This document shows, one piece after another, positions 1 to 64,000 of a stretch of 64,000 nucleotides of DNA. The notes beneath the pieces were generated by a model. It ran no database searches. It was not told the DNA's origin and was given only the letters and a program-made list of their open reading frames with translations. The position numbers and the translations under genes are program-made. Source of the DNA: an uncultured Alphaproteobacteria bacterium (GTDB lineage Bacteria > Pseudomonadota > Alphaproteobacteria > Rs-D84); contig CATLAX010000002.1 in the NCBI GenBank assembly GCA_949878575.1, positions 65,378-129,377 on the forward strand, in the 5' to 3' direction. Numbering within the stretch: the stretch's first letter is position 1; each line of letters begins with the position of its first letter.

Positions 1-326
1 CGGTGCGGGCCGCCGCCTCCAGCCCTGCCACAGGCTTGTCCCCGCGCCATAAAAACACATGGCACGGCACATTCAATTTCGCACACAAATCGCGGACATA
101 GGCCGCCTCTGTCCCGGCGGCCGGACGCAGTCCATGATTTACATGCAGCGCGACCATATCCATCCCCGCCGCCGCCAGCCAGCACAGCAACGTCACCGAA
201 TCAACACCGCCACTGACCGCGACGGCAATGCGACGGCCTTTATAATCCCGGATAAAATCCAAAAACTTTTGATTCATAATATGGACATTTTATGTTATAA
301 TTCGCAAAAATAAAGGAAAAAGGACA

Positions 327-881
327 ATGGCTGGAACTTTAAAATCCGTGGCTGTTTATTGCGGTCATCAGTATGGCAACAACCCGGAATACGCCCGTGA
401 CGCAAAAAAAATAGGACAAATGCTGGCAGAACACGGGATTAAGATTGTTTTTGGCGGCGGCGATGTCGGCCTGATGGGCACGGTTGCGACGGCGGCGCTG
501 GCGGCCGGCGGACATGTGACGGGAATTACAACACACGACGTGCTGGCCAAACAGGAACCGATGCACGACGGAATTGACGCGTTTGAGGTTGTAAACGGCG
601 TGAACGAACGGAAACAAAAAATGTTTGATCTGTCCGACGGATTTATAATTTTGCCGGGGGGAACAGGAACTTTAAACGAACTGACCGATATTATGACGAT
701 GCAGCAAATAGGCGAAACGAACAAGCCGCTGTTCTTTATGAACACCCTGCATTTCTGGGGTCCATTCGGCCGCCTGCTGATTCATATGAAAAACGCGGGA
801 TTTTTTGTACGACCCGAAGATTACAACATGCACAGCGCATGTACGCCAGAAGAGCTAATAAACAAGGTCTTGAACTATTAA
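327..881 (+). CDS. LOG family protein (cytokinin riboside 5'-monophosphate phosphoribohydrolase-like, TIGR00730)
   Basis: 184 aa with GGGxxGLMG and PGGxGTxxE motifs typical of the LOG/YvdD family. RBS aaggaaaaagg upstream. Confidence 0.75.
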   Translation: MAGTLKSVAVYCGHQYGNNPEYARDAKKIGQMLAEHGIKIVFGGGDVGLMGTVATAALAAGGHVTGITTHDVLAKQEPMHDGIDAFEVVNGVNERKQKMFDLSDGFIILPGGTGTLNELTDIMTMQQIGETNKPLFFMNTLHFWGPFGRLLIHMKNAGFFVRPEDYNMHSACTPEELINKVLNY

Positions 882-1117
882 AACTCTATAACCTTGTCGC
901 GGGCCGTATGCCCGCGAATTATTTTTATGCATGTCTTTGGCACGCCAAAATGTTTGGCCAGCAGTTTTGCAACCGCCGCGTTGGCATCACCGTCGGCGGG
1001 CGCAGCCGTCGTATGAACACGATATGCGCCCGCAGACACGGATTCAACCTTGTTAAGTTTTGCACGCGGAATAACACGGACTGTTATTTGCATGCCTGCT
1101 CCATTAACTTTAAGCAT
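878..1117 (-). CDS. DUF167 (YggU-like) small protein
   Basis: 79 aa; the MQITVRVIPRAK...RGHTARDK pattern resembles the YggU/DUF167 family. Overlaps the 3' end of the HIT gene by a few codons. Confidence 0.5.
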   Translation of the reverse strand: MLKVNGAGMQITVRVIPRAKLNKVESVSAGAYRVHTTAAPADGDANAAVAKLLAKHFGVPKTCIKIIRGHTARDKVIEF

Positions 1118-1464
1118 TCCGGACGACGCGCACCCGACACCAGATGCAGGTGAAAGTGAAATACGGACTGCTTAAAAAACGGTGCATCGGCCCCGGCATT
1201 GGCCAGAATGTTGAAATTGTTTTCAATCCCCAGCTTTTCCGCGGTTTTTCTGAAACATTCCCAGAAACCGGCCTGGGCGGCGGCCGGCGCATTTGCCGTA
1301 AAATCCAAAATATTCATGTACGGCCCCCGGGGGATAACCAGAACATGCTTTTCAAACATAGGGTTTATATCATAAAAACTTAACGCGAATTCATTTTCCA
1401 CTATTGCGTCGCACGGAATTTCACCGCGGGCAATTTTTGCAAATACATTGTTATTGTCATACAT
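1084..1464 (-). CDS. HIT family (histidine triad) hydrolase
   Basis: 126 aa; carries the histidine-triad motif HFHLHLV near the C-terminus. Confidence 0.75.
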   Translation of the reverse strand: MYDNNNVFAKIARGEIPCDAIVENEFALSFYDINPMFEKHVLVIPRGPYMNILDFTANAPAAAQAGFWECFRKTAEKLGIENNFNILANAGADAPFFKQSVFHFHLHLVSGARRPECLKLMEQACK

Positions 1465-1519
1465 ATTTTTATTCCCCTTGTCTGATTAAATTTAGAATAG
1501 TACAGTGTTTGTGTGAAAT

Positions 1520-1556
1520 CAAGACTTGAAATCGCGCCACAACGCATTATATCAAG
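1520..1556 (+). promoter_or_regulatory. Possible sigma-32-type heat-shock promoter of groESL (CTTGAAA, 12 nt spacer, CGCATTATA)
   Basis: A -35-like CTTGAAA at 1525-1531 and a partial CCCCATNT-like -10 at about 1543-1551. No CIRCE inverted repeat was seen. Confidence 0.25.
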
Positions 1557-1576
1557 CGTACAGCAAAGGAGATAAC

Positions 1577-1864
1577 ATGCTAAAACCATTAAACAGCTAT
1601 GTTCTGCTGGAACGGTTGGAAGAAGAAACAAAAACCGCCGGCGGAATCATTATTCCGGACAACGCCAAAGAAAAACCGTCACGCGGGCGCGTAATCGCCG
1701 CAGGCGACGGGGAATTCTCGCACGGGGTGCGCGCGCCCATGACTGTCAAGACGGGCGACGTGGTACTGTTTGCCAAGTGGGCGTCCAGCGCCAACGAAGT
1801 CAAAATTGACGGCAAAGACTATGTCATTATCAAAGAAGGCGACATCTTGGGAATTTTGAAATAA
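1577..1864 (+). CDS. groES: Co-chaperonin GroES
   Basis: MLKPLNSYVLLERLEEETKTAGGIIIPD... is a canonical GroES sequence. RBS aaggaga sits 6 nt upstream of the ATG at 1577. The annotated ORF start at 1526 is rejected. Confidence 0.92.
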   Translation: MLKPLNSYVLLERLEEETKTAGGIIIPDNAKEKPSRGRVIAAGDGEFSHGVRAPMTVKTGDVVLFAKWASSANEVKIDGKDYVIIKEGDILGILK

Positions 1865-1878
1865 GAAAGGAATAAAAA

Positions 1879-3498
1879 ATGGCAAAGGAAATAGTATTCA
1901 ATACAGACAAACTGGCCGCCGGTGTGGACAAGCTGGCGAATGCCGTAAAAATTACAATGGGGCCAAAGGGCCGCACGGTGGTAATTGAAAAATCGTACGG
2001 CGCACCTGTCGCGACCAAGGACGGCGTCACAGTCGCAAAGGCGGTGTCCCTGGCCGATCCGCAGGAAAATATCGGCGCGCGCCTGATTCAGGAAGTGGCG
2101 AAAAAGGCAGGCGACGATGCAGGCGACGGCACGACAACCGCGACTGTTCTGGCCCAGAAACTGGTCCGCGAAGGACGTCGCGTTATCGCGGCCGGAATGA
2201 ACCCGATGGATGTAAAACGCGGCATAGACATTGCGACCGCCGCGGTTATCGCAGATATTGAAAAACACGCCCGCCCTGTAAAAAACAGTGCGGAAATAGC
2301 CCAGGTGGCCACAATATCCGCAAATTCCGACCGCGAAATCGGTGAAAAAATCGCTGATGCGATGGCAAAAGTCGGCAAAGAAGGCGTTATCACCGTTGAA
2401 GAAGCCAAAGGTCTGGAGACAGAAATTGACGTCGTGGAAGGCATGCAGTTTGACCAGGGATTCATGTCGCCCTATTTCGTCACCAACAGCGAAAAAATGC
2501 TGGCGGAACTGGATGGCGCCCAGATTTTGGTATCAGAAAAGAAAATAACGGGACTGCAGGCATTGCTGCCGATACTGGAACCGATTGCACAATCCGGCCG
2601 GCCGCTGCTGATTATCGCCGAAGACGTTGAATCAGAGGCACTGGCGACACTGGTGTTGAACCGGCTGCGCGGCGGGTTAAAAGTATGCGCGGTAAAGGCA
2701 CCCGGATTCGGCGACCGTCGCAAGGAAATGTTGAAAGACATTGCGATTGTCACAGGGGCAACCGTAATATCCGACGACATGGGCATGACATTTGACAATA
2801 TTTCCATGGACGTGCTGGGTACGGCGAAAAAAGTTGTCGTAACAAAAGATTCCACGCTGTTGGCACATGGCGGCGGCGACAAAAAGGCCATTGTTGCGCG
2901 TGCGGATGAAATTCGTCGCGCGATTGCAGACACAACCAGCGACTATGACCGCGAAAAATTATCAGAGCGTCTGGCGAAACTGGTCGGCGGTGTCGCCGTT
3001 ATAAAAGTCGGCGGCATGACCGAGGTTGAGGTTAAAGAAAAGAAAGACCGTGTTGACGACGCATTGGCGGCGACACGTGCCGCCGCGGTTAGCGGTATTG
3101 TCGCGGGCGGCGGCGTCGCACTGGTACGTGCGACGGCGGCACTGGCAAAAATCAGTGGCGACAACGCCGACCAGAATGTCGGAATTGACATTGTCCGCCG
3201 CACACTGACACAGCCGTGCGCCCAGATTGCCGAAAATGCCGGCGTTTCCGGTGAAATTGTTGTCGGCAAAGTACTGGAGGCCAAAGATTACAACTTTGGC
3301 TATAACGCCCAGACAGACGAATACGTGGACATGATGAAGGCGGGAATAATAGACCCGGCCAAGGTTGTAAAGACAGCCATTGCCGCCGCGGCCAGTACCG
3401 CGGGCGCCATTTTGACAACAGGCGCCGTCATGTCAGAGATTCCGGAAGAAAAACCGGCGGCCGGCGCAATGCCGGGCGGCATGCCGGGCATGATGTAA
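1879..3498 (+). CDS. groEL: Chaperonin GroEL
   Basis: 539 aa with [12 protein letters not shown] and a C-terminal GGMPGMM tail. Lies immediately downstream of groES. Confidence 0.97.
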
Positions 3499-3504
3499 TG
3501 CATG

Positions 3505-3536
3505 AAAAAAATCCCCGCATTCGCGGGGATTTTTTA
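3505..3536 (+). terminator. Rho-independent terminator after groEL
   Basis: Hairpin atccccgc-attc-gcggggat followed by TTTTT. Confidence 0.6.
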
Positions 3537-3649
3537 ACCACAACGCCCCCTAAGTTCAGTTTCCTAACTCGGAGATGAGAAAATGACACTTTCCTGTCAG
3601 GGGGCGTTGCAACTATATATGATTTGTTTCCTAAATGCCAGCAGAAAAC

Positions 3650-4390
3650 CTAGCGCTGGTTTATATTTTTTTGTTGCACAATATATCTGTTAAATATATT
3701 GCCAAGTGTATTTTCAACAATATCGCTTATACCGAATGATTTATCTGTACGCAAAATGCAGTCACCGGCACCGTCTGAGGCAACAAAGCCGCGCAATTTG
3801 GAACTTTCGTCAAAATAGGCCCACATGGGTTCGTGCAACACGTTTACAATATCCTGATTAAAATCCGGGGCCAGCGCCCTGCACTGCCGGGTCAGCCATG
3901 CATAACACTTAAAAACAGGCACGCTGTCACAACGACTTTTACCACCTAAGTTCTTCCAATACCAGTTGGTCTGATTTGGTGAATAATAATCATGGGACTT
4001 ATAAAAATCACATGCGTCGCGCAGCGATATTAATTCAACCTTTGTGGCGTAACTGGCCACGGCTTTTTCCGCCGCATATAGCAGACGGTGACCAACACGC
4101 ATCTTTTGATACGGATGCAACACATACAAACAATCCACATGTGCGGTCGCGGCGGAAACATATCCTTGAATAAAACCTATCATTTTGGCGTCATCATATG
4201 CGCCAAATGCAAATTTAAGCCTGCGTTTTAGCCATGCCTCAGCATCTTTTTCCTGTTGGTCGGCAATTTCTTCATCCGACATTTCATAATGATAGTTTGT
4301 AAGCATTGTAGATGCGCAAATGTGCGCAAAATCATGCCAAACATTTGGTGCCGCCTGATTAAAAATAGGAAAAATTCTTACATCTTGCAT
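3650..4390 (-). CDS. Hypothetical protein, possible GNAT-like acetyltransferase core with C-terminal extension
   Basis: 246 aa; the central stretch (IGFIQGYV...LYVLHPYQKMRVGHRLLYAAEKAV) weakly resembles GNAT motif A. No other recognisable domain. Confidence 0.4.
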   Translation of the reverse strand: MQDVRIFPIFNQAAPNVWHDFAHICASTMLTNYHYEMSDEEIADQQEKDAEAWLKRRLKFAFGAYDDAKMIGFIQGYVSAATAHVDCLYVLHPYQKMRVGHRLLYAAEKAVASYATKVELISLRDACDFYKSHDYYSPNQTNWYWKNLGGKSRCDSVPVFKCYAWLTRQCRALAPDFNQDIVNVLHEPMWAYFDESSKLRGFVASDGAGDCILRTDKSFGISDIVENTLGNIFNRYIVQQKNINQR

Positions 4391-4480
4391 ACTATAAATA
4401 TAGACATATATTTTAATTTGTCAATATTGAATTTAACTTATTTTTTTAATCGCCTTAATATGTTATAATTTCGTACAAGA

Positions 4481-5524
4481 ATGAAATTAAGATGCGGATT
4501 TTTACTGTACGCGGTATTTGCAACAAACGGTGCCATGGCGGCATCATTTTTAAAACCGGCCTCTTTTCCCAAAACCATAAACGACGTTGGCTTTAATGAC
4601 AGAATAAAAAACGAGGCCGCCGGATACGCACCGTTCAAGGACGCATCCGCATATATGCGCATTCAACTGCAATCTGTTAACGATGCATTGGCCGATGAAA
4701 TTGAACAGATGGAACAAGAGCACGAACTGTACTGTTTAACCGAAGGGCGCGACATGCCAGAGTGCCAGCCGTACGAACCCGAATCCCAGAATCAGCAGAA
4801 CGAGCAAAACCAACAACAAAATCAGACACAGCAAAACCAAAATAATCAAAACAATCAGGAAAATCAAAATAATCAGAATTCTTCATCGCAACAGCAGCAA
4901 CAGCAAAACCAAAACACATCATCTGGCGCGCATGAATCAACGCAGCCGATAACCAACGGCACACCAGGCACATACTGCGCATTGAAACATCCGCATTTAA
5001 AACCCGGCCAGACACAGCCGCTGGGCGTGCCGGTGTCACCCGAACTGGATATTTATGACAAGGCCCGCAACGGTTCTGTATGCTCGTCTTTTGGCGGTGC
5101 ACGCAGTTCAACATGGCGGCATCACGGTGTTGATATAGGATGCAACGCCAAATATTATAAATCCCCTGTATTTGCCGTTGCGGACGGCGTCGTGCGTTCG
5201 GTAAAAAAAGCAAGTGCATGCAAGTCTGCCGGAAATATGATAAGCATTACGCATGCCGACGGATTCATCTCTTATTACATGCATTTGGATTCCATTTATG
5301 TTACAAAAGGTCAAAAAATTAAGGCAGGATGTCAAATAGGCACAATGGGGTATACCGGCGGCAACAAAACACAGCAATGCCCGAAAATGGGGAAGGATTT
5401 AACACATCTGCACTATGAATTACGCAATAAAAGCAAGCCGGCCGCAATAAACACACCAAAAGGCAAAGTTTCATTGAAATACGTGGACCAATCATTTGAC
5501 CCGATGCCGCTGATGAAATTATGA
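4481..5524 (+). CDS. Secreted M23 family metallopeptidase (LytM-like) with Q/N-rich low-complexity linker
   Basis: Signal peptide MKLRCGFLLYAVFATNGAMA. A roughly 50-aa Q/N tract follows. C-terminal M23 motifs are HHGVDIG (HxxxD) and THLHYE (HxH). Confidence 0.8.
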   Translation: MKLRCGFLLYAVFATNGAMAASFLKPASFPKTINDVGFNDRIKNEAAGYAPFKDASAYMRIQLQSVNDALADEIEQMEQEHELYCLTEGRDMPECQPYEPESQNQQNEQNQQQNQTQQNQNNQNNQENQNNQNSSSQQQQQQNQNTSSGAHESTQPITNGTPGTYCALKHPHLKPGQTQPLGVPVSPELDIYDKARNGSVCSSFGGARSSTWRHHGVDIGCNAKYYKSPVFAVADGVVRSVKKASACKSAGNMISITHADGFISYYMHLDSIYVTKGQKIKAGCQIGTMGYTGGNKTQQCPKMGKDLTHLHYELRNKSKPAAINTPKGKVSLKYVDQSFDPMPLMKL

Positions 5525-5667
5525 CATAAAGACAGGGGGCGGTGTGAAATTCCCCGGCGGGTTGCGAAATCCACTGTCACCGGCCAATGCGCGCAGCGTA
5601 AATGCCCCGGCTTTGTCGCGCCGGCCATGACGCGTTTCCCCGAATGTGTACGGGAACGACACGCCGT

Positions 5668-8283
5668 TTACGCCATGCGCCGCATTACAAATTTACGCAT
5701 CATATCCAGTGGCACGACCATTACCGCCAAACAGAACACAACCGCCCATTGAACCATATTCAACGGCGCCACCTGTAACGCCGCGCCGCCAAATGTAACA
5801 CACATCACGCATCCGCCGATCACCCCCAGCGCCACGAATATAAACATCGGGTTTTCACGCAGTCCGGCCAACAGATTGTATCCATCCGCGCGTATATTGA
5901 ATCCGTTGAATATCGCCATTATAACCAGCAACGCAAAACACGCGCCCGTATATTCGGCGCCGGCAAACAGGCCGCGCACAGGGCCCCAAAACATCACCGC
6001 AAACAACCCTAAGAAAATAAAAGTTGAGACCGCGATTTGAATTATTGACTTGCGCGGCAGCAGCGGCGCCCCTTTGGCCGGGGTGGGCGTGCGCATGTAT
6101 TCTGGGCGCGGGGCTTCGCCCCCAAAGGCCAGGGAATTCAAACTGTCCATCACGATGTTTATAATCAATATCTGAACGGCGGTCAAAACCTCGCCCCCGA
6201 TAAGCAAAGGGAACGCGATGCACAATGCGACCAGACTAAAATTAATCGGTAATTGAAACCGCAGAAAACTGACCACGTTATGCAAAAAGGTGCGCCCGAT
6301 AAGGACACTGTTCGCAACAAATACAAAATTATTGTCCGTTATGATTATGTCGCCGGCCTCTTTGGCGACATCGGTGCCCGCCCCCATTGCAAAACCGACA
6401 TCCGCCCGGCGCAGTGCCGGCGCATCATTTGTACCGTCGCCACACATGCCGATACTTTTGTTCTGCGCCTGGGCAACGGAAATAACACGCAGTTTTGTCG
6501 CGGGCGTGGCGCGCGCTATAACCTTTATCCGCGACAGATGACGCGACAGCCATTCATCCGTATGCGAATCCAAATCTGTCGCGCTTAAGACAATATCGTT
6601 CCGTTTGGTCAATATTCCGCAATCATCCGCAATGGCGCGCGCGGTGTCAATATTGTCGCCGGTAATCATCATTACCTGTATTCCCGCACCGTGCAGCATA
6701 TCTATCACATCCGGCACCCCCGGACGCAATTCGTCGCGCATCGCGGTAATGGCCAGCAATGTCATATTTTCCGGAATATTATCGCCCGCGACATCCCCGG
6801 AAACATATGCAGAGGCCACAACGCGCAACGATTTTGCGGCAAGCTGTTTCTGTACATCCGTCGCCACATTACGATTTAGACGACGAACACGACCAGATGC
6901 ATCAACATAATTACGACACCTGGCCAATACGCATTCCGGCGCACCGCGAACAAACGTTGTTGTTTCACCAGTACTGTTTTTACGTGCCGTTGTCATTGCA
7001 TATTTTACGGCACTGTTAAACGGAATCTGCCGGGTAACGGAAAAATTCTGCAACACATCGCGCGCCGTATGGGACGCCACCGATGACAACACTGCACGGT
7101 CGGTACTGTTGCCGCCCACGGGCTGAGCAGATGCATCATATGCGGCCCCGTTGTTTAATACAACACTTTGCGCATACAGTTCACGAACAGCGGCCAATTC
7201 GCCCATATCCGGGGAACAATCACGGCCGTCGCCCAAAACATTCATCGCCACAGACAGCTGCCCGCGGGTCAGTGTGCCTGTTTTATCCGTGCATATAATA
7301 TGCAGATTACCGGCCGCGGGAATTTTTTGCGGATTTTTCGGCAGAATATGATTTTTCGCCATGCGTGCCGTATTACGACTGATTATTATACTGATGATAA
7401 AAGGCAGACCTTCGGGAACGGCGGCAACAAATATGGTCAGAGCAATCGTCAAATCCCCCAGCATCATGCGCAACGACGACATTGTAAATGCCAAATCGCC
7501 AGCCCTGTATTGCGTCAGCACCAGCACCGCAAATATCACGACCGCCGACAGTGACCCGATGCGCCCTATTCCCGCCGCCATGTTATCCAGTTGAATCTGC
7601 AGGGATGTTTTTACGGCGCCGACAGTATTCAAACTGCTTAATATCCGGGCGTTTTGTGTGTCGCCGCCGATACGCGTCACACGCATGACGCCGGTTCCGC
7701 TTTGAACGGTGGTGCCGGCAAAAACACTGTTCGTGTCCGTATAATCATCCGCGGTTATATTTTCTTTGCGCCGGTAACGATACCCGGGGACGGGGCGTTT
7801 GTCACAATCATCGGATTCCCCGTTCAATATGGCGTTGTTTACCGCCAGCGCACCGTCCACAACATATCCGTCGGCACAGATTATTTCACCCGCGCTTAAC
7901 AACACTATATCACCGACGACAACATCCGTGCTTTGCAGGCGCTGCAGTCGTCCGGCGCGAATAACGCGGCAAAAATAGCGCGACACCTGGCGTTGCAGCT
8001 CGCGAGAGCCAGCCTGGGCGCGCAGCTGCGTTCTGACGCTGATAACAGATACGATAAGCAAAACCGCGGCGATACCCAGCGCCTCGTAAATATCGCCGAC
8101 ACCTATCACGGCCAGCCCCGCAAACAGCCCCAGCATTATCAGCAGAATAAGGTTTATCTTGTCTTGAAAAACCTGTTTAAAAAAATACCATGCGGATTTT
8201 GGCGCGGGCATGGGCAGTATGTTATGACCGTATTTTTTGCGACTGTCCGCGACCTGGGCGGGCGACAATCCTTTGAATTTCAT
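5668..8283 (-). CDS. P-type cation-transporting ATPase (P2-type, Ca2+/Mg2+-ATPase-like)
   Basis: DKTGTLT phosphorylation motif, MITGDN, GDGTNDAPAL and 10 predicted TM segments. Probable start is MKFKGLSPAQ at 8283; the ORF as listed extends to 8313. Confidence 0.9.
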   Translation of the reverse strand: MKFKGLSPAQVADSRKKYGHNILPMPAPKSAWYFFKQVFQDKINLILLIMLGLFAGLAVIGVGDIYEALGIAAVLLIVSVISVRTQLRAQAGSRELQRQVSRYFCRVIRAGRLQRLQSTDVVVGDIVLLSAGEIICADGYVVDGALAVNNAILNGESDDCDKRPVPGYRYRRKENITADDYTDTNSVFAGTTVQSGTGVMRVTRIGGDTQNARILSSLNTVGAVKTSLQIQLDNMAAGIGRIGSLSAVVIFAVLVLTQYRAGDLAFTMSSLRMMLGDLTIALTIFVAAVPEGLPFIISIIISRNTARMAKNHILPKNPQKIPAAGNLHIICTDKTGTLTRGQLSVAMNVLGDGRDCSPDMGELAAVRELYAQSVVLNNGAAYDASAQPVGGNSTDRAVLSSVASHTARDVLQNFSVTRQIPFNSAVKYAMTTARKNSTGETTTFVRGAPECVLARCRNYVDASGRVRRLNRNVATDVQKQLAAKSLRVVASAYVSGDVAGDNIPENMTLLAITAMRDELRPGVPDVIDMLHGAGIQVMMITGDNIDTARAIADDCGILTKRNDIVLSATDLDSHTDEWLSRHLSRIKVIARATPATKLRVISVAQAQNKSIGMCGDGTNDAPALRRADVGFAMGAGTDVAKEAGDIIITDNNFVFVANSVLIGRTFLHNVVSFLRFQLPINFSLVALCIAFPLLIGGEVLTAVQILIINIVMDSLNSLAFGGEAPRPEYMRTPTPAKGAPLLPRKSIIQIAVSTFIFLGLFAVMFWGPVRGLFAGAEYTGACFALLVIMAIFNGFNIRADGYNLLAGLRENPMFIFVALGVIGGCVMCVTFGGAALQVAPLNMVQWAVVFCLAVMVVPLDMMRKFVMRRMA

Positions 8284-8323
8284 GATATGACATCCATCTT
8301 TGTTCAATAGCAATTATAATGCC

Positions 8324-8357
8324 AAAAAAGAAAATCCCCTTCAAGGGGGATTTTCTT
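8324..8357 (-). terminator. Rho-independent terminator downstream of autotransporter gene
   Basis: Hairpin aaaatcccctt-caa-gggggatttt with a flanking T-run on the minus strand. Confidence 0.5.
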
Positions 8358-8371
8358 TAAACCGCCGGCAC

Positions 8372-11299
8372 TTAGAAACGATACCGCGCGTTCAGCATGC
8401 CGGTCTGGGACGTATAGTCGCGTCTGATGTCAATATTATAACTGATGCCCAGTTCAACCTGGTCAAACGTCAGGTTCAGCCCCGCGCCCAGTTCCAGTCC
8501 CAGACGTTCCAGACGTTCGCCGTCCAGACCATATTTGGACACACCCGGGACGGATACTTTAACATCATCCGCCTGGGAAACAATGTCGTAATTTACCATC
8601 GCACGCAGTTCCGGACGCAGCAATATGGTATCTGTCGCCGCGAAATCATATGCATATTTTGCACCCAGACCCGCCGTTAGAAAATCCGAATCCGCCGACG
8701 AAACATTTATGTCCATATTGGTATCGTATGAATCTGATGTGATGTGCAGATAGCGCAATGTGGCCTCCGGCGTGATGCCGAACGGCAAATCATACCCTGT
8801 TGTCACCGCGGCACCGTATGCGTCTATATCACGGTCTGATTTTACTTTCATGCCGAATGCATCGCCATGCTCTGACAAATCGGCCATGGTGTAATTTAAC
8901 ACGCCGTTTACATACCACTGCGACGGCTTATACTGGCCGTATACGAACAGTGTGTTTCCGTCTATGTCGGCATTGCGCGCATACATGTCCGCATCGGCCG
9001 TACTAAACGCGTAACCGGCGCCCAGCGTAATGTCATGTCCGGCAATGAAATCCAGACCGGCCGCGAAACCGTACATGTCATAGTTAAACGCGCCATCACT
9101 GTCGGATTTGTTCATCATACCCGCGGCCCATACATGCGACACACCGTACACAATGTCACCCAGTTTGCGCCCCATATCCGCCAGACGCGCGGATACCAGA
9201 CGCCCGACGGAACCCTGTATGTTGCCGGCGACAGACTGTGCAATCGGCGAATTGTCCGGCTGCAACGCATTTGCGGCATGTTCCACCGCGCCGGCATCAC
9301 CCGCCGCCAGCGCCTTTTGAGCATTTACAACCATGCCGTTTAACGCATCGGATGATGAATTCGCCATATTTACAATCATATCGGCCGCTGATGCGGACAG
9401 ACCCGCCCCTGCAATGGCATCCGCGGATTTAACAGACGCAACGATGAAATTATTTTCATCCAGCACAACATCAAACAGCGAATTTTCCAACAGACCGACA
9501 TGAACATTTTCAAAACCAGAGTTTTTGAATATATCATACGTTCCGGCACGGCCAACCGACAAATTCAGGTCGCCGACACCTTCAAAGGACTTTACATCAA
9601 ACGTTGCATATTCCTTGTCGTTGCGCAGTTCCGCGTTCAACACGCCGTCCAAGACTATTGTATCCTGGGTTACGGACGACACACCAATATTTGCAACCGC
9701 GCCCTTTTCAATGGTCATTGTACCGTTGCCCGTAATAACGCCATCCGACGTCATAACCGCACCGTCGCGCAGGGTCAGTGCGCCATTGTTATGCCATACC
9801 GCACGTGGTCCGACGGATATTTTGTTAAATTCCGCGACATTGCCGGCCGTGTCCAGATTTACGTTGTTCATGCTTAACGCTGTGTCGCCCTTTACGTTAT
9901 ATGCGCGCAGGTCGCCCTTAACATTAACAGCGCCGCCGCCGGATATGTTCAATACGGCGTTGCCGGTTACACTGTCGGCATCCGAATTATCCGGCGCCGA
10001 TTTCTGGCGACTGCCAATATTTACATCACCGGCGATATTAATCGTGTTTCTGGCACCGTCCGTGTCCAGATTCACGGTTGTGTTTCCAACGCGGCCGCCC
10101 GGACGCTGGGCCCCGGCGATAATCCAACCGTCGGCCCCCGGCGTTGTGACATACTTGCCATCGTTGCCCAATGTATAACCTATCCATGTGTTTCCGGAAA
10201 CGTCAACCGTTACGTTACCGGCGGACAGATAATTTCCAACGGCGATAACCTCTTCCCGTATAACGGAATCCTCTATATCAATATTCACATTCCTGGCGCC
10301 GACATAATGTTCGGGAACCCATGTTTCCCAGCCATTAACATTCGTCGTGGTGGAACCGCGAACCTGGCCTAGGTTGGAATTTTCAACATCAATGTTTATA
10401 TCGCCCAAAACACCCGTGTCACCTTTTACGGCCCCCATGGCAATCTGTTGGCCGAAAATGCCAGGCGCCGTCACATTATCCGCCTTTATTGTCAGATTTC
10501 CGTCAATAACGTTGCGGTTTCCACCTGACGCCATCAGGCCGACAACACGATCAGATGCAACAACGTTTTCCAAATCCAGCGTAACATCGCCATGCACAAC
10601 AGAACCCGCGCCGGTGGCGTATATTCCATACATTGTGGAATTTGAAACGGTTGCATCCACGTCGCCGTTTATAACACCGCTGCTTACACCGCCACGATTG
10701 CCGAAGTATAAATTACCCATTTTCAAATTATAATTATCAAACACCATCTTTTGTCCGGTGATGACAGATTCATAGCCACCGGTATAAATATGCGTCAGGA
10801 CATCGGCTGTTGACGCATTGTCCAGATGATTGCCGTTTAAGAACACTCCGCCGATATAACCGCTGCCGCTGGTTGCGATTTTAACGTTGTTGTTGCCGGC
10901 GAAAATAAAATTGCCGGATGCCGCCGCAGTGGTTGCCAGATTAAACGTCTGATTCGGATTCCATTTATTAAACACAACTGTCGGTGTCCAGTTGCCAGGA
11001 TGCTGCGGTTCACTGGAAGCATGCTGATTACTGGCAAAAACACCCGTAAATCCGCCAACATCGCCCAGCAAATGTAAAAAGACATCGGTTTTATCGCCCT
11101 CTCGCACCAAAACAGTGCCGTCACCGGTCAGCGTGCCGGTATATCCTGTGCTGGTCAAAACATCCCAGGTATCACCGGCCGCAATGTTACACGTGTCGCC
11201 CGTGCAAGTTACATTGGCCGCCATGGCCGGCATAACAATCAGCGCAGGCAATACGGAACACGCCTTTAGCAAGGTTACGAATTGTTTTGGATACGGCAT
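8372..11299 (-). CDS. Autotransporter (type Va) outer-membrane protein with large G/N/V-rich beta-helical passenger
   Basis: Signal peptide MPYPKQFVTLLKACSVLPALIVMPAMA. The passenger is repetitive. The C-terminal beta-barrel domain ends ...MLNARYRF (aromatic terminal residue). RBS ggagataaaac upstream. Confidence 0.8.
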   Translation of the reverse strand: MPYPKQFVTLLKACSVLPALIVMPAMAANVTCTGDTCNIAAGDTWDVLTSTGYTGTLTGDGTVLVREGDKTDVFLHLLGDVGGFTGVFASNQHASSEPQHPGNWTPTVVFNKWNPNQTFNLATTAAASGNFIFAGNNNVKIATSGSGYIGGVFLNGNHLDNASTADVLTHIYTGGYESVITGQKMVFDNYNLKMGNLYFGNRGGVSSGVINGDVDATVSNSTMYGIYATGAGSVVHGDVTLDLENVVASDRVVGLMASGGNRNVIDGNLTIKADNVTAPGIFGQQIAMGAVKGDTGVLGDINIDVENSNLGQVRGSTTTNVNGWETWVPEHYVGARNVNIDIEDSVIREEVIAVGNYLSAGNVTVDVSGNTWIGYTLGNDGKYVTTPGADGWIIAGAQRPGGRVGNTTVNLDTDGARNTINIAGDVNIGSRQKSAPDNSDADSVTGNAVLNISGGGAVNVKGDLRAYNVKGDTALSMNNVNLDTAGNVAEFNKISVGPRAVWHNNGALTLRDGAVMTSDGVITGNGTMTIEKGAVANIGVSSVTQDTIVLDGVLNAELRNDKEYATFDVKSFEGVGDLNLSVGRAGTYDIFKNSGFENVHVGLLENSLFDVVLDENNFIVASVKSADAIAGAGLSASAADMIVNMANSSSDALNGMVVNAQKALAAGDAGAVEHAANALQPDNSPIAQSVAGNIQGSVGRLVSARLADMGRKLGDIVYGVSHVWAAGMMNKSDSDGAFNYDMYGFAAGLDFIAGHDITLGAGYAFSTADADMYARNADIDGNTLFVYGQYKPSQWYVNGVLNYTMADLSEHGDAFGMKVKSDRDIDAYGAAVTTGYDLPFGITPEATLRYLHITSDSYDTNMDINVSSADSDFLTAGLGAKYAYDFAATDTILLRPELRAMVNYDIVSQADDVKVSVPGVSKYGLDGERLERLGLELGAGLNLTFDQVELGISYNIDIRRDYTSQTGMLNARYRF

Positions 11300-11422
11300 T
11301 GTTTTATCTCCTTTTTATATATTAAATCCTAGGACAAAAAACATACACATGTAAAGAAAAAACATCTTGACTTGAAGTTCAACAATTTATACTAGATTTT
11401 GCATAGTAGTTAAGGAGAAAAT

Positions 11423-11779
11423 ATGAAAAAAATTTTAATTTTATCTGTTGTTGCATTGGCGGCATGTAGTCAAGATTACAGCAAATACGATTCCATTTTT
11501 GAAGGATGTGAAAGAATAGAAACAACCGAATTTCATTTAGTTTATAAGTGTCCAGCAGAACAAGAATGGGCCCAACAAGTAAAACAGCTGCAACCAAACG
11601 GCAAATTTAGGGCTGGTGGTTATTTGAATTTGTCCGAATTATATGCAGATAAAGAACACGTATATGCAGAGGTATCATTTGACGACCCTGGAATGTGCAA
11701 AGAAAACTTTACAATACGTACAATGATTGCCGAACCTATCGAAGGAGGAGAAAATTGGGCATTCGTTGGTTGCAGATAA
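11423..11779 (+). CDS. Small lipoprotein, hypothetical (AT-rich gene)
   Basis: 118 aa with lipobox LAAC-S. RBS aaggagaaaat. Markedly lower GC than neighbours. A terminator follows. Confidence 0.5.
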   Translation: MKKILILSVVALAACSQDYSKYDSIFEGCERIETTEFHLVYKCPAEQEWAQQVKQLQPNGKFRAGGYLNLSELYADKEHVYAEVSFDDPGMCKENFTIRTMIAEPIEGGENWAFVGCR

Positions 11780-11802
11780 ATATTATTAAATAACAAGTTA
11801 GA

Positions 11803-11830
11803 AAGTGGTGATTTTTCACCACTTTTTTAT
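11803..11830 (+). terminator. Rho-independent terminator
   Basis: Hairpin aaagtggtga-ttttt-caccacttt followed by TTTT. Confidence 0.6.
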
Positions 11831-11905
11831 TTCCAACTTTCGAACTTGCTAAAAACATTAGAAAACAAATAAAAAACCGCTCTGAAACGAGCGGTCGTAA
11901 AACCT

Positions 11906-11979
11906 TGGTTGGGGCAGCTGGATTCGAACCAACACTGACGGAGTCAGAGTCCGGAGTTCTACCGTTAAACTATGCCCCA
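11906..11979 (-). tRNA. tRNA-Gln (anticodon CTG)
   Basis: Cloverleaf folded by hand: acceptor UGGGGCA/UGCCCCA, anticodon loop CUCUGAC, T-loop GGTTCGAATCC, 3' CCA encoded. Confidence 0.8.
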
Positions 11980-12048
11980 AGCGTCGTGGATTATATAACA
12001 CCATTATTCCATTTGCAAGAACTTATTTTATATGAAAATATATGTACT

Positions 12049-12531
12049 ATGAAATATTATAATTTTTATGAATCCCCTGTTGGGCGGTTAACAATGGCAA
12101 GTGACGGCGACAAGATTACCGGGCTGTGGATTGCAAATCAAAAATATTATGGGCGCAACCTGAATCCGGATGCAAAACCGGCACCTGATTTGGAAATATT
12201 TCAAATAACCACCAAATGGCTAAACGAATACTTTGATAAAAAAATACCGGAATGCGCACCGCCCCCGCTGGTGCCATACGGAACAGATTTCCAAAAAGCC
12301 GTATGGCGGGCATTGCAAACAATACCGTACGGACACACCGTTACATATGGCGATATTGCCAAACACATGGGAACATCCGCACGCGCCGTTGGAGCCGCCG
12401 TTGGCCACAATCCCATATCCATAATAATTCCATGCCACAGAGTCCTGGGCGCCGACGGGGCACTGACCGGGTACGCCGGGGGCGTGAAAGCAAAACAGAT
12501 TCTGTTGGCGCTGGAAGGTATCAAATTTTAA
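12049..12531 (+). CDS. ogt: Methylated-DNA--protein-cysteine methyltransferase (Ogt/MGMT)
   Basis: Active-site IPCHRV motif and the HTH region GDIAKHMGTSARAVGAAVGHNP. The start is placed at MKYYNF (12049) to avoid overlap with tRNA-Gln. Confidence 0.85.
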   Translation: MKYYNFYESPVGRLTMASDGDKITGLWIANQKYYGRNLNPDAKPAPDLEIFQITTKWLNEYFDKKIPECAPPPLVPYGTDFQKAVWRALQTIPYGHTVTYGDIAKHMGTSARAVGAAVGHNPISIIIPCHRVLGADGALTGYAGGVKAKQILLALEGIKF

Positions 12532-12630
12532 CCCCACAATCATAGACCAAACTTTTTTTTGACAAAATATATTGACAAATAGCGTTTTTTGGATATTATG
12601 TCTTTCATAATACAAATTTAAGGGGCAGAA

Positions 12631-13374
12631 ATGTTCAAAGAACTGAAATTGAAAATCGCCGCGCGCCGCGTAGGTCGCAAAACCACAAACAGCCGTCGGC
12701 GCAATACTCGCAAGGCCACAACTTTTTGGGGACGCGTTTGGCATATTATCTGTGCACCGTTTCGCCTGATTGCAAGAATCGCCGCAGCAATATGGGCATG
12801 GATTCGCAGTATTGACTTAATAGGTTTGGTAAACACGACCCTGTTGGTTGCGATTATCGTGCTGTTTTCCATGTTGATTATCAACATTATCGGATGCGGC
12901 AGAAAAAATGTAATTATAGTTGCCGATGCCCCGGCAATAGCGGTGGCGACAGAAAAGCCGCAAGTCACATTAACCGATGAATCTGCACCGGCCGCGATAA
13001 AGCCCCGTCCGGATCTGCCGATACGCCGCGATCCGGCCACACGAAAATTCCAGGCGCATACCGTTGACACGTCAACTGTCAAATGCGACACAAACCCGGT
13101 GACAATGTATGGCGATGTTATCATAGACCGTCGCGGTCAATGTCCGGCTTTGCGCGACGGCGTGCATATCACAGGCAGCCTGTATTTGCAAAACATGCGT
13201 AAATACACATTGCCGTGCGGGGCGGTAATTGACGGCAACCTGTTCCTGCGCGATGTTGAAATGCTGCAGTTCTGCGGGGATTTCACCGTCAAAGGAAACA
13301 TTTATGTCAGTCCGCGTTCATCATTCGGGCCGATACCGCGCACGGCGCGCCTGGGCGGACAGGTTATTTTGTAA
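12631..13374 (+). CDS. Hypothetical membrane protein
   Basis: 247 aa with a basic N-terminus, two hydrophobic segments and a C-terminal Cys-containing domain. RBS aaggggcagaa. Confidence 0.45.
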   Translation: MFKELKLKIAARRVGRKTTNSRRRNTRKATTFWGRVWHIICAPFRLIARIAAAIWAWIRSIDLIGLVNTTLLVAIIVLFSMLIINIIGCGRKNVIIVADAPAIAVATEKPQVTLTDESAPAAIKPRPDLPIRRDPATRKFQAHTVDTSTVKCDTNPVTMYGDVIIDRRGQCPALRDGVHITGSLYLQNMRKYTLPCGAVIDGNLFLRDVEMLQFCGDFTVKGNIYVSPRSSFGPIPRTARLGGQVIL

Positions 13375-13407
13375 ACAAACGGGTCGCAAACGCGACCCGT
13401 TTGTTTT
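13375..13407 (+). terminator. Rho-independent terminator
   Basis: Hairpin aaacgggtcgc-aaa-cgcgacccgttt followed by gttttt. Confidence 0.65.
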
Positions 13408-13468
13408 TGCTTGCACCACGGCAAGTGTTTCCTATATAATATAAAGCATCCAAACGAAGGGAATCAAA

Positions 13469-13687
13469 ATGAACACATTTGAAAAAATTTTAAACGTACT
13501 GGCCAAAAATTTGGGCTATACAGTTGTGCTGGTTGCGGCGATTATTTTGTTCGCACTGTTTTCCGGCGGTCTGTTGCGCGGCCTGATTACGGCTGGTTCG
13601 GCACTGATTGCATACGCGTGCATAGAACTGCTGTACAAACAGTTCAAAGAAACGCCCGCACCGAAAAAGGTTCAAAAGCGCAAATAA
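13469..13687 (+). CDS. Small membrane protein, hypothetical
   Basis: 72 aa with two predicted TM helices. RBS gaagggaatcaaaatg. Confidence 0.4.
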   Translation: MNTFEKILNVLAKNLGYTVVLVAAIILFALFSGGLLRGLITAGSALIAYACIELLYKQFKETPAPKKVQKRK

Positions 13688-13716
13688 AAAATCCCGCATT
13701 TGCGGGATTTTTTTTA
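13685..13716. terminator. Bidirectional rho-independent terminator (between small ORF and secG)
   Basis: Hairpin atcccgca-tt-tgcgggat flanked by an A-run and a T-run. Confidence 0.65.
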
Positions 13717-13725
13717 ATCTTGTTT

Positions 13726-14088
13726 TTACTGATTGTCCGCCGCGGCGTCATCCGTCGTCGCATTATCCGCAGCAGCATCCACAGGTGCGCCGGCCATATC
13801 CGCATTTTCCTGAATCAGCAATTCCTGACGCAGATTGCTTTGACGCGACGCCATGTCGGATTTTGACGATACCAGCGCCAATGCCGCGCACAATAAAAAG
13901 AATATTGTCGCCAACCACGCCGTCAACTTTGTTAAAAAGTTTCCGGCCGCCGCCCCCGTCAAGGCACCGCCAAACATTGACGCCGCCGAAGAACCGGACA
14001 TTCCGCTGCCCTCTGATTTCTGCAGCAATATTACGCAGGTCATAAAAATTGCAACTATTATCAAACACACCAGTAAAATTGTAAACAT
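13726..14088 (-). CDS. secG: Preprotein translocase subunit SecG
   Basis: 120 aa; N-terminal TM then LLQKSEGSGMSGSSAASMFGG glycine-rich loop typical of SecG, then a second TM. Confidence 0.8.
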   Translation of the reverse strand: MFTILLVCLIIVAIFMTCVILLQKSEGSGMSGSSAASMFGGALTGAAAGNFLTKLTAWLATIFFLLCAALALVSSKSDMASRQSNLRQELLIQENADMAGAPVDAAADNATTDDAAADNQ

Positions 14089-14131
14089 AACTTTTTCCTT
14101 TGATTACCGCCTGATTTTAGCGGGACTGTAC

Positions 14132-14764
14132 CTAAATTGCAAGAATTTTCAACAATTCGGCGGCAGCGGCACTGCTGGCCTCTTTTTTAGATGCGCCGGT
14201 CGCCGTTGCCGTTACCCCCATGGCCGACACCCGCACTTTAAACACAGGGCTGTGCGATGCGCCGATCGGGTTCATGTATTCATATTCCGGCAAGACCCCG
14301 CCAGAACATTTCTGAACCAATTCCTGAAGCGCGGTTTTCGGATCTTTGGGCGCAACGACGTCGCGCGCGGCAATATCACGCCACAAATCTGTTATAACCG
14401 CACGTGCCGCCTCAAAACCGCCGTCAATAAATATGGCACCCAGCACGGCCTCCATCGCGTTGGCCAGAATATGCCGAACACGGCCGGCCGTAATGTGACC
14501 GTGGCGCAACATGTTCGCCAACCCCAATTCCGTGGCAACATCGGCCAGAGTATCCGTGGATACCAGCATCGCATGGCGCCGCGCCAAATCCCCCTCCATC
14601 TCATTTGGGAACATATCATACAGCATTGCGGCCACGGTTAATCCCAGAACACGGTCGCCGATAAATTCCAAGCGTTCGTTGTTGTGTTTGGAATCAACCC
14701 CGCTTTGCGTCAGCGCCAAAGCCAGCAAATCTTTATTCTTAAAATCGTAATTTAACTGTTTCAC
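14132..14764 (-). CDS. rnc: Ribonuclease III
   Basis: ERLEFIGDRVL signature with a C-terminal dsRBD. Immediately downstream of lepB. Confidence 0.9.
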   Translation of the reverse strand: MKQLNYDFKNKDLLALALTQSGVDSKHNNERLEFIGDRVLGLTVAAMLYDMFPNEMEGDLARRHAMLVSTDTLADVATELGLANMLRHGHITAGRVRHILANAMEAVLGAIFIDGGFEAARAVITDLWRDIAARDVVAPKDPKTALQELVQKCSGGVLPEYEYMNPIGASHSPVFKVRVSAMGVTATATGASKKEASSAAAAELLKILAI

Positions 14765-15643
14765 TTACTTAATCCCCATACCAAAGCGGGACCAGCGCAT
14801 CTTGCTGCCCCAATTCCACACAGCCAGCATGGATGAATAATAATTGTGGGAATACCACACAAACCATACCTTGCCCAGGACATAGTCACGCGGCACGGCA
14901 CCGATGTCGGCGCGGCTGTCGCCACTGTTGTCGCGGTTGTCACCCATAAAGAACAAATGTTTTTCCGGGACCGTGAATTCCGGAGTATTGTCAAACATTG
15001 CGTCATCGGAATATTCAATTATGCTGTGCCGGACGCCGTTCGGCAGTGTTTCCGTATATTCTGTAACATGCGCCACCCCGCATGCCGCCGGATAAGTCTT
15101 ACAATATCTGTCGGATTTGTATTCAATGGTGTAATTAAATGTTGCGGGAACGTTATCAACCCAAATCTTGTTGCCTTTGATGGCCATGCCGCCCTCATAA
15201 AACCCGACAGAACGCAATGACCGCGGCAGAACCGCGACAACATACGGTCTGGGGTTGTCACGCGGAACCATTTCACCGTTGATATACAGGCGGCCCTCTT
15301 TCATCTGTATTCTGTCGCCGGGCAAACCAATTAAGCGCTTAACATAATCCTGGGACTCATTGACAGGATTGCGGAATACAATAACATCGCCCATTTTCGG
15401 TTCGTGCGCAAAAAAGCGACCGTTCCAAATCTTCCATGATCCGAACGGGAACGAGTACCTGGAATAACCGTACGCCCATTTTTCCACAAATATGTGGTCG
15501 CCGATATGCAGCGTCGGTATCATTGACCCGGACGGAATATTAAACGGTTCCAATAACAGACTTCTAAATATAATTGCGATTAAGGCACCGTAAAACAGCG
15601 TATTAAACCATTCACGGGCAACATTTTTATTTTTTGATGACAT
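14765..15643 (-). CDS. lepB: Signal peptidase I
   Basis: SGSMIPTL (catalytic Ser box), GDNRDNSGDSR and KRLIGLPGD motifs. Start MSSKNKNV at 15643. The upstream extension of the 507-aa ORF is antisense to comM. Confidence 0.9.
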   Translation of the reverse strand: MSSKNKNVAREWFNTLFYGALIAIIFRSLLLEPFNIPSGSMIPTLHIGDHIFVEKWAYGYSRYSFPFGSWKIWNGRFFAHEPKMGDVIVFRNPVNESQDYVKRLIGLPGDRIQMKEGRLYINGEMVPRDNPRPYVVAVLPRSLRSVGFYEGGMAIKGNKIWVDNVPATFNYTIEYKSDRYCKTYPAACGVAHVTEYTETLPNGVRHSIIEYSDDAMFDNTPEFTVPEKHLFFMGDNRDNSGDSRADIGAVPRDYVLGKVWFVWYSHNYYSSMLAVWNWGSKMRWSRFGMGIK

Positions 15644-15716
15644 TGATGTTTCCGTCCTTTTGTTTGCGGGTATTTTAGAACTTGAATTACAAATGCGCAA
15701 GCTATAATATGCAAAC

Positions 15717-17252
15717 ATGATTTCTTTAAATTCCATAATATTCAACGGCATGGAAATTACGCGCATTGATGTCCAAGTGCAGCTGTCGTCCGGCCTGGCA
15801 AAACCTGAGTTCAAGATAATCGGCCTGGCCGACAGGGCGGTCAAAGAATCCGCGGAACGCGTGCGAAATGCACTGGGGGCGCTGAACCTGGGACTGCCGC
15901 CGAAAAAGCTGACTGTGAACCTGTCGCCGGCGGACATGGAAAAGACCGGTGCACACTTTGACCTGCCGATACTGTGTGCAATCATGTGCGCAATCGGCGC
16001 CCTGCCAGAAGACAAATTATCCAAATACATTATAATGGGTGAAATCGGACTGGACGGTGCGATAGTAAAAACAGACGGCGTGTTGCCGGCGGGCGTATGG
16101 GCGGCAAAAAACAACATGGGGCTGATATGTCCCGGCGACCAGGGGGCGGAGGCCGCCATGTCGTCCAACCCGGATATTTTGGCGCCGAAACACGTTCTGG
16201 ATTTGATAAACCATTTTCGCGGCGGCGCAACACTGGCCGCGCCGGATTCTTGTGACGCGGCAAAAAACAACACCGCAAACACAACCATAGACCTCTCTGA
16301 CGTACACGGCCAGGCGGCGGCAAAGCGCGCACTGGAAATAGCGGCGGCCGGCGGTCACGCAATGCTGATGATCGGGCCGCCGGGCTCTGGAAAGACCATG
16401 CTGGCGTCAAGACTGGCGACAATAATGCCGGAAATGACAACGGAAGAGGTTTTGGAAACATCCATAATATATTCAATCGCCGGCCAGTTAAACGGCCGCG
16501 GGCTGATTTCCACGCGCCCGTTTCGCAGCGTGCATCACACCGCCAGTGCGGTTGCACTGGCCGGGGGCGGCGGGAATGCGCGACCGGGGGAAATATCGCT
16601 GGCACACAATGGTGTTTTATTTTTGGACGAACTGCCGGAATTTAACCGCACCACGCTGGAGGTTCTGCGCCAACCGATGGAGGCCGGCCATATAGTAATA
16701 TCACGCGCACGGCGCAATGCGACATACCCGGCGCGTTTTCAACTGATTGCGGCAATGAATCCGTGTCCGTGCGGTCATCTGGGCAATGCAGCAATGGCGT
16801 GTTCGCGGGCGCCCCGCTGTGCAGAGGCGTATCAAAACAAAATATCCGGCCCACTGTTGGACCGTATTGACCTGCATGTGGACGTTGACGCTGTAAACCC
16901 GTGGGAAATGCACCGCGCAGACGACACCACCGCGCGCGAAGACAGCGCAACCGTACGCGCACGAGTTGTCGCCGCACGCGAACGCCAAATTCGCCGCCAG
17001 GGAAAAATCAATGCATATCTGGACGGCCCGGAACTGGATACGGCGGCCGGCATGTCAGCGGAAACAGTGGAGTTTTTGAACACGGCGGCCGAAAAAATGG
17101 GAATGTCCGCCCGCGGCTATAACCGTATCAAACGAATTGCGCGAACGATTGCCGACCTGCGCGGGGCGGCGTCCGTGGAAATATCAGATCTGGCAGAGGC
17201 ATTGTCATACCGCCAGATAGGCCGCGGCAAATACGGAACAAAAACAGAATAA
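15717..17252 (+). CDS. YifB/ComM family Mg-chelatase-like AAA+ ATPase
   Basis: Lon-protease-like N-domain, Walker A GPPGSGKT, LFLDELPEF Walker B, C-terminal Mg-chelatase subunit ChlI-like region. Confidence 0.85.
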   Translation: MISLNSIIFNGMEITRIDVQVQLSSGLAKPEFKIIGLADRAVKESAERVRNALGALNLGLPPKKLTVNLSPADMEKTGAHFDLPILCAIMCAIGALPEDKLSKYIIMGEIGLDGAIVKTDGVLPAGVWAAKNNMGLICPGDQGAEAAMSSNPDILAPKHVLDLINHFRGGATLAAPDSCDAAKNNTANTTIDLSDVHGQAAAKRALEIAAAGGHAMLMIGPPGSGKTMLASRLATIMPEMTTEEVLETSIIYSIAGQLNGRGLISTRPFRSVHHTASAVALAGGGGNARPGEISLAHNGVLFLDELPEFNRTTLEVLRQPMEAGHIVISRARRNATYPARFQLIAAMNPCPCGHLGNAAMACSRAPRCAEAYQNKISGPLLDRIDLHVDVDAVNPWEMHRADDTTAREDSATVRARVVAARERQIRRQGKINAYLDGPELDTAAGMSAETVEFLNTAAEKMGMSARGYNRIKRIARTIADLRGAASVEISDLAEALSYRQIGRGKYGTKTE

Positions 17253-17308
17253 GCCACGGCGACGGCAATTTCGGCCGCGCGATAACAACACATACGAAAA
17301 AATAAATA

Positions 17309-17336
17309 AAAAATCCGCCCGACGGCGGATTTTTTG
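17309..17336. terminator. Bidirectional rho-independent terminator
   Basis: Hairpin atccgcc-cgac-ggcggat with flanking A/T runs, between convergent genes. Confidence 0.6.
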
Positions 17337-17367
17337 GTGACAGTTCGCAAATTTTTACGCACGCGGA

Positions 17368-18345
17368 TTAAAATTCAAACCGAACACCCAGCATGATGTT
17401 TGCGTATATCATGTTTTCCGCACTGAACCAGTCGCGATGACGCGTGTCGTCCTTGTTTTCCAGGCTCCACTTTATTTTTGGAATGTACGCCACGCGCGCA
17501 CCAAAATCCAAAAACATGTTTTCCGTCACACCGTAAGAAATTCCGGCGGCAACAACACCGGCAATGTTTGACGAATTTGTTTTTGAACGATAAAACTGAA
17601 CAACGCCATAATCATCCGGTTCGCCAAAATTCTGCAGATCAACGGACGTTGACAAATCACCGTACAAATCGGACAGATTCAACGTCGTTTCCGTATCCGC
17701 GTAACCGATACCGAAACCGACATACGGAATAATCTTGTACAATGGTTTGCGCAGGCCGTCAAAGAAATCATAATACGCCATCGCGCTGATTATGTCTGTT
17801 GAAACTTTTGACTGGGCGCTGCCGCTTTGCGCCATTATCACAACACCGGCCACGTCGCCACCGGTCAGCGCCAGGTCGCCTTCAAACAATGGCGACTCGT
17901 TATACTCCATTTCCGTTATATGGTCCCATCCAACCTCTATACGCCACTGTGGACGGTTTGGTATGGTCCAGCCCAGCGACGCGCCGGCGGCAAACGAAAA
18001 TTCTGAAAAATCATTCGCAGGTTTTACATCCGCCAAATCACCCATGCCCGCATATGCAAATCCGGCACAGCCGCCGCCCTGAACACAGGCATCATAATAC
18101 GCGGCCGATATAACCATGCCGTCGCCCGGGTTTATATAATATTCCGTGGTCAGCGACCCAACCTCATTTTTTATAGACCCGAAACCAAACGACGCACCGC
18201 CGCGCGCCGATATGACAAAGCGAGATCCGTCATCGGAATACCACCCGTCACCCAGATATGTTCCGGGATACTGCCAGTTTGCACTGGCCGGCGCCGCGGA
18301 AAAAATTGATAAAACAGACAATATGCAAAATAAACTTTTTCTCAT
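17368..18345 (-). CDS. Outer-membrane beta-barrel protein, hypothetical
   Basis: Signal peptide MRKSLFCILSVLSIFSAAPASA (start 18345), alternating amphipathic strands, C-terminal ...GVRFEF. Confidence 0.55.
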   Translation of the reverse strand: MRKSLFCILSVLSIFSAAPASANWQYPGTYLGDGWYSDDGSRFVISARGGASFGFGSIKNEVGSLTTEYYINPGDGMVISAAYYDACVQGGGCAGFAYAGMGDLADVKPANDFSEFSFAAGASLGWTIPNRPQWRIEVGWDHITEMEYNESPLFEGDLALTGGDVAGVVIMAQSGSAQSKVSTDIISAMAYYDFFDGLRKPLYKIIPYVGFGIGYADTETTLNLSDLYGDLSTSVDLQNFGEPDDYGVVQFYRSKTNSSNIAGVVAAGISYGVTENMFLDFGARVAYIPKIKWSLENKDDTRHRDWFSAENMIYANIMLGVRFEF

Positions 18346-18401
18346 GTTCGGCATTATATCACAAAATGCCCCACGATGAAAACAGATTTTAAGCCGTGAT
18401 T

Positions 18402-20165
18402 TTATTCCTGAATAAATCCGCCCGACTGCATTTTCCACAACCGTGCATATTCGCCGCCGCGACGAACCAGGCGACGGTGGCTGCCCTGCTCTATTATGCG
18501 GCCGTGGCGCATGACAACAATACGGTTCATGTTGCGCAGCGTTGACAGACGATGCGCAATGGCGATTGTCGTGCGGTTATGGGCCAAAGCCTCAAAAGAA
18601 CGCTGTATCGCCGTTTCTGTTTCCGAATCAAGGGCCGATGTCGCCTCGTCCAGAATCAATATAGGCGCGTTTTTCAAAAATGCGCGCGCGATTGCGACAC
18701 GCTGGCGCTGGCCGCCGGACAACTTTATGCCACGGTCGCCCACGATTGTATCATACCCGTTTTCCGACCGGCGTATAAAACCATCCGCCGCGGCCCGCAC
18801 GGCGGCGGCGCGAATCTGATCCGGTGTGGCGTCGGCACATCCATATGCGATGTTTTCCGCAATGGTGCGGTTGAACATCGTCGGTTCCTGGGGAATAAAG
18901 GCAATGGCGCGCCGCAAAGAATCCTGGGATACATCGCGTATGTTTTGGCCGTCTATCAGTATTTCGCCGCGCGTCGGATCATAAAAACGCATCAACAGGT
19001 TTACCAGCGTTGTTTTTCCCGCGCCGGACGCACCGACCAGACCGACGCTTTGCCCCGGTTCTATGGTCAGATTGAAATCACGCAAAATCCAACGCTTGTT
19101 ATACTTAAACCAAACGTTTTTAAATTCTATCTTTCCATGCGGCACCTGCAATGCGGGCGCATTCGGCGCATCTGTTACGTCTATTGGCACCGCCAGTTCG
19201 TCATACGACTTCTTTGCACTGCCCAGCATGTCAACAATGGCCGGCACCTGGTCAACTATACGGGATATTGTTCCCATAACGCTGAAAAACACGGATGTGG
19301 TAAACACAACCTCTGACACCAGCAGGCGCCCGCGCATAAACAGCCACACGCACAATATCATGGTGGCGCCAAACGCAATATCCCAGACCAGGTTAGGCAC
19401 GGCCCAAAACAAGCGCTGAACAAAATAAGAATGAACACGCGCGGCGATGCTTTGTCCGCGGGCCTGTTTTAAATAACGGCGTTCGCTTTCCGCGCCGGAA
19501 AAAAGTTTTACAACGGAAAAATTAGCCAGACTGTCCACTATTTTCCCGGCCAGACGGCTGTTTGAATCACTGGCGTTTTTAGACGCGCTGCCCATCGGCC
19601 GCAACAGCAGCCCACCGTAAACAATTCTAAACACAAAAACAAACGCAAATATAATCGCCACATATGCGTTTATGCTTAAAATCAACCCGACATTTACAAA
19701 TATGACCGCCAGCGCCCCCGCCATTTCCATGAAATTGACAATGGCCAGGAATCCGGCTGAAACGTAATTTATCTGGGAATTTATTTTGCCGGCCATGCGC
19801 CCCGACCAGAAAGACATTGACTGGTGCTGGACATAATCGGTCAAAACCTCTGATATTTGATTTTCTATCCGCGGCTGCCAGCGGGCGCGGGTGATGGAAC
19901 GGACAATAACACACAAATCCAGCAACAGCAGCGTTGACACTATTATCAATATGGTCGGCAGTGCAAACTGAACCAAATTCTGGCCGGCCGCGGGCGTCTT
20001 TTCAAACAGAGATATGAACATGCGCTGAAAATTCGGGAACAGCACGCCTTCGGCCATTACGCACATAAAGGCCAGCGCCCATACAACCAGCAGCCCCCAA
20101 TGATTACGGGCCGCGTATTTGAAATAAAATCCCCATAAAGATTTTGGCAATGTTTTTTCCGACAT
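18402..20165 (-). CDS. ABC transporter permease/ATP-binding protein (MsbA-like exporter)
   Basis: Six N-terminal TM helices. Walker A GASGAGKTT, ABC signature LSGGQRQRVAIARA, Walker B ILILDEATSALD. Confidence 0.85.
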   Translation of the reverse strand: MSEKTLPKSLWGFYFKYAARNHWGLLVVWALAFMCVMAEGVLFPNFQRMFISLFEKTPAAGQNLVQFALPTILIIVSTLLLLDLCVIVRSITRARWQPRIENQISEVLTDYVQHQSMSFWSGRMAGKINSQINYVSAGFLAIVNFMEMAGALAVIFVNVGLILSINAYVAIIFAFVFVFRIVYGGLLLRPMGSASKNASDSNSRLAGKIVDSLANFSVVKLFSGAESERRYLKQARGQSIAARVHSYFVQRLFWAVPNLVWDIAFGATMILCVWLFMRGRLLVSEVVFTTSVFFSVMGTISRIVDQVPAIVDMLGSAKKSYDELAVPIDVTDAPNAPALQVPHGKIEFKNVWFKYNKRWILRDFNLTIEPGQSVGLVGASGAGKTTLVNLLMRFYDPTRGEILIDGQNIRDVSQDSLRRAIAFIPQEPTMFNRTIAENIAYGCADATPDQIRAAAVRAAADGFIRRSENGYDTIVGDRGIKLSGGQRQRVAIARAFLKNAPILILDEATSALDSETETAIQRSFEALAHNRTTIAIAHRLSTLRNMNRIVVMRHGRIIEQGSHRRLVRRGGEYARLWKMQSGGFIQE

Positions 20166-20231
20166 GATAATTTACGCCCCCAAAAAGCAAGGATTAATGT
20201 TATACACCACAAACAAATCCAAATCAAACGA

Positions 20232-21995
20232 TTATTCCACTATATCGCGGAAAATTTCCGCAGGAATGGTTCCGCCGGTAATTTTTGAATCCATGGGCGA
20301 AAAATCATCGTTTCCAACCCATACGCCGATAACCAGCGAATCCGTCGCACCGACAAACCACGCATCACGGTTGTCATTGCTGGTGCCGGTTTTTCCCCCC
20401 AGAACACCCGGCGCGTTTGCACGGCGCCCCGTGCCGGTCGTCACGACATCCGCCAACATTTGCCGCATATATTCCGCGGTATCCGCACTTACCACCTGCA
20501 ACACATCAGACGGATTGCGCTCATATAAAACATTGCCGGCCGGATCCGTTATCTTTGTAATGGAATAAGGCCGCACGGATCCGCCGTCGTTCCATATAAC
20601 AGCGTATATTGTCGTCAAATCCAACAGACTCATTTCCGAGGCACCCAAAACAGTTGAATACTCGCGCCGCAAACGGGTTCCCACCCCCAGACGCCCCGCC
20701 ATGTCCAGAACGGAATCTATGCCGTATTCTTCTGTCAGCTTTAACGGCACGGAATTGACACTTTTTGCGAACGCCACAGACAGCGCAATATCGCCATAAT
20801 AACGCTGATTGTAATTTTTTGGCGTGTAATCGCCTATTGCAAAAGGCGCATCGTTTACAATGGATTCCGGCGTCATGCCGCGTTCCAGCGCAACCAGATA
20901 TGTCACCGGCTTAAAACTGCTGCCGGGCTGGCGCGCCGCCAGTACCCGGTTATACTGGCTGGCCTGATAATCGGCACCGCCGGACATTGCACGAATGGCC
21001 CCGTCATGCGACATTGCAACCACAGCCCCCTGATATTCACCTATATGTGACGGCAAAATCGCGGCAATATGGTCTTGTAATTCCATATCCAGCGTAGTAT
21101 AAACATACAAATCAGACGAAAATCCCCCAAGACGCGACCGTGTTTCATCCAAAACAAAATCCGTCCAATATCTGTACAGATTTGTATCCGGGGCCGGGGT
21201 CGCCGGGGCCAGTTCAACAGCCGCCGCACGCGCCTGGTTCAACGTTACATATCCCTGGCGAACCATTTCCTGTAAAACGATGCGCGCGCGTGCAATATTT
21301 TTATCCGGATTCTTCATGGGGCTGTACGTTGTGGGCGCCTTTAACATTGCGGCAATCTGAGCCGCCTGGGCCAGGCTAAGCCGATTTGCCGGAACCTGAA
21401 ACATGACGCGGGCCGCCGCATCAATTCCGCGCATTCCGCCAACCAGCGACACCCGGTTCATGTACAAATCCAAAATCTGATTCTTGTCAAACCTGTTTTC
21501 CAGCCAGTATGACAATATCAGTTCCTGAATCTTGCGGGAAATTTTCTTTTCACGCGATAAAAAAATGTTCTTGGCGGTCTGCTGGGTTATGGATGAACCG
21601 CCCGCCGCAATCCGCCCATGGCGCAAATTTGATACCATTGCACGTGTTATGCCGCGCATGTCTATGGGACCGTGCTTAAAAAAACGCTTGTCTTCTATGG
21701 CGACAATCGCCTGCCATACGTATGGGGGGACGCTGTCCGTTGACACCGGCACCCCCATTATGCGGCCGGCACTGCGGATTTCCGTGCCGTTCTTGTCCAG
21801 AAACATTATCGCCGCCGGACGCGTTTCATGCAATATGGCATCCAGCGACGGCATCTGCAGAAACACAACGACAACATATACCAACACCCCCGCCAGCATC
21901 AGCCCCATCAAATTCAAACACCACAACAGCGCCCGCAGTTTTAAAGACGGGCGCTTTTTTTCCACAGTTTCCATATTATCTTTGATACGCGGCAC
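20232..21995 (-). CDS. Class A penicillin-binding protein (transglycosylase/transpeptidase), compact form
   Basis: GT51 motifs EDKRFFKHGPID and GGSSITQQ. Transpeptidase motifs SSFKP (SxxK), SVN and KTGT. Confidence 0.85.
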   Translation of the reverse strand: MPRIKDNMETVEKKRPSLKLRALLWCLNLMGLMLAGVLVYVVVVFLQMPSLDAILHETRPAAIMFLDKNGTEIRSAGRIMGVPVSTDSVPPYVWQAIVAIEDKRFFKHGPIDMRGITRAMVSNLRHGRIAAGGSSITQQTAKNIFLSREKKISRKIQELILSYWLENRFDKNQILDLYMNRVSLVGGMRGIDAAARVMFQVPANRLSLAQAAQIAAMLKAPTTYSPMKNPDKNIARARIVLQEMVRQGYVTLNQARAAAVELAPATPAPDTNLYRYWTDFVLDETRSRLGGFSSDLYVYTTLDMELQDHIAAILPSHIGEYQGAVVAMSHDGAIRAMSGGADYQASQYNRVLAARQPGSSFKPVTYLVALERGMTPESIVNDAPFAIGDYTPKNYNQRYYGDIALSVAFAKSVNSVPLKLTEEYGIDSVLDMAGRLGVGTRLRREYSTVLGASEMSLLDLTTIYAVIWNDGGSVRPYSITKITDPAGNVLYERNPSDVLQVVSADTAEYMRQMLADVVTTGTGRRANAPGVLGGKTGTSNDNRDAWFVGATDSLVIGVWVGNDDFSPMDSKITGGTIPAEIFRDIVE

Positions 21996-22088
21996 AAGGC
22001 CTCCTTGGGTGCGTTGCCAGAATTATATCACAAACACCTTTTATCACGCCAGTATTATAATAAAAAAGCCGCCATGCGGCGGCGGCAA

Positions 22089-22352
22089 CTATGACTGTAC
22101 GGGGGCCGTATTCATACCGGCATCATTCTTGGGGAAAAATTTCAGGAAATCATCCAACGACGTTCCTGTGGATTCAAGTATTTTTGCCAGACTGTGCGTT
22201 GACGGCCAGCGGGGTTTGCCGTAACTGGTCCAGCGCTTGCTTTTATTAAACGTTGTTGCATCCAGCCCACTTTTCTTTGCCAGACCGGAACACGATAAAT
22301 TTAAACTTTGGGCAAAACTGTCTATGGCATGCCATAAATCCAAATGGTTCAT
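22089..22352 (-). CDS. XRE-family helix-turn-helix transcriptional regulator (putative)
   Basis: 87 aa from MNHLDLW. The stretch LSCSGLAKKSGLDATTFNKSKR is an HTH-like pattern. RBS aaagggaggg lies 8 nt upstream. Divergent from the multi-HTH gene. Confidence 0.5.
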   Translation of the reverse strand: MNHLDLWHAIDSFAQSLNLSCSGLAKKSGLDATTFNKSKRWTSYGKPRWPSTHSLAKILESTGTSLDDFLKFFPKNDAGMNTAPVQS

Positions 22353-22385
22353 TTTTATTCCCTCCCTTTGAAGTTCGCAAAACAC

Positions 22386-22601
22386 ACCGGATTATCAGGA
22401 TTAAATTCCCTTATTGATTGAATTCTTACACAAATTCTATTATTTTTCAATCAGAAAAATATCCTATTTTGCTTTTTGGCACGGGAAAAAATGAACTTAT
22501 TGTCTATTATTATACAAACAACCCCAAAAAACAATATAAATCATTGCTATTTTATGCCTTCAGCAATTATAATTATTCCAAATACAAATAAAGGACACAA
22601 T
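22386..22601. promoter_or_regulatory. AT-rich divergent intergenic region (probable divergent promoters/operators)
   Basis: 216 bp between the divergently transcribed XRE-like gene and the tandem-HTH gene. Markedly AT-rich, with no coding signal. Confidence 0.3.
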
Positions 22602-23627
22602 ATGCCCGCAAAGGTTCCGGAAGAAAAGAAAATAGAAGTCTTAACATATGCAAAGGAAAACGGCGTCGTCCAGGCTTCACGGCACTATAAAATAAAGCAT
22701 GCCACCATCGTTCGCTGGAACAAACAGCTGCACATATATGAACCCCAGACCGCATCATATCCCCTATCCAAACGAACAGAGATTCTAAATTATGCCGCAA
22801 AACACGGTGTCCGTGCGGCCGCACGCCAGTTTAAAGTTGCAACCCACAGCATAGAAATATGGAACAGCGAATTAAAGATATACGGTTCTTTTATCAGAAA
22901 ATTTTCAAAGGAACAAAAAATAGAGATATTGCAATACGCACGCGACTATGGCGTCATTGCCGCCGCGGACAAATATGATGTTTCGCCCGCAACCATTATT
23001 TCATGGAACGGCAAACTGCACGTGTATCAGCTTAAAAAACCGTATACAAATGATGAAAAAATTAAGATTTTAACATTTGCCCGTGACAACGGCATGACCG
23101 CGGCGGAACAAAAATTTGACCTGCCGTCAACAACAATACTACGCTGGAACAAAGAATTCCATATCTATACACCGCAAAAACCGGCGGACTATAAAAAATG
23201 CACAAAAGAAGAGAAAATACAAATTTTAAAACACGCAAAAATGCTCTATGACAAGATGCCGGCGGATTCTCGCTCCGCCCACCAGGCGTTTATCCTGGTG
23301 GCGGCGGAATACAACGTTACACAGGATCAGGTGCGAAAATGGAATAAAAAATATCCAACAGTGCCTTTGCGCGCCCAAAGAAAGATTCCTGTCACACGCG
23401 AACTTATTGAAGAGGCGCAATCGGCATTAATATCGGCCCGAGGACACATTACACGCGCATCACGCCAATCCGGCATCAGCGAAAATATGCTGAACAAAAT
23501 GAAGAAAGACAAAAAAATTAAATTTGACAAAGGCCAAAGAAAAATTAAAACATATCCGCCCGTCGGCCCCAGAAAAGCCCGCATAATAAGCGGCATTATC
23601 GCCGCACTGCAAAAGAGCAAAGAATAA
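22602..23627 (+). CDS. Tandem-repeat DNA-binding protein: five transposase (IS3 OrfA)-type HTH modules plus C-terminal Fis-type HTH
   Basis: Five consecutive 45-aa repeats of the form (E/K)xK(I)x(I)LxYAxxxG...T(I)xxWNxxLxxY, resembling the IS3/IS911 OrfA HTH. The C-terminus LIEEAQSALISARGHITRASRQSGISENMLNKMKK matches the Fis/NtrC HTH_8 pattern. Start at the ATG at 22602, RBS aaaggacacaat. Confidence 0.6.
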   Translation: MPAKVPEEKKIEVLTYAKENGVVQASRHYKIKHATIVRWNKQLHIYEPQTASYPLSKRTEILNYAAKHGVRAAARQFKVATHSIEIWNSELKIYGSFIRKFSKEQKIEILQYARDYGVIAAADKYDVSPATIISWNGKLHVYQLKKPYTNDEKIKILTFARDNGMTAAEQKFDLPSTTILRWNKEFHIYTPQKPADYKKCTKEEKIQILKHAKMLYDKMPADSRSAHQAFILVAAEYNVTQDQVRKWNKKYPTVPLRAQRKIPVTRELIEEAQSALISARGHITRASRQSGISENMLNKMKKDKKIKFDKGQRKIKTYPPVGPRKARIISGIIAALQKSKE

Positions 23628-23690
23628 GGCTTGCTTTTTTTGTCCAGTTATAGAATTCTTTCACAAGAGGGAAAATCAAGGAATTTTATC

Positions 23691-24350
23691 ATGAAAAAAA
23701 TATTTGCCGCAATATTCGCCATAATGCCCGTTTCCGGTCTGTATGCAAACGATTATGGCCAATATGATGAATATGACGATTACGTTGTCGCCGAGGCCCC
23801 AGAATGCCCGATATGCGAATGCGGCTGCGGCGACGATCGCAGCAACTATGTCGGATTTCGCGTTTACAAGAACGAGCATGCCGCATATTCATACAACCTG
23901 TCAAATGGTCATAAAAACAAGTACAAGAAAGATAATTTCGGATTCGGCACGACCGTTGGAAACAATTTAACAGACTGGCTGCGGGTGGAATATGAAACGC
24001 TGTACATGGGGGCGGAATACACAAAACGGGACACTGATTTTGAATACGACATTTGGGCAAACATGCTAAACGCGTATTTGCTGCGCGATTTTGAAGGCGT
24101 TGTTGCACCGTATGTCGGCGCAGGCATCGGCCTGACCGGAATATGGGGTGAAATAAACGGTGATTTGGACAATGCATTTGACCTGTCGTACCAGGCAATG
24201 GCCGGCGTCCTGTTTAAATTAAACCGGCGCATTGATTTGGATGTCGGATTTAAATACGTCAATTTTGGCAAGGTTGAACACCACCACGGCGCAACAAAGG
24301 TTGACGCAACCCAGATATATGTCGGCGGCACATACAAATTCGGATTGTAA
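23691..24350 (+). CDS. Outer-membrane beta-barrel protein (OmpA-like/Opa-like 8-strand barrel family)
   Basis: Signal peptide MKKIFAAIFAIMPVSGLYA. Alternating aromatic strands, YVGAGIGL and C-terminal ...GGTYKFGL. Start chosen at the MKKIF internal Met. Confidence 0.55.
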   Translation: MKKIFAAIFAIMPVSGLYANDYGQYDEYDDYVVAEAPECPICECGCGDDRSNYVGFRVYKNEHAAYSYNLSNGHKNKYKKDNFGFGTTVGNNLTDWLRVEYETLYMGAEYTKRDTDFEYDIWANMLNAYLLRDFEGVVAPYVGAGIGLTGIWGEINGDLDNAFDLSYQAMAGVLFKLNRRIDLDVGFKYVNFGKVEHHHGATKVDATQIYVGGTYKFGL

Positions 24351-24365
24351 GTATTTTTAATAAGA

Positions 24366-24393
24366 ACAAAAACCGCCCATAGGGCGGTTTTTG
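24366..24393. terminator. Bidirectional rho-independent terminator
   Basis: Hairpin aaaaccgccc-ata-gggcggtttt. Confidence 0.6.
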
Positions 24394-24448
24394 CACCACA
24401 TACAATAAATATGACCAGGTCAGAATTATTCCAGCGTTTAAGGCCTTA

Positions 24449-24937
24449 CTATTTTTCGCGTTCCGGACGACCAAATATGGCCTTATTACCCTTGTCACCC
24501 GATAACTGGCGCGAATATTCAGCAATTTCCTGCTGAATGGCGGTTCGTGTCAAAATCAGCTCATGTCGCTGTTCCGGATTCAACGTATCGGATTTCAGTT
24601 CCGCCTCCACCTGCGCCAAAACATTGCGCGCATATGTCAAATCTTGTTGCAGTTGTTTTTGATTCCGCCCATTATCCTTTATGCCTTTAACCTTAGCCGC
24701 ATAAGAATCTATTTCTTTTTGTATTTCCGACTTTGTTTGTATCAACTGGTGGCGCTCTTCGGGATTTAAGGTATCTGATTGCAATTCCGCCTCTACCTCT
24801 GCCAACGCATTACGCGCATATTCAATTTTTGCCGTCGCATCTTCATCGGATGATTTGTCAAGCGAATATTTTGCCCCCATCAGCCCCAATATCGCGATAC
24901 CAGACACCAACACTATTTTTTTTATCCGTTTCTTCAT
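24449..24937 (-). CDS. Membrane-anchored/secreted protein with two 50-aa internal repeats, hypothetical
   Basis: N-terminal TM/signal segment. The motif EYARNALAEVEAELQSDTLNPEERHQLIQTKSEIQKEI occurs twice. The repeat is also visible at the nucleotide level (about 24540-24640 vs 24730-24830). Confidence 0.5.
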   Translation of the reverse strand: MKKRIKKIVLVSGIAILGLMGAKYSLDKSSDEDATAKIEYARNALAEVEAELQSDTLNPEERHQLIQTKSEIQKEIDSYAAKVKGIKDNGRNQKQLQQDLTYARNVLAQVEAELKSDTLNPEQRHELILTRTAIQQEIAEYSRQLSGDKGNKAIFGRPEREK

Positions 24938-24938
24938 A

Positions 24939-25874
24939 TTATTTTCCTTTTATCTTTTGTACCAGCTTTTTATAAGAATCTATAAATTTGTTAACAAATA
25001 CAAACTTGGTTGCATCTGCATACTTCCAACGCCTATTAGAAATAATACTTCTTCCCGCCACATGAACACCATATAGATACCATTTATTGCCATAATTGAC
25101 AAATACAGGGTCACCAGAATCACCTCCCCACGTCTGACATCCGTGCATCATATCCCCCGCTGTTATCGTATCTACAACACATTTCGACATTTTTAAGCGG
25201 TTTGTATCACGGAAAGTATTTGCCGAAACACCCGGGACCAATCCTTCCCCTACCTGGTTAACAAATTGTCTCCCTTTACTTTTGCGGGCGTTAAAATCTT
25301 CGGCCTTTTTATTACTTTTAATAAATTTGGCATATTCACGTCTTAACGTGTTTATTTCCTGGTCGCTTAGTATCTTCAAGGCGCCATATCCGACAGCCTG
25401 GGCAAATGTACCCATGCCGGGCACCCCAAAAAAGATAGCCCTAATTTCACTTGATGTAAAGCTTTTCACACGAATATTTGAACGAACACTGCGTGATGGA
25501 ACCAACAAAGCCCAATCTGATTTTGCCCCACCTGTAGAATCATATTCCCCATCCGGATAAATATTTTTATCGGAAGCAGATGTTTTTGCTATTGTCATAT
25601 TACCATGGTTCGCAGAATTCAACCTAATCCTTCTTAGATTCCTTTTGCCGCTTTCGTCATAAATACAATGCTTTGCCGTTACAACAATACCATCAGCGGT
25701 CAATGTTCCCGTACAAAAATTCCGACCGTTTTGTTGCAGGCCTATTACCGCAGAATACGGTTCTGAGGAACGGCTTACATATTGACGCTTATCAATAGTG
25801 TACGTTGCAGCGCTGGCCGACCCGTACATACATACCGTGGCAACAGTTACCAAAAGCATGCAATATTTTTTCAT
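24939..25874 (-). CDS. Secreted trypsin-like (S1 family) serine protease
   Basis: Signal peptide. Catalytic His in VTAKHC, Asp in DWALLV, Ser in GDSGDPVF. Confidence 0.75.
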   Translation of the reverse strand: MKKYCMLLVTVATVCMYGSASAATYTIDKRQYVSRSSEPYSAVIGLQQNGRNFCTGTLTADGIVVTAKHCIYDESGKRNLRRIRLNSANHGNMTIAKTSASDKNIYPDGEYDSTGGAKSDWALLVPSRSVRSNIRVKSFTSSEIRAIFFGVPGMGTFAQAVGYGALKILSDQEINTLRREYAKFIKSNKKAEDFNARKSKGRQFVNQVGEGLVPGVSANTFRDTNRLKMSKCVVDTITAGDMMHGCQTWGGDSGDPVFVNYGNKWYLYGVHVAGRSIISNRRWKYADATKFVFVNKFIDSYKKLVQKIKGK

Positions 25875-25892
25875 TGAATACCCAGCGCCTCC

Positions 25893-26804
25893 TCACACTC
25901 TTCCGCCACAGCTGAAGCTTTTTTTTATAACGGATATTTGGGTTGCATTAAATATAGTCGCAGTTGCACTGGCCGCAGAGGTTCCGACAGCCAACACATT
26001 TGATGCCCGGTTCAGATTTTTTGCCTTTTCGCGACCCTGGTCTGTCGCATCCGTGCGAACATTATCTGTATTTGCAACCGCGCTGGTAACCGTGCCGGCC
26101 GCCCCCAGTGTCGCACCGACAATTGACGACCACATCGCCCCATCGGCCCGATTGTCAATCTTTGACAAATCAACCGTGTCATACTGACCACAGGCGGACA
26201 CAGCATTGTCCACATAACTTAAATCCGTCATATTGTCGTTCATATGTTCCTGCATTCGCTGTCTTTGTAACATACCAGTTGCAGCTATACAGTCATCAAC
26301 CGCCCCATGTAAATCATTTTTGGCCTTGTTATTACCAGCAATAACCGCACCTGCCACGTTTGTCGCAGTACTGCCCGCCATCAGCCCAGTGCGCCAATTA
26401 CCCAGATTTTTTGATTCTTTTTGCATTTCCAGCAGTTCTGCTATTTTGCTCATGGTTGGTAAAACATCTTCAAAGAAACTCTCGTCACTCATTGCCTCTA
26501 TTGCTTCGGCATCACAATACCCTTTGCCGCATAATTCTAGCGACAATTCCTCTATTTCTGCATCCAACGACTCTTTTGAAAAACCGACAACCGCCGCCCC
26601 GGCACCCGCCGCAGTTCCCACACCGGTCACAGCCGTATTTATTCCCGCCATTGTTTTCATGTGATTAAATTCAGCCGCAATACCACCACAACTTTGGCGA
26701 GCGTTAAAAATAGCCTGCTCTAGTTCTGGTGAATATGCATTAGCATGCGAAGTATAAAAAAACACCGCCACCACAATAAATATTATACGAAAATTATGAT
26801 ACAT
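25893..26804 (-). CDS. Secreted Ala/Gly/Thr-rich hypothetical protein
   Basis: 303 aa with signal peptide MYHNFRIIFIVVAVFFYTSHANA. Low-complexity A/G/T-rich regions. No recognisable domain. Confidence 0.4.
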   Translation of the reverse strand: MYHNFRIIFIVVAVFFYTSHANAYSPELEQAIFNARQSCGGIAAEFNHMKTMAGINTAVTGVGTAAGAGAAVVGFSKESLDAEIEELSLELCGKGYCDAEAIEAMSDESFFEDVLPTMSKIAELLEMQKESKNLGNWRTGLMAGSTATNVAGAVIAGNNKAKNDLHGAVDDCIAATGMLQRQRMQEHMNDNMTDLSYVDNAVSACGQYDTVDLSKIDNRADGAMWSSIVGATLGAAGTVTSAVANTDNVRTDATDQGREKAKNLNRASNVLAVGTSAASATATIFNATQISVIKKSFSCGGRV

Positions 26805-26876
26805 TATATATTAAATTGTATCACAATAAGCCTAATTGCTCAACTTTTTTTTGAACCGGATTATATTACTGCCATA

Positions 26877-26922
26877 ACAAAAAACCGTCCCAGTGGGACG
26901 GTTTGTAAATCTTGGACTGGCT
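26877..26922. repeat. Distal copy of 45-bp att-like direct repeat (terminator hairpin + partial tRNA-Asn 3' end)
   Basis: aaaaaaccgtcccagtgggacggtttgtaaatcttggactgg matches 27841-27884 with about 5 differences. Confidence 0.55.
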
Positions 26923-26958
26923 CAGCTTGCGATTATTGACCGAAATGTCCAGAAAAAT

Positions 26959-27687
26959 TTAACGACTTGATTTATTTTTTACATTTTCTATGAATGCTTG
27001 TTTTGCCAAGTTTTCAGTCAAACCAGATGCGCACACTGTGTTGTTGCTGTGTGCAGCCGCGACAAAAAAATGCTGTCGGTAAAATTGATTGCTTTTCATA
27101 TCCGGCAGCTGAACCCGAAACATATCTATACCTTTATCCCGCCACACATCATGAACAATCGCAACATAACTATAAGGTTCGTACGTCAAGACGTCTTGAA
27201 TATTTGAAAATTCTTCGTCTTCTGGATTAACCCAACAGTTACCTTTCAGCATCCAAAAACCAGCAAATTGCATAGAGGATTCGCCATATGGTTTATTGAA
27301 ATACTGAATTTTGTACCGTTTACCCAAATGATATAGGGTTTGTAAATTAATCAATCCTTGAAACTGGCTATGATTGAAAAAAGTCACATTATCGGGCATT
27401 GTTATTTTTCGCACCAACCATTTCATATAATATTGCGTTTTGTTACCATAGTTATATGGCAAATTATAACAATGCAACATCCGCTCAATATTATATTTTG
27501 TAATTTTGTTTACAGACTTATCAAGGATTAAATGCTCAAACTCTTCTGGATTATGACTGCCAAATATGTTGCCCAGGAAAATTTGCGCCTCCTCCGTTTC
27601 CCACGAATCTTTGGTTTTATTAATATCCTGTTCAATTTGTTGAACCAAAGGGTGGTTTATGATTTCACCAGATTTATTTTTGAACAC
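26959..27687 (-). CDS. Low-GC ORFan, hypothetical protein (cargo of tRNA-Asn islet)
   Basis: 242 aa in a strongly AT-rich gene. No recognisable motifs. Lies between the 45-bp direct repeats downstream of the tRNA-Asn 3' end. Confidence 0.45.
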   Translation of the reverse strand: MFKNKSGEIINHPLVQQIEQDINKTKDSWETEEAQIFLGNIFGSHNPEEFEHLILDKSVNKITKYNIERMLHCYNLPYNYGNKTQYYMKWLVRKITMPDNVTFFNHSQFQGLINLQTLYHLGKRYKIQYFNKPYGESSMQFAGFWMLKGNCWVNPEDEEFSNIQDVLTYEPYSYVAIVHDVWRDKGIDMFRVQLPDMKSNQFYRQHFFVAAAHSNNTVCASGLTENLAKQAFIENVKNKSSR

Positions 27688-27840
27688 GTTGGTATCCTTT
27701 TAGTAATTACGATCATACGACACAGACTATACCAAGCTCAATCGTTGTCAATATTTTTCGGCGATTATTCGATAATTATCAAAAAATCACGATTTTAATT
27801 CAGAAATTATCAAACCATGCGCGGGCATTGCAAAACCAAT

Positions 27841-27884
27841 AAAAAACCGCCCCGGTGGGGGCGGCTTGTAAATCTTGGCTCGGG
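27841..27884. repeat. Proximal copy of att-like direct repeat overlapping tRNA-Asn 3' end
   Basis: aaaaaaccgccccggtgggggcggcttgtaaatcttggctcgg. Confidence 0.55.
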
Positions 27885-27951
27885 ATGCTGGACTCGAACC
27901 AGCGACATACGGATTAACAGTCCGTTGTTCTACCGACTGAACTAATCCCGA
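27876..27951 (-). tRNA. tRNA-Asn (anticodon GTT)
   Basis: Hand-folded: U1:A72 acceptor (typical of bacterial tRNA-Asn), anticodon loop CUGUUAA, T-loop GGTTCGAGTCC, CCA encoded. Confidence 0.8.
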
Positions 27952-28071
27952 ACAGCCCGCATATTTTATAACCTTTTTTATTTTATTTCAAGTATTTTTT
28001 TCATATGTTGCTTTTTCGCCTTTTTAGTGCTATATTGCCCCGGTCCAATACAGATAACAAAAGGAAGAAAA

Positions 28072-31294
<3,223 letters not shown>

Positions 31295-31329
31295 CTCTTA
31301 TATTATACCATATTCCGAATTACATGGCA

Positions 31330-32007
31330 CTAGGAATCTGTCAGGCGCCGCAACACATGGGCGGCCAAATACAAACCAAAGGCACCCGTCACTGTTATAA
31401 CAGAACCAAACGTGTGGCCGGCGGCATTGCCGGGAACCGGCCGCTGCGTTGAAAATACAACATCAAAATCAGGCATTCCGGCCGCACGCGCCATGCGGCG
31501 CATGTTCGCCGCCAGCGGACAGACCGTCGTATTGTACAGTGTGGACACGCGAATCTGAGACAAATCTGTCTTGCGCGCGGCGCCCATGCTGGAAATAAAA
31601 CCTATACCGTTTCTTTGCGCCCAGCCCGCCAGCGCCAGCTTTGATGAAATCGTATCTATCGCATCAATTACAAAATCCGGGCGCAAATCGGGGTTTGTAT
31701 CTTTATCCCAAAACATTTGCAGCGCATCCACGCGAATGTCCGGATTGATGTCTTTTATTCGCGCCGCGGCGACCGCAACCTTTGGCATGCCGACAGTGGA
31801 CGACAACGCAAACAGCTGGCGATTAATGTTGGATTCTTCCACCACATCGGAATCTATCAAAATTAAACGCCCCACCCCGCTGCGGGCCAGCGCCTCTATC
31901 GCAAAAGAGCCGACTGCGCCACAGCCCACAACCATCACGGTCGCATTTTGCAGACGCGCCACGGCATCGTCGCCCAGCAACATTCTTATCCTATTCAATC
32001 TGTCCAT
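31330..32007 (-). CDS. tcdA: tRNA threonylcarbamoyladenosine dehydratase (TcdA/CsdL, ThiF/MoeB-family E1-like)
   Basis: VMVVGCGAVGSFAIEALARSGVGRLILIDSDVVEESNINRQ is a ThiF-family NAD/ATP-binding fold. Size and pattern fit TcdA. Confidence 0.7.
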   Translation of the reverse strand: MDRLNRIRMLLGDDAVARLQNATVMVVGCGAVGSFAIEALARSGVGRLILIDSDVVEESNINRQLFALSSTVGMPKVAVAAARIKDINPDIRVDALQMFWDKDTNPDLRPDFVIDAIDTISSKLALAGWAQRNGIGFISSMGAARKTDLSQIRVSTLYNTTVCPLAANMRRMARAAGMPDFDVVFSTQRPVPGNAAGHTFGSVITVTGAFGLYLAAHVLRRLTDS

Positions 32008-32701
32008 TGTTCACCATCCGCAGTGTGTTGTTATATGTAATATCGGCAATATAGTCGGGCGCAGCATTCAAACACGCGGCAATTTGTACCATTGCATCCC
32101 GGATATTGTCAGGCGCCGGCGCATTACCGTCCGTTTCCACCAAAATTTGACGTTCCGGTGTTGCGGCGACGGCCCGCAATGCACGTTCCCGCATCGGGGC
32201 GCGATATGAAAACCAAACGCCGTCCCCAAATATTTCAATCAATGCACGAATAATTTCAGGGGCGGCCGCAAACCTGTGTATTACGACGTGTTTCGGATGC
32301 GGCCCCGTTTTTAACAGACGCAGCAAGGTATCCCATGCATGCACGCAATGAATTTGCGCCGGCCTGTTCAATTCCGCGGCAATTTCCATCTGGGCGACAA
32401 AGGCCGACATCTGGCGGTCAAAATCCGGATGTGTACGATCCAGACCTATTTCGCCAACCATCGCACCCGGATTCATGTTTAAATTTTCACGCATACGCCC
32501 ATTCCAACCCGGGGCGGCAGCGCATACATGCCACGGGTGCACGCCAATGGCGGCATAAATCCGTTTATTGCAATGCGACGCCGCCAACAGCGACGCCCAG
32601 TCGTCTTCACACGCGGCATTACATACAAACGCACCCGGACCGGCGTAGCCCACAAAGTTTAAACGATTATAATGACAATGCGCGTCAATAAATTTATCCA
32701 T
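31991..32701 (-). CDS. TatD family metal-dependent hydrolase (DNase)
   Basis: MDKFIDAHCHY is the N-terminal HxH metal motif, with further conserved His/Asp residues. The start is moved to MDKFID (32701) from the ORF listed at 32800. Confidence 0.7.
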   Translation of the reverse strand: MDKFIDAHCHYNRLNFVGYAGPGAFVCNAACEDDWASLLAASHCNKRIYAAIGVHPWHVCAAAPGWNGRMRENLNMNPGAMVGEIGLDRTHPDFDRQMSAFVAQMEIAAELNRPAQIHCVHAWDTLLRLLKTGPHPKHVVIHRFAAAPEIIRALIEIFGDGVWFSYRAPMRERALRAVAATPERQILVETDGNAPAPDNIRDAMVQIAACLNAAPDYIADITYNNTLRMVNNGQIE

Positions 32702-32805
32702 GCCAAAAATATAAAACTTTGCCGCGTATTTGCAAAGAGGATTTTTAATACAAACAGCGCCCCATTGCAGGGGCGCCAAAATTGACATGAAATCTTGCAC
32801 GTATT

Positions 32806-33018
32806 TTATCGTTCGCCGCGTATCGGCTTGTCAATAAACATGACTATCAGCCATAACAGCGCCGCAATACCGATTATGCAGTACACAATGCTGCTGGCGA
32901 CCGTGCCGGCGCCAAATAAAAACGTTACCAAGTTGAAACCAAACAGTCCCACCAATCCCCAGTTCAAAGCACCGATGAACGTCAGCGGTTTCAAAATATA
33001 GTTGGTCAATCCTCTCAT
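32806..33018 (-). CDS. DUF378 family small membrane protein
   Basis: 70 aa. IGALNWGLVG....NLV matches the DUF378 signature. Confidence 0.55.
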   Translation of the reverse strand: MRGLTNYILKPLTFIGALNWGLVGLFGFNLVTFLFGAGTVASSIVYCIIGIAALLWLIVMFIDKPIRGER

Positions 33019-33190
33019 CTATTTTTTCTCCTTTCAAGGTTTGTAATGTCTTATTTACATTTAAAGACATACCAAATTATACCTTGTTTAATAACAGCTT
33101 GCAATCGTATTACTGCAATTAGGAAAAGGTTCTTTGCCGCGGATTTCTTAGGATTTTTAACACAACACCGAAACACATTGCCGCAAAAAG

Positions 33191-33895
33191 TTATACATTA
33201 CCAAAGAACATATAAACAATCAGCGGCGCCGCAACTGCCGTCATCAGGCCGGATATTACGATGGCCAGACTGCTCATCGCGCCTTCTATTGCGCCCATCT
33301 CCATCGCCTTGGTCGTGCCGGCTGCATGCGACGCGTTGCCGATGGCCAGACCGCGCGCAATCGGATTTGTTAACCCCAGGCGACGACATACAACCTCGCT
33401 GATAGAGGCGCCAAGAATTCCGGTAACAATTACCGATGACACGGTTAACGCAACCACACCGCCCAACTTTTCCGTAATTCCGATGGCAATCGCGGTCGTA
33501 ACGGATATTGCCGCCAGACTGCGCGCAACAACATCCCCCAGGCCTAAAAATATGCATATCAGGCAAACCGCCGTTACAGACGACACGACGCCCACCGCCA
33601 TAGCCAGCATTATTGCAGGCGCATGCTTTTTCAACAACGGCAACTGGCGGTACATCGGCACCGCAAAGCACACCGTAACCGGAACCAGAAAATAAGTTAT
33701 ATAGCGCGCGCCGTTTTCATATGCCTGGTATGAAATATCAAAACCGGTAAGAAACAGCACGACAAGTATGGTCGCCAAGAACAGCGGCGTGGTCAACGCC
33801 CCGGGCCAGCGACGATTTATCATCACCGCCAGCCAAAACATGCCGATGGTAAGAACCACGCCGAAATACGGCGATGAATTTAAAAATTCGCTCAT
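33191..33895 (-). CDS. lrgB: LrgB/CidB family murein hydrolase modulator (membrane protein)
   Basis: 234 aa polytopic membrane protein. Size and pattern match LrgB. Translationally coupled to the upstream lrgA-like gene. Confidence 0.75.
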   Translation of the reverse strand: MSEFLNSSPYFGVVLTIGMFWLAVMINRRWPGALTTPLFLATILVVLFLTGFDISYQAYENGARYITYFLVPVTVCFAVPMYRQLPLLKKHAPAIMLAMAVGVVSSVTAVCLICIFLGLGDVVARSLAAISVTTAIAIGITEKLGGVVALTVSSVIVTGILGASISEVVCRRLGLTNPIARGLAIGNASHAAGTTKAMEMGAIEGAMSSLAIVISGLMTAVAAPLIVYMFFGNV

Positions 33896-34269
33896 TCCTT
33901 ATCCCCCGCTGCACCGGATTTGCGCCGGTCTTTTATCAACGCCTGGGCTGTGACGCCGGTTGTTATCATTGACACCAGATATGTTATAACCAGCAACAAA
34001 ACCAGACGCCACCACACATCCGCAATATCGCCCCATATGTTTATAATCGCCACGGCCGGCGCCACAAAGAACAGACCCATAATACCATGGAACCAGTCCG
34101 CAACATCCGCCACCCAGCGCAGCTTTACCACACCGGTCGCCAATGCCAAAAACAGCAAAATAAGACCGTAAATACTGCCCGCAACCGGCAATGGAATCAA
34201 ATATTCCAGTAATTCACCCAGTGCGACAAAAATCATTATCACACAAAATTGAAACAGATACTTCATCAT
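33892..34269 (-). CDS. lrgA: LrgA/CidA holin-like protein
   Basis: 125 aa with four TM helices. Overlaps the lrgB start (ATGA). Confidence 0.7.
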   Translation of the reverse strand: MMKYLFQFCVIMIFVALGELLEYLIPLPVAGSIYGLILLFLALATGVVKLRWVADVADWFHGIMGLFFVAPAVAIINIWGDIADVWWRLVLLLVITYLVSMITTGVTAQALIKDRRKSGAAGDKE

Positions 34270-34311
34270 CCCCCCGTCATTGCAATCAAGGGTACAAAAA
34301 TTACCCGCCCC

Positions 34312-34348
34312 ATGTCAAAAAAAATCCCCCCACCCGGGGGAGGATTTT
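34312..34348 (-). terminator. Rho-independent terminator overlapping ackA stop
   Basis: G/C-rich hairpin atccccccacccgggggaggat followed by a T-run on the minus strand. Confidence 0.4.
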
Positions 34349-35590
34349 TTACTTTGCAAACGAATAATCCATCTTTAAGTGATCGGGGTTGTATGTTCCG
34401 TTCATTATTGCGATGGTATCTTCAACAATAACAAGTTCTTCGTTGGTCGGAATCATATAAACCTTGACCCGGCTGTCCGGCGTGCTGATTTCCGTTTCAC
34501 CGGAACCCAGATAACACGCGGTATGCTCGTTCTTGTCACGGTCAATTTTAATGCCGAATTCTTCCAGGTTCGCACAAAACTGTTCGCGCAGGTACGGATT
34601 GTTTTCACCAACACCTGCCGTGAACACGATTGCGTCCGTATGCCCCAGCTCAGCCATATACGCGCCCAGATACTTTTTTACATTGTGAACTTCCATATCC
34701 GTGGCCAAACGGCAACAATCGTTTTCGCCCATGTGTTCCAGAACATCGCGGCGGTCGGCGAAACATTCGGTCACACCCAGCAGGCCGGCGTCCTTGCTTA
34801 ACTTTTTCTGCATCTGTTCGGAACTAAGATTCAATCTGTCCATCACATACAAAACGGCACCGGGATCAATATCGCCGGGACGCGTTCCCATGGTTAACCC
34901 GGACAACGGCGTCATACCCAGCGACGTGTCAATGGAAACACCGTTCTTTATCGCGGTGGCGGACGCCCCGGAACCTATGTGCATTGTTATCATATTGCAC
35001 TGCGCCGCCGGGCGGCCCAGCAGTTTGGCCGCACGCTTTGAAACATAAAGGTGCGAAGTGCCGTGGAATCCGTATCTGCGAACCCCCAGTTCACGATACC
35101 ATGCGCCGGGAACAGCGTATCTGTATGCGTAATCCGGCATTGTCTGATGAAACGCCGTGTCAAACACCGCAACCTGCGCGGCATTCGGCAGCAACTGTTT
35201 TGCCGTCACAATACCCATTAAAGCCGACGGATTGTGCAGCGGCGCCAGCGGCGACAGTTCGGAAATCGTCTTTATCACTTCGTCCGTAATTTCAACAGAA
35301 GATGCAAATTTGTCCCCACCCATAACGACGCGGTGCCCAACGCCCTTGATTTCGTTTAAATCAATTGACGCCTCGCGCAGCAGGAACAGGACCACATTCA
35401 ACGCCTCGTCATGATTTTTCATTTCCGTATCTTTGCGCGTTTTTGTGCCGTCGGGATATTTTTGTGTGACAAAAGAATCCGGGGATCCGATTTTTTCAAC
35501 GTTTCCGCCCACCACAACACTTTTAGAGGCGGCGTCAAACACCTGATATTTTAATGATGAAGAACCACAATTCAGCGCAAGTATGTACAT
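34349..35590 (-). CDS. ackA: Acetate kinase
   Basis: MYILALNCGSSSLKYQVF is a canonical AckA N-terminus. 413 aa. Confidence 0.9.
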   Translation of the reverse strand: MYILALNCGSSSLKYQVFDAASKSVVVGGNVEKIGSPDSFVTQKYPDGTKTRKDTEMKNHDEALNVVLFLLREASIDLNEIKGVGHRVVMGGDKFASSVEITDEVIKTISELSPLAPLHNPSALMGIVTAKQLLPNAAQVAVFDTAFHQTMPDYAYRYAVPGAWYRELGVRRYGFHGTSHLYVSKRAAKLLGRPAAQCNMITMHIGSGASATAIKNGVSIDTSLGMTPLSGLTMGTRPGDIDPGAVLYVMDRLNLSSEQMQKKLSKDAGLLGVTECFADRRDVLEHMGENDCCRLATDMEVHNVKKYLGAYMAELGHTDAIVFTAGVGENNPYLREQFCANLEEFGIKIDRDKNEHTACYLGSGETEISTPDSRVKVYMIPTNEELVIVEDTIAIMNGTYNPDHLKMDYSFAK

Positions 35591-35697
35591 GTTTCATCCT
35601 TTCTGTTACTGTCTGACATGCAGGTTAGCAAATGTTAACGGGGCTTTCAACAGTAAAAACCGTTCCGGCCCCGTCAATTCAAATTCCAGCACTAACG

Positions 35698-38139
35698 TTA
35701 TGAATACTGATAATTGTTTACATACTTGTCCATCATGCCTTTTTTCTTTTTATCAAACACTTTCTGTTTCCACTGCTTTGACATGGGCGTCCATGAATAC
35801 ATGCGGCCCAGATGGGAATCACGCCCGGATTCCAAGAAATCCCAGTATGCCATCAGCTCACGATAACCGTCCTTGTGATTATCGTCCCAGTTGGCCATTT
35901 CCTCGTTGCGCCTGTCAATGCGGTCATTTAATTCTTGAATCTGCTGCGTGGCGTTGTCATACTTTGCCACCCGGTCCGCCTTGCGATCGGTCGCACGGAC
36001 ACGAGCATCCAGACGAGTTTTTTTATTGTCGGCATCTTCCAGCATTAATTTTGCCGCATCGTACGCCGGACCATGCGCCGGCGTGGCACCGGGGGCCGTG
36101 GGGTGCCAGACCTGACCTGTTTTGGCCCGATAGGCGGCATCCAGCGGGGCGCGCTGTGCAACCAGATTGTTTTTGTCATCCTGCAGTTGCAATATTCTGT
36201 CCGCAATAGCCTGAGCCATCGGTGCAGGCGCGCCGGCCATTTGCGCCGTCAGGTTTGCGATATTTGTATTAATCTGCTGTATCTGCACATCGGCATTTGT
36301 TAGTTGGTTGTTTAATGCATCAACCTCTTGGACCAAAGTCTCTGCCTGTTGAAACTGCGGACGCGCACGCGCCGCATCTAAACGCGCACGGCTGCGTGCA
36401 TGCCGGGCCCGTTCACGTTCAACCTCATCACGTTTTTGTTCAATATTGGTTGCGTTTATACGACCGTTTCCACGGTCCAAAGCGGTCAAATCCTGTTCAT
36501 GCGTTGAACGCGCGGCCACATCCATGGCGTTGTTTTGATTGCGCAGGTTGTCCGCATCAGAACGCGCCTGGGCGTTTTCACGCAACCACGTTTTATGCGC
36601 CCCGTCCATCCGGCCGCCCTTATGATTAAATTTGCTGCCGTTGAGTTTATAGGCGTTGCCCGCCACTGTAATCGCATACCCCAGACTCATAAACGCAAAC
36701 TTTATGCTTTTATCCATTGCCTTGGTAACGAACTGCATACCCTCGTTTTTGTTCCAGGACAGGCCGCCATCGGAAAATATCGTCAAAGATTCCCCGCGCA
36801 GAGCATCCATAATCTTGCTGGTGGTGTAACCGTATTTGATTACGGACAAAACCTCCATCGCTGTTTTTGCCTCATCCTTTTTGCCTTCGCGGACGGCCTT
36901 CATAATCATTTCAGACACAATCGCCTTTAACTGGCCGCCGTTTTTCAGCGCGCCTTCAAACGCCTTTGGCATAGAGGCTTTTAATTCCCCCATTGTTTTG
37001 ACAAACCATTCAAAATGCTTGGTCGCCGTCGGGGACTTGTACATCAGCCCTTTTTTAATGGCGTCCGCACTGTCCAAAACCTTTGCCAGACCGTCCGTCG
37101 GCTTTATCTTTGCACCGCTGACAGCCTTTACTATCAGTTTGGCAGAATTTGACATATACAGCCGGTCGCCGTGAAGCTTTATATACTTGTCCAAAACATT
37201 GTCGTACGTATCGTCGGCCCATCTGGACAGCTGTTGCATCGGGGTTAATTTATCGTCGCGTTTCGGCGGAACATAGTCTTCGCTGTTCTTGTCGTCGTAT
37301 GCAATTTTTTCCTTTGCCTTGTCCATCTGGCCGGAAATTTTGCCGCCATCAAAATTCTTGAAGACATCGGAAACTTTCTTTTCCCTATAGATGGTGTTCA
37401 GCATTGACTGATAATTCAGCTTAAAGCTGTCCATCTTTTGCTGCGGGATGGCCCCGTCTTTGAAGCCTTCACGCGTTTTGGAAAAATCAATGGACTCATT
37501 TCCCAACTGCAGACGGGCGCGAAAGTCCGGATCATACTGATATGACGTCAAATAGTCGGCAATTTGTACCAGTCTTTGTTGAAATTCCGGGTCTTTGTTA
37601 TATTTCTTGGACGATATACCAGACAACAGGTCGGAATATTTGAACTTATCATCCAGCAGCCCCCACTGCTTTAAAATTGTGGGCAAAGTATTCTGGTACG
37701 CCTGCAGAAATGTTTTAAATTCACCCTGTATTTCGTTTTCCGCGTCCGTGTTTGCAACAGCGTTTGAAAACAGATGAGTCGCAGGATCGCCGAAATATTC
37801 ATCCAGGAACTCTTTTGCGGGGCCGTTTTCCTTGAAATCTTCCCGGTGGGCCTGCATTTTACGAAATGCGTTTTGAAAGGCCTTAAACAAATCCTTCCAT
37901 TCGTCGTCAGACAGTTCCCATGTGCCGCCAACATCTGTCGCATCCGGCAAATCGTTTTGAACCAGTTTGCCGTTTGCATCAACATGCATCAGCTTTTTCT
38001 TCCAGTCCTTCATATTGCCGCGGAAATCGTCATTCTTGGCGTATGCATCATACTGGGCGCGAACTTCGGCCGGCATCTGATTGAAGCGCAGCTGCATAAA
38101 ATATTGCAGTAAAAAATCTTTCATTTTTATATCGGCCAT
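35698..38139 (-). CDS. Large hypothetical protein with C-terminal coiled-coil (effector-like ORFan)
   Basis: 813 aa from MADIKMKDF. A strong RBS aagaggtg sits 7 nt upstream of the ATG at 38139. No signal peptide. The C-terminal 300 aa are heptad-rich (LNNQLTNADVQIQQINTNIANL...). Confidence 0.6.
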   Translation of the reverse strand: MADIKMKDFLLQYFMQLRFNQMPAEVRAQYDAYAKNDDFRGNMKDWKKKLMHVDANGKLVQNDLPDATDVGGTWELSDDEWKDLFKAFQNAFRKMQAHREDFKENGPAKEFLDEYFGDPATHLFSNAVANTDAENEIQGEFKTFLQAYQNTLPTILKQWGLLDDKFKYSDLLSGISSKKYNKDPEFQQRLVQIADYLTSYQYDPDFRARLQLGNESIDFSKTREGFKDGAIPQQKMDSFKLNYQSMLNTIYREKKVSDVFKNFDGGKISGQMDKAKEKIAYDDKNSEDYVPPKRDDKLTPMQQLSRWADDTYDNVLDKYIKLHGDRLYMSNSAKLIVKAVSGAKIKPTDGLAKVLDSADAIKKGLMYKSPTATKHFEWFVKTMGELKASMPKAFEGALKNGGQLKAIVSEMIMKAVREGKKDEAKTAMEVLSVIKYGYTTSKIMDALRGESLTIFSDGGLSWNKNEGMQFVTKAMDKSIKFAFMSLGYAITVAGNAYKLNGSKFNHKGGRMDGAHKTWLRENAQARSDADNLRNQNNAMDVAARSTHEQDLTALDRGNGRINATNIEQKRDEVERERARHARSRARLDAARARPQFQQAETLVQEVDALNNQLTNADVQIQQINTNIANLTAQMAGAPAPMAQAIADRILQLQDDKNNLVAQRAPLDAAYRAKTGQVWHPTAPGATPAHGPAYDAAKLMLEDADNKKTRLDARVRATDRKADRVAKYDNATQQIQELNDRIDRRNEEMANWDDNHKDGYRELMAYWDFLESGRDSHLGRMYSWTPMSKQWKQKVFDKKKKGMMDKYVNNYQYS

Positions 38140-38266
38140 TTTCGCACCTCTTGCTCTATCTCTGGTTATTATAGTGCTTTTTGACAAAAAATCAATATCC
38201 GTGCCCTAAAAATGCTTTCCTTTGCCCCGGGAAACCGGCTATAATAATCACAGAGAGAATGAAAAA

Positions 38267-39502
38267 ATGGCCGAACAGTCTTCTTTAAAACAATTTTTGA
38301 CAAACATTTACGGTTATACCTTTTTTAACCAGCTAATGTGGCTGTCGCCGGTATACGCCGTGTTCATGCAGGAACACGGCATGAGCGACATGCAGATTTC
38401 ATCATTGTTGATTCTGTGGTCGGCCGGCGTTCTTGTAACCCAGATACCGGTTACATGGGCGGCGTCCAAATGCGGTGCAAAACACGTTCTCTTCCTGGGC
38501 CAGATACTGAAGGCGGCGGCCTTTATCATGTGGCTGATATGGCCGACATATGCCGGATTTGCACTGGGGATGTTTTTGTGGGGAATGCACGGCGCGATAT
38601 ACAACGTCGTATCAGAAGACGTGCTGTATGACGAAATAAAGGCCCGAACGCACGCAAATGTATACACCCGCATTCTGGGGCGGCGAAAAAATCTGGCGTC
38701 AATCGGAATGGCGCTGTCGGCGGCGGGATCGCTGTTGCTGTTTTTCGGATATGAATGGGTTACGGCGGCGTCAATCGTATCACTGGCCATATCAATGCTG
38801 TTCGTCATGCGCATGAAACTGGGCGAAAAATATTCCGGCGTGCAGAACGGGGTGTCATTTGTCGCACAAATGCGTGCCGGAATATCCGCAATGCGCCAAA
38901 CACCGGCAATTATCATCATGCTGGCGTTAAGTGTGATGGTTACAAATTTCTCATACCTAAACGATTATTTAAGCCTTATCGGGCTGGACATTGGACTGGC
39001 GCCGGAATATATCGGCATCGTGCCTTTCTTTATATTATGCTGCCAGGTTTTGGGCCAGACATACGCGCATAAATTTGTACGTGTGCGGCCGGTTTACCTG
39101 TATATGATGATAATTGTCGCCGGCGTGTTGTTCGGCATGTTTGCGATGTACTACCAGATGGCGGGGCTGGCCGCGCTGGGGGCGGCATACGTAATATGCT
39201 CTGCTATAAAAATATTGCTGTATGCACGCTTTCAGGATTTGACTCCGACGCAATACAGGATGGAAATTCTGTCCATTTACAGTATCGCCGACCAAATGAC
39301 ATACATGTTCGTATGTCTGGCAATCGGTCTGGGCAGCATGATTGGCGGCGGCACATGGCGATACAGCGTAATGGTGCTGGGGATAATGCTGGCCATGGTT
39401 GGGATATGGGCGCTGGGGTTTGCGCGGCGCGGCCGCATGCGGGCAATGCCGTGCGCCGCCCCCATGGTCACAATGCGACCGAACGGGACGGACGTTATCT
39501 AA
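38267..39502 (+). CDS. MFS transporter
   Basis: 411 aa with 12 predicted TM segments. RBS gagagaatgaaaaaATG. Confidence 0.7.
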   Translation: MAEQSSLKQFLTNIYGYTFFNQLMWLSPVYAVFMQEHGMSDMQISSLLILWSAGVLVTQIPVTWAASKCGAKHVLFLGQILKAAAFIMWLIWPTYAGFALGMFLWGMHGAIYNVVSEDVLYDEIKARTHANVYTRILGRRKNLASIGMALSAAGSLLLFFGYEWVTAASIVSLAISMLFVMRMKLGEKYSGVQNGVSFVAQMRAGISAMRQTPAIIIMLALSVMVTNFSYLNDYLSLIGLDIGLAPEYIGIVPFFILCCQVLGQTYAHKFVRVRPVYLYMMIIVAGVLFGMFAMYYQMAGLAALGAAYVICSAIKILLYARFQDLTPTQYRMEILSIYSIADQMTYMFVCLAIGLGSMIGGGTWRYSVMVLGIMLAMVGIWALGFARRGRMRAMPCAAPMVTMRPNGTDVI

Positions 39503-39547
39503 ATGTTCCTATTGCGGCGCGGAATCAGGGCGGTATAAAATGACCGC

Positions 39548-40234
39548 ATGAAGTTGCGTGATTTTCTGTTGAAAAGCATTCCGTACATGCTGTCCATTGC
39601 GGGCGGCGTAACGCTGTTTCTGGTAACGGCGGACAATATCAAAAACGAAAACGTGGCGGATTTGATAAACAATATTGCGGCATCACTGCTGTCCATTCCG
39701 CTGGTATTCCTGCTCTACGATTATTCAAATTCAAGAATTTCCAGCCAACTTAGCAAAACGTTGGCGACAAACCTGTATGACAGCACTAACACAGTCATGC
39801 TAAACCTGGTGATATTGTTGCGCAGCGTAATCGGCATGCACGGTCCGATTACGCTGGAATCAATAAACAGAATGCAAAACATAAGCCCGGCGGAAATCGC
39901 GCGCCGAATGAAAATAACATCCGCACATATGGATTCCCTGCGCAAATACCATGACGCATTGGACAGCCTGATGTACCGCAGCGCCCGGGACAACATACTG
40001 CCACCGGACAAAATACAAAACCTGTCGGGCATTGTGGGCGACATATCACGGCTGGCCAACGAATACAAATTCAGAAAAAACAAAAAAATTGCAGCCAAAT
40101 ACATGACCGACATCATCAGCAGAATTTCCGACTGGCTGGATTCCGATGCGGGTGCCGCAATGCATTTCCAACAAATGTTACAGGCGGCGGCTGATTCATC
40201 TGTTGCAGCGACGGCCGCACGCGCAAAAAAATAA
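39548..40234 (+). CDS. Hypothetical protein with N-terminal TM segments
   Basis: 228 aa with two N-terminal hydrophobic segments, then a soluble alpha-helical region. Confidence 0.4.
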   Translation: MKLRDFLLKSIPYMLSIAGGVTLFLVTADNIKNENVADLINNIAASLLSIPLVFLLYDYSNSRISSQLSKTLATNLYDSTNTVMLNLVILLRSVIGMHGPITLESINRMQNISPAEIARRMKITSAHMDSLRKYHDALDSLMYRSARDNILPPDKIQNLSGIVGDISRLANEYKFRKNKKIAAKYMTDIISRISDWLDSDAGAAMHFQQMLQAAADSSVAATAARAKK

Positions 40235-40337
40235 CATTCGCTGTATTTTTTCTTGCATTTTGGTTTTTTTTGTGTCAAAATTTGCGGCGAACCACGGAAA
40301 AAGAGCCTTTGTGTTCTCCCTTTCCGGGTCCGGTTTT

Positions 40338-40413
40338 GGGGACATAGCTCAGTTGGTAGAGCAAATGACTTTTAATCATTGGGTCCAGGGTTCGAGTCCC
40401 TGTGTCCCCACCA
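40338..40413 (+). tRNA. tRNA-Lys (anticodon TTT)
   Basis: GGGGACATAGCTCAGTTGGTAGAGC... with anticodon loop CUUUUAA and GGTTCGAGTCC T-loop. CCA encoded. Confidence 0.9.
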
Positions 40414-40421
40414 GAATAAAA
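40398..40421 (+). repeat. attL core (direct repeat, overlaps tRNA-Lys 3' end)
   Basis: Exact 24-bp match to 47470-47493. Confidence 0.8.
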
Positions 40422-40548
40422 TTGTTAGAAATCCAACACTTTTGTTGGGTTTTTATTTTTTTGGTTTGAACCACACGAAACACACCAAAGCCTTAGAAAT
40501 CCAACATTTTCGTATTTTCACTTTTGCCAGAAACAAAGGGATACAGAT

Positions 40549-42114
40549 ATGGCAAAAACGTGTAATACAAGGTGTAATACAGACCACAATATATTATTGC
40601 GAAACAACATTTTTTATTATAGGGTTGAATTACCACGAGAAAACGGTAAAAGACGGTTCTTGTGCAAGTCTTTAAAGACATATAATTACTATGAAGCACG
40701 GGAAAAGGCTAAAATTATGGCTGAACAACTGCAAAATTTTGAAGTGCACGAATTCATTAAATCCATAGAATTATTGTGGAATCAGTTAAGTTTTGGCTAC
40801 GAATACCCAAATTTTGGTAAAAATATTTATGGTTTTATGCCGAATACCCCCATACGAACCATTTTGCCAGATTCTAGACCAGAAATTATCAATGGTCTGT
40901 TAGAAAAAGCAGATAAATTAAACCTGATTAAAAATAAGTCTTTGTCTGCACACGAAAAATCCGTTATAAAATTACTGAAAGAAAACAAAGAAAAACTGAT
41001 AGAATTGCAAGAAGATAATAATAAATTATTGGATAAAAATAACCGATTACTTGAAATGCTAATTTCTCATCAGGCCGCGAACACCGTGGCACAACAACCA
41101 AAAGTTGTTAAACATACGGTCGGGGAAATTTTGACATCTATGGTAAAGACGGCAAATAATGAAAAAGCCGAATCCGACCGAAAATATCCTGCAATAAAAA
41201 AACTTATTCAAGATGTCGGACTCGGGCTTGATTCTGATTATATGGATTTTTACAAACCGGAAATCATGCATAAAATTGGAGATTCTGTCCGTAATATGCC
41301 CAATGTAAAAAGTGGCACACAGCGAAAATACATCCAATATGTTATCCAGTTGATAAAGCACGCCCATATTTTGGAACCTGATACATATAAAGAAAATCTG
41401 ATACAAATATTACCAAAATTTGAAAAGACACCGAAATCTCAACAGAAACCGCACATGCCGTATACTGACGACCAGTTGTCGGAAATGTTTGACCCAAAAC
41501 ACGACTTTTTCAAAAAGAATCCCGACCAATTCTGGACAGCAATGATTGCATTGTTTACGGGTTCACGACAAAATGCCGCAATGACCCTGCAATATGGGGA
41601 CGTGCTTAAAAAAGATGGTTTGGATTGTATCCATTTTACTGAAAATCACTCCATTAAACACCTTAAAACAGAAGCCTCTGAACGTATTGTCCCGATAGCA
41701 CAACAATTCTTAAATTTGGGATTTGTAGAATATGTGCGGAACAGACAGGCAAAATTAAAGGCAGCAGATACAGATTTTATATTTCCGAAATGTCAAACCA
41801 GTGGTGGACAGGAAAATAATAAATTTGCAACCCGTGGAATATTAAAATTCTTGTCGGATATTGATATTAAAGATAAAAACGGGGATAAACAGGATTTTCA
41901 TTCTTTCCGTAAAAATGCCAGTTTAAGACTGCAAAAAGTGGGAGTTTTACCAACCTTTATCAATGACATTATTGGTTGGGAAGGCAAAAGCACAATGGAA
42001 CAATCCTATTCCAATCACAGATTACCCGAAATCAAGGAACAGGTGGATAAATTAAACTATGATTTCCTGCAACCGCATTTTGACAAGTGGAAAGAAATAA
42101 TGAAAGGGGTATAA
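40549..42114 (+). CDS. Tyrosine-type site-specific integrase (phage integrase family)
   Basis: C-terminal catalytic signature R...HSFRK...Y (HSFRKNASLRL; ...EQSYSNHRL). Located immediately 3' of the tRNA. The true start may be an internal Met (e.g. MAEQLQ). Confidence 0.8.
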   Translation: MAKTCNTRCNTDHNILLRNNIFYYRVELPRENGKRRFLCKSLKTYNYYEAREKAKIMAEQLQNFEVHEFIKSIELLWNQLSFGYEYPNFGKNIYGFMPNTPIRTILPDSRPEIINGLLEKADKLNLIKNKSLSAHEKSVIKLLKENKEKLIELQEDNNKLLDKNNRLLEMLISHQAANTVAQQPKVVKHTVGEILTSMVKTANNEKAESDRKYPAIKKLIQDVGLGLDSDYMDFYKPEIMHKIGDSVRNMPNVKSGTQRKYIQYVIQLIKHAHILEPDTYKENLIQILPKFEKTPKSQQKPHMPYTDDQLSEMFDPKHDFFKKNPDQFWTAMIALFTGSRQNAAMTLQYGDVLKKDGLDCIHFTENHSIKHLKTEASERIVPIAQQFLNLGFVEYVRNRQAKLKAADTDFIFPKCQTSGGQENNKFATRGILKFLSDIDIKDKNGDKQDFHSFRKNASLRLQKVGVLPTFINDIIGWEGKSTMEQSYSNHRLPEIKEQVDKLNYDFLQPHFDKWKEIMKGV

Positions 42115-42421
42115 CAATATCCCTTTTTTTTCGGTTTACATTTTATAATCCATTAAATATAATAGGTTTTGAATCAGTGGGGACACTGGTTCGGGGTCAT
42201 CTCAGGCCTAGTATGTTCGGTGCAAAACATAGAATACATCGTGATTCCGATTTCCTATGTTTTGACGTCGTTATTATCCCTGACTGTTATAGTCGGGGAG
42301 CTGTTGGTTATAAAACACGGTTTTTCCGAAAGACCAATGGGGTCAATAACATACTGATTTGAGAACTCCCCGACCGCTAGTGTTCTGCTAGTGGTCTAAT
42401 TTTTATACAAAGGGGAAAAAT

Positions 42422-42943
42422 ATGTTTCTTGTTTTGGCTTTGATATATTTCTTGCCAACAATAATCGCAATATGCAGAAAGTGCAATATTGGGCTTACGT
42501 TATTGGTAAACTTGTTCCTGGGGTGGACATGTATAGGTTGGATTGTTGCGTTGGTTCTGGCATTAAAAGGTACTGAATCCGTCCGAAATCAACCAACCAT
42601 TGTGATAAACAATACAAATGCCGATGGAAATGCAAAAATTCAACAAGACGTGAGAAATATAGCCCAAGACAAATACGCAGATAAAACAGAAAAAAGCATG
42701 CGTGGTGCAAGTCCATTAGCTGTTGGAATATGGTCTGCAATATTGGGAATATTTGGTTTAGCGTGGATTGGAACATTTGACCCAACAATGGGTTTTATCG
42801 CATTACTGGGGTTGGCTGGTTTGGGCTTTGAGGCTTGGGAATGGCTAAAAGTAAAATTTAACGATTCCATTGAACAAGCCGCACAAAAGAAGTCTCAAGA
42901 ACTCAAACAACAATTAAATAAAAAAGGAGCAAAAAATGACTGA
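42422..42943 (+). CDS. Superinfection-immunity (Imm)-like membrane protein
   Basis: The N-terminal YFLPTIIA...NLFLGWTCIGWIVALVLAL matches the Imm_superinfect family pattern. Additional C-terminal TM helices. Confidence 0.45.
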   Translation: MFLVLALIYFLPTIIAICRKCNIGLTLLVNLFLGWTCIGWIVALVLALKGTESVRNQPTIVINNTNADGNAKIQQDVRNIAQDKYADKTEKSMRGASPLAVGIWSAILGIFGLAWIGTFDPTMGFIALLGLAGLGFEAWEWLKVKFNDSIEQAAQKKSQELKQQLNKKGAKND

Positions 42944-43403
42944 AAACAAACCAACAAATATAGCCTTTAATAAAACAATTCTGTATTTTATGGCTATAGG
43001 CTGTATTCTTGTCGCACTGGTTTTATTTTTTAATAGAAACAATGCCGAGTTAAACATGGGAAGCAGTCTTATTTTTTATATAATTTGGGGTTGTATACTA
43101 TTATTTGGATTTGGTGGATTTAAACTGCTGTATAAAACATTTGGTGATAACCAACCTGCAATAGAATTCAATCCAAAAGGAATGATAATACACAGTTTGC
43201 AAAACGAAAAGTTGAACAAATATGTTTTATGGAAAGATGTTGCCGACATAGAAATGGGAGCAAATGGTAAAATCCGTATAAAATATAAAGATACCAACTT
43301 AGACGCAGAGGAAATAACATCGTATTTGTTCAATATCCCCAAACAGGAATTATTCAAAGTTTTATATTCGTATGCAAAACAGTATGGGGATATAAAAAAC
43401 TAA
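42936..43403 (+). CDS. Hypothetical 2-TM membrane protein (island cargo)
   Basis: 155 aa with two N-terminal TM helices and a cytoplasmic domain. Overlaps the preceding gene (ATGA coupling). RBS aaaaggagcaaaaaATG. Confidence 0.45.
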   Translation: MTENKPTNIAFNKTILYFMAIGCILVALVLFFNRNNAELNMGSSLIFYIIWGCILLFGFGGFKLLYKTFGDNQPAIEFNPKGMIIHSLQNEKLNKYVLWKDVADIEMGANGKIRIKYKDTNLDAEEITSYLFNIPKQELFKVLYSYAKQYGDIKN

Positions 43404-43429
43404 GCATATTATAAACAAAGGAGAAAAAT

Positions 43430-43858
43430 ATGTATACAAATAATGCAGCAAAATCAAATTCTGTAATAGGCTGGTTGGCAGCATTCGGATATATTATTGG
43501 TTATGTCCTGCTTTTATTTATAGGCCAAGCCGCTACTTGGATTAGTGTAATTTTATGTGTAGTAGACCGTCAAACCTTAAAAACATACGGTAAACATATT
43601 GCATTGGGTTGGTGTTTGTTACCACCTGTTTATATGTATAAACGTGCCAAAGTGTTGAATGATGGTTTTACAAAATTCTGGGTAAATTTAATAACCGCAA
43701 TCATATTCATTATATTAGCAGTTTATGCCGTGGTTCATACGACATCTTGTATGACGCAAGCATTGCCGTATTTTAATAATAATCACGAAATTGCAGCCCA
43801 GTTCTGTCAATGCACATTGGGTAATTCACCAGAAGAATGTTTGCGAAATTTGTTATAA
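43430..43858 (+). CDS. Hypothetical membrane protein (island cargo)
   Basis: 142 aa with three hydrophobic segments. RBS aaggagaaaaatATG. Confidence 0.45.
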   Translation: MYTNNAAKSNSVIGWLAAFGYIIGYVLLLFIGQAATWISVILCVVDRQTLKTYGKHIALGWCLLPPVYMYKRAKVLNDGFTKFWVNLITAIIFIILAVYAVVHTTSCMTQALPYFNNNHEIAAQFCQCTLGNSPEECLRNLL

Positions 43859-43949
43859 CCAATGTAAGGCAGATGTAAATCTGCCTTTTAAATACTCATT
43901 TTTACCTGGGCGACTGCCATTTGACGAATATATAATTGTATAAAACAAG

Positions 43950-44147
43950 GTGGCAAAAATGAAAATTGCATACGCTAAACAGTCTGGGAATATGGTAAGT
44001 CTTTATGACCCGAATAACCGTGAATATGTCCGTATATCTGGTGAACTGGTGTCTTATACATCTGAATTTGTAATAACCCGTGGCAGTGGGATAAATGGAC
44101 CAAAACACATTTATAATGCCTGTGGTCGGTGGGTTCGTGATATTTAA
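43950..44147 (+). CDS. Small hypothetical protein (island cargo)
   Basis: 65 aa. RBS aaggtggcaaaaATG. Confidence 0.35.
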   Translation: MAKMKIAYAKQSGNMVSLYDPNNREYVRISGELVSYTSEFVITRGSGINGPKHIYNACGRWVRDI

Positions 44148-44650
44148 TGCTGAAATGTCGGCAGGTTGAATAACGTCTCGGAAAATATCAATCTGTCCGT
44201 ATTAAAATGTCCTAGGTTATCCGCCGTGATTTCTTTTGTTATATACCCGTTTAATATATCTGGGGTTCGGTCTATTTCCTGCAAATCAAGAGTCCTGTCG
44301 GTCAATTTTAATTTTTCCGTTATATTATCCAGCGCAGTTTGAATTTCCGTGTCTGTGTATTTTGGAGCCCATAATAACAAATGCAGGTGCCAGACTTTAT
44401 TTGCCCCCAGTTCTGCCGTTCCGACAAAATGCACTGGGTTCCGATTCCAATGACGCCCGACAAGGGATTTTTCAAAATGCCGTATTATTTTATGAAATTT
44501 TGGCAGAGCCCTTTCAAAACTATCCGTATATGCCCCTATCGGTAGTCGGACGGTCAAGAAATGTGAAAATATTTGATTGTTTAACCAGTCTTGCAAGGAT
44601 TCCTGTATTTTCTGGGTTTGTGTCGGGCTGTAATAAGTTATGTTTTTCAT
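44144..44650 (-). CDS. Small rolling-circle replication initiator-like protein (HUH endonuclease motifs)
   Basis: The three ordered RCR motifs are present: FLTVRL (motif I-like), VWHLHLLLW (HUH, motif II) and NGYITKE (YxxK, motif III). Confidence 0.5.
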   Translation of the reverse strand: MKNITYYSPTQTQKIQESLQDWLNNQIFSHFLTVRLPIGAYTDSFERALPKFHKIIRHFEKSLVGRHWNRNPVHFVGTAELGANKVWHLHLLLWAPKYTDTEIQTALDNITEKLKLTDRTLDLQEIDRTPDILNGYITKEITADNLGHFNTDRLIFSETLFNLPTFQH

Positions 44651-45187
44651 TTATTGCTCTTTTTTATTTTAATGAGTCCAGATAAAGCAATTCCCAGTTG
44701 ATAAGGGATTTATATATCTTTATTTTCTCTGCATTCTGGATATAAATTTTTATGGTTAAAATTCATTTATATTTATGTAATCTGGTATAAAACGATACTT
44801 GGCGGAAATTTCGCCATAACGCGAGGTGCCGAAATTCCAGACAAAATCCGTCAATATGGCTATATATGAGCCCACACCAGAGGGATAATGTCGTTAAAAC
44901 ATACCCGAACCCTTACCAGATGGCCTGTCTAGTAAGGGTCGGATATTTTGCACATGCACAATACGAAAAGGCCTTTTTCGTCTGACCCGGGGGAGTATTT
45001 ATTATTTGAGTTCAGAAAGAACCACGATTTTCCCCGTTCTGTATCCCCGGGGCGACGTTTTACCGCTCCGAGGTATATATTAGAACTGTGTTCGTATAAT
45101 TATATTTTTGTGTAAAACTTTTTGTTTTATAAATATTTATAGGGGGAGTATAAATAAAATGGGAAACTGGGAAAGTGGGATTTTCGG

Positions 45188-45214
45188 GTAAAAAAAAGTG
45201 GGGAAATTCCCCAC
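45188..45214 (-). terminator. Rho-independent terminator after helicase gene
   Basis: Perfect palindrome gtggggaa-a-ttccccac followed by a T8 run on the minus strand. Confidence 0.5.
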
Positions 45215-45231
45215 CGTTTTTAATATGTAAT

Positions 45232-47070
45232 TTAATCCGTTGTCGGTAAAAACATTTCTGAAACAAATTTATATAGTCTCGGAGTTCCTTGATATGGCAC
45301 CTGCTTTTTTCGCGCAATATGTGTACCGTCTTTATCTGGCTCAATCCAACCCCATTCTACCAGTTTCTTTTTTGCCCGAGATGTGGGAAACCCTTTCAAA
45401 ATGGTGTTTTCCAAGACTTCTGGATAAACCCAGTAAATACATTTATTCCCAAGTTTACCTTCAAAATATCCGGCCATATCGTATACCTTATCGTCCGTAC
45501 CGCAGTATGTAATGTCCTTGAATTTGGAAAATCCATTACATTCAAAAAATAGCCGTACTTGCCGTTTTAAACGCTCCGTTTCCGTCAGTCGGTCAGGATT
45601 ATCTCGCCATTCATTAAACAGTTGTAAAGCAGCATCTTTTGCAACACCGAACTCCCAACCTGTTATTCCCCAATGGGTTGCCAATTCCCCCGCAAAACCA
45701 ACCAGTGCAAACCGCTTAAACGCCCGATTTTCGGCAGACTCCATATCGGTTGGTAATTTGGCTCGTAATGGCTCAAAGAATCTCTTAAAACTAGCCTGAA
45801 CTTCATCTTTGACAACAACCAAGGATTCCAAAAACTGTACTAATGGAACCCCATAAAATTTTCCAGTGCATTCATTAAGGTGTTCGGCAAATTTTCCCCC
45901 GTTTTCAAAACCGTGCAAATTGTCAAAAATACCGCTGATAGAATTTTGTGATACCGCAGGAATACTGATGAAACGAATTTCCTGCCCGTCCTTAATCGTC
46001 TTTCTAGATTCTGCAATATGGGTTTGAAAATCGATTTCGCCAGATGACAGAAATAAAGTAATCCATTTTTTTACGGCTCGTTTAGTCCACGTATGGTTAA
46101 AACGCCCTTTACCTTGCCCATTTGCAAGCATATACGCAACATTCCCCGTTATGGAACTAGGTAATTGTCCAACTTCGTCCAATACCAACAATGTATCGTT
46201 GTGAGATTCCGCCGTACTTTCTAGTGCATTATCTGTCGTCCGCCAAGAGTGCATATAATCCCTGTTTCCGCATACTGAGGTTGCCACTTTTAGCAAAGTC
46301 GTTTTTCCTGTGGAAGTCCGTCCATAAATATGAAAACCACCACCCTCTATATCACAAAGACGTAGCAAAGGTGCTGCAAAGGCACAACTTACCCCGAAAA
46401 TCAATCTGGAATTCCCAGTACAATACTGACCGATTTGGCTTTTCCATTCGTCCAAAGTTCCTTGGCAGATGTAACCGTTCGCATCGTCTGAATTGAAATA
46501 TAACTTGGCATTCTGCGTTCCTATAATTTTGGTTGGCAGAACGAAATTCTTTTCCGCCCACCCAGTGCGTTTGGTTTCCAAAATGATTTCCTGGGGTTTA
46601 AAATTGGTTATATATTCGCACAAACGGTTTTGTTCACATTTCAAGACGAAAAAGCCTTCCAGTAATAACTCCGATATAACCTCATTACCTCTAGCCAGGG
46701 AGTCCCTTGGTATATACTTTTGGCAGAGTTTGTCTTCAAAATTCTTAAATTCGACCAAAACACCCCACGATTTTGCGTCCTTGGTTTTGGTCAGTTTGGA
46801 CACATTGATATAATTTGAAACCCGACTATACACCACATTATTCGGTCCCTCGCTATCGGGGCTTTCAATTGACTCTACATGGAATAATCCATAATCCCGT
46901 AAGATAAAGCCGCCTGGAGTTCCTGGTAGCTGACGCAAACTTTCCTGTTCAAACTGTTCATAACTTACAGAAAATCTATTTAATTGCTTTAAAAACTCCT
47001 GTTCTTTATCGGACGTTCTGGGGTCATCTTGTGCTTGGTCTAATAAATCTTCAATTTTTGAATCGCTCAT
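45232..47070 (-). CDS. SF3 helicase/primase-associated ATPase (P4/D5-type replicative protein)
   Basis: Walker A GRTSTGKTT, Walker B LLVLDEVGQL, downstream motif C. 612 aa with an N-terminal domain of unknown type. Confidence 0.65.
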   Translation of the reverse strand: MSDSKIEDLLDQAQDDPRTSDKEQEFLKQLNRFSVSYEQFEQESLRQLPGTPGGFILRDYGLFHVESIESPDSEGPNNVVYSRVSNYINVSKLTKTKDAKSWGVLVEFKNFEDKLCQKYIPRDSLARGNEVISELLLEGFFVLKCEQNRLCEYITNFKPQEIILETKRTGWAEKNFVLPTKIIGTQNAKLYFNSDDANGYICQGTLDEWKSQIGQYCTGNSRLIFGVSCAFAAPLLRLCDIEGGGFHIYGRTSTGKTTLLKVATSVCGNRDYMHSWRTTDNALESTAESHNDTLLVLDEVGQLPSSITGNVAYMLANGQGKGRFNHTWTKRAVKKWITLFLSSGEIDFQTHIAESRKTIKDGQEIRFISIPAVSQNSISGIFDNLHGFENGGKFAEHLNECTGKFYGVPLVQFLESLVVVKDEVQASFKRFFEPLRAKLPTDMESAENRAFKRFALVGFAGELATHWGITGWEFGVAKDAALQLFNEWRDNPDRLTETERLKRQVRLFFECNGFSKFKDITYCGTDDKVYDMAGYFEGKLGNKCIYWVYPEVLENTILKGFPTSRAKKKLVEWGWIEPDKDGTHIARKKQVPYQGTPRLYKFVSEMFLPTTD

Positions 47071-47374
47071 TTTATCACCTATATAATTTTAAAAGTTTGC
47101 AAAAAACACGTCCATTTTTTTATAAATGGAAAGTATTTTGCGGTTTAATTTTCGGAAATAGGAGGCCACCCTAATGCCTTACGCAAACACTAACCCCGTT
47201 TTTTTGTGGTCGCAATAAATAAATTTCATTTTTACGAAGAAATTTTCAATTGTTTGAAAAATTCCCGAAATATCAAAGGGTTTATAATAATGCACTTAAC
47301 CGACTCAATGGAAAATAATTTATAAAAATACCCGTTTACATTGTCTGAAAATGGTATACAATAGAATTGCAAAA

Positions 47375-47396
47375 GTGTAATACAAGGTGTAATACA
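47375..47396 (+). repeat. Copy of 22-bp sequence gtgtaatacaaggtgtaataca (also at 40560-40581 at integrase 5' end)
   Basis: Exact 22-bp duplicate, itself an internal direct repeat of gtgtaataca. Confidence 0.6.
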
Positions 47397-47469
47397 TTTT
47401 AACAATTTTGATGGTAGGAATCTGGGAAAAGGTTAAAATCCTAGGGTTTTATAAACTTATGGTTTGTTC

Positions 47470-47493
47470 CCCTGTGTCCCCACCAGAATAAAA
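47470..47493 (+). repeat. attR core (direct repeat of tRNA-Lys 3' end)
   Basis: Exact 24-bp match to 40398-40421. Confidence 0.8.
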
Positions 47494-47536
47494 CACACCG
47501 CATTGCGGTGTTTTTATATGTACAAAGGAATACAAT

Positions 47537-47935
47537 ATGTACAAATACGAATTTAAAAAACGCTGTGCCCAGGTTAAATATACATGGCGGCATAAAATCG
47601 CATTTTTGCGTGTTGAAAAAGGCCTGACCGGACACAATACAATCCGCGGGTATCTGCATGATACGGATAAACTGGTGCTGTATTGGATACCATGGATGTC
47701 AAAGGCCAACGTGCATAAATTTCATCGCGCACATTCGCGCCACCATCTGGAAAACAGCATTAGAAAAAGTTACAAAGACTATGTCGCAATGATAATTGAC
47801 TGGGAATGCGCACGCGCAACAAAACCAGACAAACCGTTGAACGCATATGAAACGCTGATGCGATTTTATCCACAGCATCGCGATGCAATCCTGCCTGTAT
47901 TACAGCGATTGTTGCCGGAACAAATACAGCGATAA
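47537..47935 (+). CDS. Hypothetical protein (possible small HD-motif protein)
   Basis: 132 aa. The H...HD...K spacing in GHNTIRGYLHDTDK gives a weak HD-like motif. RBS aaaggaatacaatATG. Confidence 0.35.
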   Translation: MYKYEFKKRCAQVKYTWRHKIAFLRVEKGLTGHNTIRGYLHDTDKLVLYWIPWMSKANVHKFHRAHSRHHLENSIRKSYKDYVAMIIDWECARATKPDKPLNAYETLMRFYPQHRDAILPVLQRLLPEQIQR

Positions 47936-48006
47936 CGACACATTTTTTATATTGAACGACGACATCAAATGAATATAATCCGTATAAATTTATACGGAGA
48001 ATTTAT

Positions 48007-49014
48007 ATGACATTCAAAAATCGTCTGGCGAAGATATTGTTGTGGATATCCATAACCCTGCTGACGTGCGCATTCGGATTAATGGCGGCGCACCTGTACC
48101 TGGGGGACAGACATTTTGACACCGGACGAAATTTCTTTCCACCGGAATCACAGTTTTTAAATATGGACGCCACGGATTTTAATTTTGCCGTCATGGCCGA
48201 TTCCGGCAACAACAACCTGGTTCTGGAAAAAATTATCCGCCATGCACGACGTTCCGACACCAAATATGACTTTATTTTGTACCTGGGCGATTTGGTAATG
48301 AACAGGCACGAAACATATTTTTACTGGATGCTGTCGGAAATACAGCCAAAACTGCACCACAAACCATTTTACATGGTTCCCGGAAATCATGATGTCATTC
48401 ACGACGGCGATACGGACAAATCTTTTTATCGCAGCGTAATGGGGCCGACATATTACTGGTTCGGATATGGCGACACCCTGTTCATCGGTCTGGATTCATC
48501 GGCCGAATACATGGAAGAAGAGCAGTTCCTGTGGCTGGAAAACACACTAAACAAGATCAGGCCGAATTTTAGTCACTGCATAATTTTCAGCCACCGCCCC
48601 CCCCAGATTGTTCCAGGACGCCGCGATCATAAAATGGATGACGCGTCTATTGCCCGTCTGCGCCAAATTGTACGCAGACACCGCAATAAAATAGACGCCA
48701 TGTTCTTTGGCCACGTGCATTATTTTTCAGAACAAAAATTTGAGGGCGTTCCGATTTACACCGCCCCCACCGCCGGCCAGGGTTCATCCGTTGATAAACG
48801 TTTCGGATATATCGGCGTACAGGTGACCCGCAAAGGCGTCACAGACGTGCGTCCCGTATTTATAGAACCGCCGGAATACAGACGCGAATATTTTGAAATA
48901 TTTTGGGCGGCGCATATTCTGACCCCAAAACTGCGCGGAATTGTCACCGTGATGCTGATATTAAGCGCCGTGTCATCCGCGGGATACCTGGCGATGCGCC
49001 GCAAGAATGCATAA
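48007..49014 (+). CDS. Membrane-anchored calcineurin-like metallophosphoesterase
   Basis: N-terminal TM. Metallophosphatase motifs include LGDLV, GNHD, and GHVH. Confidence 0.7.
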   Translation: MTFKNRLAKILLWISITLLTCAFGLMAAHLYLGDRHFDTGRNFFPPESQFLNMDATDFNFAVMADSGNNNLVLEKIIRHARRSDTKYDFILYLGDLVMNRHETYFYWMLSEIQPKLHHKPFYMVPGNHDVIHDGDTDKSFYRSVMGPTYYWFGYGDTLFIGLDSSAEYMEEEQFLWLENTLNKIRPNFSHCIIFSHRPPQIVPGRRDHKMDDASIARLRQIVRRHRNKIDAMFFGHVHYFSEQKFEGVPIYTAPTAGQGSSVDKRFGYIGVQVTRKGVTDVRPVFIEPPEYRREYFEIFWAAHILTPKLRGIVTVMLILSAVSSAGYLAMRRKNA

Positions 49015-49044
49015 CAAATGTGACTGCGGCAGAAAAACACGACA

Positions 49045-49076
49045 ATAAAAAACGCCCAAAACGGGCGTTTTTTATT
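49045..49076. terminator. Bidirectional rho-independent terminator
   Basis: Hairpin aacgccc-aaaac-gggcgtt flanked by A/T runs. Confidence 0.6.
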
Positions 49077-49081
49077 TTGGT

Positions 49082-49231
49082 TTAGCAACCGCCGGTCGCG
49101 TTACCAATAATTTTGGAAATAGAAATATCCTTGTGCAGCAAGAAATCATATTCGCAGTTGCCGGACTTATAAGAACCGGTGCAAGCAGCCAATGTCATAA
49201 CGGCGAACAGCGCCAACATTACTTTTTTCAT
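49082..49231 (-). CDS. Small lipoprotein (49 aa, entericidin-like size)
   Basis: Hand-translated as MKKVMLALFAVMTLAACTGSYKSGNCEYDF... with lipobox LAAC. RBS aaggagaagttagATG. Not in the ORF track because it is under 60 aa. Confidence 0.4.
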   Translation of the reverse strand: MKKVMLALFAVMTLAACTGSYKSGNCEYDFLLHKDISISKIIGNATGGC

Positions 49232-49299
49232 CTAACTTCTCCTTTTTCTTTAAAAAAGCAGGATTATTATAATAGGAATTGAGTCTTTTTTCAAGTTTT

Positions 49300-49653
49300 T
49301 TATATGGCGCCACGAATCCAGTGAATTTTGCGTCCGGAAACAATAATCACATCAAACCGAGCATCGCCGCGAAAACGCGTGCGGGCAATATACGATTCCG
49401 CCGCCGCACGCAGACGCCCGGCCTGGGCCGGTGTTATAGCATCCCATGCGCCGCAAATATCGGAATATCCCTTTACCTCTACAAAAATCAGCAAATTGCC
49501 CCGCCGTGCGATTATATCTATTTCGGCCCGCCCCGTACGGCGCCCGGTGACATACCTGCTTTTTACAATACGAAAACCGCGAAAGCGCAAATACCAGCGC
49601 GCCCGGAATTCGGCCGCCAGCCCCTTTTGATAACACGTCTGATTAAAATGCAT
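49300..49653 (-). CDS. YraN family (UPF0102) endonuclease
   Basis: GRAEIDIIAR..LIFVEVK matches the YraN signature (GEIDLI...VEVK). Confidence 0.7.
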   Translation of the reverse strand: MHFNQTCYQKGLAAEFRARWYLRFRGFRIVKSRYVTGRRTGRAEIDIIARRGNLLIFVEVKGYSDICGAWDAITPAQAGRLRAAAESYIARTRFRGDARFDVIIVSGRKIHWIRGAI

Positions 49654-50422
49654 ACGGTTTTGACTTAAAGTTCATGCGGGCATCAGACACATTCTTTGCC
49701 TGGTCCGTGGCATTGCGACCCGCATCAACCAGTTCCAGCGCACCATAATAAGCCGTCATCACAGGATCGTATGCGTTTGTCGTTGTTATCCATTTGTCTG
49801 TTCCGGAATTCGGCGCACCGTATTTGTCCAACACATTCTGCCAAAATGCCAGAATTTTCTTTTGCCGCTGATTTTCAAACTTTTCCGCGTCGCCTTCCAT
49901 ATCGTCAACATCGTTGTTGTAAACCACGCGCCAAACCACGTTATCCGTGGCGTTGCTGGTAAAATACACGGCGATTGTTTCCCCGGTGCCGGCACGTTCC
50001 AGATGCAACTCTGACGCGTACATCAGTCCGCGGCTTTGCGCCATGGAACGAATACAGTTTTCAAGCTCTGACGGGACAAAAATATTCTGCTGGCGGCATT
50101 CATAGTCCAGGTTGTATTTCCACTCAGGATTTATTGTGTATATGATGCTGTCCTTACGGGTCGGGGCATACAGTCCGCCGCCCTTAAACTGGCTGTAAAC
50201 ATCATCAAAACTCATTCCCAGCATTATACCAGCAATATCAAAGTTGGCAACAGATGCGCCGGCGGCATCCGCGTTCATGTACACCGGCGCGGCCGTTATA
50301 TCGGCGGCCGGCGCGTCATCTTCTATGGCATAAGACAAAAACGCATCATCATCCGCCGCACGCGCGGGGGTGCAAACGCATACGAACGAGCATAACATCA
50401 CCAGGAACACACTCTTTTTCAT
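49643..50422 (-). CDS. Secreted hypothetical protein (4th gene of envelope operon)
   Basis: Signal peptide MKKSVFLVMLCSFVCVCTPARA from the internal Met at 50422. Overlaps the upstream gene stop (ATGA). Confidence 0.5.
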   Translation of the reverse strand: MKKSVFLVMLCSFVCVCTPARAADDDAFLSYAIEDDAPAADITAAPVYMNADAAGASVANFDIAGIMLGMSFDDVYSQFKGGGLYAPTRKDSIIYTINPEWKYNLDYECRQQNIFVPSELENCIRSMAQSRGLMYASELHLERAGTGETIAVYFTSNATDNVVWRVVYNNDVDDMEGDAEKFENQRQKKILAFWQNVLDKYGAPNSGTDKWITTTNAYDPVMTAYYGALELVDAGRNATDQAKNVSDARMNFKSKPYAF

Positions 50423-51078
50423 GCGCCGATCCTTTGCTTTGTATCTATGTCTATGTACGTAACGCCAAATCTGAATATGGCGGCAGGTTCGCGCCCCTCG
50501 TCCAGCCATGACGCAATATTCATATTTTCACGAAAATCCATAATATACGTATCCTCTATCCCTATATGCAGCTCAAGCCGGGTTATAACCGGAATCTGTG
50601 CCATGTCATTGGAGCGCGGCCATGTGACAAGCTCGCATATAACAGTCCAGTAATCACTGCCCTTTGGCTTAAAAATATCTCCGATAACACGCGCGACGCG
50701 AAACGCCTTGTCCCCGGCCAGCTTTTGTATTTCAAGTCCTTCGCCGGCGCGCCAGTCGTTAAAGACCTTTGCTGTTGACATCATGTCCAGGGGGGAGTCG
50801 CTCTTCATGCGTTCTTCAACATCTTTGTCGTCGGGTATGATATAAAAGTATTCCGAAATATAACGCTGAACCAACAGCTGGCGCATCTTTGCCTCGCCCA
50901 GTTCGGCAATAGTCTGCGGAACGCCCAAACGCTGGCTTGACAGATTATTCGGTTGAAAAAAATAGCTTTCTATCCTGATCTGGCGAGATGTGTCAAATAT
51001 GGCACCAGACACAGCCATGGCCCCAAATGCAATCACCAACAGCAACAATCCTGCAAAAAAACCTATCAATTTCCTCAT
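50419..51078 (-). CDS. Bitopic membrane protein, hypothetical (3rd gene of envelope operon)
   Basis: 219 aa with a single N-terminal TM and a roughly 190-aa periplasmic domain. The start overlaps the upstream stop. Confidence 0.5.
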   Translation of the reverse strand: MRKLIGFFAGLLLLVIAFGAMAVSGAIFDTSRQIRIESYFFQPNNLSSQRLGVPQTIAELGEAKMRQLLVQRYISEYFYIIPDDKDVEERMKSDSPLDMMSTAKVFNDWRAGEGLEIQKLAGDKAFRVARVIGDIFKPKGSDYWTVICELVTWPRSNDMAQIPVITRLELHIGIEDTYIMDFRENMNIASWLDEGREPAAIFRFGVTYIDIDTKQRIGA

Positions 51079-51794
51079 AAGCTTATTCTGTAAGAGTTAA
51101 AATCCTCAACATAATATCCCATGGTCATCGGATACCGGTCCACCGCACGCGCAACGCGCACAAACGCAACTATCTCAAACACGGAATTTATGTTTGACCA
51201 TACGGATGCACGGATACGCCAAATTCCACCGCCCGCCTCTGTTTCCCCGATATGCGACGCCTGAATTGAATCCGCCATCACACCCCACGTTTCCCCGGCC
51301 ATGGCACGTGATTTGTAAACGGGGACGACATCGGTTGTAAACACCTTAAACAATTTATCCCCGGCCATGCATGAAATTGCGCAATCACGCCCCCCATACG
51401 CCAGAGATTCCGCCCCGGTACATTCGGCAACCGGACACTGGCGCCACACTTTGCCGTTAACAGACGCGTCATCCGATATTGAAAACCAGTTCTGTGTAAA
51501 GTTTACCGCAACCGATTCCTGCATGGTTTGTGTTACAGGATAGGATTTGTCAGTGGTGGTATTACGGCCGACAACAGACCAAACGCCCGTAATATCGTCA
51601 ACAGATATTAAAAAAGGTTCCAGGCGCATGGAACGCGCACCCCACAGAACCAATCCGCACATGCAGGAAACCAAAAAAAACACTGATAAAATTCCAATGC
51701 CAACAACACGGGAAACGGCTATGCGCTTTCCCGCCGGGAATGCAGGCGTATCAAAATTCCCCGGATATTCCAACGGCGTCCCCCCCACAGGCAA
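51075..51794 (-). CDS. Bitopic membrane protein, hypothetical (2nd gene of envelope operon)
   Basis: 239 aa with a short cytoplasmic N-terminus, one TM and a Cys-rich periplasmic domain. Confidence 0.5.
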   Translation of the reverse strand: MPVGGTPLEYPGNFDTPAFPAGKRIAVSRVVGIGILSVFFLVSCMCGLVLWGARSMRLEPFLISVDDITGVWSVVGRNTTTDKSYPVTQTMQESVAVNFTQNWFSISDDASVNGKVWRQCPVAECTGAESLAYGGRDCAISCMAGDKLFKVFTTDVVPVYKSRAMAGETWGVMADSIQASHIGETEAGGGIWRIRASVWSNINSVFEIVAFVRVARAVDRYPMTMGYYVEDFNSYRISL

Positions 51795-51804
51795 GAACCG
51801 AACA

Positions 51805-51951
51805 TTATGCCTGATATACCATTATACAGGCACAAGGGCTTAATTTCAGTTCATTATTATCATAGCCGACACCAACAGGTTCACGGTCATAAACCTGACC
51901 GCATCCGGCCAATGCAACAGCAATAAATAAACCCAGTAACAGCTTTTTCAT
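51805..51951 (-). CDS. Small lipoprotein (48 aa), first gene of envelope operon
   Basis: Hand-translated as MKKLLLGLFIAVALAGCGQVYDRE... with lipobox LAGC. Its stop lies 10 nt upstream of the next start. Confidence 0.35.
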   Translation of the reverse strand: MKKLLLGLFIAVALAGCGQVYDREPVGVGYDNNELKLSPCACIMVYQA

Positions 51952-52021
51952 CCTTAACCCCTTACCTATTTTGTTTCAGTATATGAAATTTCCCGCATAA
52001 CAGTCAAGGCCAAAAGAATCC

Positions 52022-53008
52022 TTGGAAACAAATAATTTGACAAAACACAAACTAAGGTTAACATATGGCGAAGAAAAAGTGGAACCAGTCATGACAGATG
52101 AAAAAAATGAAAATATAACAAAGCGTTATTTTGATAATTTTCAACAGCTAAAAGACAAAAACAACCGTCCGCTGACAAATGTATACTGGTCAAAGACGCC
52201 GGTTGATTTCCCGTCGTATGGCAGCATATATTTAATCCACGGATACGGTGGCAGCCCGGTTGAACCATGCATGAAGCTGCCAATGCAGTATGCGATACAA
52301 ACCGGATTTGATGTCGTCGCCATAGAAGGCGTGGATTTGTCCGCAACCGCCACAGAACCAAAAAATATAGAAGAAATGACCCTGGAACGTCAAAAGCAGG
52401 CGTTGCTGGCCGGCATTGAATTCTGCAAAACACTGGATGACATAAACACATCAAACAAAATTGCATGGGTTCATTCAATATCATGCAGGGCCCTGGCGGA
52501 CTTAACGGTGGAATCACCCAATGTGCGCGATTATTTCAACGAGGTTGTATTAAATAACCCTTATTTTCTGGCACCGCCAAAGGTACAGAAACTGCATGAA
52601 AAAATGATGCAGAAAGACCCATCCGGCGCAACATGGACCGCGCTGACAAAAAAATCGGCAACAATGTTGCGCGAAATTGAACGACATACGTTTAAAATAC
52701 CAACGTGCGTTTACAATTTGTGCATTCCGTTGCCGCCGGCATTAAGTAAACTGACAACAAACTATGCGAATTTAGTGCGCATGATGTCCCATTTCGTGTA
52801 TCGCGTGCATATGTTCTTTATACTGGGTACGGACGACAATATGGCCGATTATAACCAAAACCGACAGCTGTTCAATTATTTGAATGTGCCGCACAAACAG
52901 TTGGTATCCATAAACGGCGCCAACCATTCGTTTGAAAACGCAACCAGCCAGTATGCCGAATTTGCCCGGCAAATAATCAACGGCATGAAAATGCATCGCA
53001 CCAGATAA
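52022..53008 (+). CDS. Alpha/beta hydrolase fold protein (hypothetical esterase/lipase-like)
   Basis: IYLIHGYGGS oxyanion region and AWVHSIS nucleophile-elbow-like motif. AT-rich N-terminus, no signal peptide. Confidence 0.55.
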   Translation: METNNLTKHKLRLTYGEEKVEPVMTDEKNENITKRYFDNFQQLKDKNNRPLTNVYWSKTPVDFPSYGSIYLIHGYGGSPVEPCMKLPMQYAIQTGFDVVAIEGVDLSATATEPKNIEEMTLERQKQALLAGIEFCKTLDDINTSNKIAWVHSISCRALADLTVESPNVRDYFNEVVLNNPYFLAPPKVQKLHEKMMQKDPSGATWTALTKKSATMLREIERHTFKIPTCVYNLCIPLPPALSKLTTNYANLVRMMSHFVYRVHMFFILGTDDNMADYNQNRQLFNYLNVPHKQLVSINGANHSFENATSQYAEFARQIINGMKMHRTR

Positions 53009-53026
53009 CGGCGACACGACAACATA

Positions 53027-53057
53027 CAAAAAAACGGGGCGTCGCCCCGTTTTTTGC
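53027..53057. terminator. Bidirectional rho-independent terminator
   Basis: Hairpin aacggggc-gtc-gccccgtt with flanking A/T runs. Confidence 0.6.
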
Positions 53058-53061
53058 AGCC

Positions 53062-55350
53062 TTAGAACTGGGTCTCAAATGACAACAGGAATCGCTGTTC
53101 GCGGTCGTACTTGTTCATTTTCAACGGCCAGCCCCAGCTGAAATTCATCGGCCCCATGGGGGTGTTCCAGTAAATACCCACACCATACGACGTACGAATA
53201 TCGTCATCAATATGATTTGCATATTCCGGAGAATGCATATTTTGAGGATAATAGTTTTCGGCCTTTGGCGGCTTGCCCAAGACACCGTAATCCATAAACA
53301 CAAAGCCCTTTACCTGGTATTCATCCGGAATAAATATGGGGAAATTCAACTGCGTTGAACCGTTAACCTTCCACATGCCGCCCAAAGAATATGTATGATA
53401 TGCCCAGTTTCTGCTGCCGACACCCGCAACATCAAAACCGCGCAGCGTTTCACCACCCAGGAAATAACGGTAAACACGCGATATGTAATCCCCGTCCAGC
53501 GGCTGAATCAGGCCGAAATCAAGACTGGAACGCAGCTGCCAGCGGTCGGAAAAGAACTTTACCATGCCTGTAATGTCCGCACTGTATCTCATAAACGTTT
53601 CTGTTCCGCCAAAACCCGTGTACGCAATGCCGAGATTTCCAACAACGCCCGTATGGGTGTTTTGCTGGAAATTCGTGTCCAAATTATGATAACGGAAATT
53701 CGTCCCAAGCGTATACAGGTTCGCATCATGCCACCCCGACAGCTGAATGTCATAGTTCTGGTCAAATGATGCCGACAGGCGCAATGTCTGGAACCAGTGA
53801 TCCGTCAATTTCCATCCCATGCGTCCGGTTACCGCAAACGAGTCGCGGTCATACCCCAACGACCCCAGCGACGAATAATTATACATTGTATACGACACAT
53901 CAAATCCCGCCGACAGCGCGCGTCCGAACAAGTACGGCTCCGTAAAGCTAAACAACGCCTGCTTTTGATATTCCGCCAAAGATCCGCGCAACTGCACAAC
54001 CTGGCCGCGGCCCATGAAATTGCTTTCCGTGATGCCAGCGTCAACCATAAAACCGTTTATGTTAGACCACCCAAAACCACCGGAGAGCTCACCGGTGGGC
54101 TGTTCTTCAACCTTGACATCCAGGTTCATCATGTTGGCGTCCGCAACACGGCTGGGCACCATTTGAACGTCTTTGAAATAACGGGTGCGCATCAAGTTCT
54201 GGCGGCCGGTTTCAATATCCTGTAATGAAAACGGGTCACCGGCACGCATCGGTAGCGATTGTTCTATCACGCTGTCAAACGTACGGACATTGCCCAAAAT
54301 ATTAATGGAGTTAAGATAGATTCTGTTGGTCTTTTCTATCTTGAAATTCATGTCAATGGTACGCGTGTCGTCATGCTTTTCCGGTATGGGTTCCACCGTG
54401 ATAAAGGCATAGCCGTGTTCGGCCACAACCCCGCGCAGTGCCGTTATGGTTTCTTCAACCTTGTCAATATTATAAACCTGGCGCTTGGAAATTTTTAACG
54501 CACGGCGCAATTCCTCATCCGGCACATCCGGGAACGGATTGTCAATGGTGACCGTGCCGATTTTATACTGCGGCCCTTCGTCAACGACGAATGTAACGGA
54601 ATAATATTCGCGGTCGGGCGTAAAGACGCCGTTCGCGCTTTTTACCTGAAAATCAACATAGCCGTTGCGCAGATAAAACTGGCGCAGCATTTGCTGATCA
54701 TACAGAATGCGGTCTTCGTCAAACACGTCAAACTGGGTCATAAAACGCCACCATGCATGTTCGCGCGACAGAATTTCACCACGCAGAACCTTGGACCGGA
54801 ATTTTTTATTCCCCTCAAACTTAATGTCGCGGATATATGTCGGATGCCCCTCTGTTATTTCGTAAACAATATTTACACGGTTGTCGTCCAGATCTATCTT
54901 TTTCGGATTAATCTTTGTGCCGAAATAACCCTTGCGCTGATACAGGGTCAGCATGCGTTGAACATCGCCGCCGATTACCGCCTCGTCATAAGAAGTGCGC
55001 TCTTTGGTACGAACCTCTTTCTTTAAATCGTCAACCGATATCTCGTCGTTGCCTTCAACCGTTACCTGATTTACAATCGGCGCCTCTGTAATATCAATTT
55101 TTAAAACGTCACCCGACATGCGAACGTTTATTTTGGAAAAATATCCGCTTTCACGCAGCTTTTTTGCAATTTGATTCGCACGCTCGGACGTTATGTTTTC
55201 ACCAACCTTAACATCTGCCAAAATACGCACGGATTCCGCATCCATACGGCGGTTGCCGGAAACATCAACACGCCGCACGTTTGCCGCACCCGCCGGCAGT
55301 GCCACCGCCGCAATCATTGTTGTTATAAACAGTTTTTTCTTTGTATTCAT
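53062..55350 (-). CDS. bamA: Outer membrane protein assembly factor BamA (Omp85)
   Basis: Signal peptide, five POTRA-like repeats, and a C-terminal 16-strand barrel ending ...SFETQF. Genomic context rseP-bamA. Confidence 0.9.
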   Translation of the reverse strand: MNTKKKLFITTMIAAVALPAGAANVRRVDVSGNRRMDAESVRILADVKVGENITSERANQIAKKLRESGYFSKINVRMSGDVLKIDITEAPIVNQVTVEGNDEISVDDLKKEVRTKERTSYDEAVIGGDVQRMLTLYQRKGYFGTKINPKKIDLDDNRVNIVYEITEGHPTYIRDIKFEGNKKFRSKVLRGEILSREHAWWRFMTQFDVFDEDRILYDQQMLRQFYLRNGYVDFQVKSANGVFTPDREYYSVTFVVDEGPQYKIGTVTIDNPFPDVPDEELRRALKISKRQVYNIDKVEETITALRGVVAEHGYAFITVEPIPEKHDDTRTIDMNFKIEKTNRIYLNSINILGNVRTFDSVIEQSLPMRAGDPFSLQDIETGRQNLMRTRYFKDVQMVPSRVADANMMNLDVKVEEQPTGELSGGFGWSNINGFMVDAGITESNFMGRGQVVQLRGSLAEYQKQALFSFTEPYLFGRALSAGFDVSYTMYNYSSLGSLGYDRDSFAVTGRMGWKLTDHWFQTLRLSASFDQNYDIQLSGWHDANLYTLGTNFRYHNLDTNFQQNTHTGVVGNLGIAYTGFGGTETFMRYSADITGMVKFFSDRWQLRSSLDFGLIQPLDGDYISRVYRYFLGGETLRGFDVAGVGSRNWAYHTYSLGGMWKVNGSTQLNFPIFIPDEYQVKGFVFMDYGVLGKPPKAENYYPQNMHSPEYANHIDDDIRTSYGVGIYWNTPMGPMNFSWGWPLKMNKYDREQRFLLSFETQF

Positions 55351-55351
55351 C

Positions 55352-56410
55352 TTAATTCAATCCAAATACACGCGCCAGGTCGTTCCACATTGTTAATATA
55401 AACAGCCCGAATATCAAGACCCAGCCTGCAACAATCGCTATTTCCATGCCGCGGCCGCCCAGTTTACGGCGCGTCACAGCCTCTATTAGTAATATCAGCA
55501 AATATCCGCCGTCCAACACCGGCAACGGCAACAGGTTGATAACCCCCAGATTTACCGACAGCAGTGCAATTATGGACAACAGCGCAAAGAATCCCATTGC
55601 CATGGCCTGGCCGGAAACCTCTGCTATTGTAATAAACGACCCCAGCTGTTTTGATGAGCGTTCGCCGGTTACAATCTGTTTTAGCACAACCAGTAATGTT
55701 TTGGACTGGTGATACGTTTCACGAGCACCGGAATACAGCGCGCCAAAGAAACCTTTCTTGCGAAATTCGGTCTTGCTGCCGTCTGCAATAAGCCCCCAGC
55801 GTTCGGCCGGTGCCAGCTTTACCTGAACCAGACTGTCGCCGCGAACCAGCAATACGTTTGCATCGCGGTTTGATGCAATTTCCTTTGCTATTATCAATTC
55901 GCCCCAGTTTGTAATTTTTTCATCGTCTATGCGGATTATGACATCACCCGGCTTTACCCCGGAATTAAACGCGACAGATTCCTGTATCACCTGCCCCACA
56001 ACCGGCAACTGCACCGTTTTGGGCTGAAACATGAACAATGCAGAGTAAATTATCCAGGCCAAAATAAAGTTCATGGTGACACCGGCCGCGATGATTATAA
56101 ACTGCTTCCATGCTGGGGCGGACAGATAATGGCCTTTTTTCCTGGCCGCACTTAACTCCTGATACTTTTTACGGTTGAACATGTCCTCTTGCCCATAGAT
56201 GGACACGTACCCCCCCAGTGGCAGGCAGGCCAGTTTCCATGTCGTGCCGCGACGGTCATGCCATTTTAAAATAGCCGGCCCAAAACCGATTGAAAACGTA
56301 TCAACGCGAACACCGGCCCAACGCGCAGCCAGAAAATGTCCCAGTTCATGCACAAAAACCACTACGCCCAAAACAATCAACAGCGCGACAATGGTCAATA
56401 AAGTATGCAT
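55352..56410 (-). CDS. rseP: RIP metalloprotease RseP (site-2 protease)
   Basis: HELGHFLAAR (HExxH) in TM1, a PDZ domain and a C-terminal LDG motif. Confidence 0.85.
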   Translation of the reverse strand: MHTLLTIVALLIVLGVVVFVHELGHFLAARWAGVRVDTFSIGFGPAILKWHDRRGTTWKLACLPLGGYVSIYGQEDMFNRKKYQELSAARKKGHYLSAPAWKQFIIIAAGVTMNFILAWIIYSALFMFQPKTVQLPVVGQVIQESVAFNSGVKPGDVIIRIDDEKITNWGELIIAKEIASNRDANVLLVRGDSLVQVKLAPAERWGLIADGSKTEFRKKGFFGALYSGARETYHQSKTLLVVLKQIVTGERSSKQLGSFITIAEVSGQAMAMGFFALLSIIALLSVNLGVINLLPLPVLDGGYLLILLIEAVTRRKLGGRGMEIAIVAGWVLIFGLFILTMWNDLARVFGLN

Positions 56411-56440
56411 TTTTTACCCTTTCCTTACCTTTTTTCAAGT

Positions 56441-57088
56441 TTATATCATTACCATCCAGATTATAGGCAGAACATAAATCCAACCGTCAAAACGATCAAT
56501 TAAACCGCCATGCCCCGGCAATGTTTTGCCAAAATCTTTTACACCCATGCGGCGCTTAATCCAACTGGCCGTCAGATCGCCGTATTGCGACAATAACGCA
56601 ACACTAATCCCTATCCACATCAGTTGCGGCATAAATGTATCCGTACCCAGCAGACCGTACATTACGGCCATCGCCGTGCCGCATAAAATACCCGCTATCT
56701 GGCCCGACCATGTTTTGCCAGCGGACAAACGTTCCCACATTTTATCCCCGCCCAGCAAACGGCCAAAGAACCACGCGCCAATATCCGCCGCCGATATAAT
56801 CAGCAACAGCAACAGCATAATCCACGGCCGCGCACCGACAAAATACGCCGCCGCCAACATTAGCGCCAGCCACGCCAGAAAACCGGCGCAAACAATTACA
56901 TTACCCCCGGTCGCCAGTGCCGCACGGTTACGCGACATCATGGCAATCATTTCAACTATCATGGCCGCAACCAGCGCCACCCCGAGCCACCGCACCGCCG
57001 GAAACCCAAAATATTCACCCGCCGCCGCCGCCGCCGCAATTAGCGCCAAAACACCGCCGACAATGACACGCTGCATAGTATTTGACAT
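56441..57088 (-). CDS. cdsA: Phosphatidate cytidylyltransferase CdsA (short form)
   Basis: 215 aa polytopic protein with a C-terminal CTP-transferase signature region (GHGGLIDRFDG). Confidence 0.75.
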   Translation of the reverse strand: MSNTMQRVIVGGVLALIAAAAAAGEYFGFPAVRWLGVALVAAMIVEMIAMMSRNRAALATGGNVIVCAGFLAWLALMLAAAYFVGARPWIMLLLLLIISAADIGAWFFGRLLGGDKMWERLSAGKTWSGQIAGILCGTAMAVMYGLLGTDTFMPQLMWIGISVALLSQYGDLTASWIKRRMGVKDFGKTLPGHGGLIDRFDGWIYVLPIIWMVMI

Positions 57089-57089
57089 A

Positions 57090-57860
57090 TTATTTCACCT
57101 TTTTGCCACCGGCATAATTTGCCTTTTTCCCGCCGCCAAAACGTCTGTCACGACGCGCGTATTCATCCAAAGTATACTGCCACAGTTTTTCATCACGGAC
57201 CAAATCCGGCCAATGCTGCGGCATGAACAATAATTCCGCATAGGCCAGTTTCCACAACAGAAAGTTTGAAATTCTAAATTCGTTACTGGTACGCACCATT
57301 AAGTCAATAGGCAACAGTTCGCCAGTATCCATATATGTTTCAAACGTTTCCCTGTCCACCGGCGCGCCATCGGCTATCGCGGCGTTAACGGCGTCTATGA
57401 TTTCGGCCTGGCCGCCATAGTTCAAGGCAAAAACAACCGTGCCGCCCGTGTTTTCCGCGGACGCCTCTTCCAGTCGGTCGCACATATCGGCCAACTTTTT
57501 CGGCAGACGTTCACGACTGCCGACAATGCGATAGCGCAGATTCTTTTCCAGCGCATGCTTCATATTTTTCTTTAGTTCTTCATAAAACAGATCCATCAGA
57601 AAATTTACTTCTTCGTCGGACCGGTTCCAGTTTTCTGTTGAAAAAATAAAAAAGGTTACGGTTGAAACACCGCGCGCAATGTACCAGTCAACCAGGTTTT
57701 CAAAATTTGAAATCCCCGCGCGATGCCCCATCAACGGCGGCAACCCGCGATTTTCCGCCCAACGACGGTTACCGTCACAGATAAAGGCAATATGCGCCGG
57801 CACACGCACTGGTACGGCGTTTTGTTGCGGCTGCTTCTTTTTAAATAACTTAAACATCAC
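57090..57860 (-). CDS. uppS: Undecaprenyl diphosphate synthase (isoprenyl transferase)
   Basis: HIAFICDGNRRWA and the cis-prenyltransferase fold. Confidence 0.9.
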   Translation of the reverse strand: MMFKLFKKKQPQQNAVPVRVPAHIAFICDGNRRWAENRGLPPLMGHRAGISNFENLVDWYIARGVSTVTFFIFSTENWNRSDEEVNFLMDLFYEELKKNMKHALEKNLRYRIVGSRERLPKKLADMCDRLEEASAENTGGTVVFALNYGGQAEIIDAVNAAIADGAPVDRETFETYMDTGELLPIDLMVRTSNEFRISNFLLWKLAYAELLFMPQHWPDLVRDEKLWQYTLDEYARRDRRFGGGKKANYAGGKKVK

Positions 57861-57880
57861 AATTCCCGGCGTTAAAATCG

Positions 57881-58441
57881 TTATACTGATAAAATATCCG
57901 CTTCTTTCTGTTTGGCAAGGACGTCCACCTCGCCCCCGCGGCGTTCAAACACCTTTTGCAGGTCGTCTTCGTATTTCCGCTGGTCGTCTTCGGATATTTC
58001 CTTGTCCGTGACGGCGCGCTTTATCTTGCCCATGGCATCCTGGCGAATGTTGCGCATGGAAATCTTGGCCTCTTCGGCGTATTTGCCGGAAACCTTAACC
58101 AGTTCCTTGCGGCGCTCTTCGGTCAGCGGCGGCAGATTCAGGCGAATAACACCGCCCGCCGTCATCGGATTCAGCCCCAGACCGGAATCACGTATCGCTT
58201 TTTCAACAGCGGGGGCGTTTGTAACATCCCACACCGTTACAGACAATGTCTGGGTGTCCGGCGCGGATACGGTTGCAACCTGGTTCAGCGGCATTTCCGA
58301 ACCATATACGGGAACACGCACGCCATCCAACAAATGCACCGATGCACGGCCGGTACGCAATCCTGCGAATTCATTTTTCAAAACTTCTATCGTCTGGGCT
58401 GTTTTTTGTTCAACTTCTGCCTTCAGGGCGGTATAATCCAT
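57881..58441 (-). CDS. frr: Ribosome recycling factor
   Basis: 186 aa. MDYTALKAEVEQKTAQTIEVLKNEFAGLRTGRA is canonical Frr. Confidence 0.9.
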   Translation of the reverse strand: MDYTALKAEVEQKTAQTIEVLKNEFAGLRTGRASVHLLDGVRVPVYGSEMPLNQVATVSAPDTQTLSVTVWDVTNAPAVEKAIRDSGLGLNPMTAGGVIRLNLPPLTEERRKELVKVSGKYAEEAKISMRNIRQDAMGKIKRAVTDKEISEDDQRKYEDDLQKVFERRGGEVDVLAKQKEADILSV

Positions 58442-58522
58442 AATAAAATCTCCTTGTGTTTAAAAATCGTAGCAAATTGATTTGACATTTGGCAAGAAGA
58501 AATATAGAATAAGTGTTCGCAT

Positions 58523-58598
58523 GGGGTTGTAGCTCAGTTGGTAGAGCACTTGCATGGCATGCAAGGGGTCGTCGGTTCGAGTCCGATCAGCTCCACCA
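58523..58598 (+). tRNA. tRNA-Ala (anticodon GGC)
   Basis: GGGGTTGTAGCTCAGTTGGTAGAGC... with a G3:U70 pair, anticodon loop AUGGCAU and T-loop GGTTCGAGTCC. CCA encoded. Confidence 0.85.
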
Positions 58599-58779
58599 AA
58601 ATTTCACTTGCGGCAGGAACATATTTTTTCTTGCATCAAATTGCGATTTGTGATATAGTTCAATACATGAGGTTCGGGATTTTGCCCGAATTTTTTATTG
58701 CCCAAATTCATTAGGATTACGGGCTTTTTTTATATAAAAAAATTTATACCCCAACCCACTATAACCAAAAGGAATATAT

Positions 58780-59745
58780 ATGAGCGACAACAAAGTTGTT
58801 TATCCAAATAATGCCGGCGGCGTTAATACTTTTTATTTTGAGTTCCCTTTCTTTCAGGACAGCGACGTACAAGTATACAAAAACGGAGTACTGTTGGCAT
58901 CATCAGAATATGCGCTGCATAAAAACCAGGGCGGCGCATCCGACGACTATCCCTATATCGGGGGCAGCATAGAGTTTACAAACGCACCAAAGGCAAACGA
59001 CAGAATCACGATTAAGCGCAGGCTGACTCTGCAGCGCACCGTTGATTATCAGCCAACCGCCCAGATTTTACCAACATCTTTGAACCGTGATTTTAATTTC
59101 ATCGTGGAATATATGAAGGAACTGGAAAACATATACAGGGCGGCAATTGATGCCGGCGAAATAGACTGGGATGAAATTACGGCAAATATAACCGACTTAA
59201 ATCAGAGCCTTGGCGAAGCGAATCAGGGTGTTGCCGGATTGAATCAACAGCTGTCGTCCGTCAACAGCCAGATAGACAATTACAAGCTGGCATTTGCCGC
59301 ATTAAAACTGGGCGGGAACAAAATGACCGCATACTGGGACCCAAACTCAAATACAGCAAGATATTCGTATATAACACCATCATATGGCGCGGTGTTAAAC
59401 TCCACCACACCGGCCACGGCCGCCCAGAATATCACCGGCAAGGCCCAGCCAACGGTTGACACCACAACCTGGTACCGCCTGCGCATGGACGGATGGGCGG
59501 AACAAGGCGGCTATAAACAGACCAGCAGTGCGATACAGACAGTCGTATTTCCATTGCCGATGAAAAACACCGACTATAACGTATTCATAAGTGTCAGTGC
59601 GGCGGACAGCCCCCAAATAGAAACAGGGTATTATAAAAACAAAACGGCCACGCAGATGTATCTTAGCAAAGTGTGGCTGAATCAGGGAACCCCCGTCCTG
59701 ACGGGCGGGACCGTATCATGGAAGATACAGGGAATGGCGGCCTGA
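58780..59745 (+). CDS. Phage T7-type tail-fibre N-terminal domain protein (tail fibre-like)
   Basis: The N-terminal GGVNTFYFEFPFFQDSDVQVYKNGVLL...ITIKRRLTLQRTVDYQ...LNRDFNFIVEYMKELEN follows the conserved T7 gp17 N-domain pattern. RBS aaaaggaatatataATG. Confidence 0.55.
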   Translation: MSDNKVVYPNNAGGVNTFYFEFPFFQDSDVQVYKNGVLLASSEYALHKNQGGASDDYPYIGGSIEFTNAPKANDRITIKRRLTLQRTVDYQPTAQILPTSLNRDFNFIVEYMKELENIYRAAIDAGEIDWDEITANITDLNQSLGEANQGVAGLNQQLSSVNSQIDNYKLAFAALKLGGNKMTAYWDPNSNTARYSYITPSYGAVLNSTTPATAAQNITGKAQPTVDTTTWYRLRMDGWAEQGGYKQTSSAIQTVVFPLPMKNTDYNVFISVSAADSPQIETGYYKNKTATQMYLSKVWLNQGTPVLTGGTVSWKIQGMAA

Positions 59746-59798
59746 AACCCGGCGCTATAAAAAACAACGCCATGGGAAACCATGGCGTTGCAGCCCTG

Positions 59799-62111
59799 TT
59801 AGCAGGCGTCCAGTTTCTGGCGCCAATGGGCCTTGCGCTGCTTAAACGATTTTATCCCGCCAAACGTTATTGTCTGCAAGATTTTATATTTTGCAATTTT
59901 ACGCTTTATTTTGCGTTTGGACATACCAGCACCGGAATTTGCATTCATTCGCCATTCAACCGTTCCATGCATAAGCTTATGCAACATAATTTCATAAAAC
60001 GGGGTTTTGCGTGCAAATTCCCAGAAATAATGCGCATTGTCACGCCACGGCTCGTTCCACGGCTTGATACTGCTGGCGTAATGCAGGATAAACGGATTTT
60101 TTAACAAATCCATTAAGGTTTCATATCCCAACGACCCCTTGGCCCAATACCAGTGAAAAGCCGCGTTCCATTCAACATTCCATTTGCCGTCTATGTAATG
60201 TATATGGCGGCCGTTCGCAACGGAATTCATAACATCCTGGTCTACATATAACGGATTACCCAACTCCCTTAAACGTACCAGGCATTTATCCATAACATTG
60301 TCTTTCCGGCATTGCTTTACATTCCAAATCATGACACCGGCCTGAAAATAATCACGCACATCGGTCATTTTTAAAGTATTTTTAATATAAGGCATCACAA
60401 AATTATTCGCCCAGGTATGTTTGACACATCCATCCGTCTCAAACCATTTTTCATGCGCCACACCCCACCAGTTGTCGCCAATATCAACATCAAACAATTC
60501 CGCTACATCATGCAGGGCCACCATATCCACATCCAAATACAGAACCTTGCCGTATTTTGCAAATATCTGCGGGATAAAGAATCTAAAGTAAGTATCCTGT
60601 GAAAAATGCTGGCCGGTGCATAGCATGGACATGTCTATGCCGGATATATAATCCTTGGCGTCAATCAAGCGCACGGAAATGTTCGGCGTCGCCATTGACA
60701 TTAGCAAGTGCTTGTTTTCATCGGAAACATCGCTGGATGATATGACAACGTCATAATTGCGGTTCTGACTGGCGTTGTCCTTTATTGACTGCAGCATCAC
60801 ACCACAATTCGGTGCATAATTATTGTTTGTCGCCATAAAAATCGTCACCGCATTGTCAAATACCGGCTGAATGCATGCGAACTGCGGTTTGGGTTTGCCG
60901 GACACCTTTTCAAAGTGCAGCCCGGACTTTAATTTTTTAGTCTTCTTGACAGTAATCAAATTAAACAGGCGCCATTTGACACAATCTGTTTTATAAACTT
61001 TGACCATTACCGGCATACCCATCAGACGCCATCCAGTCACCCCGGTCTTTTTATATATCGCCCAGAACAAATTGCCGTATTTTCCAGGTGTAACTTTCAG
61101 ATATTTCATAACAGTGAAATAATCCCCGGCGGCCAATGCCGACAGAACACCGTAAAAATATTCCGATTTGTACTTTTCCAGCGCATCAATACCGAATTTA
61201 TGCAGCAGTGTTCTGTATAAATCCAGCATTTCTATTTCCATATTCTCGTCATAGACATACGAAATTGAAAAGCCCAAGTATTCATACAAATCCTTGATAA
61301 AATTAATGCTGTTTATTTCATCCAACAAATTATTTTTCTGCAAAAAATCAAACTGGGCCGCCATTGAATGATAACAGTCAAATTCTTTGCCGGAATTTTT
61401 CTTGTTATATGTCAAATCCATTATACTGTTGCGGCGGACGACATAATTATATACAACCCTGTCCAAACCAAACATCGTCTTCATAACCGCATAACACTGC
61501 GACATAAAACATGTGTCATCATGCTCGTACCCGTCGGGGAAACGAATGTCATACCGGCGGATTATATCCATACGGAACAGACGCCCCCACAAAACAACAC
61601 CGCACATGTCGTGCCTGTTTTTCATTTTATCCAGCAAAAACGTACCGGTTATCTTTAATTTTTGCCATTCCACACAGGCAACCCTGTCCTTGTTTTTTGT
61701 ACCGTTTTCCCAAACCACGCGATTATCGGCAGACACCATGTCCGCATCGTTGGCCAGCATCGCCCCGAGCATCTGTTCAACGGCATCGTCGTCATACCAG
61801 TCGTCACTGTCACAGAACATCAGCCATTTTCCGCGGGCCGCGGCCAGGCCGGCATTTCGTGCCGTCGCCGGACCGGAATTTTTCTGTGATATAACCCGAA
61901 CGCGCCCGTCGCCCGCCGCCAGACGGTTTAATTCATCCAGACTGCCGTCGGTGGAACCGTCGTTTATACAAATAACCTCTATATCCCCATACGTTTGCGC
62001 AAGCAGGCTGCCGACACTGCGTTCCAAATATTTCTTGCAGTTATAAACCGGCATTATAACCGATACCAGACCGGCCGACTTTTTCTGTTGTTCCGTCATG
62101 CTAAAATCCAT
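59799..62111 (-). CDS. Bifunctional glycosyltransferase (N-terminal GT2 + C-terminal GT8 family domain)
   Basis: GT2: VSVIMPVYNCKKYLERSVGSLLAQTY...DSDD. GT8: YFRFFIPQIF...LYLDVDMVALHD (DxD) ...NWWGV. Confidence 0.75.
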   Translation of the reverse strand: MDFSMTEQQKKSAGLVSVIMPVYNCKKYLERSVGSLLAQTYGDIEVICINDGSTDGSLDELNRLAAGDGRVRVISQKNSGPATARNAGLAAARGKWLMFCDSDDWYDDDAVEQMLGAMLANDADMVSADNRVVWENGTKNKDRVACVEWQKLKITGTFLLDKMKNRHDMCGVVLWGRLFRMDIIRRYDIRFPDGYEHDDTCFMSQCYAVMKTMFGLDRVVYNYVVRRNSIMDLTYNKKNSGKEFDCYHSMAAQFDFLQKNNLLDEINSINFIKDLYEYLGFSISYVYDENMEIEMLDLYRTLLHKFGIDALEKYKSEYFYGVLSALAAGDYFTVMKYLKVTPGKYGNLFWAIYKKTGVTGWRLMGMPVMVKVYKTDCVKWRLFNLITVKKTKKLKSGLHFEKVSGKPKPQFACIQPVFDNAVTIFMATNNNYAPNCGVMLQSIKDNASQNRNYDVVISSSDVSDENKHLLMSMATPNISVRLIDAKDYISGIDMSMLCTGQHFSQDTYFRFFIPQIFAKYGKVLYLDVDMVALHDVAELFDVDIGDNWWGVAHEKWFETDGCVKHTWANNFVMPYIKNTLKMTDVRDYFQAGVMIWNVKQCRKDNVMDKCLVRLRELGNPLYVDQDVMNSVANGRHIHYIDGKWNVEWNAAFHWYWAKGSLGYETLMDLLKNPFILHYASSIKPWNEPWRDNAHYFWEFARKTPFYEIMLHKLMHGTVEWRMNANSGAGMSKRKIKRKIAKYKILQTITFGGIKSFKQRKAHWRQKLDAC

Positions 62112-63094
62112 CTCAATTTCCTTTTTATAAATTGTTCCGCGTGATAATACACAACCGCACAGGCGATACTTATTCCCAACGCCGCCAGCCCCGCCCCGGC
62201 GGTTAATATTTTTGGATAATGAACCAGTTTCATGCCGACAATCATGAATATGTAAACATACAGCGTATACCGGCTGACATACGTAATTTTGTCACTGATT
62301 TTGTTCAAAGTATTTGATACAAGGTCGTTGTTTTCAACCATCAACAACAGCATGACACCCGACGCCAGAACAAATGTCAGCATCGTTTCATCGCCGCGCC
62401 ATCCGACAAGCAAAGAATATATCAGATAAGCCATCGCAGCGGCCTGTAACGCCGTGCGCACCACACGCGATTTGACGGCAATTTTTACATTGGCCAGCAG
62501 CATTCCCACGCCGATAAACGTAATACCGCGCACAAACGGCAGATTCAACAATCCGCCAAAGACAAAATTTGGGTTGCCAAACGCCTGTTGGACCCCATAC
62601 TGGCTTATACAAACATAGCCCAGAAACACAATCGGCGCCATGCAGGGAATAAAATTCCTGCCCGCTATTTTGCGCAACAGCGCCCAAAACACAAAGCCCC
62701 AGAAATACGCGTTTATAAACCACGCCACCGGACAGCCCGTCAATGCGGCGTTTCCGATTGCGCCATCCAACAGGAACAAACGCTGAACCAGATTATGCGC
62801 CATTGCACCGACATGCTGGTGACACAGCATGTCCCATACGACACCGGCGATGACAACAGGCGGCATTACATACAGATATACTTTCTTTATCGCCGGACCT
62901 TCGCCCAGTTTGTCCAGACTTTTTATCATAAAAAATCCGGCGATTATGAAAAACAGGTTTGTCGCCCAATCCGCATTCAAGTACAGCGGCGCAAAAGCCC
63001 AGTGTCCCAAAAATGCAATCAAAATCAACGGAATACGTAAAAATTCTATACCGGTAATCCTGCGCTTTGCCGTTTCCATATTGTTCCCCCACAA
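62096..63094 (-). CDS. Acyltransferase family 3 (O-acyl/acetyltransferase, OafA-like) membrane protein
   Basis: 332 aa with 10 TM helices. The N-terminal GIEFLRIPLILIAFLGH is typical of Acyl_transf_3. Confidence 0.7.
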   Translation of the reverse strand: MWGNNMETAKRRITGIEFLRIPLILIAFLGHWAFAPLYLNADWATNLFFIIAGFFMIKSLDKLGEGPAIKKVYLYVMPPVVIAGVVWDMLCHQHVGAMAHNLVQRLFLLDGAIGNAALTGCPVAWFINAYFWGFVFWALLRKIAGRNFIPCMAPIVFLGYVCISQYGVQQAFGNPNFVFGGLLNLPFVRGITFIGVGMLLANVKIAVKSRVVRTALQAAAMAYLIYSLLVGWRGDETMLTFVLASGVMLLLMVENNDLVSNTLNKISDKITYVSRYTLYVYIFMIVGMKLVHYPKILTAGAGLAALGISIACAVVYYHAEQFIKRKLRWILA

Positions 63095-63098
63095 AATA

Positions 63099-64000
63099 TC
63101 AGCACCGGGCCAGTTCCTGCCGCCAGTTCGCCTTGCGCTTTTTAAATGATTTCACCATCCCCAGCGTTAAGGCCTGTAAAATCTTGTATTTCTTTATTTT
63201 ACGCTTAATGCGGCGAATTTTGGATTTATTCGGCTTGTTATAATACCCCGTTGCCGCAATTGACGCCATTGCCTTGGCCAGTATTTTTTCATAATACGGG
63301 GTTTGACGCGCATATTTCCAAAAATATTCCGCATAATCATTCTGGGGCTGATTCCACGGTCTGCTGTTGCCGCAATAATGCAGGATATACGCCCGCCCTG
63401 TCCACCAGACGGCCGTTTTATACGATTCCGTCACAGAATAATCGCCCCAGTCGTATTTCGGATTCCACGCCACGTTCCAATACGGCGAGAGCCAGAACAC
63501 GTGCTTGCCGTTCGCAACGGCATTCATTACGTCCTGGCTTAAAAACAATAACTGTTTGATTTCCTGCAGCTTGTCCAGGCATTTTGCCGTAACCTTATCC
63601 GCACGGCATCGCTTTATATTCCAAATCATCACGCCCGTTTGAAAATAATCATATACGGAATCCATTTTCAAAACGTTTTTAAGATGCGCCGCAACAGTGG
63701 TGGTGCCCCACGATTCGTACGGGGTTGAACATACTGTCGCAACACCCTTGTCATATGTTACGCCCCACCAGTTGTCGCCGATGTTCGTGTCATATAATTC
63801 GGCAATGTCGCGATTTGCGACCATGTCCGCATCCAGATACAAAACCTTGTCATAATTTGCAAAAATTTCGGGAATAAAATATCTGTAATACCTTTCTGCA
63901 CCAAATTTGGCGGATGCGTTGACAGCGTTCAAATCAGCATCGCCGACATAATTTTTTATATCAATAATACGCACGGAAACGTTCGGTGTCGCCATTGCCG
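63099..64000 (-). CDS. GT8-family glycosyltransferase, 5'-truncated by window edge (paralog of C-terminal half of 59799-62111)
   Basis: YYRYFIPEIFANYDKVLYLDADMVANRD...NWWGV with a C-terminal basic tail KRKIKKYKILQ. About 80% nucleotide identity to 59799-60720. Confidence 0.65.
   Translation of the reverse strand, partial: AMATPNVSVRIIDIKNYVGDADLNAVNASAKFGAERYYRYFIPEIFANYDKVLYLDADMVANRDIAELYDTNIGDNWWGVTYDKGVATVCSTPYESWGTTTVAAHLKNVLKMDSVYDYFQTGVMIWNIKRCRADKVTAKCLDKLQEIKQLLFLSQDVMNAVANGKHVFWLSPYWNVAWNPKYDWGDYSVTESYKTAVWWTGRAYILHYCGNSRPWNQPQNDYAEYFWKYARQTPYYEKILAKAMASIAATGYYNKPNKSKIRRIKRKIKKYKILQALTLGMVKSFKKRKANWRQELARC

What the first reader, a model, noticed from the sequence alone, without database searches (positions are those of the whole stretch)
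44144..47070. Rolling-circle Rep split into separate genes: 168-aa HUH-motif protein plus stand-alone SF3 helicase
The 168-aa protein carries the three rolling-circle initiator motifs in the correct order (FLTVRL, HLHLLL, YITKE). The adjacent 612-aa protein has SF3 helicase Walker A/B/C motifs. In CRESS-DNA, parvo-like and many plasmid Reps these two domains are fused in a single polypeptide. Here they are separate, co-oriented genes divided by a 580-bp AT-rich region. That region contains repeated tggga(a) elements and a perfect palindrome gtggggaaattccccac (45198-45214), a plausible origin region. This suggests a transitional or previously undescribed replicon architecture within an integrated element.
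Basis: partly seen in the sequence, partly recalled or inferred. Interest (0 to 1): 0.65.

Follow-up and report, generated by a model that had tools for sequence, protein, structure and literature searches.

The report
Island nickase and helicase, separate modules
A 7-kb mobile island inserted at a tRNA-Lys gene carries a real but undescribed small DNA-nicking (HUH) protein with its own conserved, structured control region. Next to it lies an unrelated, swappable helicase with its own repeat-type origin, so this is two neighbouring modules and not one replication protein split in two.

Summary

- **The 168-aa protein is a genuine stand-alone HUH/Tyr nickase.** H88, H90 and Y136 are invariant in 83 relatives. 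The AlphaFold model has pLDDT 94, and its best structural matches are viral and plasmid Rep nuclease domains.
- **The 612-aa protein is a DUF927 helicase.** This is the family of the self-loading replicative helicases Cch and SaPI Rep.
- **The "split Rep" reading is not supported.**
  - In related tRNA-Lys islands, the constant unit is the HUH gene, about 430 nt of conserved upstream DNA with a covarying hairpin, and a convergent 62-65-aa gene.
  - The gene in front of that unit is interchangeable: DUF927, an endonuclease-VII-like gene, or a 277-aa plus 156-aa pair.
  - Twice, nearly identical HUH modules (about 95%) sit beside helicases only about 50% identical.
  - The tggga repeats and the palindrome follow the helicase, not the nickase. 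This matches the iteron origin found just downstream of SaPI/SCC helicase genes. In this window the palindrome also has the form of that gene's terminator.
- **No canonical nick motif is present** in the intergenic region.
- **Best reading:** an integrative element with two separate cis/trans pairs, a new variant of known island replication and mobilisation modules. Interest is moderate.

The parts
40338..40413 (+). tRNA-Lys (UUU), the integration target. Its 3' end forms attL.
   Evidence: ARAGORN; Rfam tRNA 77.5 bits.
40398..40421 (.). attL core: 24-nt exact direct repeat CCCTGTGTCCCCACCAGAATAAAA.
   Evidence: the repeat finder family D1; sequence read.
40549..42114 (+). Tyrosine integrase, N-terminal DUF6538 type.
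   Evidence: Pfam Phage_integrase 1.9e-10 and PHROG 1. It is 47-63% identical to the integrases of related islands L001, L002, L006, L021 and L022.
42422..43858 (+). Variable cargo: a superinfection-immunity-like protein and two small membrane proteins.
   Evidence: Pfam Imm_superinfect 9.4e-12. In related islands this position holds methyltransferases, HNH genes and others.
43950..44147 (+). Conserved 65-aa partner gene (called s65 here). It is convergent with the HUH gene and overlaps its 3' end by 4 nt. Function unknown.
   Evidence: Found next to the HUH gene in every related locus that covers that side, at 50-95% identity. It matches no family. Only 4 database clusters exist.
44144..44650 (-). 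168-aa stand-alone HUH/Tyr (Y1) endonuclease of the Rep type. Motifs: FLTVRL, WHLHLLL (H88, H90) and Y136-ITK.
44651..45090 (-). Conserved non-coding region that always travels with the HUH gene. It is the candidate cis site (double-strand origin, single-strand origin or oriT) of the nickase.
   Evidence: Sequence blocks are conserved in islands whose Rep is only 44-78% identical. It is 96-99% identical to L011 while the neighbouring helicase region is 45-79%.
45072..45090 (-). Box 0, CACAGTTCTAATATATACC: the upstream edge of the HUH-associated conserved DNA.
   Evidence: AGTTCTA(W)A is conserved in the window, L002, L006, L020, L021 and L022, whatever gene lies upstream.
44964..44991 (-). Box 1, CCCGGGTCAGACGAAAAAGGCCTTTTCG: the most widely conserved block. 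It contains a short inverted repeat.
   Evidence: Conserved in the window, L004, L006, L007, L020, L021 and L022.
44901..44946 (-). Long imperfect hairpin with a 7-9-nt loop. The window's MFE fold pairs 19 bp; the 14 pairs of the consensus helix are the ones tested by covariation. G·T wobbles fall on the rep-sense strand only.
   Evidence: RNAalifold and pair counts. In the hairpin helix, 9 of 14 pairs have compensatory changes. Over the two helices tested together, 86.6% of cells are paired against 39-52% when partners are slid, and 0 of 500 shuffles reach this.
44885..44895 (-). Box 3, AACGACATTAT: near-invariant single-stranded block just 3' of the hairpin. It is one candidate nick site.
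   Evidence: Conserved in all lineages aligned. The assignment as nick site is inference only.
45096..45141 (.). AT-rich stretch (16% GC measured over 45086-45141): a candidate DNA-unwinding element.
   Evidence: Equivalent AT-rich stretches follow the iterons in L011, L021 and L022.
45143..45215 (-). Iteron cluster of the helicase. On the gene's strand it has three TCCCA(N) copies at an 8-nt period, CCCC-core variants (TCCCC), and one inverted copy.
   Evidence: densest cluster in 64 kb. Analogous TTCCCAC or TTCCCG repeats lie directly after the DUF927 stop codon in L011, L021 and L022.
45189..45215 (-). The palindrome (an inverted iteron pair) followed by T8. It has the form of an intrinsic terminator of the DUF927 gene, 17 nt after its stop codon.
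   Evidence: scan_promoters_terminators: 8-bp stem, 5 G-C pairs, 3-nt loop, T-run.
45232..47070 (-). 612-aa DUF927 helicase of the Cch/SaPI-Rep family. It has no primase domain.
   Evidence: Pfam DUF927 9.3e-72. PHROG 1139 is matched only over the helicase part, profile positions 379-875 of 895. NCBIfam Cch1 1.4e-17. PDB 8tch 4.9e-14 and 5dgk 8.3e-14.
47371..47396 (.). Arm-type repeat AAAAGTGTAATACAAGGTGTAATACA. A second copy lies at 40556-40581.
   Evidence: the repeat finder family D2, 96% identical. Conserved in related islands.
47470..47493 (.). attR core, identical to attL.

Best explanation
The region belongs to a 7.1-kb integrative element at tRNA-Lys. The element carries two independent protein-plus-site pairs side by side.

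**Pair 1, the conserved core of this island family**
- It comprises a small single-tyrosine HUH nickase (168 aa), about 430 nt of conserved and structured DNA upstream of its gene, and a conserved convergent 65-aa partner gene.
- Inferred mechanism: after the island excises as a circle, the nickase cuts one strand at a site inside the conserved region. That region offers single-stranded or hairpin DNA on the rep-sense strand.
- The nickase stays linked to the 5' end through Y136. The free 3'-OH primes rolling-circle-type synthesis, with a host helicase doing the unwinding.
- This synthesis would serve to maintain or amplify the excised circle, to export a single strand, or both.

**Pair 2, an exchangeable accessory**
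- It comprises a DUF927 self-loading replicative helicase and its own origin, placed immediately after its stop codon. The origin has TCCCA-type iterons and a 16%-GC stretch.
- The arrangement matches SaPI Rep and SCCmec Cch/Cch2.

**What is shown and what is inferred**
- Shown: family membership, motif conservation, predicted fold, modular inheritance, hairpin covariation, and iteron position.
- Inferred: the nicking, the nick position, the replication modes, and the biological purpose.
For: **The HUH protein is genuine**
- Invariant H88, H90 and Y136 in 83 relatives; PF23343 matched in 70 of 83.
- AlphaFold model with pLDDT 94 and pTM 0.87, and beta-alpha-beta-beta-alpha-beta topology followed by a Tyr-bearing helix.

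**It is the core of the island family**
- DNA homology between islands is confined to attL plus integrase, 43896-44992, and the attR arm.
- The 65-aa partner gene is always present.
- The upstream DNA is conserved down to 44% Rep identity.
- The hairpin shows covariation and strand-specific G·T pairs.

**It is independent of the helicase**
-.

**The helicase has its own origin**
- for the protein; for the iterons.
- The iterons differ between L021 and L022, whose helicases are 48.5% identical while their HUH modules are 95% identical.
- Literature model: PMC9371898 and PMC7581432.

**Precedent**
- Tyrosine-integrase islands that encode RCR-initiator-like proteins for maintenance, transfer or both: PMC5704250.
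- An HUH initiator without a helicase domain that is thought to recruit a helicase: PMC5714925.
Against: - No nick site can be named. None of the canonical motifs of CRESS, pC194/phiX, pT181, pMV158 or Ff origins occurs.
- Fold searches also return many generic ferredoxin-like folds at similar Z. The fold alone is therefore not discriminating.
- The protein scores 27.7 bits against a PF23343 cut-off of 27.8.
- No sigma-70-type promoter was found for the HUH gene in the intergenic region.
- DUF927 does recur upstream of the HUH gene in two distant Rep lineages (window/L011 and L021/L022). Some functional link is therefore not excluded.
- A second, inverted iteron set on the far side of the AT-rich stretch, as in SaPI origins, could not be assigned with confidence.
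- No primase is encoded in the island.
- The covarying hairpin could act in RNA, as an mRNA leader, instead of in DNA.
Confidence: 0.55

Rival explanations
1. **The first reader's model: a two-gene Rep.** The HUH nickase and the DUF927 helicase act together at one origin in the intergenic region. The nickase provides the 3'-OH and the island's own helicase unwinds. This would be the functional equivalent of the fused HUH-SF3 Rep of CRESS-DNA viruses and parvoviruses.
For: - The genes are adjacent and co-oriented in the window, L011/L012 and L021/L022.
- The helicase lacks a primase domain and the island encodes none, so a nick-derived primer would be useful.
- HUH enzymes need single-stranded DNA. 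The helicase's AT-rich, iteron-flanked region abuts box 0 of the HUH-associated DNA.
Against: - The helicase is replaced by non-helicase genes in close relatives of the HUH gene.
- Rep and helicase histories disagree twice: 95% against 50% identity. A sharp breakpoint lies between the genes.
- The iterons track the helicase, not the nickase.
- The helicase belongs to the self-loading Cch/SaPIbov1-Rep family, not the SF3 clade fused to viral Reps (PMC7581432).
- None of the 10 longer family members scanned has a Pfam helicase domain.
Confidence: 0.12
2. **Mobilisation only.** The 168-aa protein is a non-canonical relaxase and the conserved structured region is an oriT. The island would be an integrative mobilisable element that borrows a conjugative pore. 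Vegetative replication of the circle would be left to whatever sits in the variable slot, here DUF927.
For: - Streptococcal integrative mobilisable elements with tyrosine integrases commonly encode small RCR-initiator-like proteins (Rep_2, PHA00330, Viral_Rep, Rep_trans) as putative relaxases (PMC5704250).
- A hairpin next to a conserved single-stranded block is typical of oriT.
- A constant HUH module beside a variable replication slot fits a mobilisation-plus-maintenance layout.
Against: - No coupling protein (TcpA or VirD4) and no other transfer gene lies in the island.
- The review notes that RCR-type relaxases are so far tied to TcpA-type coupling proteins of Firmicutes. The relatives here come from Alphaproteobacteria and Rickettsiales MAGs.
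- The protein has no homolog in 72,556 plasmids.
- An endonuclease VII is an odd replication module for the slot.
Confidence: 0.2
3. **Satellite of a single-stranded-DNA phage.** The HUH protein, whose closest structural matches include microvirus replication initiators and proteins with the inovirus/plectrovirus ORF2/G2P domain, rolls off single-stranded copies of the excised island. The upstream hairpins would serve as complementary-strand origin and packaging signal, and the copies would be packaged by a helper filamentous phage.
For: - PF23343 is the ORF2/G2P domain. The named best BFVD matches include microvirus replication initiators and an ORF2/G2P-domain protein.
- A structured, strand-specific intergenic region directly upstream of the rep gene mirrors the layout of the Ff phage intergenic region (own knowledge).
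- The cargo is defence-type: Sie, methyltransferases and HNH genes. This is usual for satellites.
Against: - No morphogenesis, packaging or helper-sensing gene was recognised.
- There is no hit in IMG/VR viral contigs or in INPHARED phages.
- At 7.1 kb the island is too large for a microvirus capsid (own knowledge).
- No helper is known.
Confidence: 0.08
4. **Nested HUH transposon.** The 1.1-kb unit (non-coding DNA, HUH gene and 65-aa gene) is an IS200/IS605- or IS91-like element that inserted into these islands on its own.
For: The unit is sharply bounded (43896-44992/45050) and nearly identical between islands that differ on both sides. The protein is small and has a single tyrosine, like the TnpA of IS200/IS605.
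Against: - It always occupies the same position and orientation within one island family, never elsewhere.
- It does not match Y1_Tnp or any transposase family.
- No TnpB gene and no terminal subterminal hairpins at both ends were seen.
- Conservation reaches 44% Rep identity with the island context retained.
Confidence: 0.03

Closest known systems
SaPI Rep / SCCmec Cch and Cch2 self-loading helicase replicons
   Same: - A DUF927 helicase with sequence similarity to SaPI and Cch structures.
- Short 5-6-nt direct repeats immediately downstream of the helicase ORF, next to an AT-rich stretch.
- The repeats differ when the helicase differs.
- It resides in a small integrase-bearing island.
   Different: - The relatives' hosts are Alphaproteobacteria, not staphylococci.
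- There is no primase partner in the island.
- The second, inverted iteron set is not clearly present.
- The helicase module is optional in this island family.
- Origin binding has not been tested.
Integrative and mobilisable elements of streptococci that encode RCR-initiator-like proteins (Rep_2, PHA00330, Viral_Rep, MobT/Rep_trans)
   Same: A tyrosine integrase, integration at the 3' end of a conserved gene, and a small stand-alone HUH-type initiator or relaxase thought to serve transfer, maintenance of the excised circle, or both (PMC5704250).
   Different: - The HUH subfamily differs: borderline PF23343, absent from PLSDB and INPHARED.
- There is no TcpA coupling protein.
- The relatives' hosts are proteobacterial MAGs.
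- A conserved 62-65-aa partner gene and a roughly 430-nt structured non-coding block are present.
Rolling-circle plasmid and ssDNA-phage initiators without a helicase domain (pMV158 RepB; ORF2/G2P-domain proteins of inoviruses and plectroviruses; microvirus replication initiators; SIRV1 ORF119)
   Same: HUH plus a single Tyr (YxxK), a nuclease-only protein that relies on a helicase supplied in trans, and structured origin DNA beside the rep gene (PMC5714925).
   Different: At 168 aa it is far shorter than gpII or microvirus initiators. It is embedded in a chromosomal island. None of the known nick sequences is present.
CRESS-DNA virus, parvovirus and pCRESS-plasmid Rep (HUH fused to an SF3 helicase)
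   Same: The HUH and YxxK motifs. The E-x7-HxH spacing aligns weakly with the parvovirus NS1 nuclease (E = 0.13, not significant).
   Different: - There is no fusion in the family members checked.
- The neighbouring helicase belongs to a different family (DUF927).
- The helicase is not co-inherited with the HUH gene.
- There is no nonanucleotide stem-loop.

Membership tests
HUH endonuclease superfamily (Rep-type, single Tyr) | His-hydrophobic-His metal-binding motif conserved across homologs | tested here: met
   H88 and H90 are invariant in 83 sequences at 25-96% identity. E80 is conserved in at least 90% and is a candidate third ligand.
HUH endonuclease superfamily (Rep-type, single Tyr) | Catalytic Tyr on a helix C-terminal to HUH (YxxK) | tested here: met
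   Y136 is invariant and K139 is conserved in at least 90%. The model places 130-138 in a helix.
HUH endonuclease superfamily (Rep-type, single Tyr) | Antiparallel beta-sheet flanked by helices, similar to solved Rep nuclease domains | tested here: inconclusive
HUH endonuclease superfamily (Rep-type, single Tyr) | Site-specific ssDNA cleavage with a 5'-phosphotyrosine link | not testable with these tools
   This needs biochemistry.
Pfam PF23343 (REP_ORF2-G2P) | Score at or above the gathering threshold (27.8 bits) | tested here: inconclusive
   The window protein scores 27.7 bits, E = 3.3e-6. 70 of 83 relatives match at E <= 1e-3. A few relatives checked individually exceed the threshold.
Split or two-gene version of the fused HUH-SF3 Rep (CRESS/parvovirus type) | The helicase partner belongs to the SF3 clade found fused to HUH Reps | tested here: not met
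   The partner is DUF927, of the Cch/SaPIbov1-Rep family (PMC7581432).
Split or two-gene version of the fused HUH-SF3 Rep (CRESS/parvovirus type) | The two genes are co-inherited and co-diverge | tested here: not met
   The helicase is absent from L002, L004, L006, L007, L019 and L020. Rep is about 95% identical where the helicase is about 50%, in two pairs. A breakpoint lies at about 45050.
Split or two-gene version of the fused HUH-SF3 Rep (CRESS/parvovirus type) | Stem-loop origin with a conserved nonanucleotide (NANTATTAC) | tested here: not met
   There is no match on either strand of 44651-45231.
SaPI Rep / Cch-type self-loading helicase replicon | DUF927-type hexameric helicase core | tested here: met
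   Pfam 9.3e-72; PDB 8tch and 5dgk at about 1e-13. The oligomeric state was not tested.
SaPI Rep / Cch-type self-loading helicase replicon | Penta- or hexanucleotide iterons immediately downstream of the helicase ORF | tested here: met
   TCCCA-type repeats at an 8-nt period lie within 90 nt of the stop codon. This is the densest cluster in the window. The same holds in L011, L021 and L022.
SaPI Rep / Cch-type self-loading helicase replicon | AT-rich region flanked on both sides by iterons in opposite orientation | tested here: inconclusive
   An AT-rich stretch (16% GC) is present. Inverted GGGGA copies lie at 45031 and 45044, but they fall in DNA shared with the HUH module, and L021 and L022 have no clear counterpart.
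SaPI Rep / Cch-type self-loading helicase replicon | Sequence-specific origin binding by a C-terminal winged-helix domain | not tested
   No structure prediction was made for the 612-aa protein. Binding needs EMSA.
Integrative and mobilisable element with an RCR-type relaxase | Site-specific recombinase with att repeats at a conserved target | tested here: met
   An integrase and a 24-nt repeat at the tRNA-Lys 3' end.
Integrative and mobilisable element with an RCR-type relaxase | Coupling protein (TcpA or VirD4) or a demonstrated helper conjugative element | tested here: not met
   No such gene lies among the island ORFs. A helper cannot be assessed.
IS200/IS605 or IS91 HUH transposon | Match to a transposase family, and occurrence at multiple unrelated sites | tested here: not met
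   There is no Y1_Tnp or other transposase hit. The unit always sits in the same place within one island family.

The most novel reading that the evidence does not exclude
These tRNA-Lys islands may be a previously unrecognised family of minimal mobile elements. Their close relatives come from uncultured Alphaproteobacteria, including gut and Rickettsiales-like MAGs. They would be built on a 1.1-kb rolling-circle core: a 168-aa HUH initiator, a structured origin and a 62-65-aa partner gene. The exchangeable gene in front of the origin (DUF927 helicase, endonuclease VII, or the 277-aa plus 156-aa pair) would be an alternative origin-opening or DNA-processing partner of the nickase. In the DUF927 variants, nickase and helicase would then cooperate in trans, as the fused viral Reps do in cis.
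Probability: 0.13. Interest if true: 0.7.

Novelty: new variant of a known kind. Interest (0 to 1): 0.42.

Why it matters
- It removes a tempting but unsupported evolutionary story, that of a transitional split Rep.
- In its place is a concrete, testable picture: one small island with two adjacent and separately inherited protein-plus-site pairs.
- The HUH family is uncharacterised.
  - About 160 clusters at 50% identity are found among 1.8 billion proteins.
  - It is absent from plasmid and phage reference sets and sits just below the Pfam cut-off.
- At 168 aa it is among the smallest complete Rep-type nickases. With its defined, covarying target region it is a compact candidate for HUH-tag or ssDNA-tool work.
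- It is also a handle on how small islands of uncultured Alphaproteobacteria replicate or move.
- The swappable slot next to a fixed origin is a clean natural experiment in module exchange.

Tried and rejected
- **Collection scans.** Scans of genome, metagenome and viral contig collections with the close-family alignment A1 found nothing new. Searches gave nothing, and only re-found L008. The wider alignments A2 and A6 had no stretch conserved enough to scan with. The intermediate alignment A7 gave four MAG loci.
- **Reference plasmids and phages.** tblastn of the HUH protein against PLSDB plasmids and INPHARED phages gave no match.
- **Fold library.** The afdb50 library was unavailable.
- **PDB profile search.** It gave only non-significant parvovirus NS1 matches. 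The E/HxH residues align with the NS1 metal site, but the aligned Tyr is not the NS1 catalytic Tyr, so this was not used as evidence.
- **Rfam.** No RNA family matched in the intergenic region.
- **Canonical nick motifs.** None was found.
- **First hairpin alignment.** It used wrong coordinates and gave no structure. It was redone after locating the boxes.
- **Other family members.** Context look-ups for P0009, P0014 and P0020 returned contigs too short to use.
- **Literature.** Searches for PF23343 and for PDB entry 8TCH found nothing relevant.
- **Rejected readings.** The palindrome as an HUH nick hairpin was rejected, because it lies outside the HUH-associated conserved DNA, directly after the helicase stop codon, and the matching hairpin in L011 sits in the helicase-linked divergent DNA and differs in sequence. 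The idea that the conserved non-coding block encodes a protein was rejected, because indels and compensatory stem changes are present.

Full report
**1. What is in the sequence**

They are separated by 581 nt.

They lie in a 7.1-kb island:
- tRNA-Lys is at 40338-40413.
- A 24-nt exact direct repeat (CCCTGTGTCCCCACCAGAATAAAA) sits at 40398-40421 and again at 47470-47493.
- A tyrosine integrase is at 40549-42114.
- GC falls from about 50% in the flanks to about 37% inside the island.

Between the integrase and the region of interest lies cargo: a superinfection-immunity-like protein and small membrane proteins. A 65-aa ORF (43950-44147, +) converges on the 168-aa gene and overlaps its end by 4 nt.

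**2. The 168-aa protein is a real HUH nickase**

- Pfam gives PF23343 (the ORF2/G2P replication-protein domain) at 27.7 bits against a cut-off of 27.8. PHROGs and NCBIfam give nothing.
- A word-indexed search found only six relatives.
- An exhaustive profile search found 160 cluster representatives at E <= 1e-3. Most are stand-alone proteins of 155-250 aa.
- In an 83-sequence alignment (25-96% identity), H88, H90 and Y136 are invariant. K139, E80, W68 and F75 are conserved in at least 90%. 70 of the 83 match PF23343.
- With that alignment AlphaFold gives pLDDT 94 and pTM 0.87. The topology is beta-alpha-beta-beta-alpha-beta followed by a helix carrying Y136.
- Against predicted viral structures, every hit among the top matches that carries a name is a viral replication protein: microvirus replication initiators, an ORF2/G2P-domain protein, a "replication gene A protein" and parvovirus NS proteins.

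The fold is compatible with HUH, and the His and Tyr residues are conserved.

**3. The 612-aa protein is a DUF927 helicase**

- It matches DUF927 at 9.3e-72.
- It matches only the helicase part of phage primase-helicase profiles (PHROG 1139, profile positions 379-875 of 895).
- It matches the SCCmec Cch1 model weakly.
- It matches the solved structures 8tch (a SaPI protein) and 5dgk (Cch) at about 1e-13.
- The literature describes DUF927/Cch as related to SaPIbov1 Rep and MCM-like. It describes SaPI Reps and Cch2 as self-loading helicases that bind 5-6-nt iterons lying directly downstream of their own gene (PMC7581432; PMC9371898; PMC5862659).

**4. The intergenic region is two things, not one**

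*Helicase side*

Read on the genes' strand, the helicase stop codon is followed after 17 nt by GGTGGGGAATTTCCCCAC and T8. This fits an intrinsic terminator. Then come TCCCAC-TT-TCCCAG-TT-TCCCAT, and then a stretch of 16% GC. The motif cluster is the densest in the 64-kb window.

The same layout follows the DUF927 stop codon in three other islands:
- L011: GTGGG...CCCAC, TCCCAC, TCCCAG.
- L021: TTCCCACA, TACCCACA, TTCCCACA.
- L022: TTTCCG, TTCCCG, TTCCCG.

*Nickase side*

From about 45090 down to the start codon of the 168-aa gene, the DNA is conserved in all related islands, whatever gene lies upstream.
- Conserved blocks are CACAGTTCTA, CCCGGGT-(A-run)-GCCTT, AACGACATTAT and others.
- Between the blocks lies a long hairpin at 44901-44946, with 19 bp in the window's MFE fold. 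Its sequence changes while its pairing is kept.
  - In the hairpin helix, 9 of 14 pairs show compensatory changes.
  - Over the two helices tested together, 86.6% of cells are paired, against 39-52% when partners are slid.
  - 0 of 500 shuffles reach the observed values.
- The G·T wobbles fall on the rep-sense strand. That strand also folds slightly better than its complement (z -2.6 against -1.7).
- The structure therefore acts in a single strand, either DNA or RNA. It is not a duplex palindrome.

No canonical nick motif of CRESS viruses, pC194/phiX174, pT181, pMV158 or Ff is present. Rfam finds nothing there.

**5. Comparative evidence against a split Rep**

DNA homology between the window island and its relatives is confined to three segments:
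- the attL and integrase region;
- 43896-44992;
- the attR arm at 47317-47491.

The 65-aa gene accompanies the HUH gene in every locus that covers that side, at 50-95% identity.

The gene just upstream of the conserved non-coding block varies:

| Upstream gene | Loci |
|---|---|
| DUF927 helicase | window, L011/L012, L021/L022 |
| Endonuclease-VII-like | L004, L019 |
| 277-aa plus 156-aa pair, no confident family match | L002, L006, L020 |
| Other small ORFs | L007 |
| Integrase plus HTH_17 | L014 |

These alternatives do not follow the Rep tree.

Where DUF927 is present, its history differs from that of the nickase:
- Window versus L011: Rep 95.8% identical, helicase 51.9%.
- L021 versus L022: Rep 94.9% identical, helicase 48.5%.
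- A sliding comparison of the window with L011 shows 96-99% identity from about 45050 to about 43900. Across the helicase region it shows 45-79%.
- The iterons differ between L021 and L022 along with the helicase, while the HUH-associated DNA stays the same.

None of the 10 longer family members scanned carries a Pfam helicase domain.

**6. Most likely mechanism**

*Shown*
- A conserved catalytic HUH/Tyr protein.
- A co-inherited, structured, strand-specific non-coding region beside its gene.
- A separately inherited helicase with iterons at the position expected for its origin.

*Inferred*
- After excision the nickase cuts the rep-sense strand within the conserved region and primes rolling-circle-type synthesis with a host helicase. 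pMV158 RepB likewise has no helicase domain and is thought to recruit one (PMC5714925).
- The product serves maintenance or amplification of the circle, single-strand export, or both. MobT proteins of Tn916 and ICEBs1 are reported to do both (PMC5704250).
- The DUF927 helicase, where present, gives the circle an independent origin of the SaPI/SCC type.

*Open questions*
- Whether the nickase works for replication, for mobilisation or for both.
- Where it cuts.
- What the 65-aa protein does.

**7. Comparison with known systems and novelty**

- The helicase module behaves like a SaPI/SCC replicon and passes the testable membership features. The inverted second iteron set is the exception and remains inconclusive.
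- The nickase module behaves like the RCR-initiator or relaxase modules of streptococcal integrative mobilisable elements, and like helicase-less plasmid and phage initiators.
- The nickase is a separate, undescribed subfamily. It is absent from PLSDB and INPHARED and was found only in metagenomic contigs and MAGs. The MAGs with organism labels are Alphaproteobacteria, Rickettsiales and one uncultured proteobacterium.
- It fails all three tested features of a split CRESS/parvovirus-type Rep.

I rate it a new variant of a known kind, with moderate interest.

*Residual novel reading (about 13%).* The swappable upstream gene may be a functional partner of the nickase. In the DUF927 islands the helicase would then open the origin for nicking. 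The recurrence of DUF927 in two distant Rep lineages, and the direct abutment of its AT-rich region with the nickase's conserved DNA, keep this alive.

**8. Limits**

- The host of the window was not identified directly.
- No promoter for the nickase gene was recognised.
- The covariation rests on eight sequences from about five lineages.
- All functional statements are inferences from sequence.

Noticed in passing
window 43950-44147 (+): A 65-aa ORF converges on the HUH gene with a 4-nt tail overlap. It is conserved next to the HUH gene in every related island (50-95% identity), sometimes better than the HUH protein itself. It matches no family, and only 4 database clusters exist.
   Followed up: partly
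window 40556-40581 and 47371-47396: A 26-nt repeat, AAA(C/A)GTGTAATACAAGGTGTAATACA, contains two GTGTAATACA units. One copy lies near each att site, which suggests integrase arm-type sites. The left copy overlaps the first codons of the called integrase ORF, so the true start may lie further downstream.
   Followed up: partly
window 40425-40445 and 40493-40513: A 21-nt direct repeat, TTAGAAATCCAACA(C/T)TTT(T/C)GT, occurs twice 68 nt apart between attL and the integrase gene. Its function is unknown.
   Followed up: no
window 42422-43858; L001, L002, L004, L011: The stretch between the integrase and the 65-aa gene is a cargo hot spot. It holds a superinfection-immunity-like protein and membrane proteins here, and N6/N4 methyltransferases, an HNH protein or a D12 methyltransferase in related islands. 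This suggests defence cargo.
   Followed up: partly
window 44989-44998 and 45142-45151: An exact 10-nt repeat, GGGGGAGTAT (+ strand), occurs 153 nt apart. The copies bracket the AT-rich stretch and box 0, so one lies in each of the two modules.
   Followed up: no
L002 422-1920; L006 839-2349; L020 6347-8476: A recurrent alternative to the helicase is a 277-aa protein (weak winged-helix Trans_reg_C hit, E = 0.009) with a 156-160-aa protein. The smaller gene is duplicated in L020. Neither has a confident family match. They could be a different replication or regulatory module.
   Followed up: partly
L014 277-2531: A very compact arrangement of integrase, HTH_17 (excisionase-like) gene and 170-aa HUH gene lies next to a KAP NTPase gene. 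A second integrase lies a few kb away. It may be a minimal member of the element class.
   Followed up: no
P0021: A 1649-aa protein carries the HUH domain at its extreme C-terminus (residues 1509-1646). The rest has no recognisable Pfam domain.
   Followed up: no
window 47537-47935 (+): A 132-aa ORF lies immediately outside attR. It has no match in Pfam, PHROGs or NCBIfam.
   Followed up: no

What the first reader, a model, noticed from the sequence alone, without database searches (positions are those of the whole stretch)
58523..59745. Solitary T7-type tail-fibre-like gene immediately downstream of tRNA-Ala
The 321-aa product has the conserved N-terminal domain pattern of podovirus (T7 gp17-type) tail fibres and a beta-rich C-terminal region. 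Within the window no other phage structural, packaging or lysis genes accompany it. Instead it sits between tRNA-Ala (a classic integration site) and a glycosyltransferase/acyltransferase locus. It may be a prophage remnant, a domesticated fibre such as a tailocin-like receptor-binding protein or adhesin, or the edge of an island continuing beyond the window.
Basis: partly seen in the sequence, partly recalled or inferred. Interest (0 to 1): 0.55.

Follow-up and report, generated by a model that had tools for sequence, protein, structure and literature searches.

The report
Stand-alone tail fibre of a domesticated phage
This intact, lone phage-tail-fibre gene in a small-genome gut bacterium is not prophage debris; it most likely supplies the receptor-binding fibre for a podovirus-derived, gene-transfer-agent-like particle whose other genes lie elsewhere on the chromosome, and it always sits beside the cell's surface-sugar genes.

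Summary
tRNA-Ala lies at 58523-58598 and an intact 321-aa ORF at 58780-59745. No other phage gene was found in the window or in the 10 kb beyond it.

Pfam does not match the protein to Phage_T7_tail. However, 17 of 54 relatives match, and the AlphaFold model matches fibre N-domains of podophage tails, including T7 gp17. The C-domain matches AP22 gp53 and R-pyocin fibre tips.

The host is Candidatus Enterousia. Related genomes carry a conserved podovirus-type head-tail cluster: scaffold, capsid, adaptor, gp12-like nozzle, split terminase and portal. It has housekeeping flanks and no integrase. Portal dN/dS is 0.02.

Full-length fibre homologues are solitary in seven of seven contexts. Each converges on a variable polysaccharide operon. 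Each also shares a promoter and terminator-bearing leader with the cluster and with dispersed lysozyme and Mtd-type fibre genes.

Best reading (0.6): a fibre encoded apart from a gene-transfer-agent-like particle, as rcc00171 is in RcGTA. A prophage remnant is unlikely: no att repeat, and dN/dS is 0.15. The cluster was not shown in this window's own genome, and no particle has been demonstrated.

The parts
58482..58510 (+). Promoter-like site of tRNA-Ala (TTGACA-17-TAGAAT)
   Evidence: Consensus scan, 11 of 12 matches.
58523..58598 (+). tRNA-Ala (GGC). Its 3' end is the synteny breakpoint with related species.
   Evidence: ARAGORN and Rfam at 65 bits. blastn synteny with L005-L028 stops at window 58598-58604. 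In relatives tRNA-His follows tRNA-Ala; here it does not.
58631..58659 (+). Promoter-like element of the fibre gene: TTGCAT, 17 nt, TATAGT, with a TGTG extension (ATTTGTGATATAGT)
   Evidence: Read from the sequence. Motif search gives 4 matches in the window. It aligns with the same element upstream of 6 other solitary fibre genes and 2 head-tail clusters. The motif itself is generic, because it also precedes PBP1a and an exported protein.
58669..58699 (+). Leader hairpin 1 (GAGGUUCGGG / CCCGAAUUUU) followed by a U-run; intrinsic-terminator-like
   Evidence: RNAfold MFE and centroid structures. The equivalent hairpin plus U-run is present in the other leaders with different stem sequences.
58700..58731 (+). 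Leader hairpin 2 (GCCC.AAUUC / GGAUU..GGGC) followed by U7; second terminator-like element
   Evidence: RNAfold. Tandem hairpin/U-run architecture is shared with the other loci.
58767..58773 (+). Ribosome-binding site AAAGGAA, 6 nt before the ATG
   Evidence: Read from the sequence.
58780..59745 (+). Tail-fibre-like gene, 321 aa plus stop
   Evidence: ORF list. 771 homologues by phmmer. dN/dS 0.15 against variant P0001.
58780..59070 (+). N-terminal domain (aa 1-97), T7 gp17-type particle-docking domain
   Evidence: AF2 pLDDT about 80-95. Foldseek: 9efk_AE, 8ck1_B, 8i4m_M, 7ey9_a, 7boz_a. PDB profile hit 9efk_AE at 1e-8. 42% identical to the in-cluster fibN gene of L028. Most conserved part of the family, with 61% mean pairwise identity.
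59071..59316 (+). Long helical shaft (aa 98-179), presumed trimeric coiled coil
   Evidence: AF2 helices 98-124 and 130-179. Coiled-coil hits in the PDB profile search. Its length varies in the family alignment.
59461..59742 (+). C-terminal beta domain (aa 228-321), gp53 / R-pyocin-fibre-type lectin-like tip; presumed receptor-binding domain
   Evidence: Pfam Gp53-like_C E=0.013, with 14 of 54 relatives matching. Foldseek 6cl6_A and 4mtm at 3e-4, plus H-type lectins. Least conserved part, 34% mean identity. The same domain tips long fibres on 45 IMG/VR contigs.
59764..59791 (.). 12-bp palindromic hairpin between the convergent fibre gene and the polysaccharide operon; a terminator for the minus-strand operon and possibly bidirectional
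   Evidence: Terminator scan.
59799..62111 (-). Last gene of the convergent polysaccharide operon: 770-aa GT2 + GT8 glycosyltransferase
   Evidence: ORF list. Pfam families on identical contigs.
62096..63094 (-). Acyltransferase_3 (sugar O-acyltransferase type)
63099..64000 (-). 3' part of a DUF4422/GT8 glycosyltransferase gene. The operon continues at least 7 kb beyond the window (GT2, epimerases, UDP-glucose dehydrogenase).
   Evidence: L002-L004.

Best explanation
The ORF encodes an intact receptor-binding tail fibre that is kept under selection. Its most likely role is as a separately encoded part of a chromosomally fixed, podovirus-derived particle system of Candidatus Enterousia. That system resembles a gene transfer agent (GTA, or 'viriform').

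Proposed mechanism, with the status of each step marked:
1. Shown in related genomes. The lineage keeps a roughly 12-kb head-tail cluster encoding scaffold, major capsid, adaptor, gp12-type nozzle, a terminase split into ATPase and nuclease halves, and a T7-type portal.
2. Inferred. Fibre trimers form through the central coiled coil. They dock through the conserved gp17-type N-domain at the adaptor/nozzle junction, as in T7, LME-1 and Carin-1.
3. Inferred from fold. The variable lectin-like C-terminal tip binds a surface polysaccharide on the target cell.
4. Linkage shown, purpose inferred. The gene is kept at the distal end of the strain-variable polysaccharide locus. A change of surface glycan therefore carries the matching fibre with it, which keeps particle targeting directed at kin.
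5. Architecture shown, mechanism inferred. Transcription starts at a strong housekeeping-type promoter and then meets one to three intrinsic terminators in an 85-120-nt leader. The head-tail cluster and the dispersed lysozyme and Mtd-type fibre genes share this design. The whole set would then be switched on together by read-through or anti-termination.
For: Identity of the protein:
- (family, profile and fold evidence).
- No signal peptide or membrane segment at the N-terminus. This fits cytoplasmic assembly rather than secretion.

Selection:
- dN/dS 0.15 against the 98% variant.
- Conservation falls along the protein: N-domain 61%, helix 50%, C-domain 34%. This gradient is typical of fibres fixed to a conserved particle.

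Partner machinery in the lineage:
- A T7-type portal at 75-97% aa identity appears in 32 of the loci searched, nearly all of them among the 80 frr loci.
- The full cluster with housekeeping flanks and no integrase or replication genes is seen in L028, L059, L067, L129 and L136-L154.
- The nozzle has 1075 homologue clusters, nearly all 571 aa, on contigs up to 832 kb.
- The nozzle model matches Carin-1, LME-1 and T7 gp12. These are the same phages whose fibre N-domains best match this protein.
- Portal dN/dS is 0.02 and terL-C 0.05. Capsid dN is lower than that of the neighbouring lplA.
- The dnaB gene inside the cluster is the cellular equivalog.

Links between fibre and cluster:
- An in-cluster N-domain-only paralogue (fibN) is 42% identical.
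- One 238-kb contig carries a cluster without fibN and also a solitary full-length fibre about 95 kb away.

Glycan linkage:
- In 7 of 7 independent contexts a convergent polysaccharide operon lies immediately downstream, while the upstream neighbours all differ.

Shared leader:
-.
- The other genes carrying it are Mtd_N fibres, Phage_lysozyme and MuF+GH108 proteins.
- The same promoter with a short, hairpin-free leader precedes housekeeping genes.

Precedents:
- The RcGTA fibre gene rcc00171 lies away from the head-tail cluster, directly beside EPS genes (PMC5026251), and it binds capsule (PMC10218006).
- The Caulobacter GTA is controlled by anti-termination (PMC11150451).
Against: - The head-tail cluster was not shown in the genome this window comes from. 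It is absent from the 64-kb window and the 10 kb beyond it, and its presence is inferred from relatives.
- No particle, packaging, expression or binding data exist.
- No anti-terminator was identified.
- The promoter motif is generic. The sample used as a control for leader specificity is biased towards frr and fibre loci.
- The window protein is an outlier in its family (42% N-domain identity, with one close relative). Direct Pfam searches fail.
- The terminase is split, and no small terminase or ejection proteins were recognised. The cluster could therefore be non-functional for DNA packaging despite purifying selection.
- Some clusters already encode an N-domain protein. The docking site may be occupied by it.
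Confidence: 0.6

Rival explanations
1. Stand-alone domesticated lectin or adhesin. The fibre fold has been co-opted as a cell-surface or released glycan-binding protein, for example to attach this probably partner-dependent bacterium to other cells or to its own polysaccharide. It would be independent of any phage-like particle.
For: - The gene is always solitary and always beside polysaccharide genes.
- The C-domain is lectin-like.
- The Enterousia / Rs-D84 lineage is predicted to be an obligate symbiont or parasite with reduced genomes (PMC12306168).
- Purifying selection.
Against: - No signal peptide, lipobox, membrane anchor or secretion partner was seen.
- The most conserved part is the particle-docking N-domain, which has a paralogue inside the head-tail cluster.
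- The leader architecture is shared with capsid-cluster and lysis-type genes.
Confidence: 0.17
2. Prophage remnant or cargo of a genomic island integrated at tRNA-Ala. It would be a leftover fibre gene from a decayed podophage with no present function.
For: - The gene lies directly 3' of a tRNA, where synteny with relatives ends and assemblies break.
- One homologue also follows a tRNA, tRNA-Thr in L090.
- An integrase-bearing element sits upstream of a homologue in one strain, L086.
Against: - The ORF is intact with dN/dS 0.15.
- There is no repeat of the tRNA 3' end and no integrase or other phage gene within 58 kb upstream or 14 kb downstream.
- Composition is not atypical.
- Intact homologues recur at different chromosomal sites in many species, always with the same leader and a glycan operon downstream.
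Confidence: 0.1
3. A host-encoded fibre that acts on infecting podophages. It could be incorporated as a decoy that poisons virion assembly, acting as a defence. Alternatively it could be a fibre cassette exploited by phages or satellites to switch host range.
For: - The C-domain is common on fibres of rumen and gut phage contigs, often in tandem cassettes.
- One phage contig (L091) has the same N and C domains on an 848-aa fibre.
- Defence genes lie upstream of one homologue, L085.
Against: - No PADLOC-type evidence was sought or found.
- The shared leader with the chromosomal head-tail cluster, and genus-wide conservation of that cluster, give a simpler partner.
- No such decoy mechanism is established, to my own knowledge.
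Confidence: 0.05

Closest known systems
Bacteriophage T7 gp17 tail fibre and its relatives in LME-1, Carin-1 and P-SCSP1u (Pfam PF03906, Phage_T7_tail)
   Same: - The N-terminal beta domain has the same fold (Foldseek 9efk_AE, 8ck1_B, 8i4m_M, 7ey9_a, 7boz_a).
- It aligns in register with gp17 residues 9-115.
- It is followed by a helical shaft and a C-terminal receptor-binding domain.
   Different: - 321 aa against 553 aa.
- No direct Pfam match.
- The tip is of the gp53 / pyocin-fibre type, not the gp17 tip.
- It is encoded alone in a bacterial chromosome next to polysaccharide genes, rather than after the internal-core genes of a phage.
RcGTA tail fibre Rcc00171 of Rhodobacter capsulatus (the multilocus GTA 'genome')
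   Same: - The fibre gene lies far from the head-tail cluster and directly beside extracellular-polysaccharide genes.
- It evolves faster than the cluster (PMC5026251).
- The fibre binds capsular polysaccharide (PMC10218006).
   Different: - It is not homologous: Rcc00171 has DUF2793 and a beta-helix.
- RcGTA is siphovirus-like with an HK97-type module, whereas here the machinery is T7/LME-1-type podoviral.
- No function has been demonstrated here.
Acinetobacter phage AP22 gp53 and R-type pyocin fibre tips (Pfam PF21882, Gp53-like_C; PDB 4mtm, 6cl6)
   Same: The C-terminal domain has the same fold and carries the WYRxxxxGWxEQGG motif of the family.
   Different: Those fibres attach to contractile-tail baseplates through unrelated N-termini. 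The Pfam score here is below the cut-off (16.4 against 24.9 bits).
Caulobacter crescentus GTA regulation by the GafZ anti-terminator
   Same: Late-type phage-derived genes lie behind intrinsic terminators, and dispersed loci are coordinated (PMC11150451).
   Different: Here there is only a sequence architecture: a promoter plus tandem leader hairpins. No GafYZ homologue or other anti-terminator was identified.
Bordetella phage BPP-1 Mtd (Mtd_N, PF18454) and Bbp19
   Same: Related Enterousia loci carry small Mtd_N fibres, some with the same gp53-like C-domain. A Phage_Bbp19 gene follows the portal.
   Different: The window protein has no Mtd_N domain. No diversity-generating retroelement was linked to it.

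Membership tests
Phage_T7_tail (PF03906) fibre N-terminal domain | Match to the Pfam profile at or above the gathering score | tested here: not met
   No hit even at E<=10 for the window protein. 17 of 54 homologues match at E<=0.01, best 2.7e-9. In-cluster paralogue: E=1.5e-3, 18.7 bits against a cut-off of 25.2.
Phage_T7_tail (PF03906) fibre N-terminal domain | Fold of the gp17 N-terminal domain as seen docked on podophage tails | tested here: met
   Foldseek probability 1.00 to 9efk_AE (1e-6), 8ck1_B, 8i4m_M, 7ey9_a (7e-4) and 7boz_a (TM 0.64 on the target). PDB profile hit 9efk_AE at 1e-8.
Phage_T7_tail (PF03906) fibre N-terminal domain | Encoded within a podovirus tail module beside the adaptor and nozzle genes | tested here: not met
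   No such genes in the window. A 181-186-aa paralogue does sit between the nozzle and terminase genes in related genomes.
Gp53-like_C (PF21882) fibre tip | Pfam match at or above the gathering score | tested here: not met
   E=0.013, 16.4 bits against a cut-off of 24.9. 14 of 54 homologues match, best 1.6e-6.
Gp53-like_C (PF21882) fibre tip | Fold of the AP22 gp53 / R-pyocin fibre C-terminal domain | tested here: met
   Foldseek 4mtm and 6cl6_A, both E=3e-4, probability 1.00. PDB profile hit 4mtm at 0.026 over the C-domain.
Gene transfer agent (viriform) component | Head-tail cluster fixed in the host lineage, syntenic, under purifying selection | tested here: inconclusive
   Met in related Enterousia genomes. 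Not shown for the genome of this window.
Gene transfer agent (viriform) component | No integration, replication or lysogeny module of its own | tested here: met
   The cluster flanks are lplA, rpmG, frr, recG and M48 peptidase. There is no integrase and no polymerase. The embedded dnaB is the cellular equivalog. A two-HTH regulator of unknown role is present.
Gene transfer agent (viriform) component | Particles package random host DNA, less than needed to carry the cluster | not testable with these tools
   Needs particle purification and sequencing.
Gene transfer agent (viriform) component | Accessory loci dispersed in the chromosome and co-regulated with the cluster | tested here: inconclusive
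   Fibres, Mtd_N fibres, lysozyme/MuF genes and the cluster share a promoter plus terminator-leader architecture. There are no expression data.
Integrated prophage or tRNA-borne island | Integrase and a direct repeat of the tRNA 3' end bounding the element; neighbouring phage genes | tested here: not met
   No repeat in the window or 10 kb downstream. The single 15/16 match at 32130 lies in coding DNA upstream. No integrase or phage genes.
Tailocin (R/F-pyocin-like) fibre | Partner cluster of tail genes without capsid, portal or terminase | tested here: not met
   The lineage's partner cluster has capsid, scaffold, portal and terminase, plus a podovirus nozzle.

The most novel reading that the evidence does not exclude
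Candidatus Enterousia, a genus of gut Alphaproteobacteria with genomes under about 1 Mb, maintains a previously undescribed GTA of podovirus (T7/LME-1/Carin-1) ancestry. Its 'genome' is spread over several loci:
- a head-tail cluster whose terminase is split around the host dnaB gene;
- dispersed lysozyme/MuF and Mtd-type fibre genes;
- this gp17-type fibre.

All of these sit behind terminator-bearing leaders, which suggests one anti-termination switch. The fibre gene is physically coupled to the strain-variable surface-polysaccharide locus, so that DNA delivery stays directed at cells displaying the same glycan.
Probability: 0.45. Interest if true: 0.85.

Novelty: new variant of a known kind. 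Interest (0 to 1): 0.7.

Why it matters
All well-studied GTAs come from long-tailed phages. A conserved podovirus-derived system would be an independent domestication.

Finding it in an uncultured, reduced-genome and probably partner-dependent gut lineage would also show that very small genomes still pay for such machinery.

The fibre gene is repeatedly linked to a variable polysaccharide locus, which parallels rcc00171 in RcGTA. This suggests a general rule: receptor-binding proteins of domesticated particles are inherited together with the glycan they recognise. That rule is directly testable by comparative genomics and glycan-binding assays.

On the practical side, the shared terminator leader gives a sequence signature for finding the remaining parts of the system. 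It also explains why IMG/VR files at least one chromosomal fragment of these bacteria as viral.

Tried and rejected
- Direct Pfam, NCBIfam and PDB-sequence searches with the single protein gave nothing usable.
- A word-indexed homologue search with the single protein found only one 98% relative.
- A scan of GTDB genomes with the fibre found nothing.
It was repeated with a tighter alignment.
- att-site search: no repeat of the tRNA-Ala 3' end. The one near-match, at 32130, was rejected as chance.
- Composition profile: no atypical GC or skew over the gene.
- Rfam on the leader: only the tRNA, plus sub-threshold chance hits.
- The extended -10 motif was tested as a specific regulon mark and rejected. 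It also precedes PBP1a and an exported protein, with short leaders. Only the terminator-bearing leader is specific.
- My own permissive terminator scan of the window was too noisy to serve as a control: it gave 187 hits and missed hairpin 2.
- Glycan linkage of the Mtd_N fibres was rejected as a general rule. Most are followed by ackA, and only L015 and L005-7 lie beside sugar genes.
- The attempt to find the head-tail cluster in this window's own genome failed. The look-up of a guessed nozzle protein landed in another species. The cluster's flanking housekeeping genes are absent from the window except an 81-aa ORF.
- The tailocin reading was rejected because the partner cluster has head genes.
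Full report
**1. What is in the window**

tRNA-Ala(GGC) lies at 58523-58598 on the plus strand. A near-consensus promoter sits at 58482-58510. The only long ORF after the tRNA is 58780-59745, also on the plus strand. It encodes 321 aa and has an AAAGGAA ribosome-binding site.

On the opposite strand, converging on this ORF, are three genes:
- a 770-aa GT2+GT8 glycosyltransferase (59799-62111);
- an Acyl_transf_3 protein (62096-63094);
- a further GT8/DUF4422 gene that runs off the window.

A 12-bp palindromic hairpin at 59764-59791 lies between the convergent genes. GC content and skew over the ORF are unremarkable.

**2. Is it a T7-type fibre?**

Direct searches are nearly blind.
- Pfam gives no Phage_T7_tail hit even at E<=10, and only a sub-threshold Gp53-like_C hit.
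- PHROGs gives weak 'tail protein' hits on residues 6-109.
- PDB sequence search gives nothing.
- tblastn against phages finds a 29% match (E=6e-7) to a Pelagibacter podophage ORF that follows two very large ORFs, the usual fibre position.

An exhaustive phmmer search finds 771 relatives. Many are 270-350 aa and similar over their full length.

Their alignment shows three parts:
- a conserved N-domain;
- a helical segment of variable length;
- a C-domain with the motif WYRKYKSGWVEQGG.

Of 54 members, 17 hit PF03906 (best 2.7e-9) and 14 hit PF21882. A profile of the family hits the fibre ('orf22') of Legionella phage LME-1 (9efk_AE, 1e-8). It also hits a Klebsiella tailspike N-terminus and AP22 gp53.

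An AlphaFold model built on 112 sequences has mean pLDDT 77. It has confident N and C beta domains joined by a helix spanning 98-179.

By Foldseek the N-domain matches the fibre N-termini seen docked on podophage tails:
- LME-1;
- Carin-1;
- P-SCSP1u;
- HRP29;
- T7 (7ey9_a, 7boz_a).

The C-domain matches R2/R1-pyocin fibre tips, AP22 gp53 and H-type lectins.

By sequence criteria, though, the protein fails formal Pfam membership.

**3. Organism and neighbourhood**

Frr, encoded next to the tRNA, is 84-98% identical to that of 80 species-level MAGs. These are labelled Alphaproteobacteria or Candidatus Enterousia.

That genus belongs to order Rs-D84. Its genomes are under about 1 Mb, and its predicted lifestyle is symbiotic or parasitic (PMC12306168).

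The identical fibre protein is indexed in 97 blocks of the public assembly collection. The contigs read show only polysaccharide genes for 10 kb past the window.

Synteny with the relatives runs from 50 kb up to 58598-58604 and stops there, exactly at the tRNA 3' end. In the relatives, tRNA-His and housekeeping genes follow instead.

Four assemblies break about 210-240 nt upstream of the fibre gene. There is no repeat of the tRNA 3' end. The tRNA therefore marks a rearrangement junction, not a demonstrated att site.

**4. The gene is maintained, not decaying**

Against a 98% variant, the gene shows 13.5 synonymous and 7.5 non-synonymous differences. That gives dN/dS 0.15.

Within the family, mean pairwise identity falls along the protein: 61% in the N-domain, 50% in the helix and 34% in the C-domain. 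This is the usual pattern of a fibre fixed to a conserved particle and facing a variable receptor.

**5. The unexpected context: a conserved podovirus-type cluster**

While checking what replaces the fibre in relatives, I found a T7-type portal (PF12236, 7.5e-74) at the edge of L005. tblastn then found it at 75-97% amino-acid identity in 32 of the loci searched, nearly all of them among the 80 frr loci.

Annotation of L028 and of contigs found through the nozzle protein gives a constant order:
- 136-aa and 73-aa ORFs;
- scaffold (PF05396);
- a 112-124-aa ORF;
- major capsid (273-279 aa; phrog_3437, 3e-73);
- a 75-aa ORF;
- adaptor-like tail protein (172 aa; phrog_394);
- a 571-aa tail protein;
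- a 115-117-aa ORF;
- in some genomes, a 181-186-aa protein consisting of the gp17-type N-domain alone;
- the terminase ATPase half;
- on the other strand, an unknown gene, a two-HTH regulator and dnaB;
- the terminase nuclease half (PF22530);
- portal;
- Phage_Bbp19;
- an 85-aa ORF.

The flanks are housekeeping genes: lplA or rpmG on one side, and frr, recG or the M48 peptidase gene on the other. No integrase, polymerase or lysogeny module is present.

The dnaB gene passes the cellular equivalog model and fails the phage model.

The 571-aa protein has 1075 homologue clusters, almost all of the same length, on contigs up to 832 kb. Its model matches the nozzles of Carin-1 (3e-25), LME-1 and T7 gp12. 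These are the same phages whose fibre N-domains best match the window protein.

Portal dN/dS is 0.02 and terminase-C is 0.05 between two species. Between more distant species the capsid has lower dN than the neighbouring lplA.

This is the signature of a domesticated, vertically inherited element, that is, GTA-like. I found no paper describing it.

**6. Links between the solitary fibre and the cluster**

- The window N-domain is 42% identical to the in-cluster N-domain protein, and the family HMM scores the latter at about 1e-32.
- Clusters occur with that gene (L028, L129, L138, L139, L146-154) and without it (L059, L067, L136, L137).
- One 238-kb contig has a cluster without it, plus a solitary full-length fibre about 95 kb away.
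- All seven solitary fibre genes examined share an upstream architecture with the first gene of the cluster in two species. It consists of ATTG...TTTGTGATATAAT, then an 85-120-nt leader with one to three hairpins each followed by a U-run, then the ribosome-binding site.
- The stems differ in sequence between loci but keep their pairing.

A scan of all Enterousia loci in hand found 40 copies of the promoter motif.
- Those with long, terminator-bearing leaders precede the fibres, Mtd_N fibres, Phage_lysozyme and MuF-fragment+GH108/PG_binding_3 proteins, with about three exceptions.
- Those with short, plain leaders precede housekeeping genes such as PBP1a.

This suggests a dispersed late-gene set released by read-through or anti-termination. 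Anti-termination control has been shown for the Caulobacter GTA (PMC11150451).

Caveats: the loci sampled are not random, and no anti-terminator was identified.

**7. Linkage to polysaccharide genes**

A minus-strand operon of sugar or polysaccharide genes lies immediately downstream of the fibre gene in seven independent contexts. These are the window, L085, L088, L090, L143, L144 and L145.

The operon's content differs each time. It includes GT1, GT2, GT8, GT11, DegT, FdtA, PIG-L, Caps_synth, RgpF, pyruvyl transferase and nucleotidyl transferases.

The upstream neighbours all differ as well: tRNA-Ala, tRNA-Thr, grpE, metK, restriction genes and others. The Mtd_N fibres do not share this linkage.

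[quoted passage not shown] It also binds capsule (PMC10218006).

**8. Interpretation**

Most likely (about 0.6), the ORF is the separately encoded receptor-binding fibre of this podovirus-derived particle.
- It would dock through its N-domain on the adaptor/nozzle.
- It would bind a surface glycan through its lectin-like tip.
- It would be inherited together with the variable glycan locus.
- It would be expressed with the rest of the system.

The lack of any signal peptide fits cytoplasmic assembly.

Rivals:
- a stand-alone adhesin or lectin (0.17);
- a prophage remnant (0.1);
- a decoy or phage-exploited cassette (0.05).

**9. What is not shown**

- That this window's own genome has the cluster. 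It is absent from the window, and my look-up by a guessed nozzle sequence landed in another species.
- That particles are made or package DNA.
- That the split terminase works.
- That the hairpins terminate transcription.
- That the C-domain binds the product of the neighbouring operon.

**10. Verdict**

The thing itself is a new variant of a known kind. It is a fibre gene located separately from its particle cluster, as in GTAs, but of podoviral ancestry and in a lineage where no such system has been described.

Noticed in passing
L028 2598-7369; also L059, L067, L129, L136-L139 and L146-L154: The large terminase of the Enterousia head-tail cluster is split. The ATPase half (199-212 aa) and the nuclease half (223-307 aa) are separated by about 3.3 kb on the opposite strand. 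That stretch carries an unknown 221-235-aa gene, a 335-aa two-HTH regulator and the cellular dnaB. The arrangement is conserved across species.
   Followed up: partly
L005 19513-20028; L006 and L007 likewise; L015 3360-4142: A second kind of small solitary fibre has an Mtd_N (PF18454) N-terminus joined to the same gp53-like C-domain. In L015 it directly follows the portal and converges on GT4 and hexapeptide-transferase genes.
   Followed up: partly
L020 12320-12895, L024 4597-5163, L034, L041, L042, L055, L058, L080: Mtd_N proteins of 184-216 aa with a different C-terminal domain lie behind the same terminator-bearing leader. Each is followed on the same strand by acetate kinase.
   Followed up: partly
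L017, L055, L061, L065 and L088 (285-aa type); L020, L036 and L048 (379-aa type); L013 and L029; L051: Dispersed genes carry the same promoter plus terminator leader. They encode a Phage_Mu_F-like fragment fused to GH108+PG_binding_3 or to Phage_lysozyme, or lysozyme alone. They are candidates for particle-borne or lysis enzymes.
   Followed up: partly
window 58598-58604; L004 start; L140-L142 starts: tRNA-Ala is not followed by tRNA-His as it is in all relatives checked. Four independent assemblies break 210-240 nt upstream of the fibre gene. This suggests strain-level structural variation at this junction.
   Followed up: partly
window 22022-22035 (-) and 18353-18366 (-): The extended -10 motif (T/G)TTTGTGATATAAT also precedes PBP1a (20232-21995) and a signal-peptide protein starting near 18340, both with short, hairpin-free leaders. 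It appears to be the organism's strong housekeeping promoter.
   Followed up: yes
L129 (IMGVR_UViG_3300029904_000363, 12,186 bp): This IMG/VR 'viral' contig is an Enterousia chromosomal fragment. It holds the head-tail cluster with the cellular dnaB inside, so it is a domesticated element filed as a virus.
   Followed up: partly
L088 17607-20954: Near fibre homologue P0188 there are four genes with Glyco_hydro_108 hits, plus a DUF488 gene and a 671-aa reverse transcriptase (RVT_1) at the locus edge. Whether the last is a group II intron or a diversity-generating retroelement was not examined.
   Followed up: no
L086 3631-6448: In one strain an element with a tyrosine integrase, an excisionase-like HTH_17 and a serine recombinase sits upstream of fibre homologue P0209. 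Other strains (L085, L087) have restriction-modification and SocA_Panacea genes there. The upstream side of the fibre is a variable hotspot.
   Followed up: no
window 32130-32145: TCCACCAAAATTTGAC matches 15 of 16 bases of the tRNA-Ala 3' end plus its flank. It lies inside coding DNA 26 kb upstream and was judged to be chance.
   Followed up: yes
window 22110-22352 (-): An 81-aa ORF is 57% identical to the small ORF that lies two genes upstream of lplA and the head-tail cluster in L146. It is the only cluster-flank gene with a homologue in the window, and its function is unknown.
   Followed up: no
L101, L108, L115, L117 (IMG/VR contigs): Rumen phage contigs carry tandem arrays of two to four consecutive ORFs that each end in the gp53-like C-domain. 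These look like multi-fibre or fibre-cassette loci.
   Followed up: no
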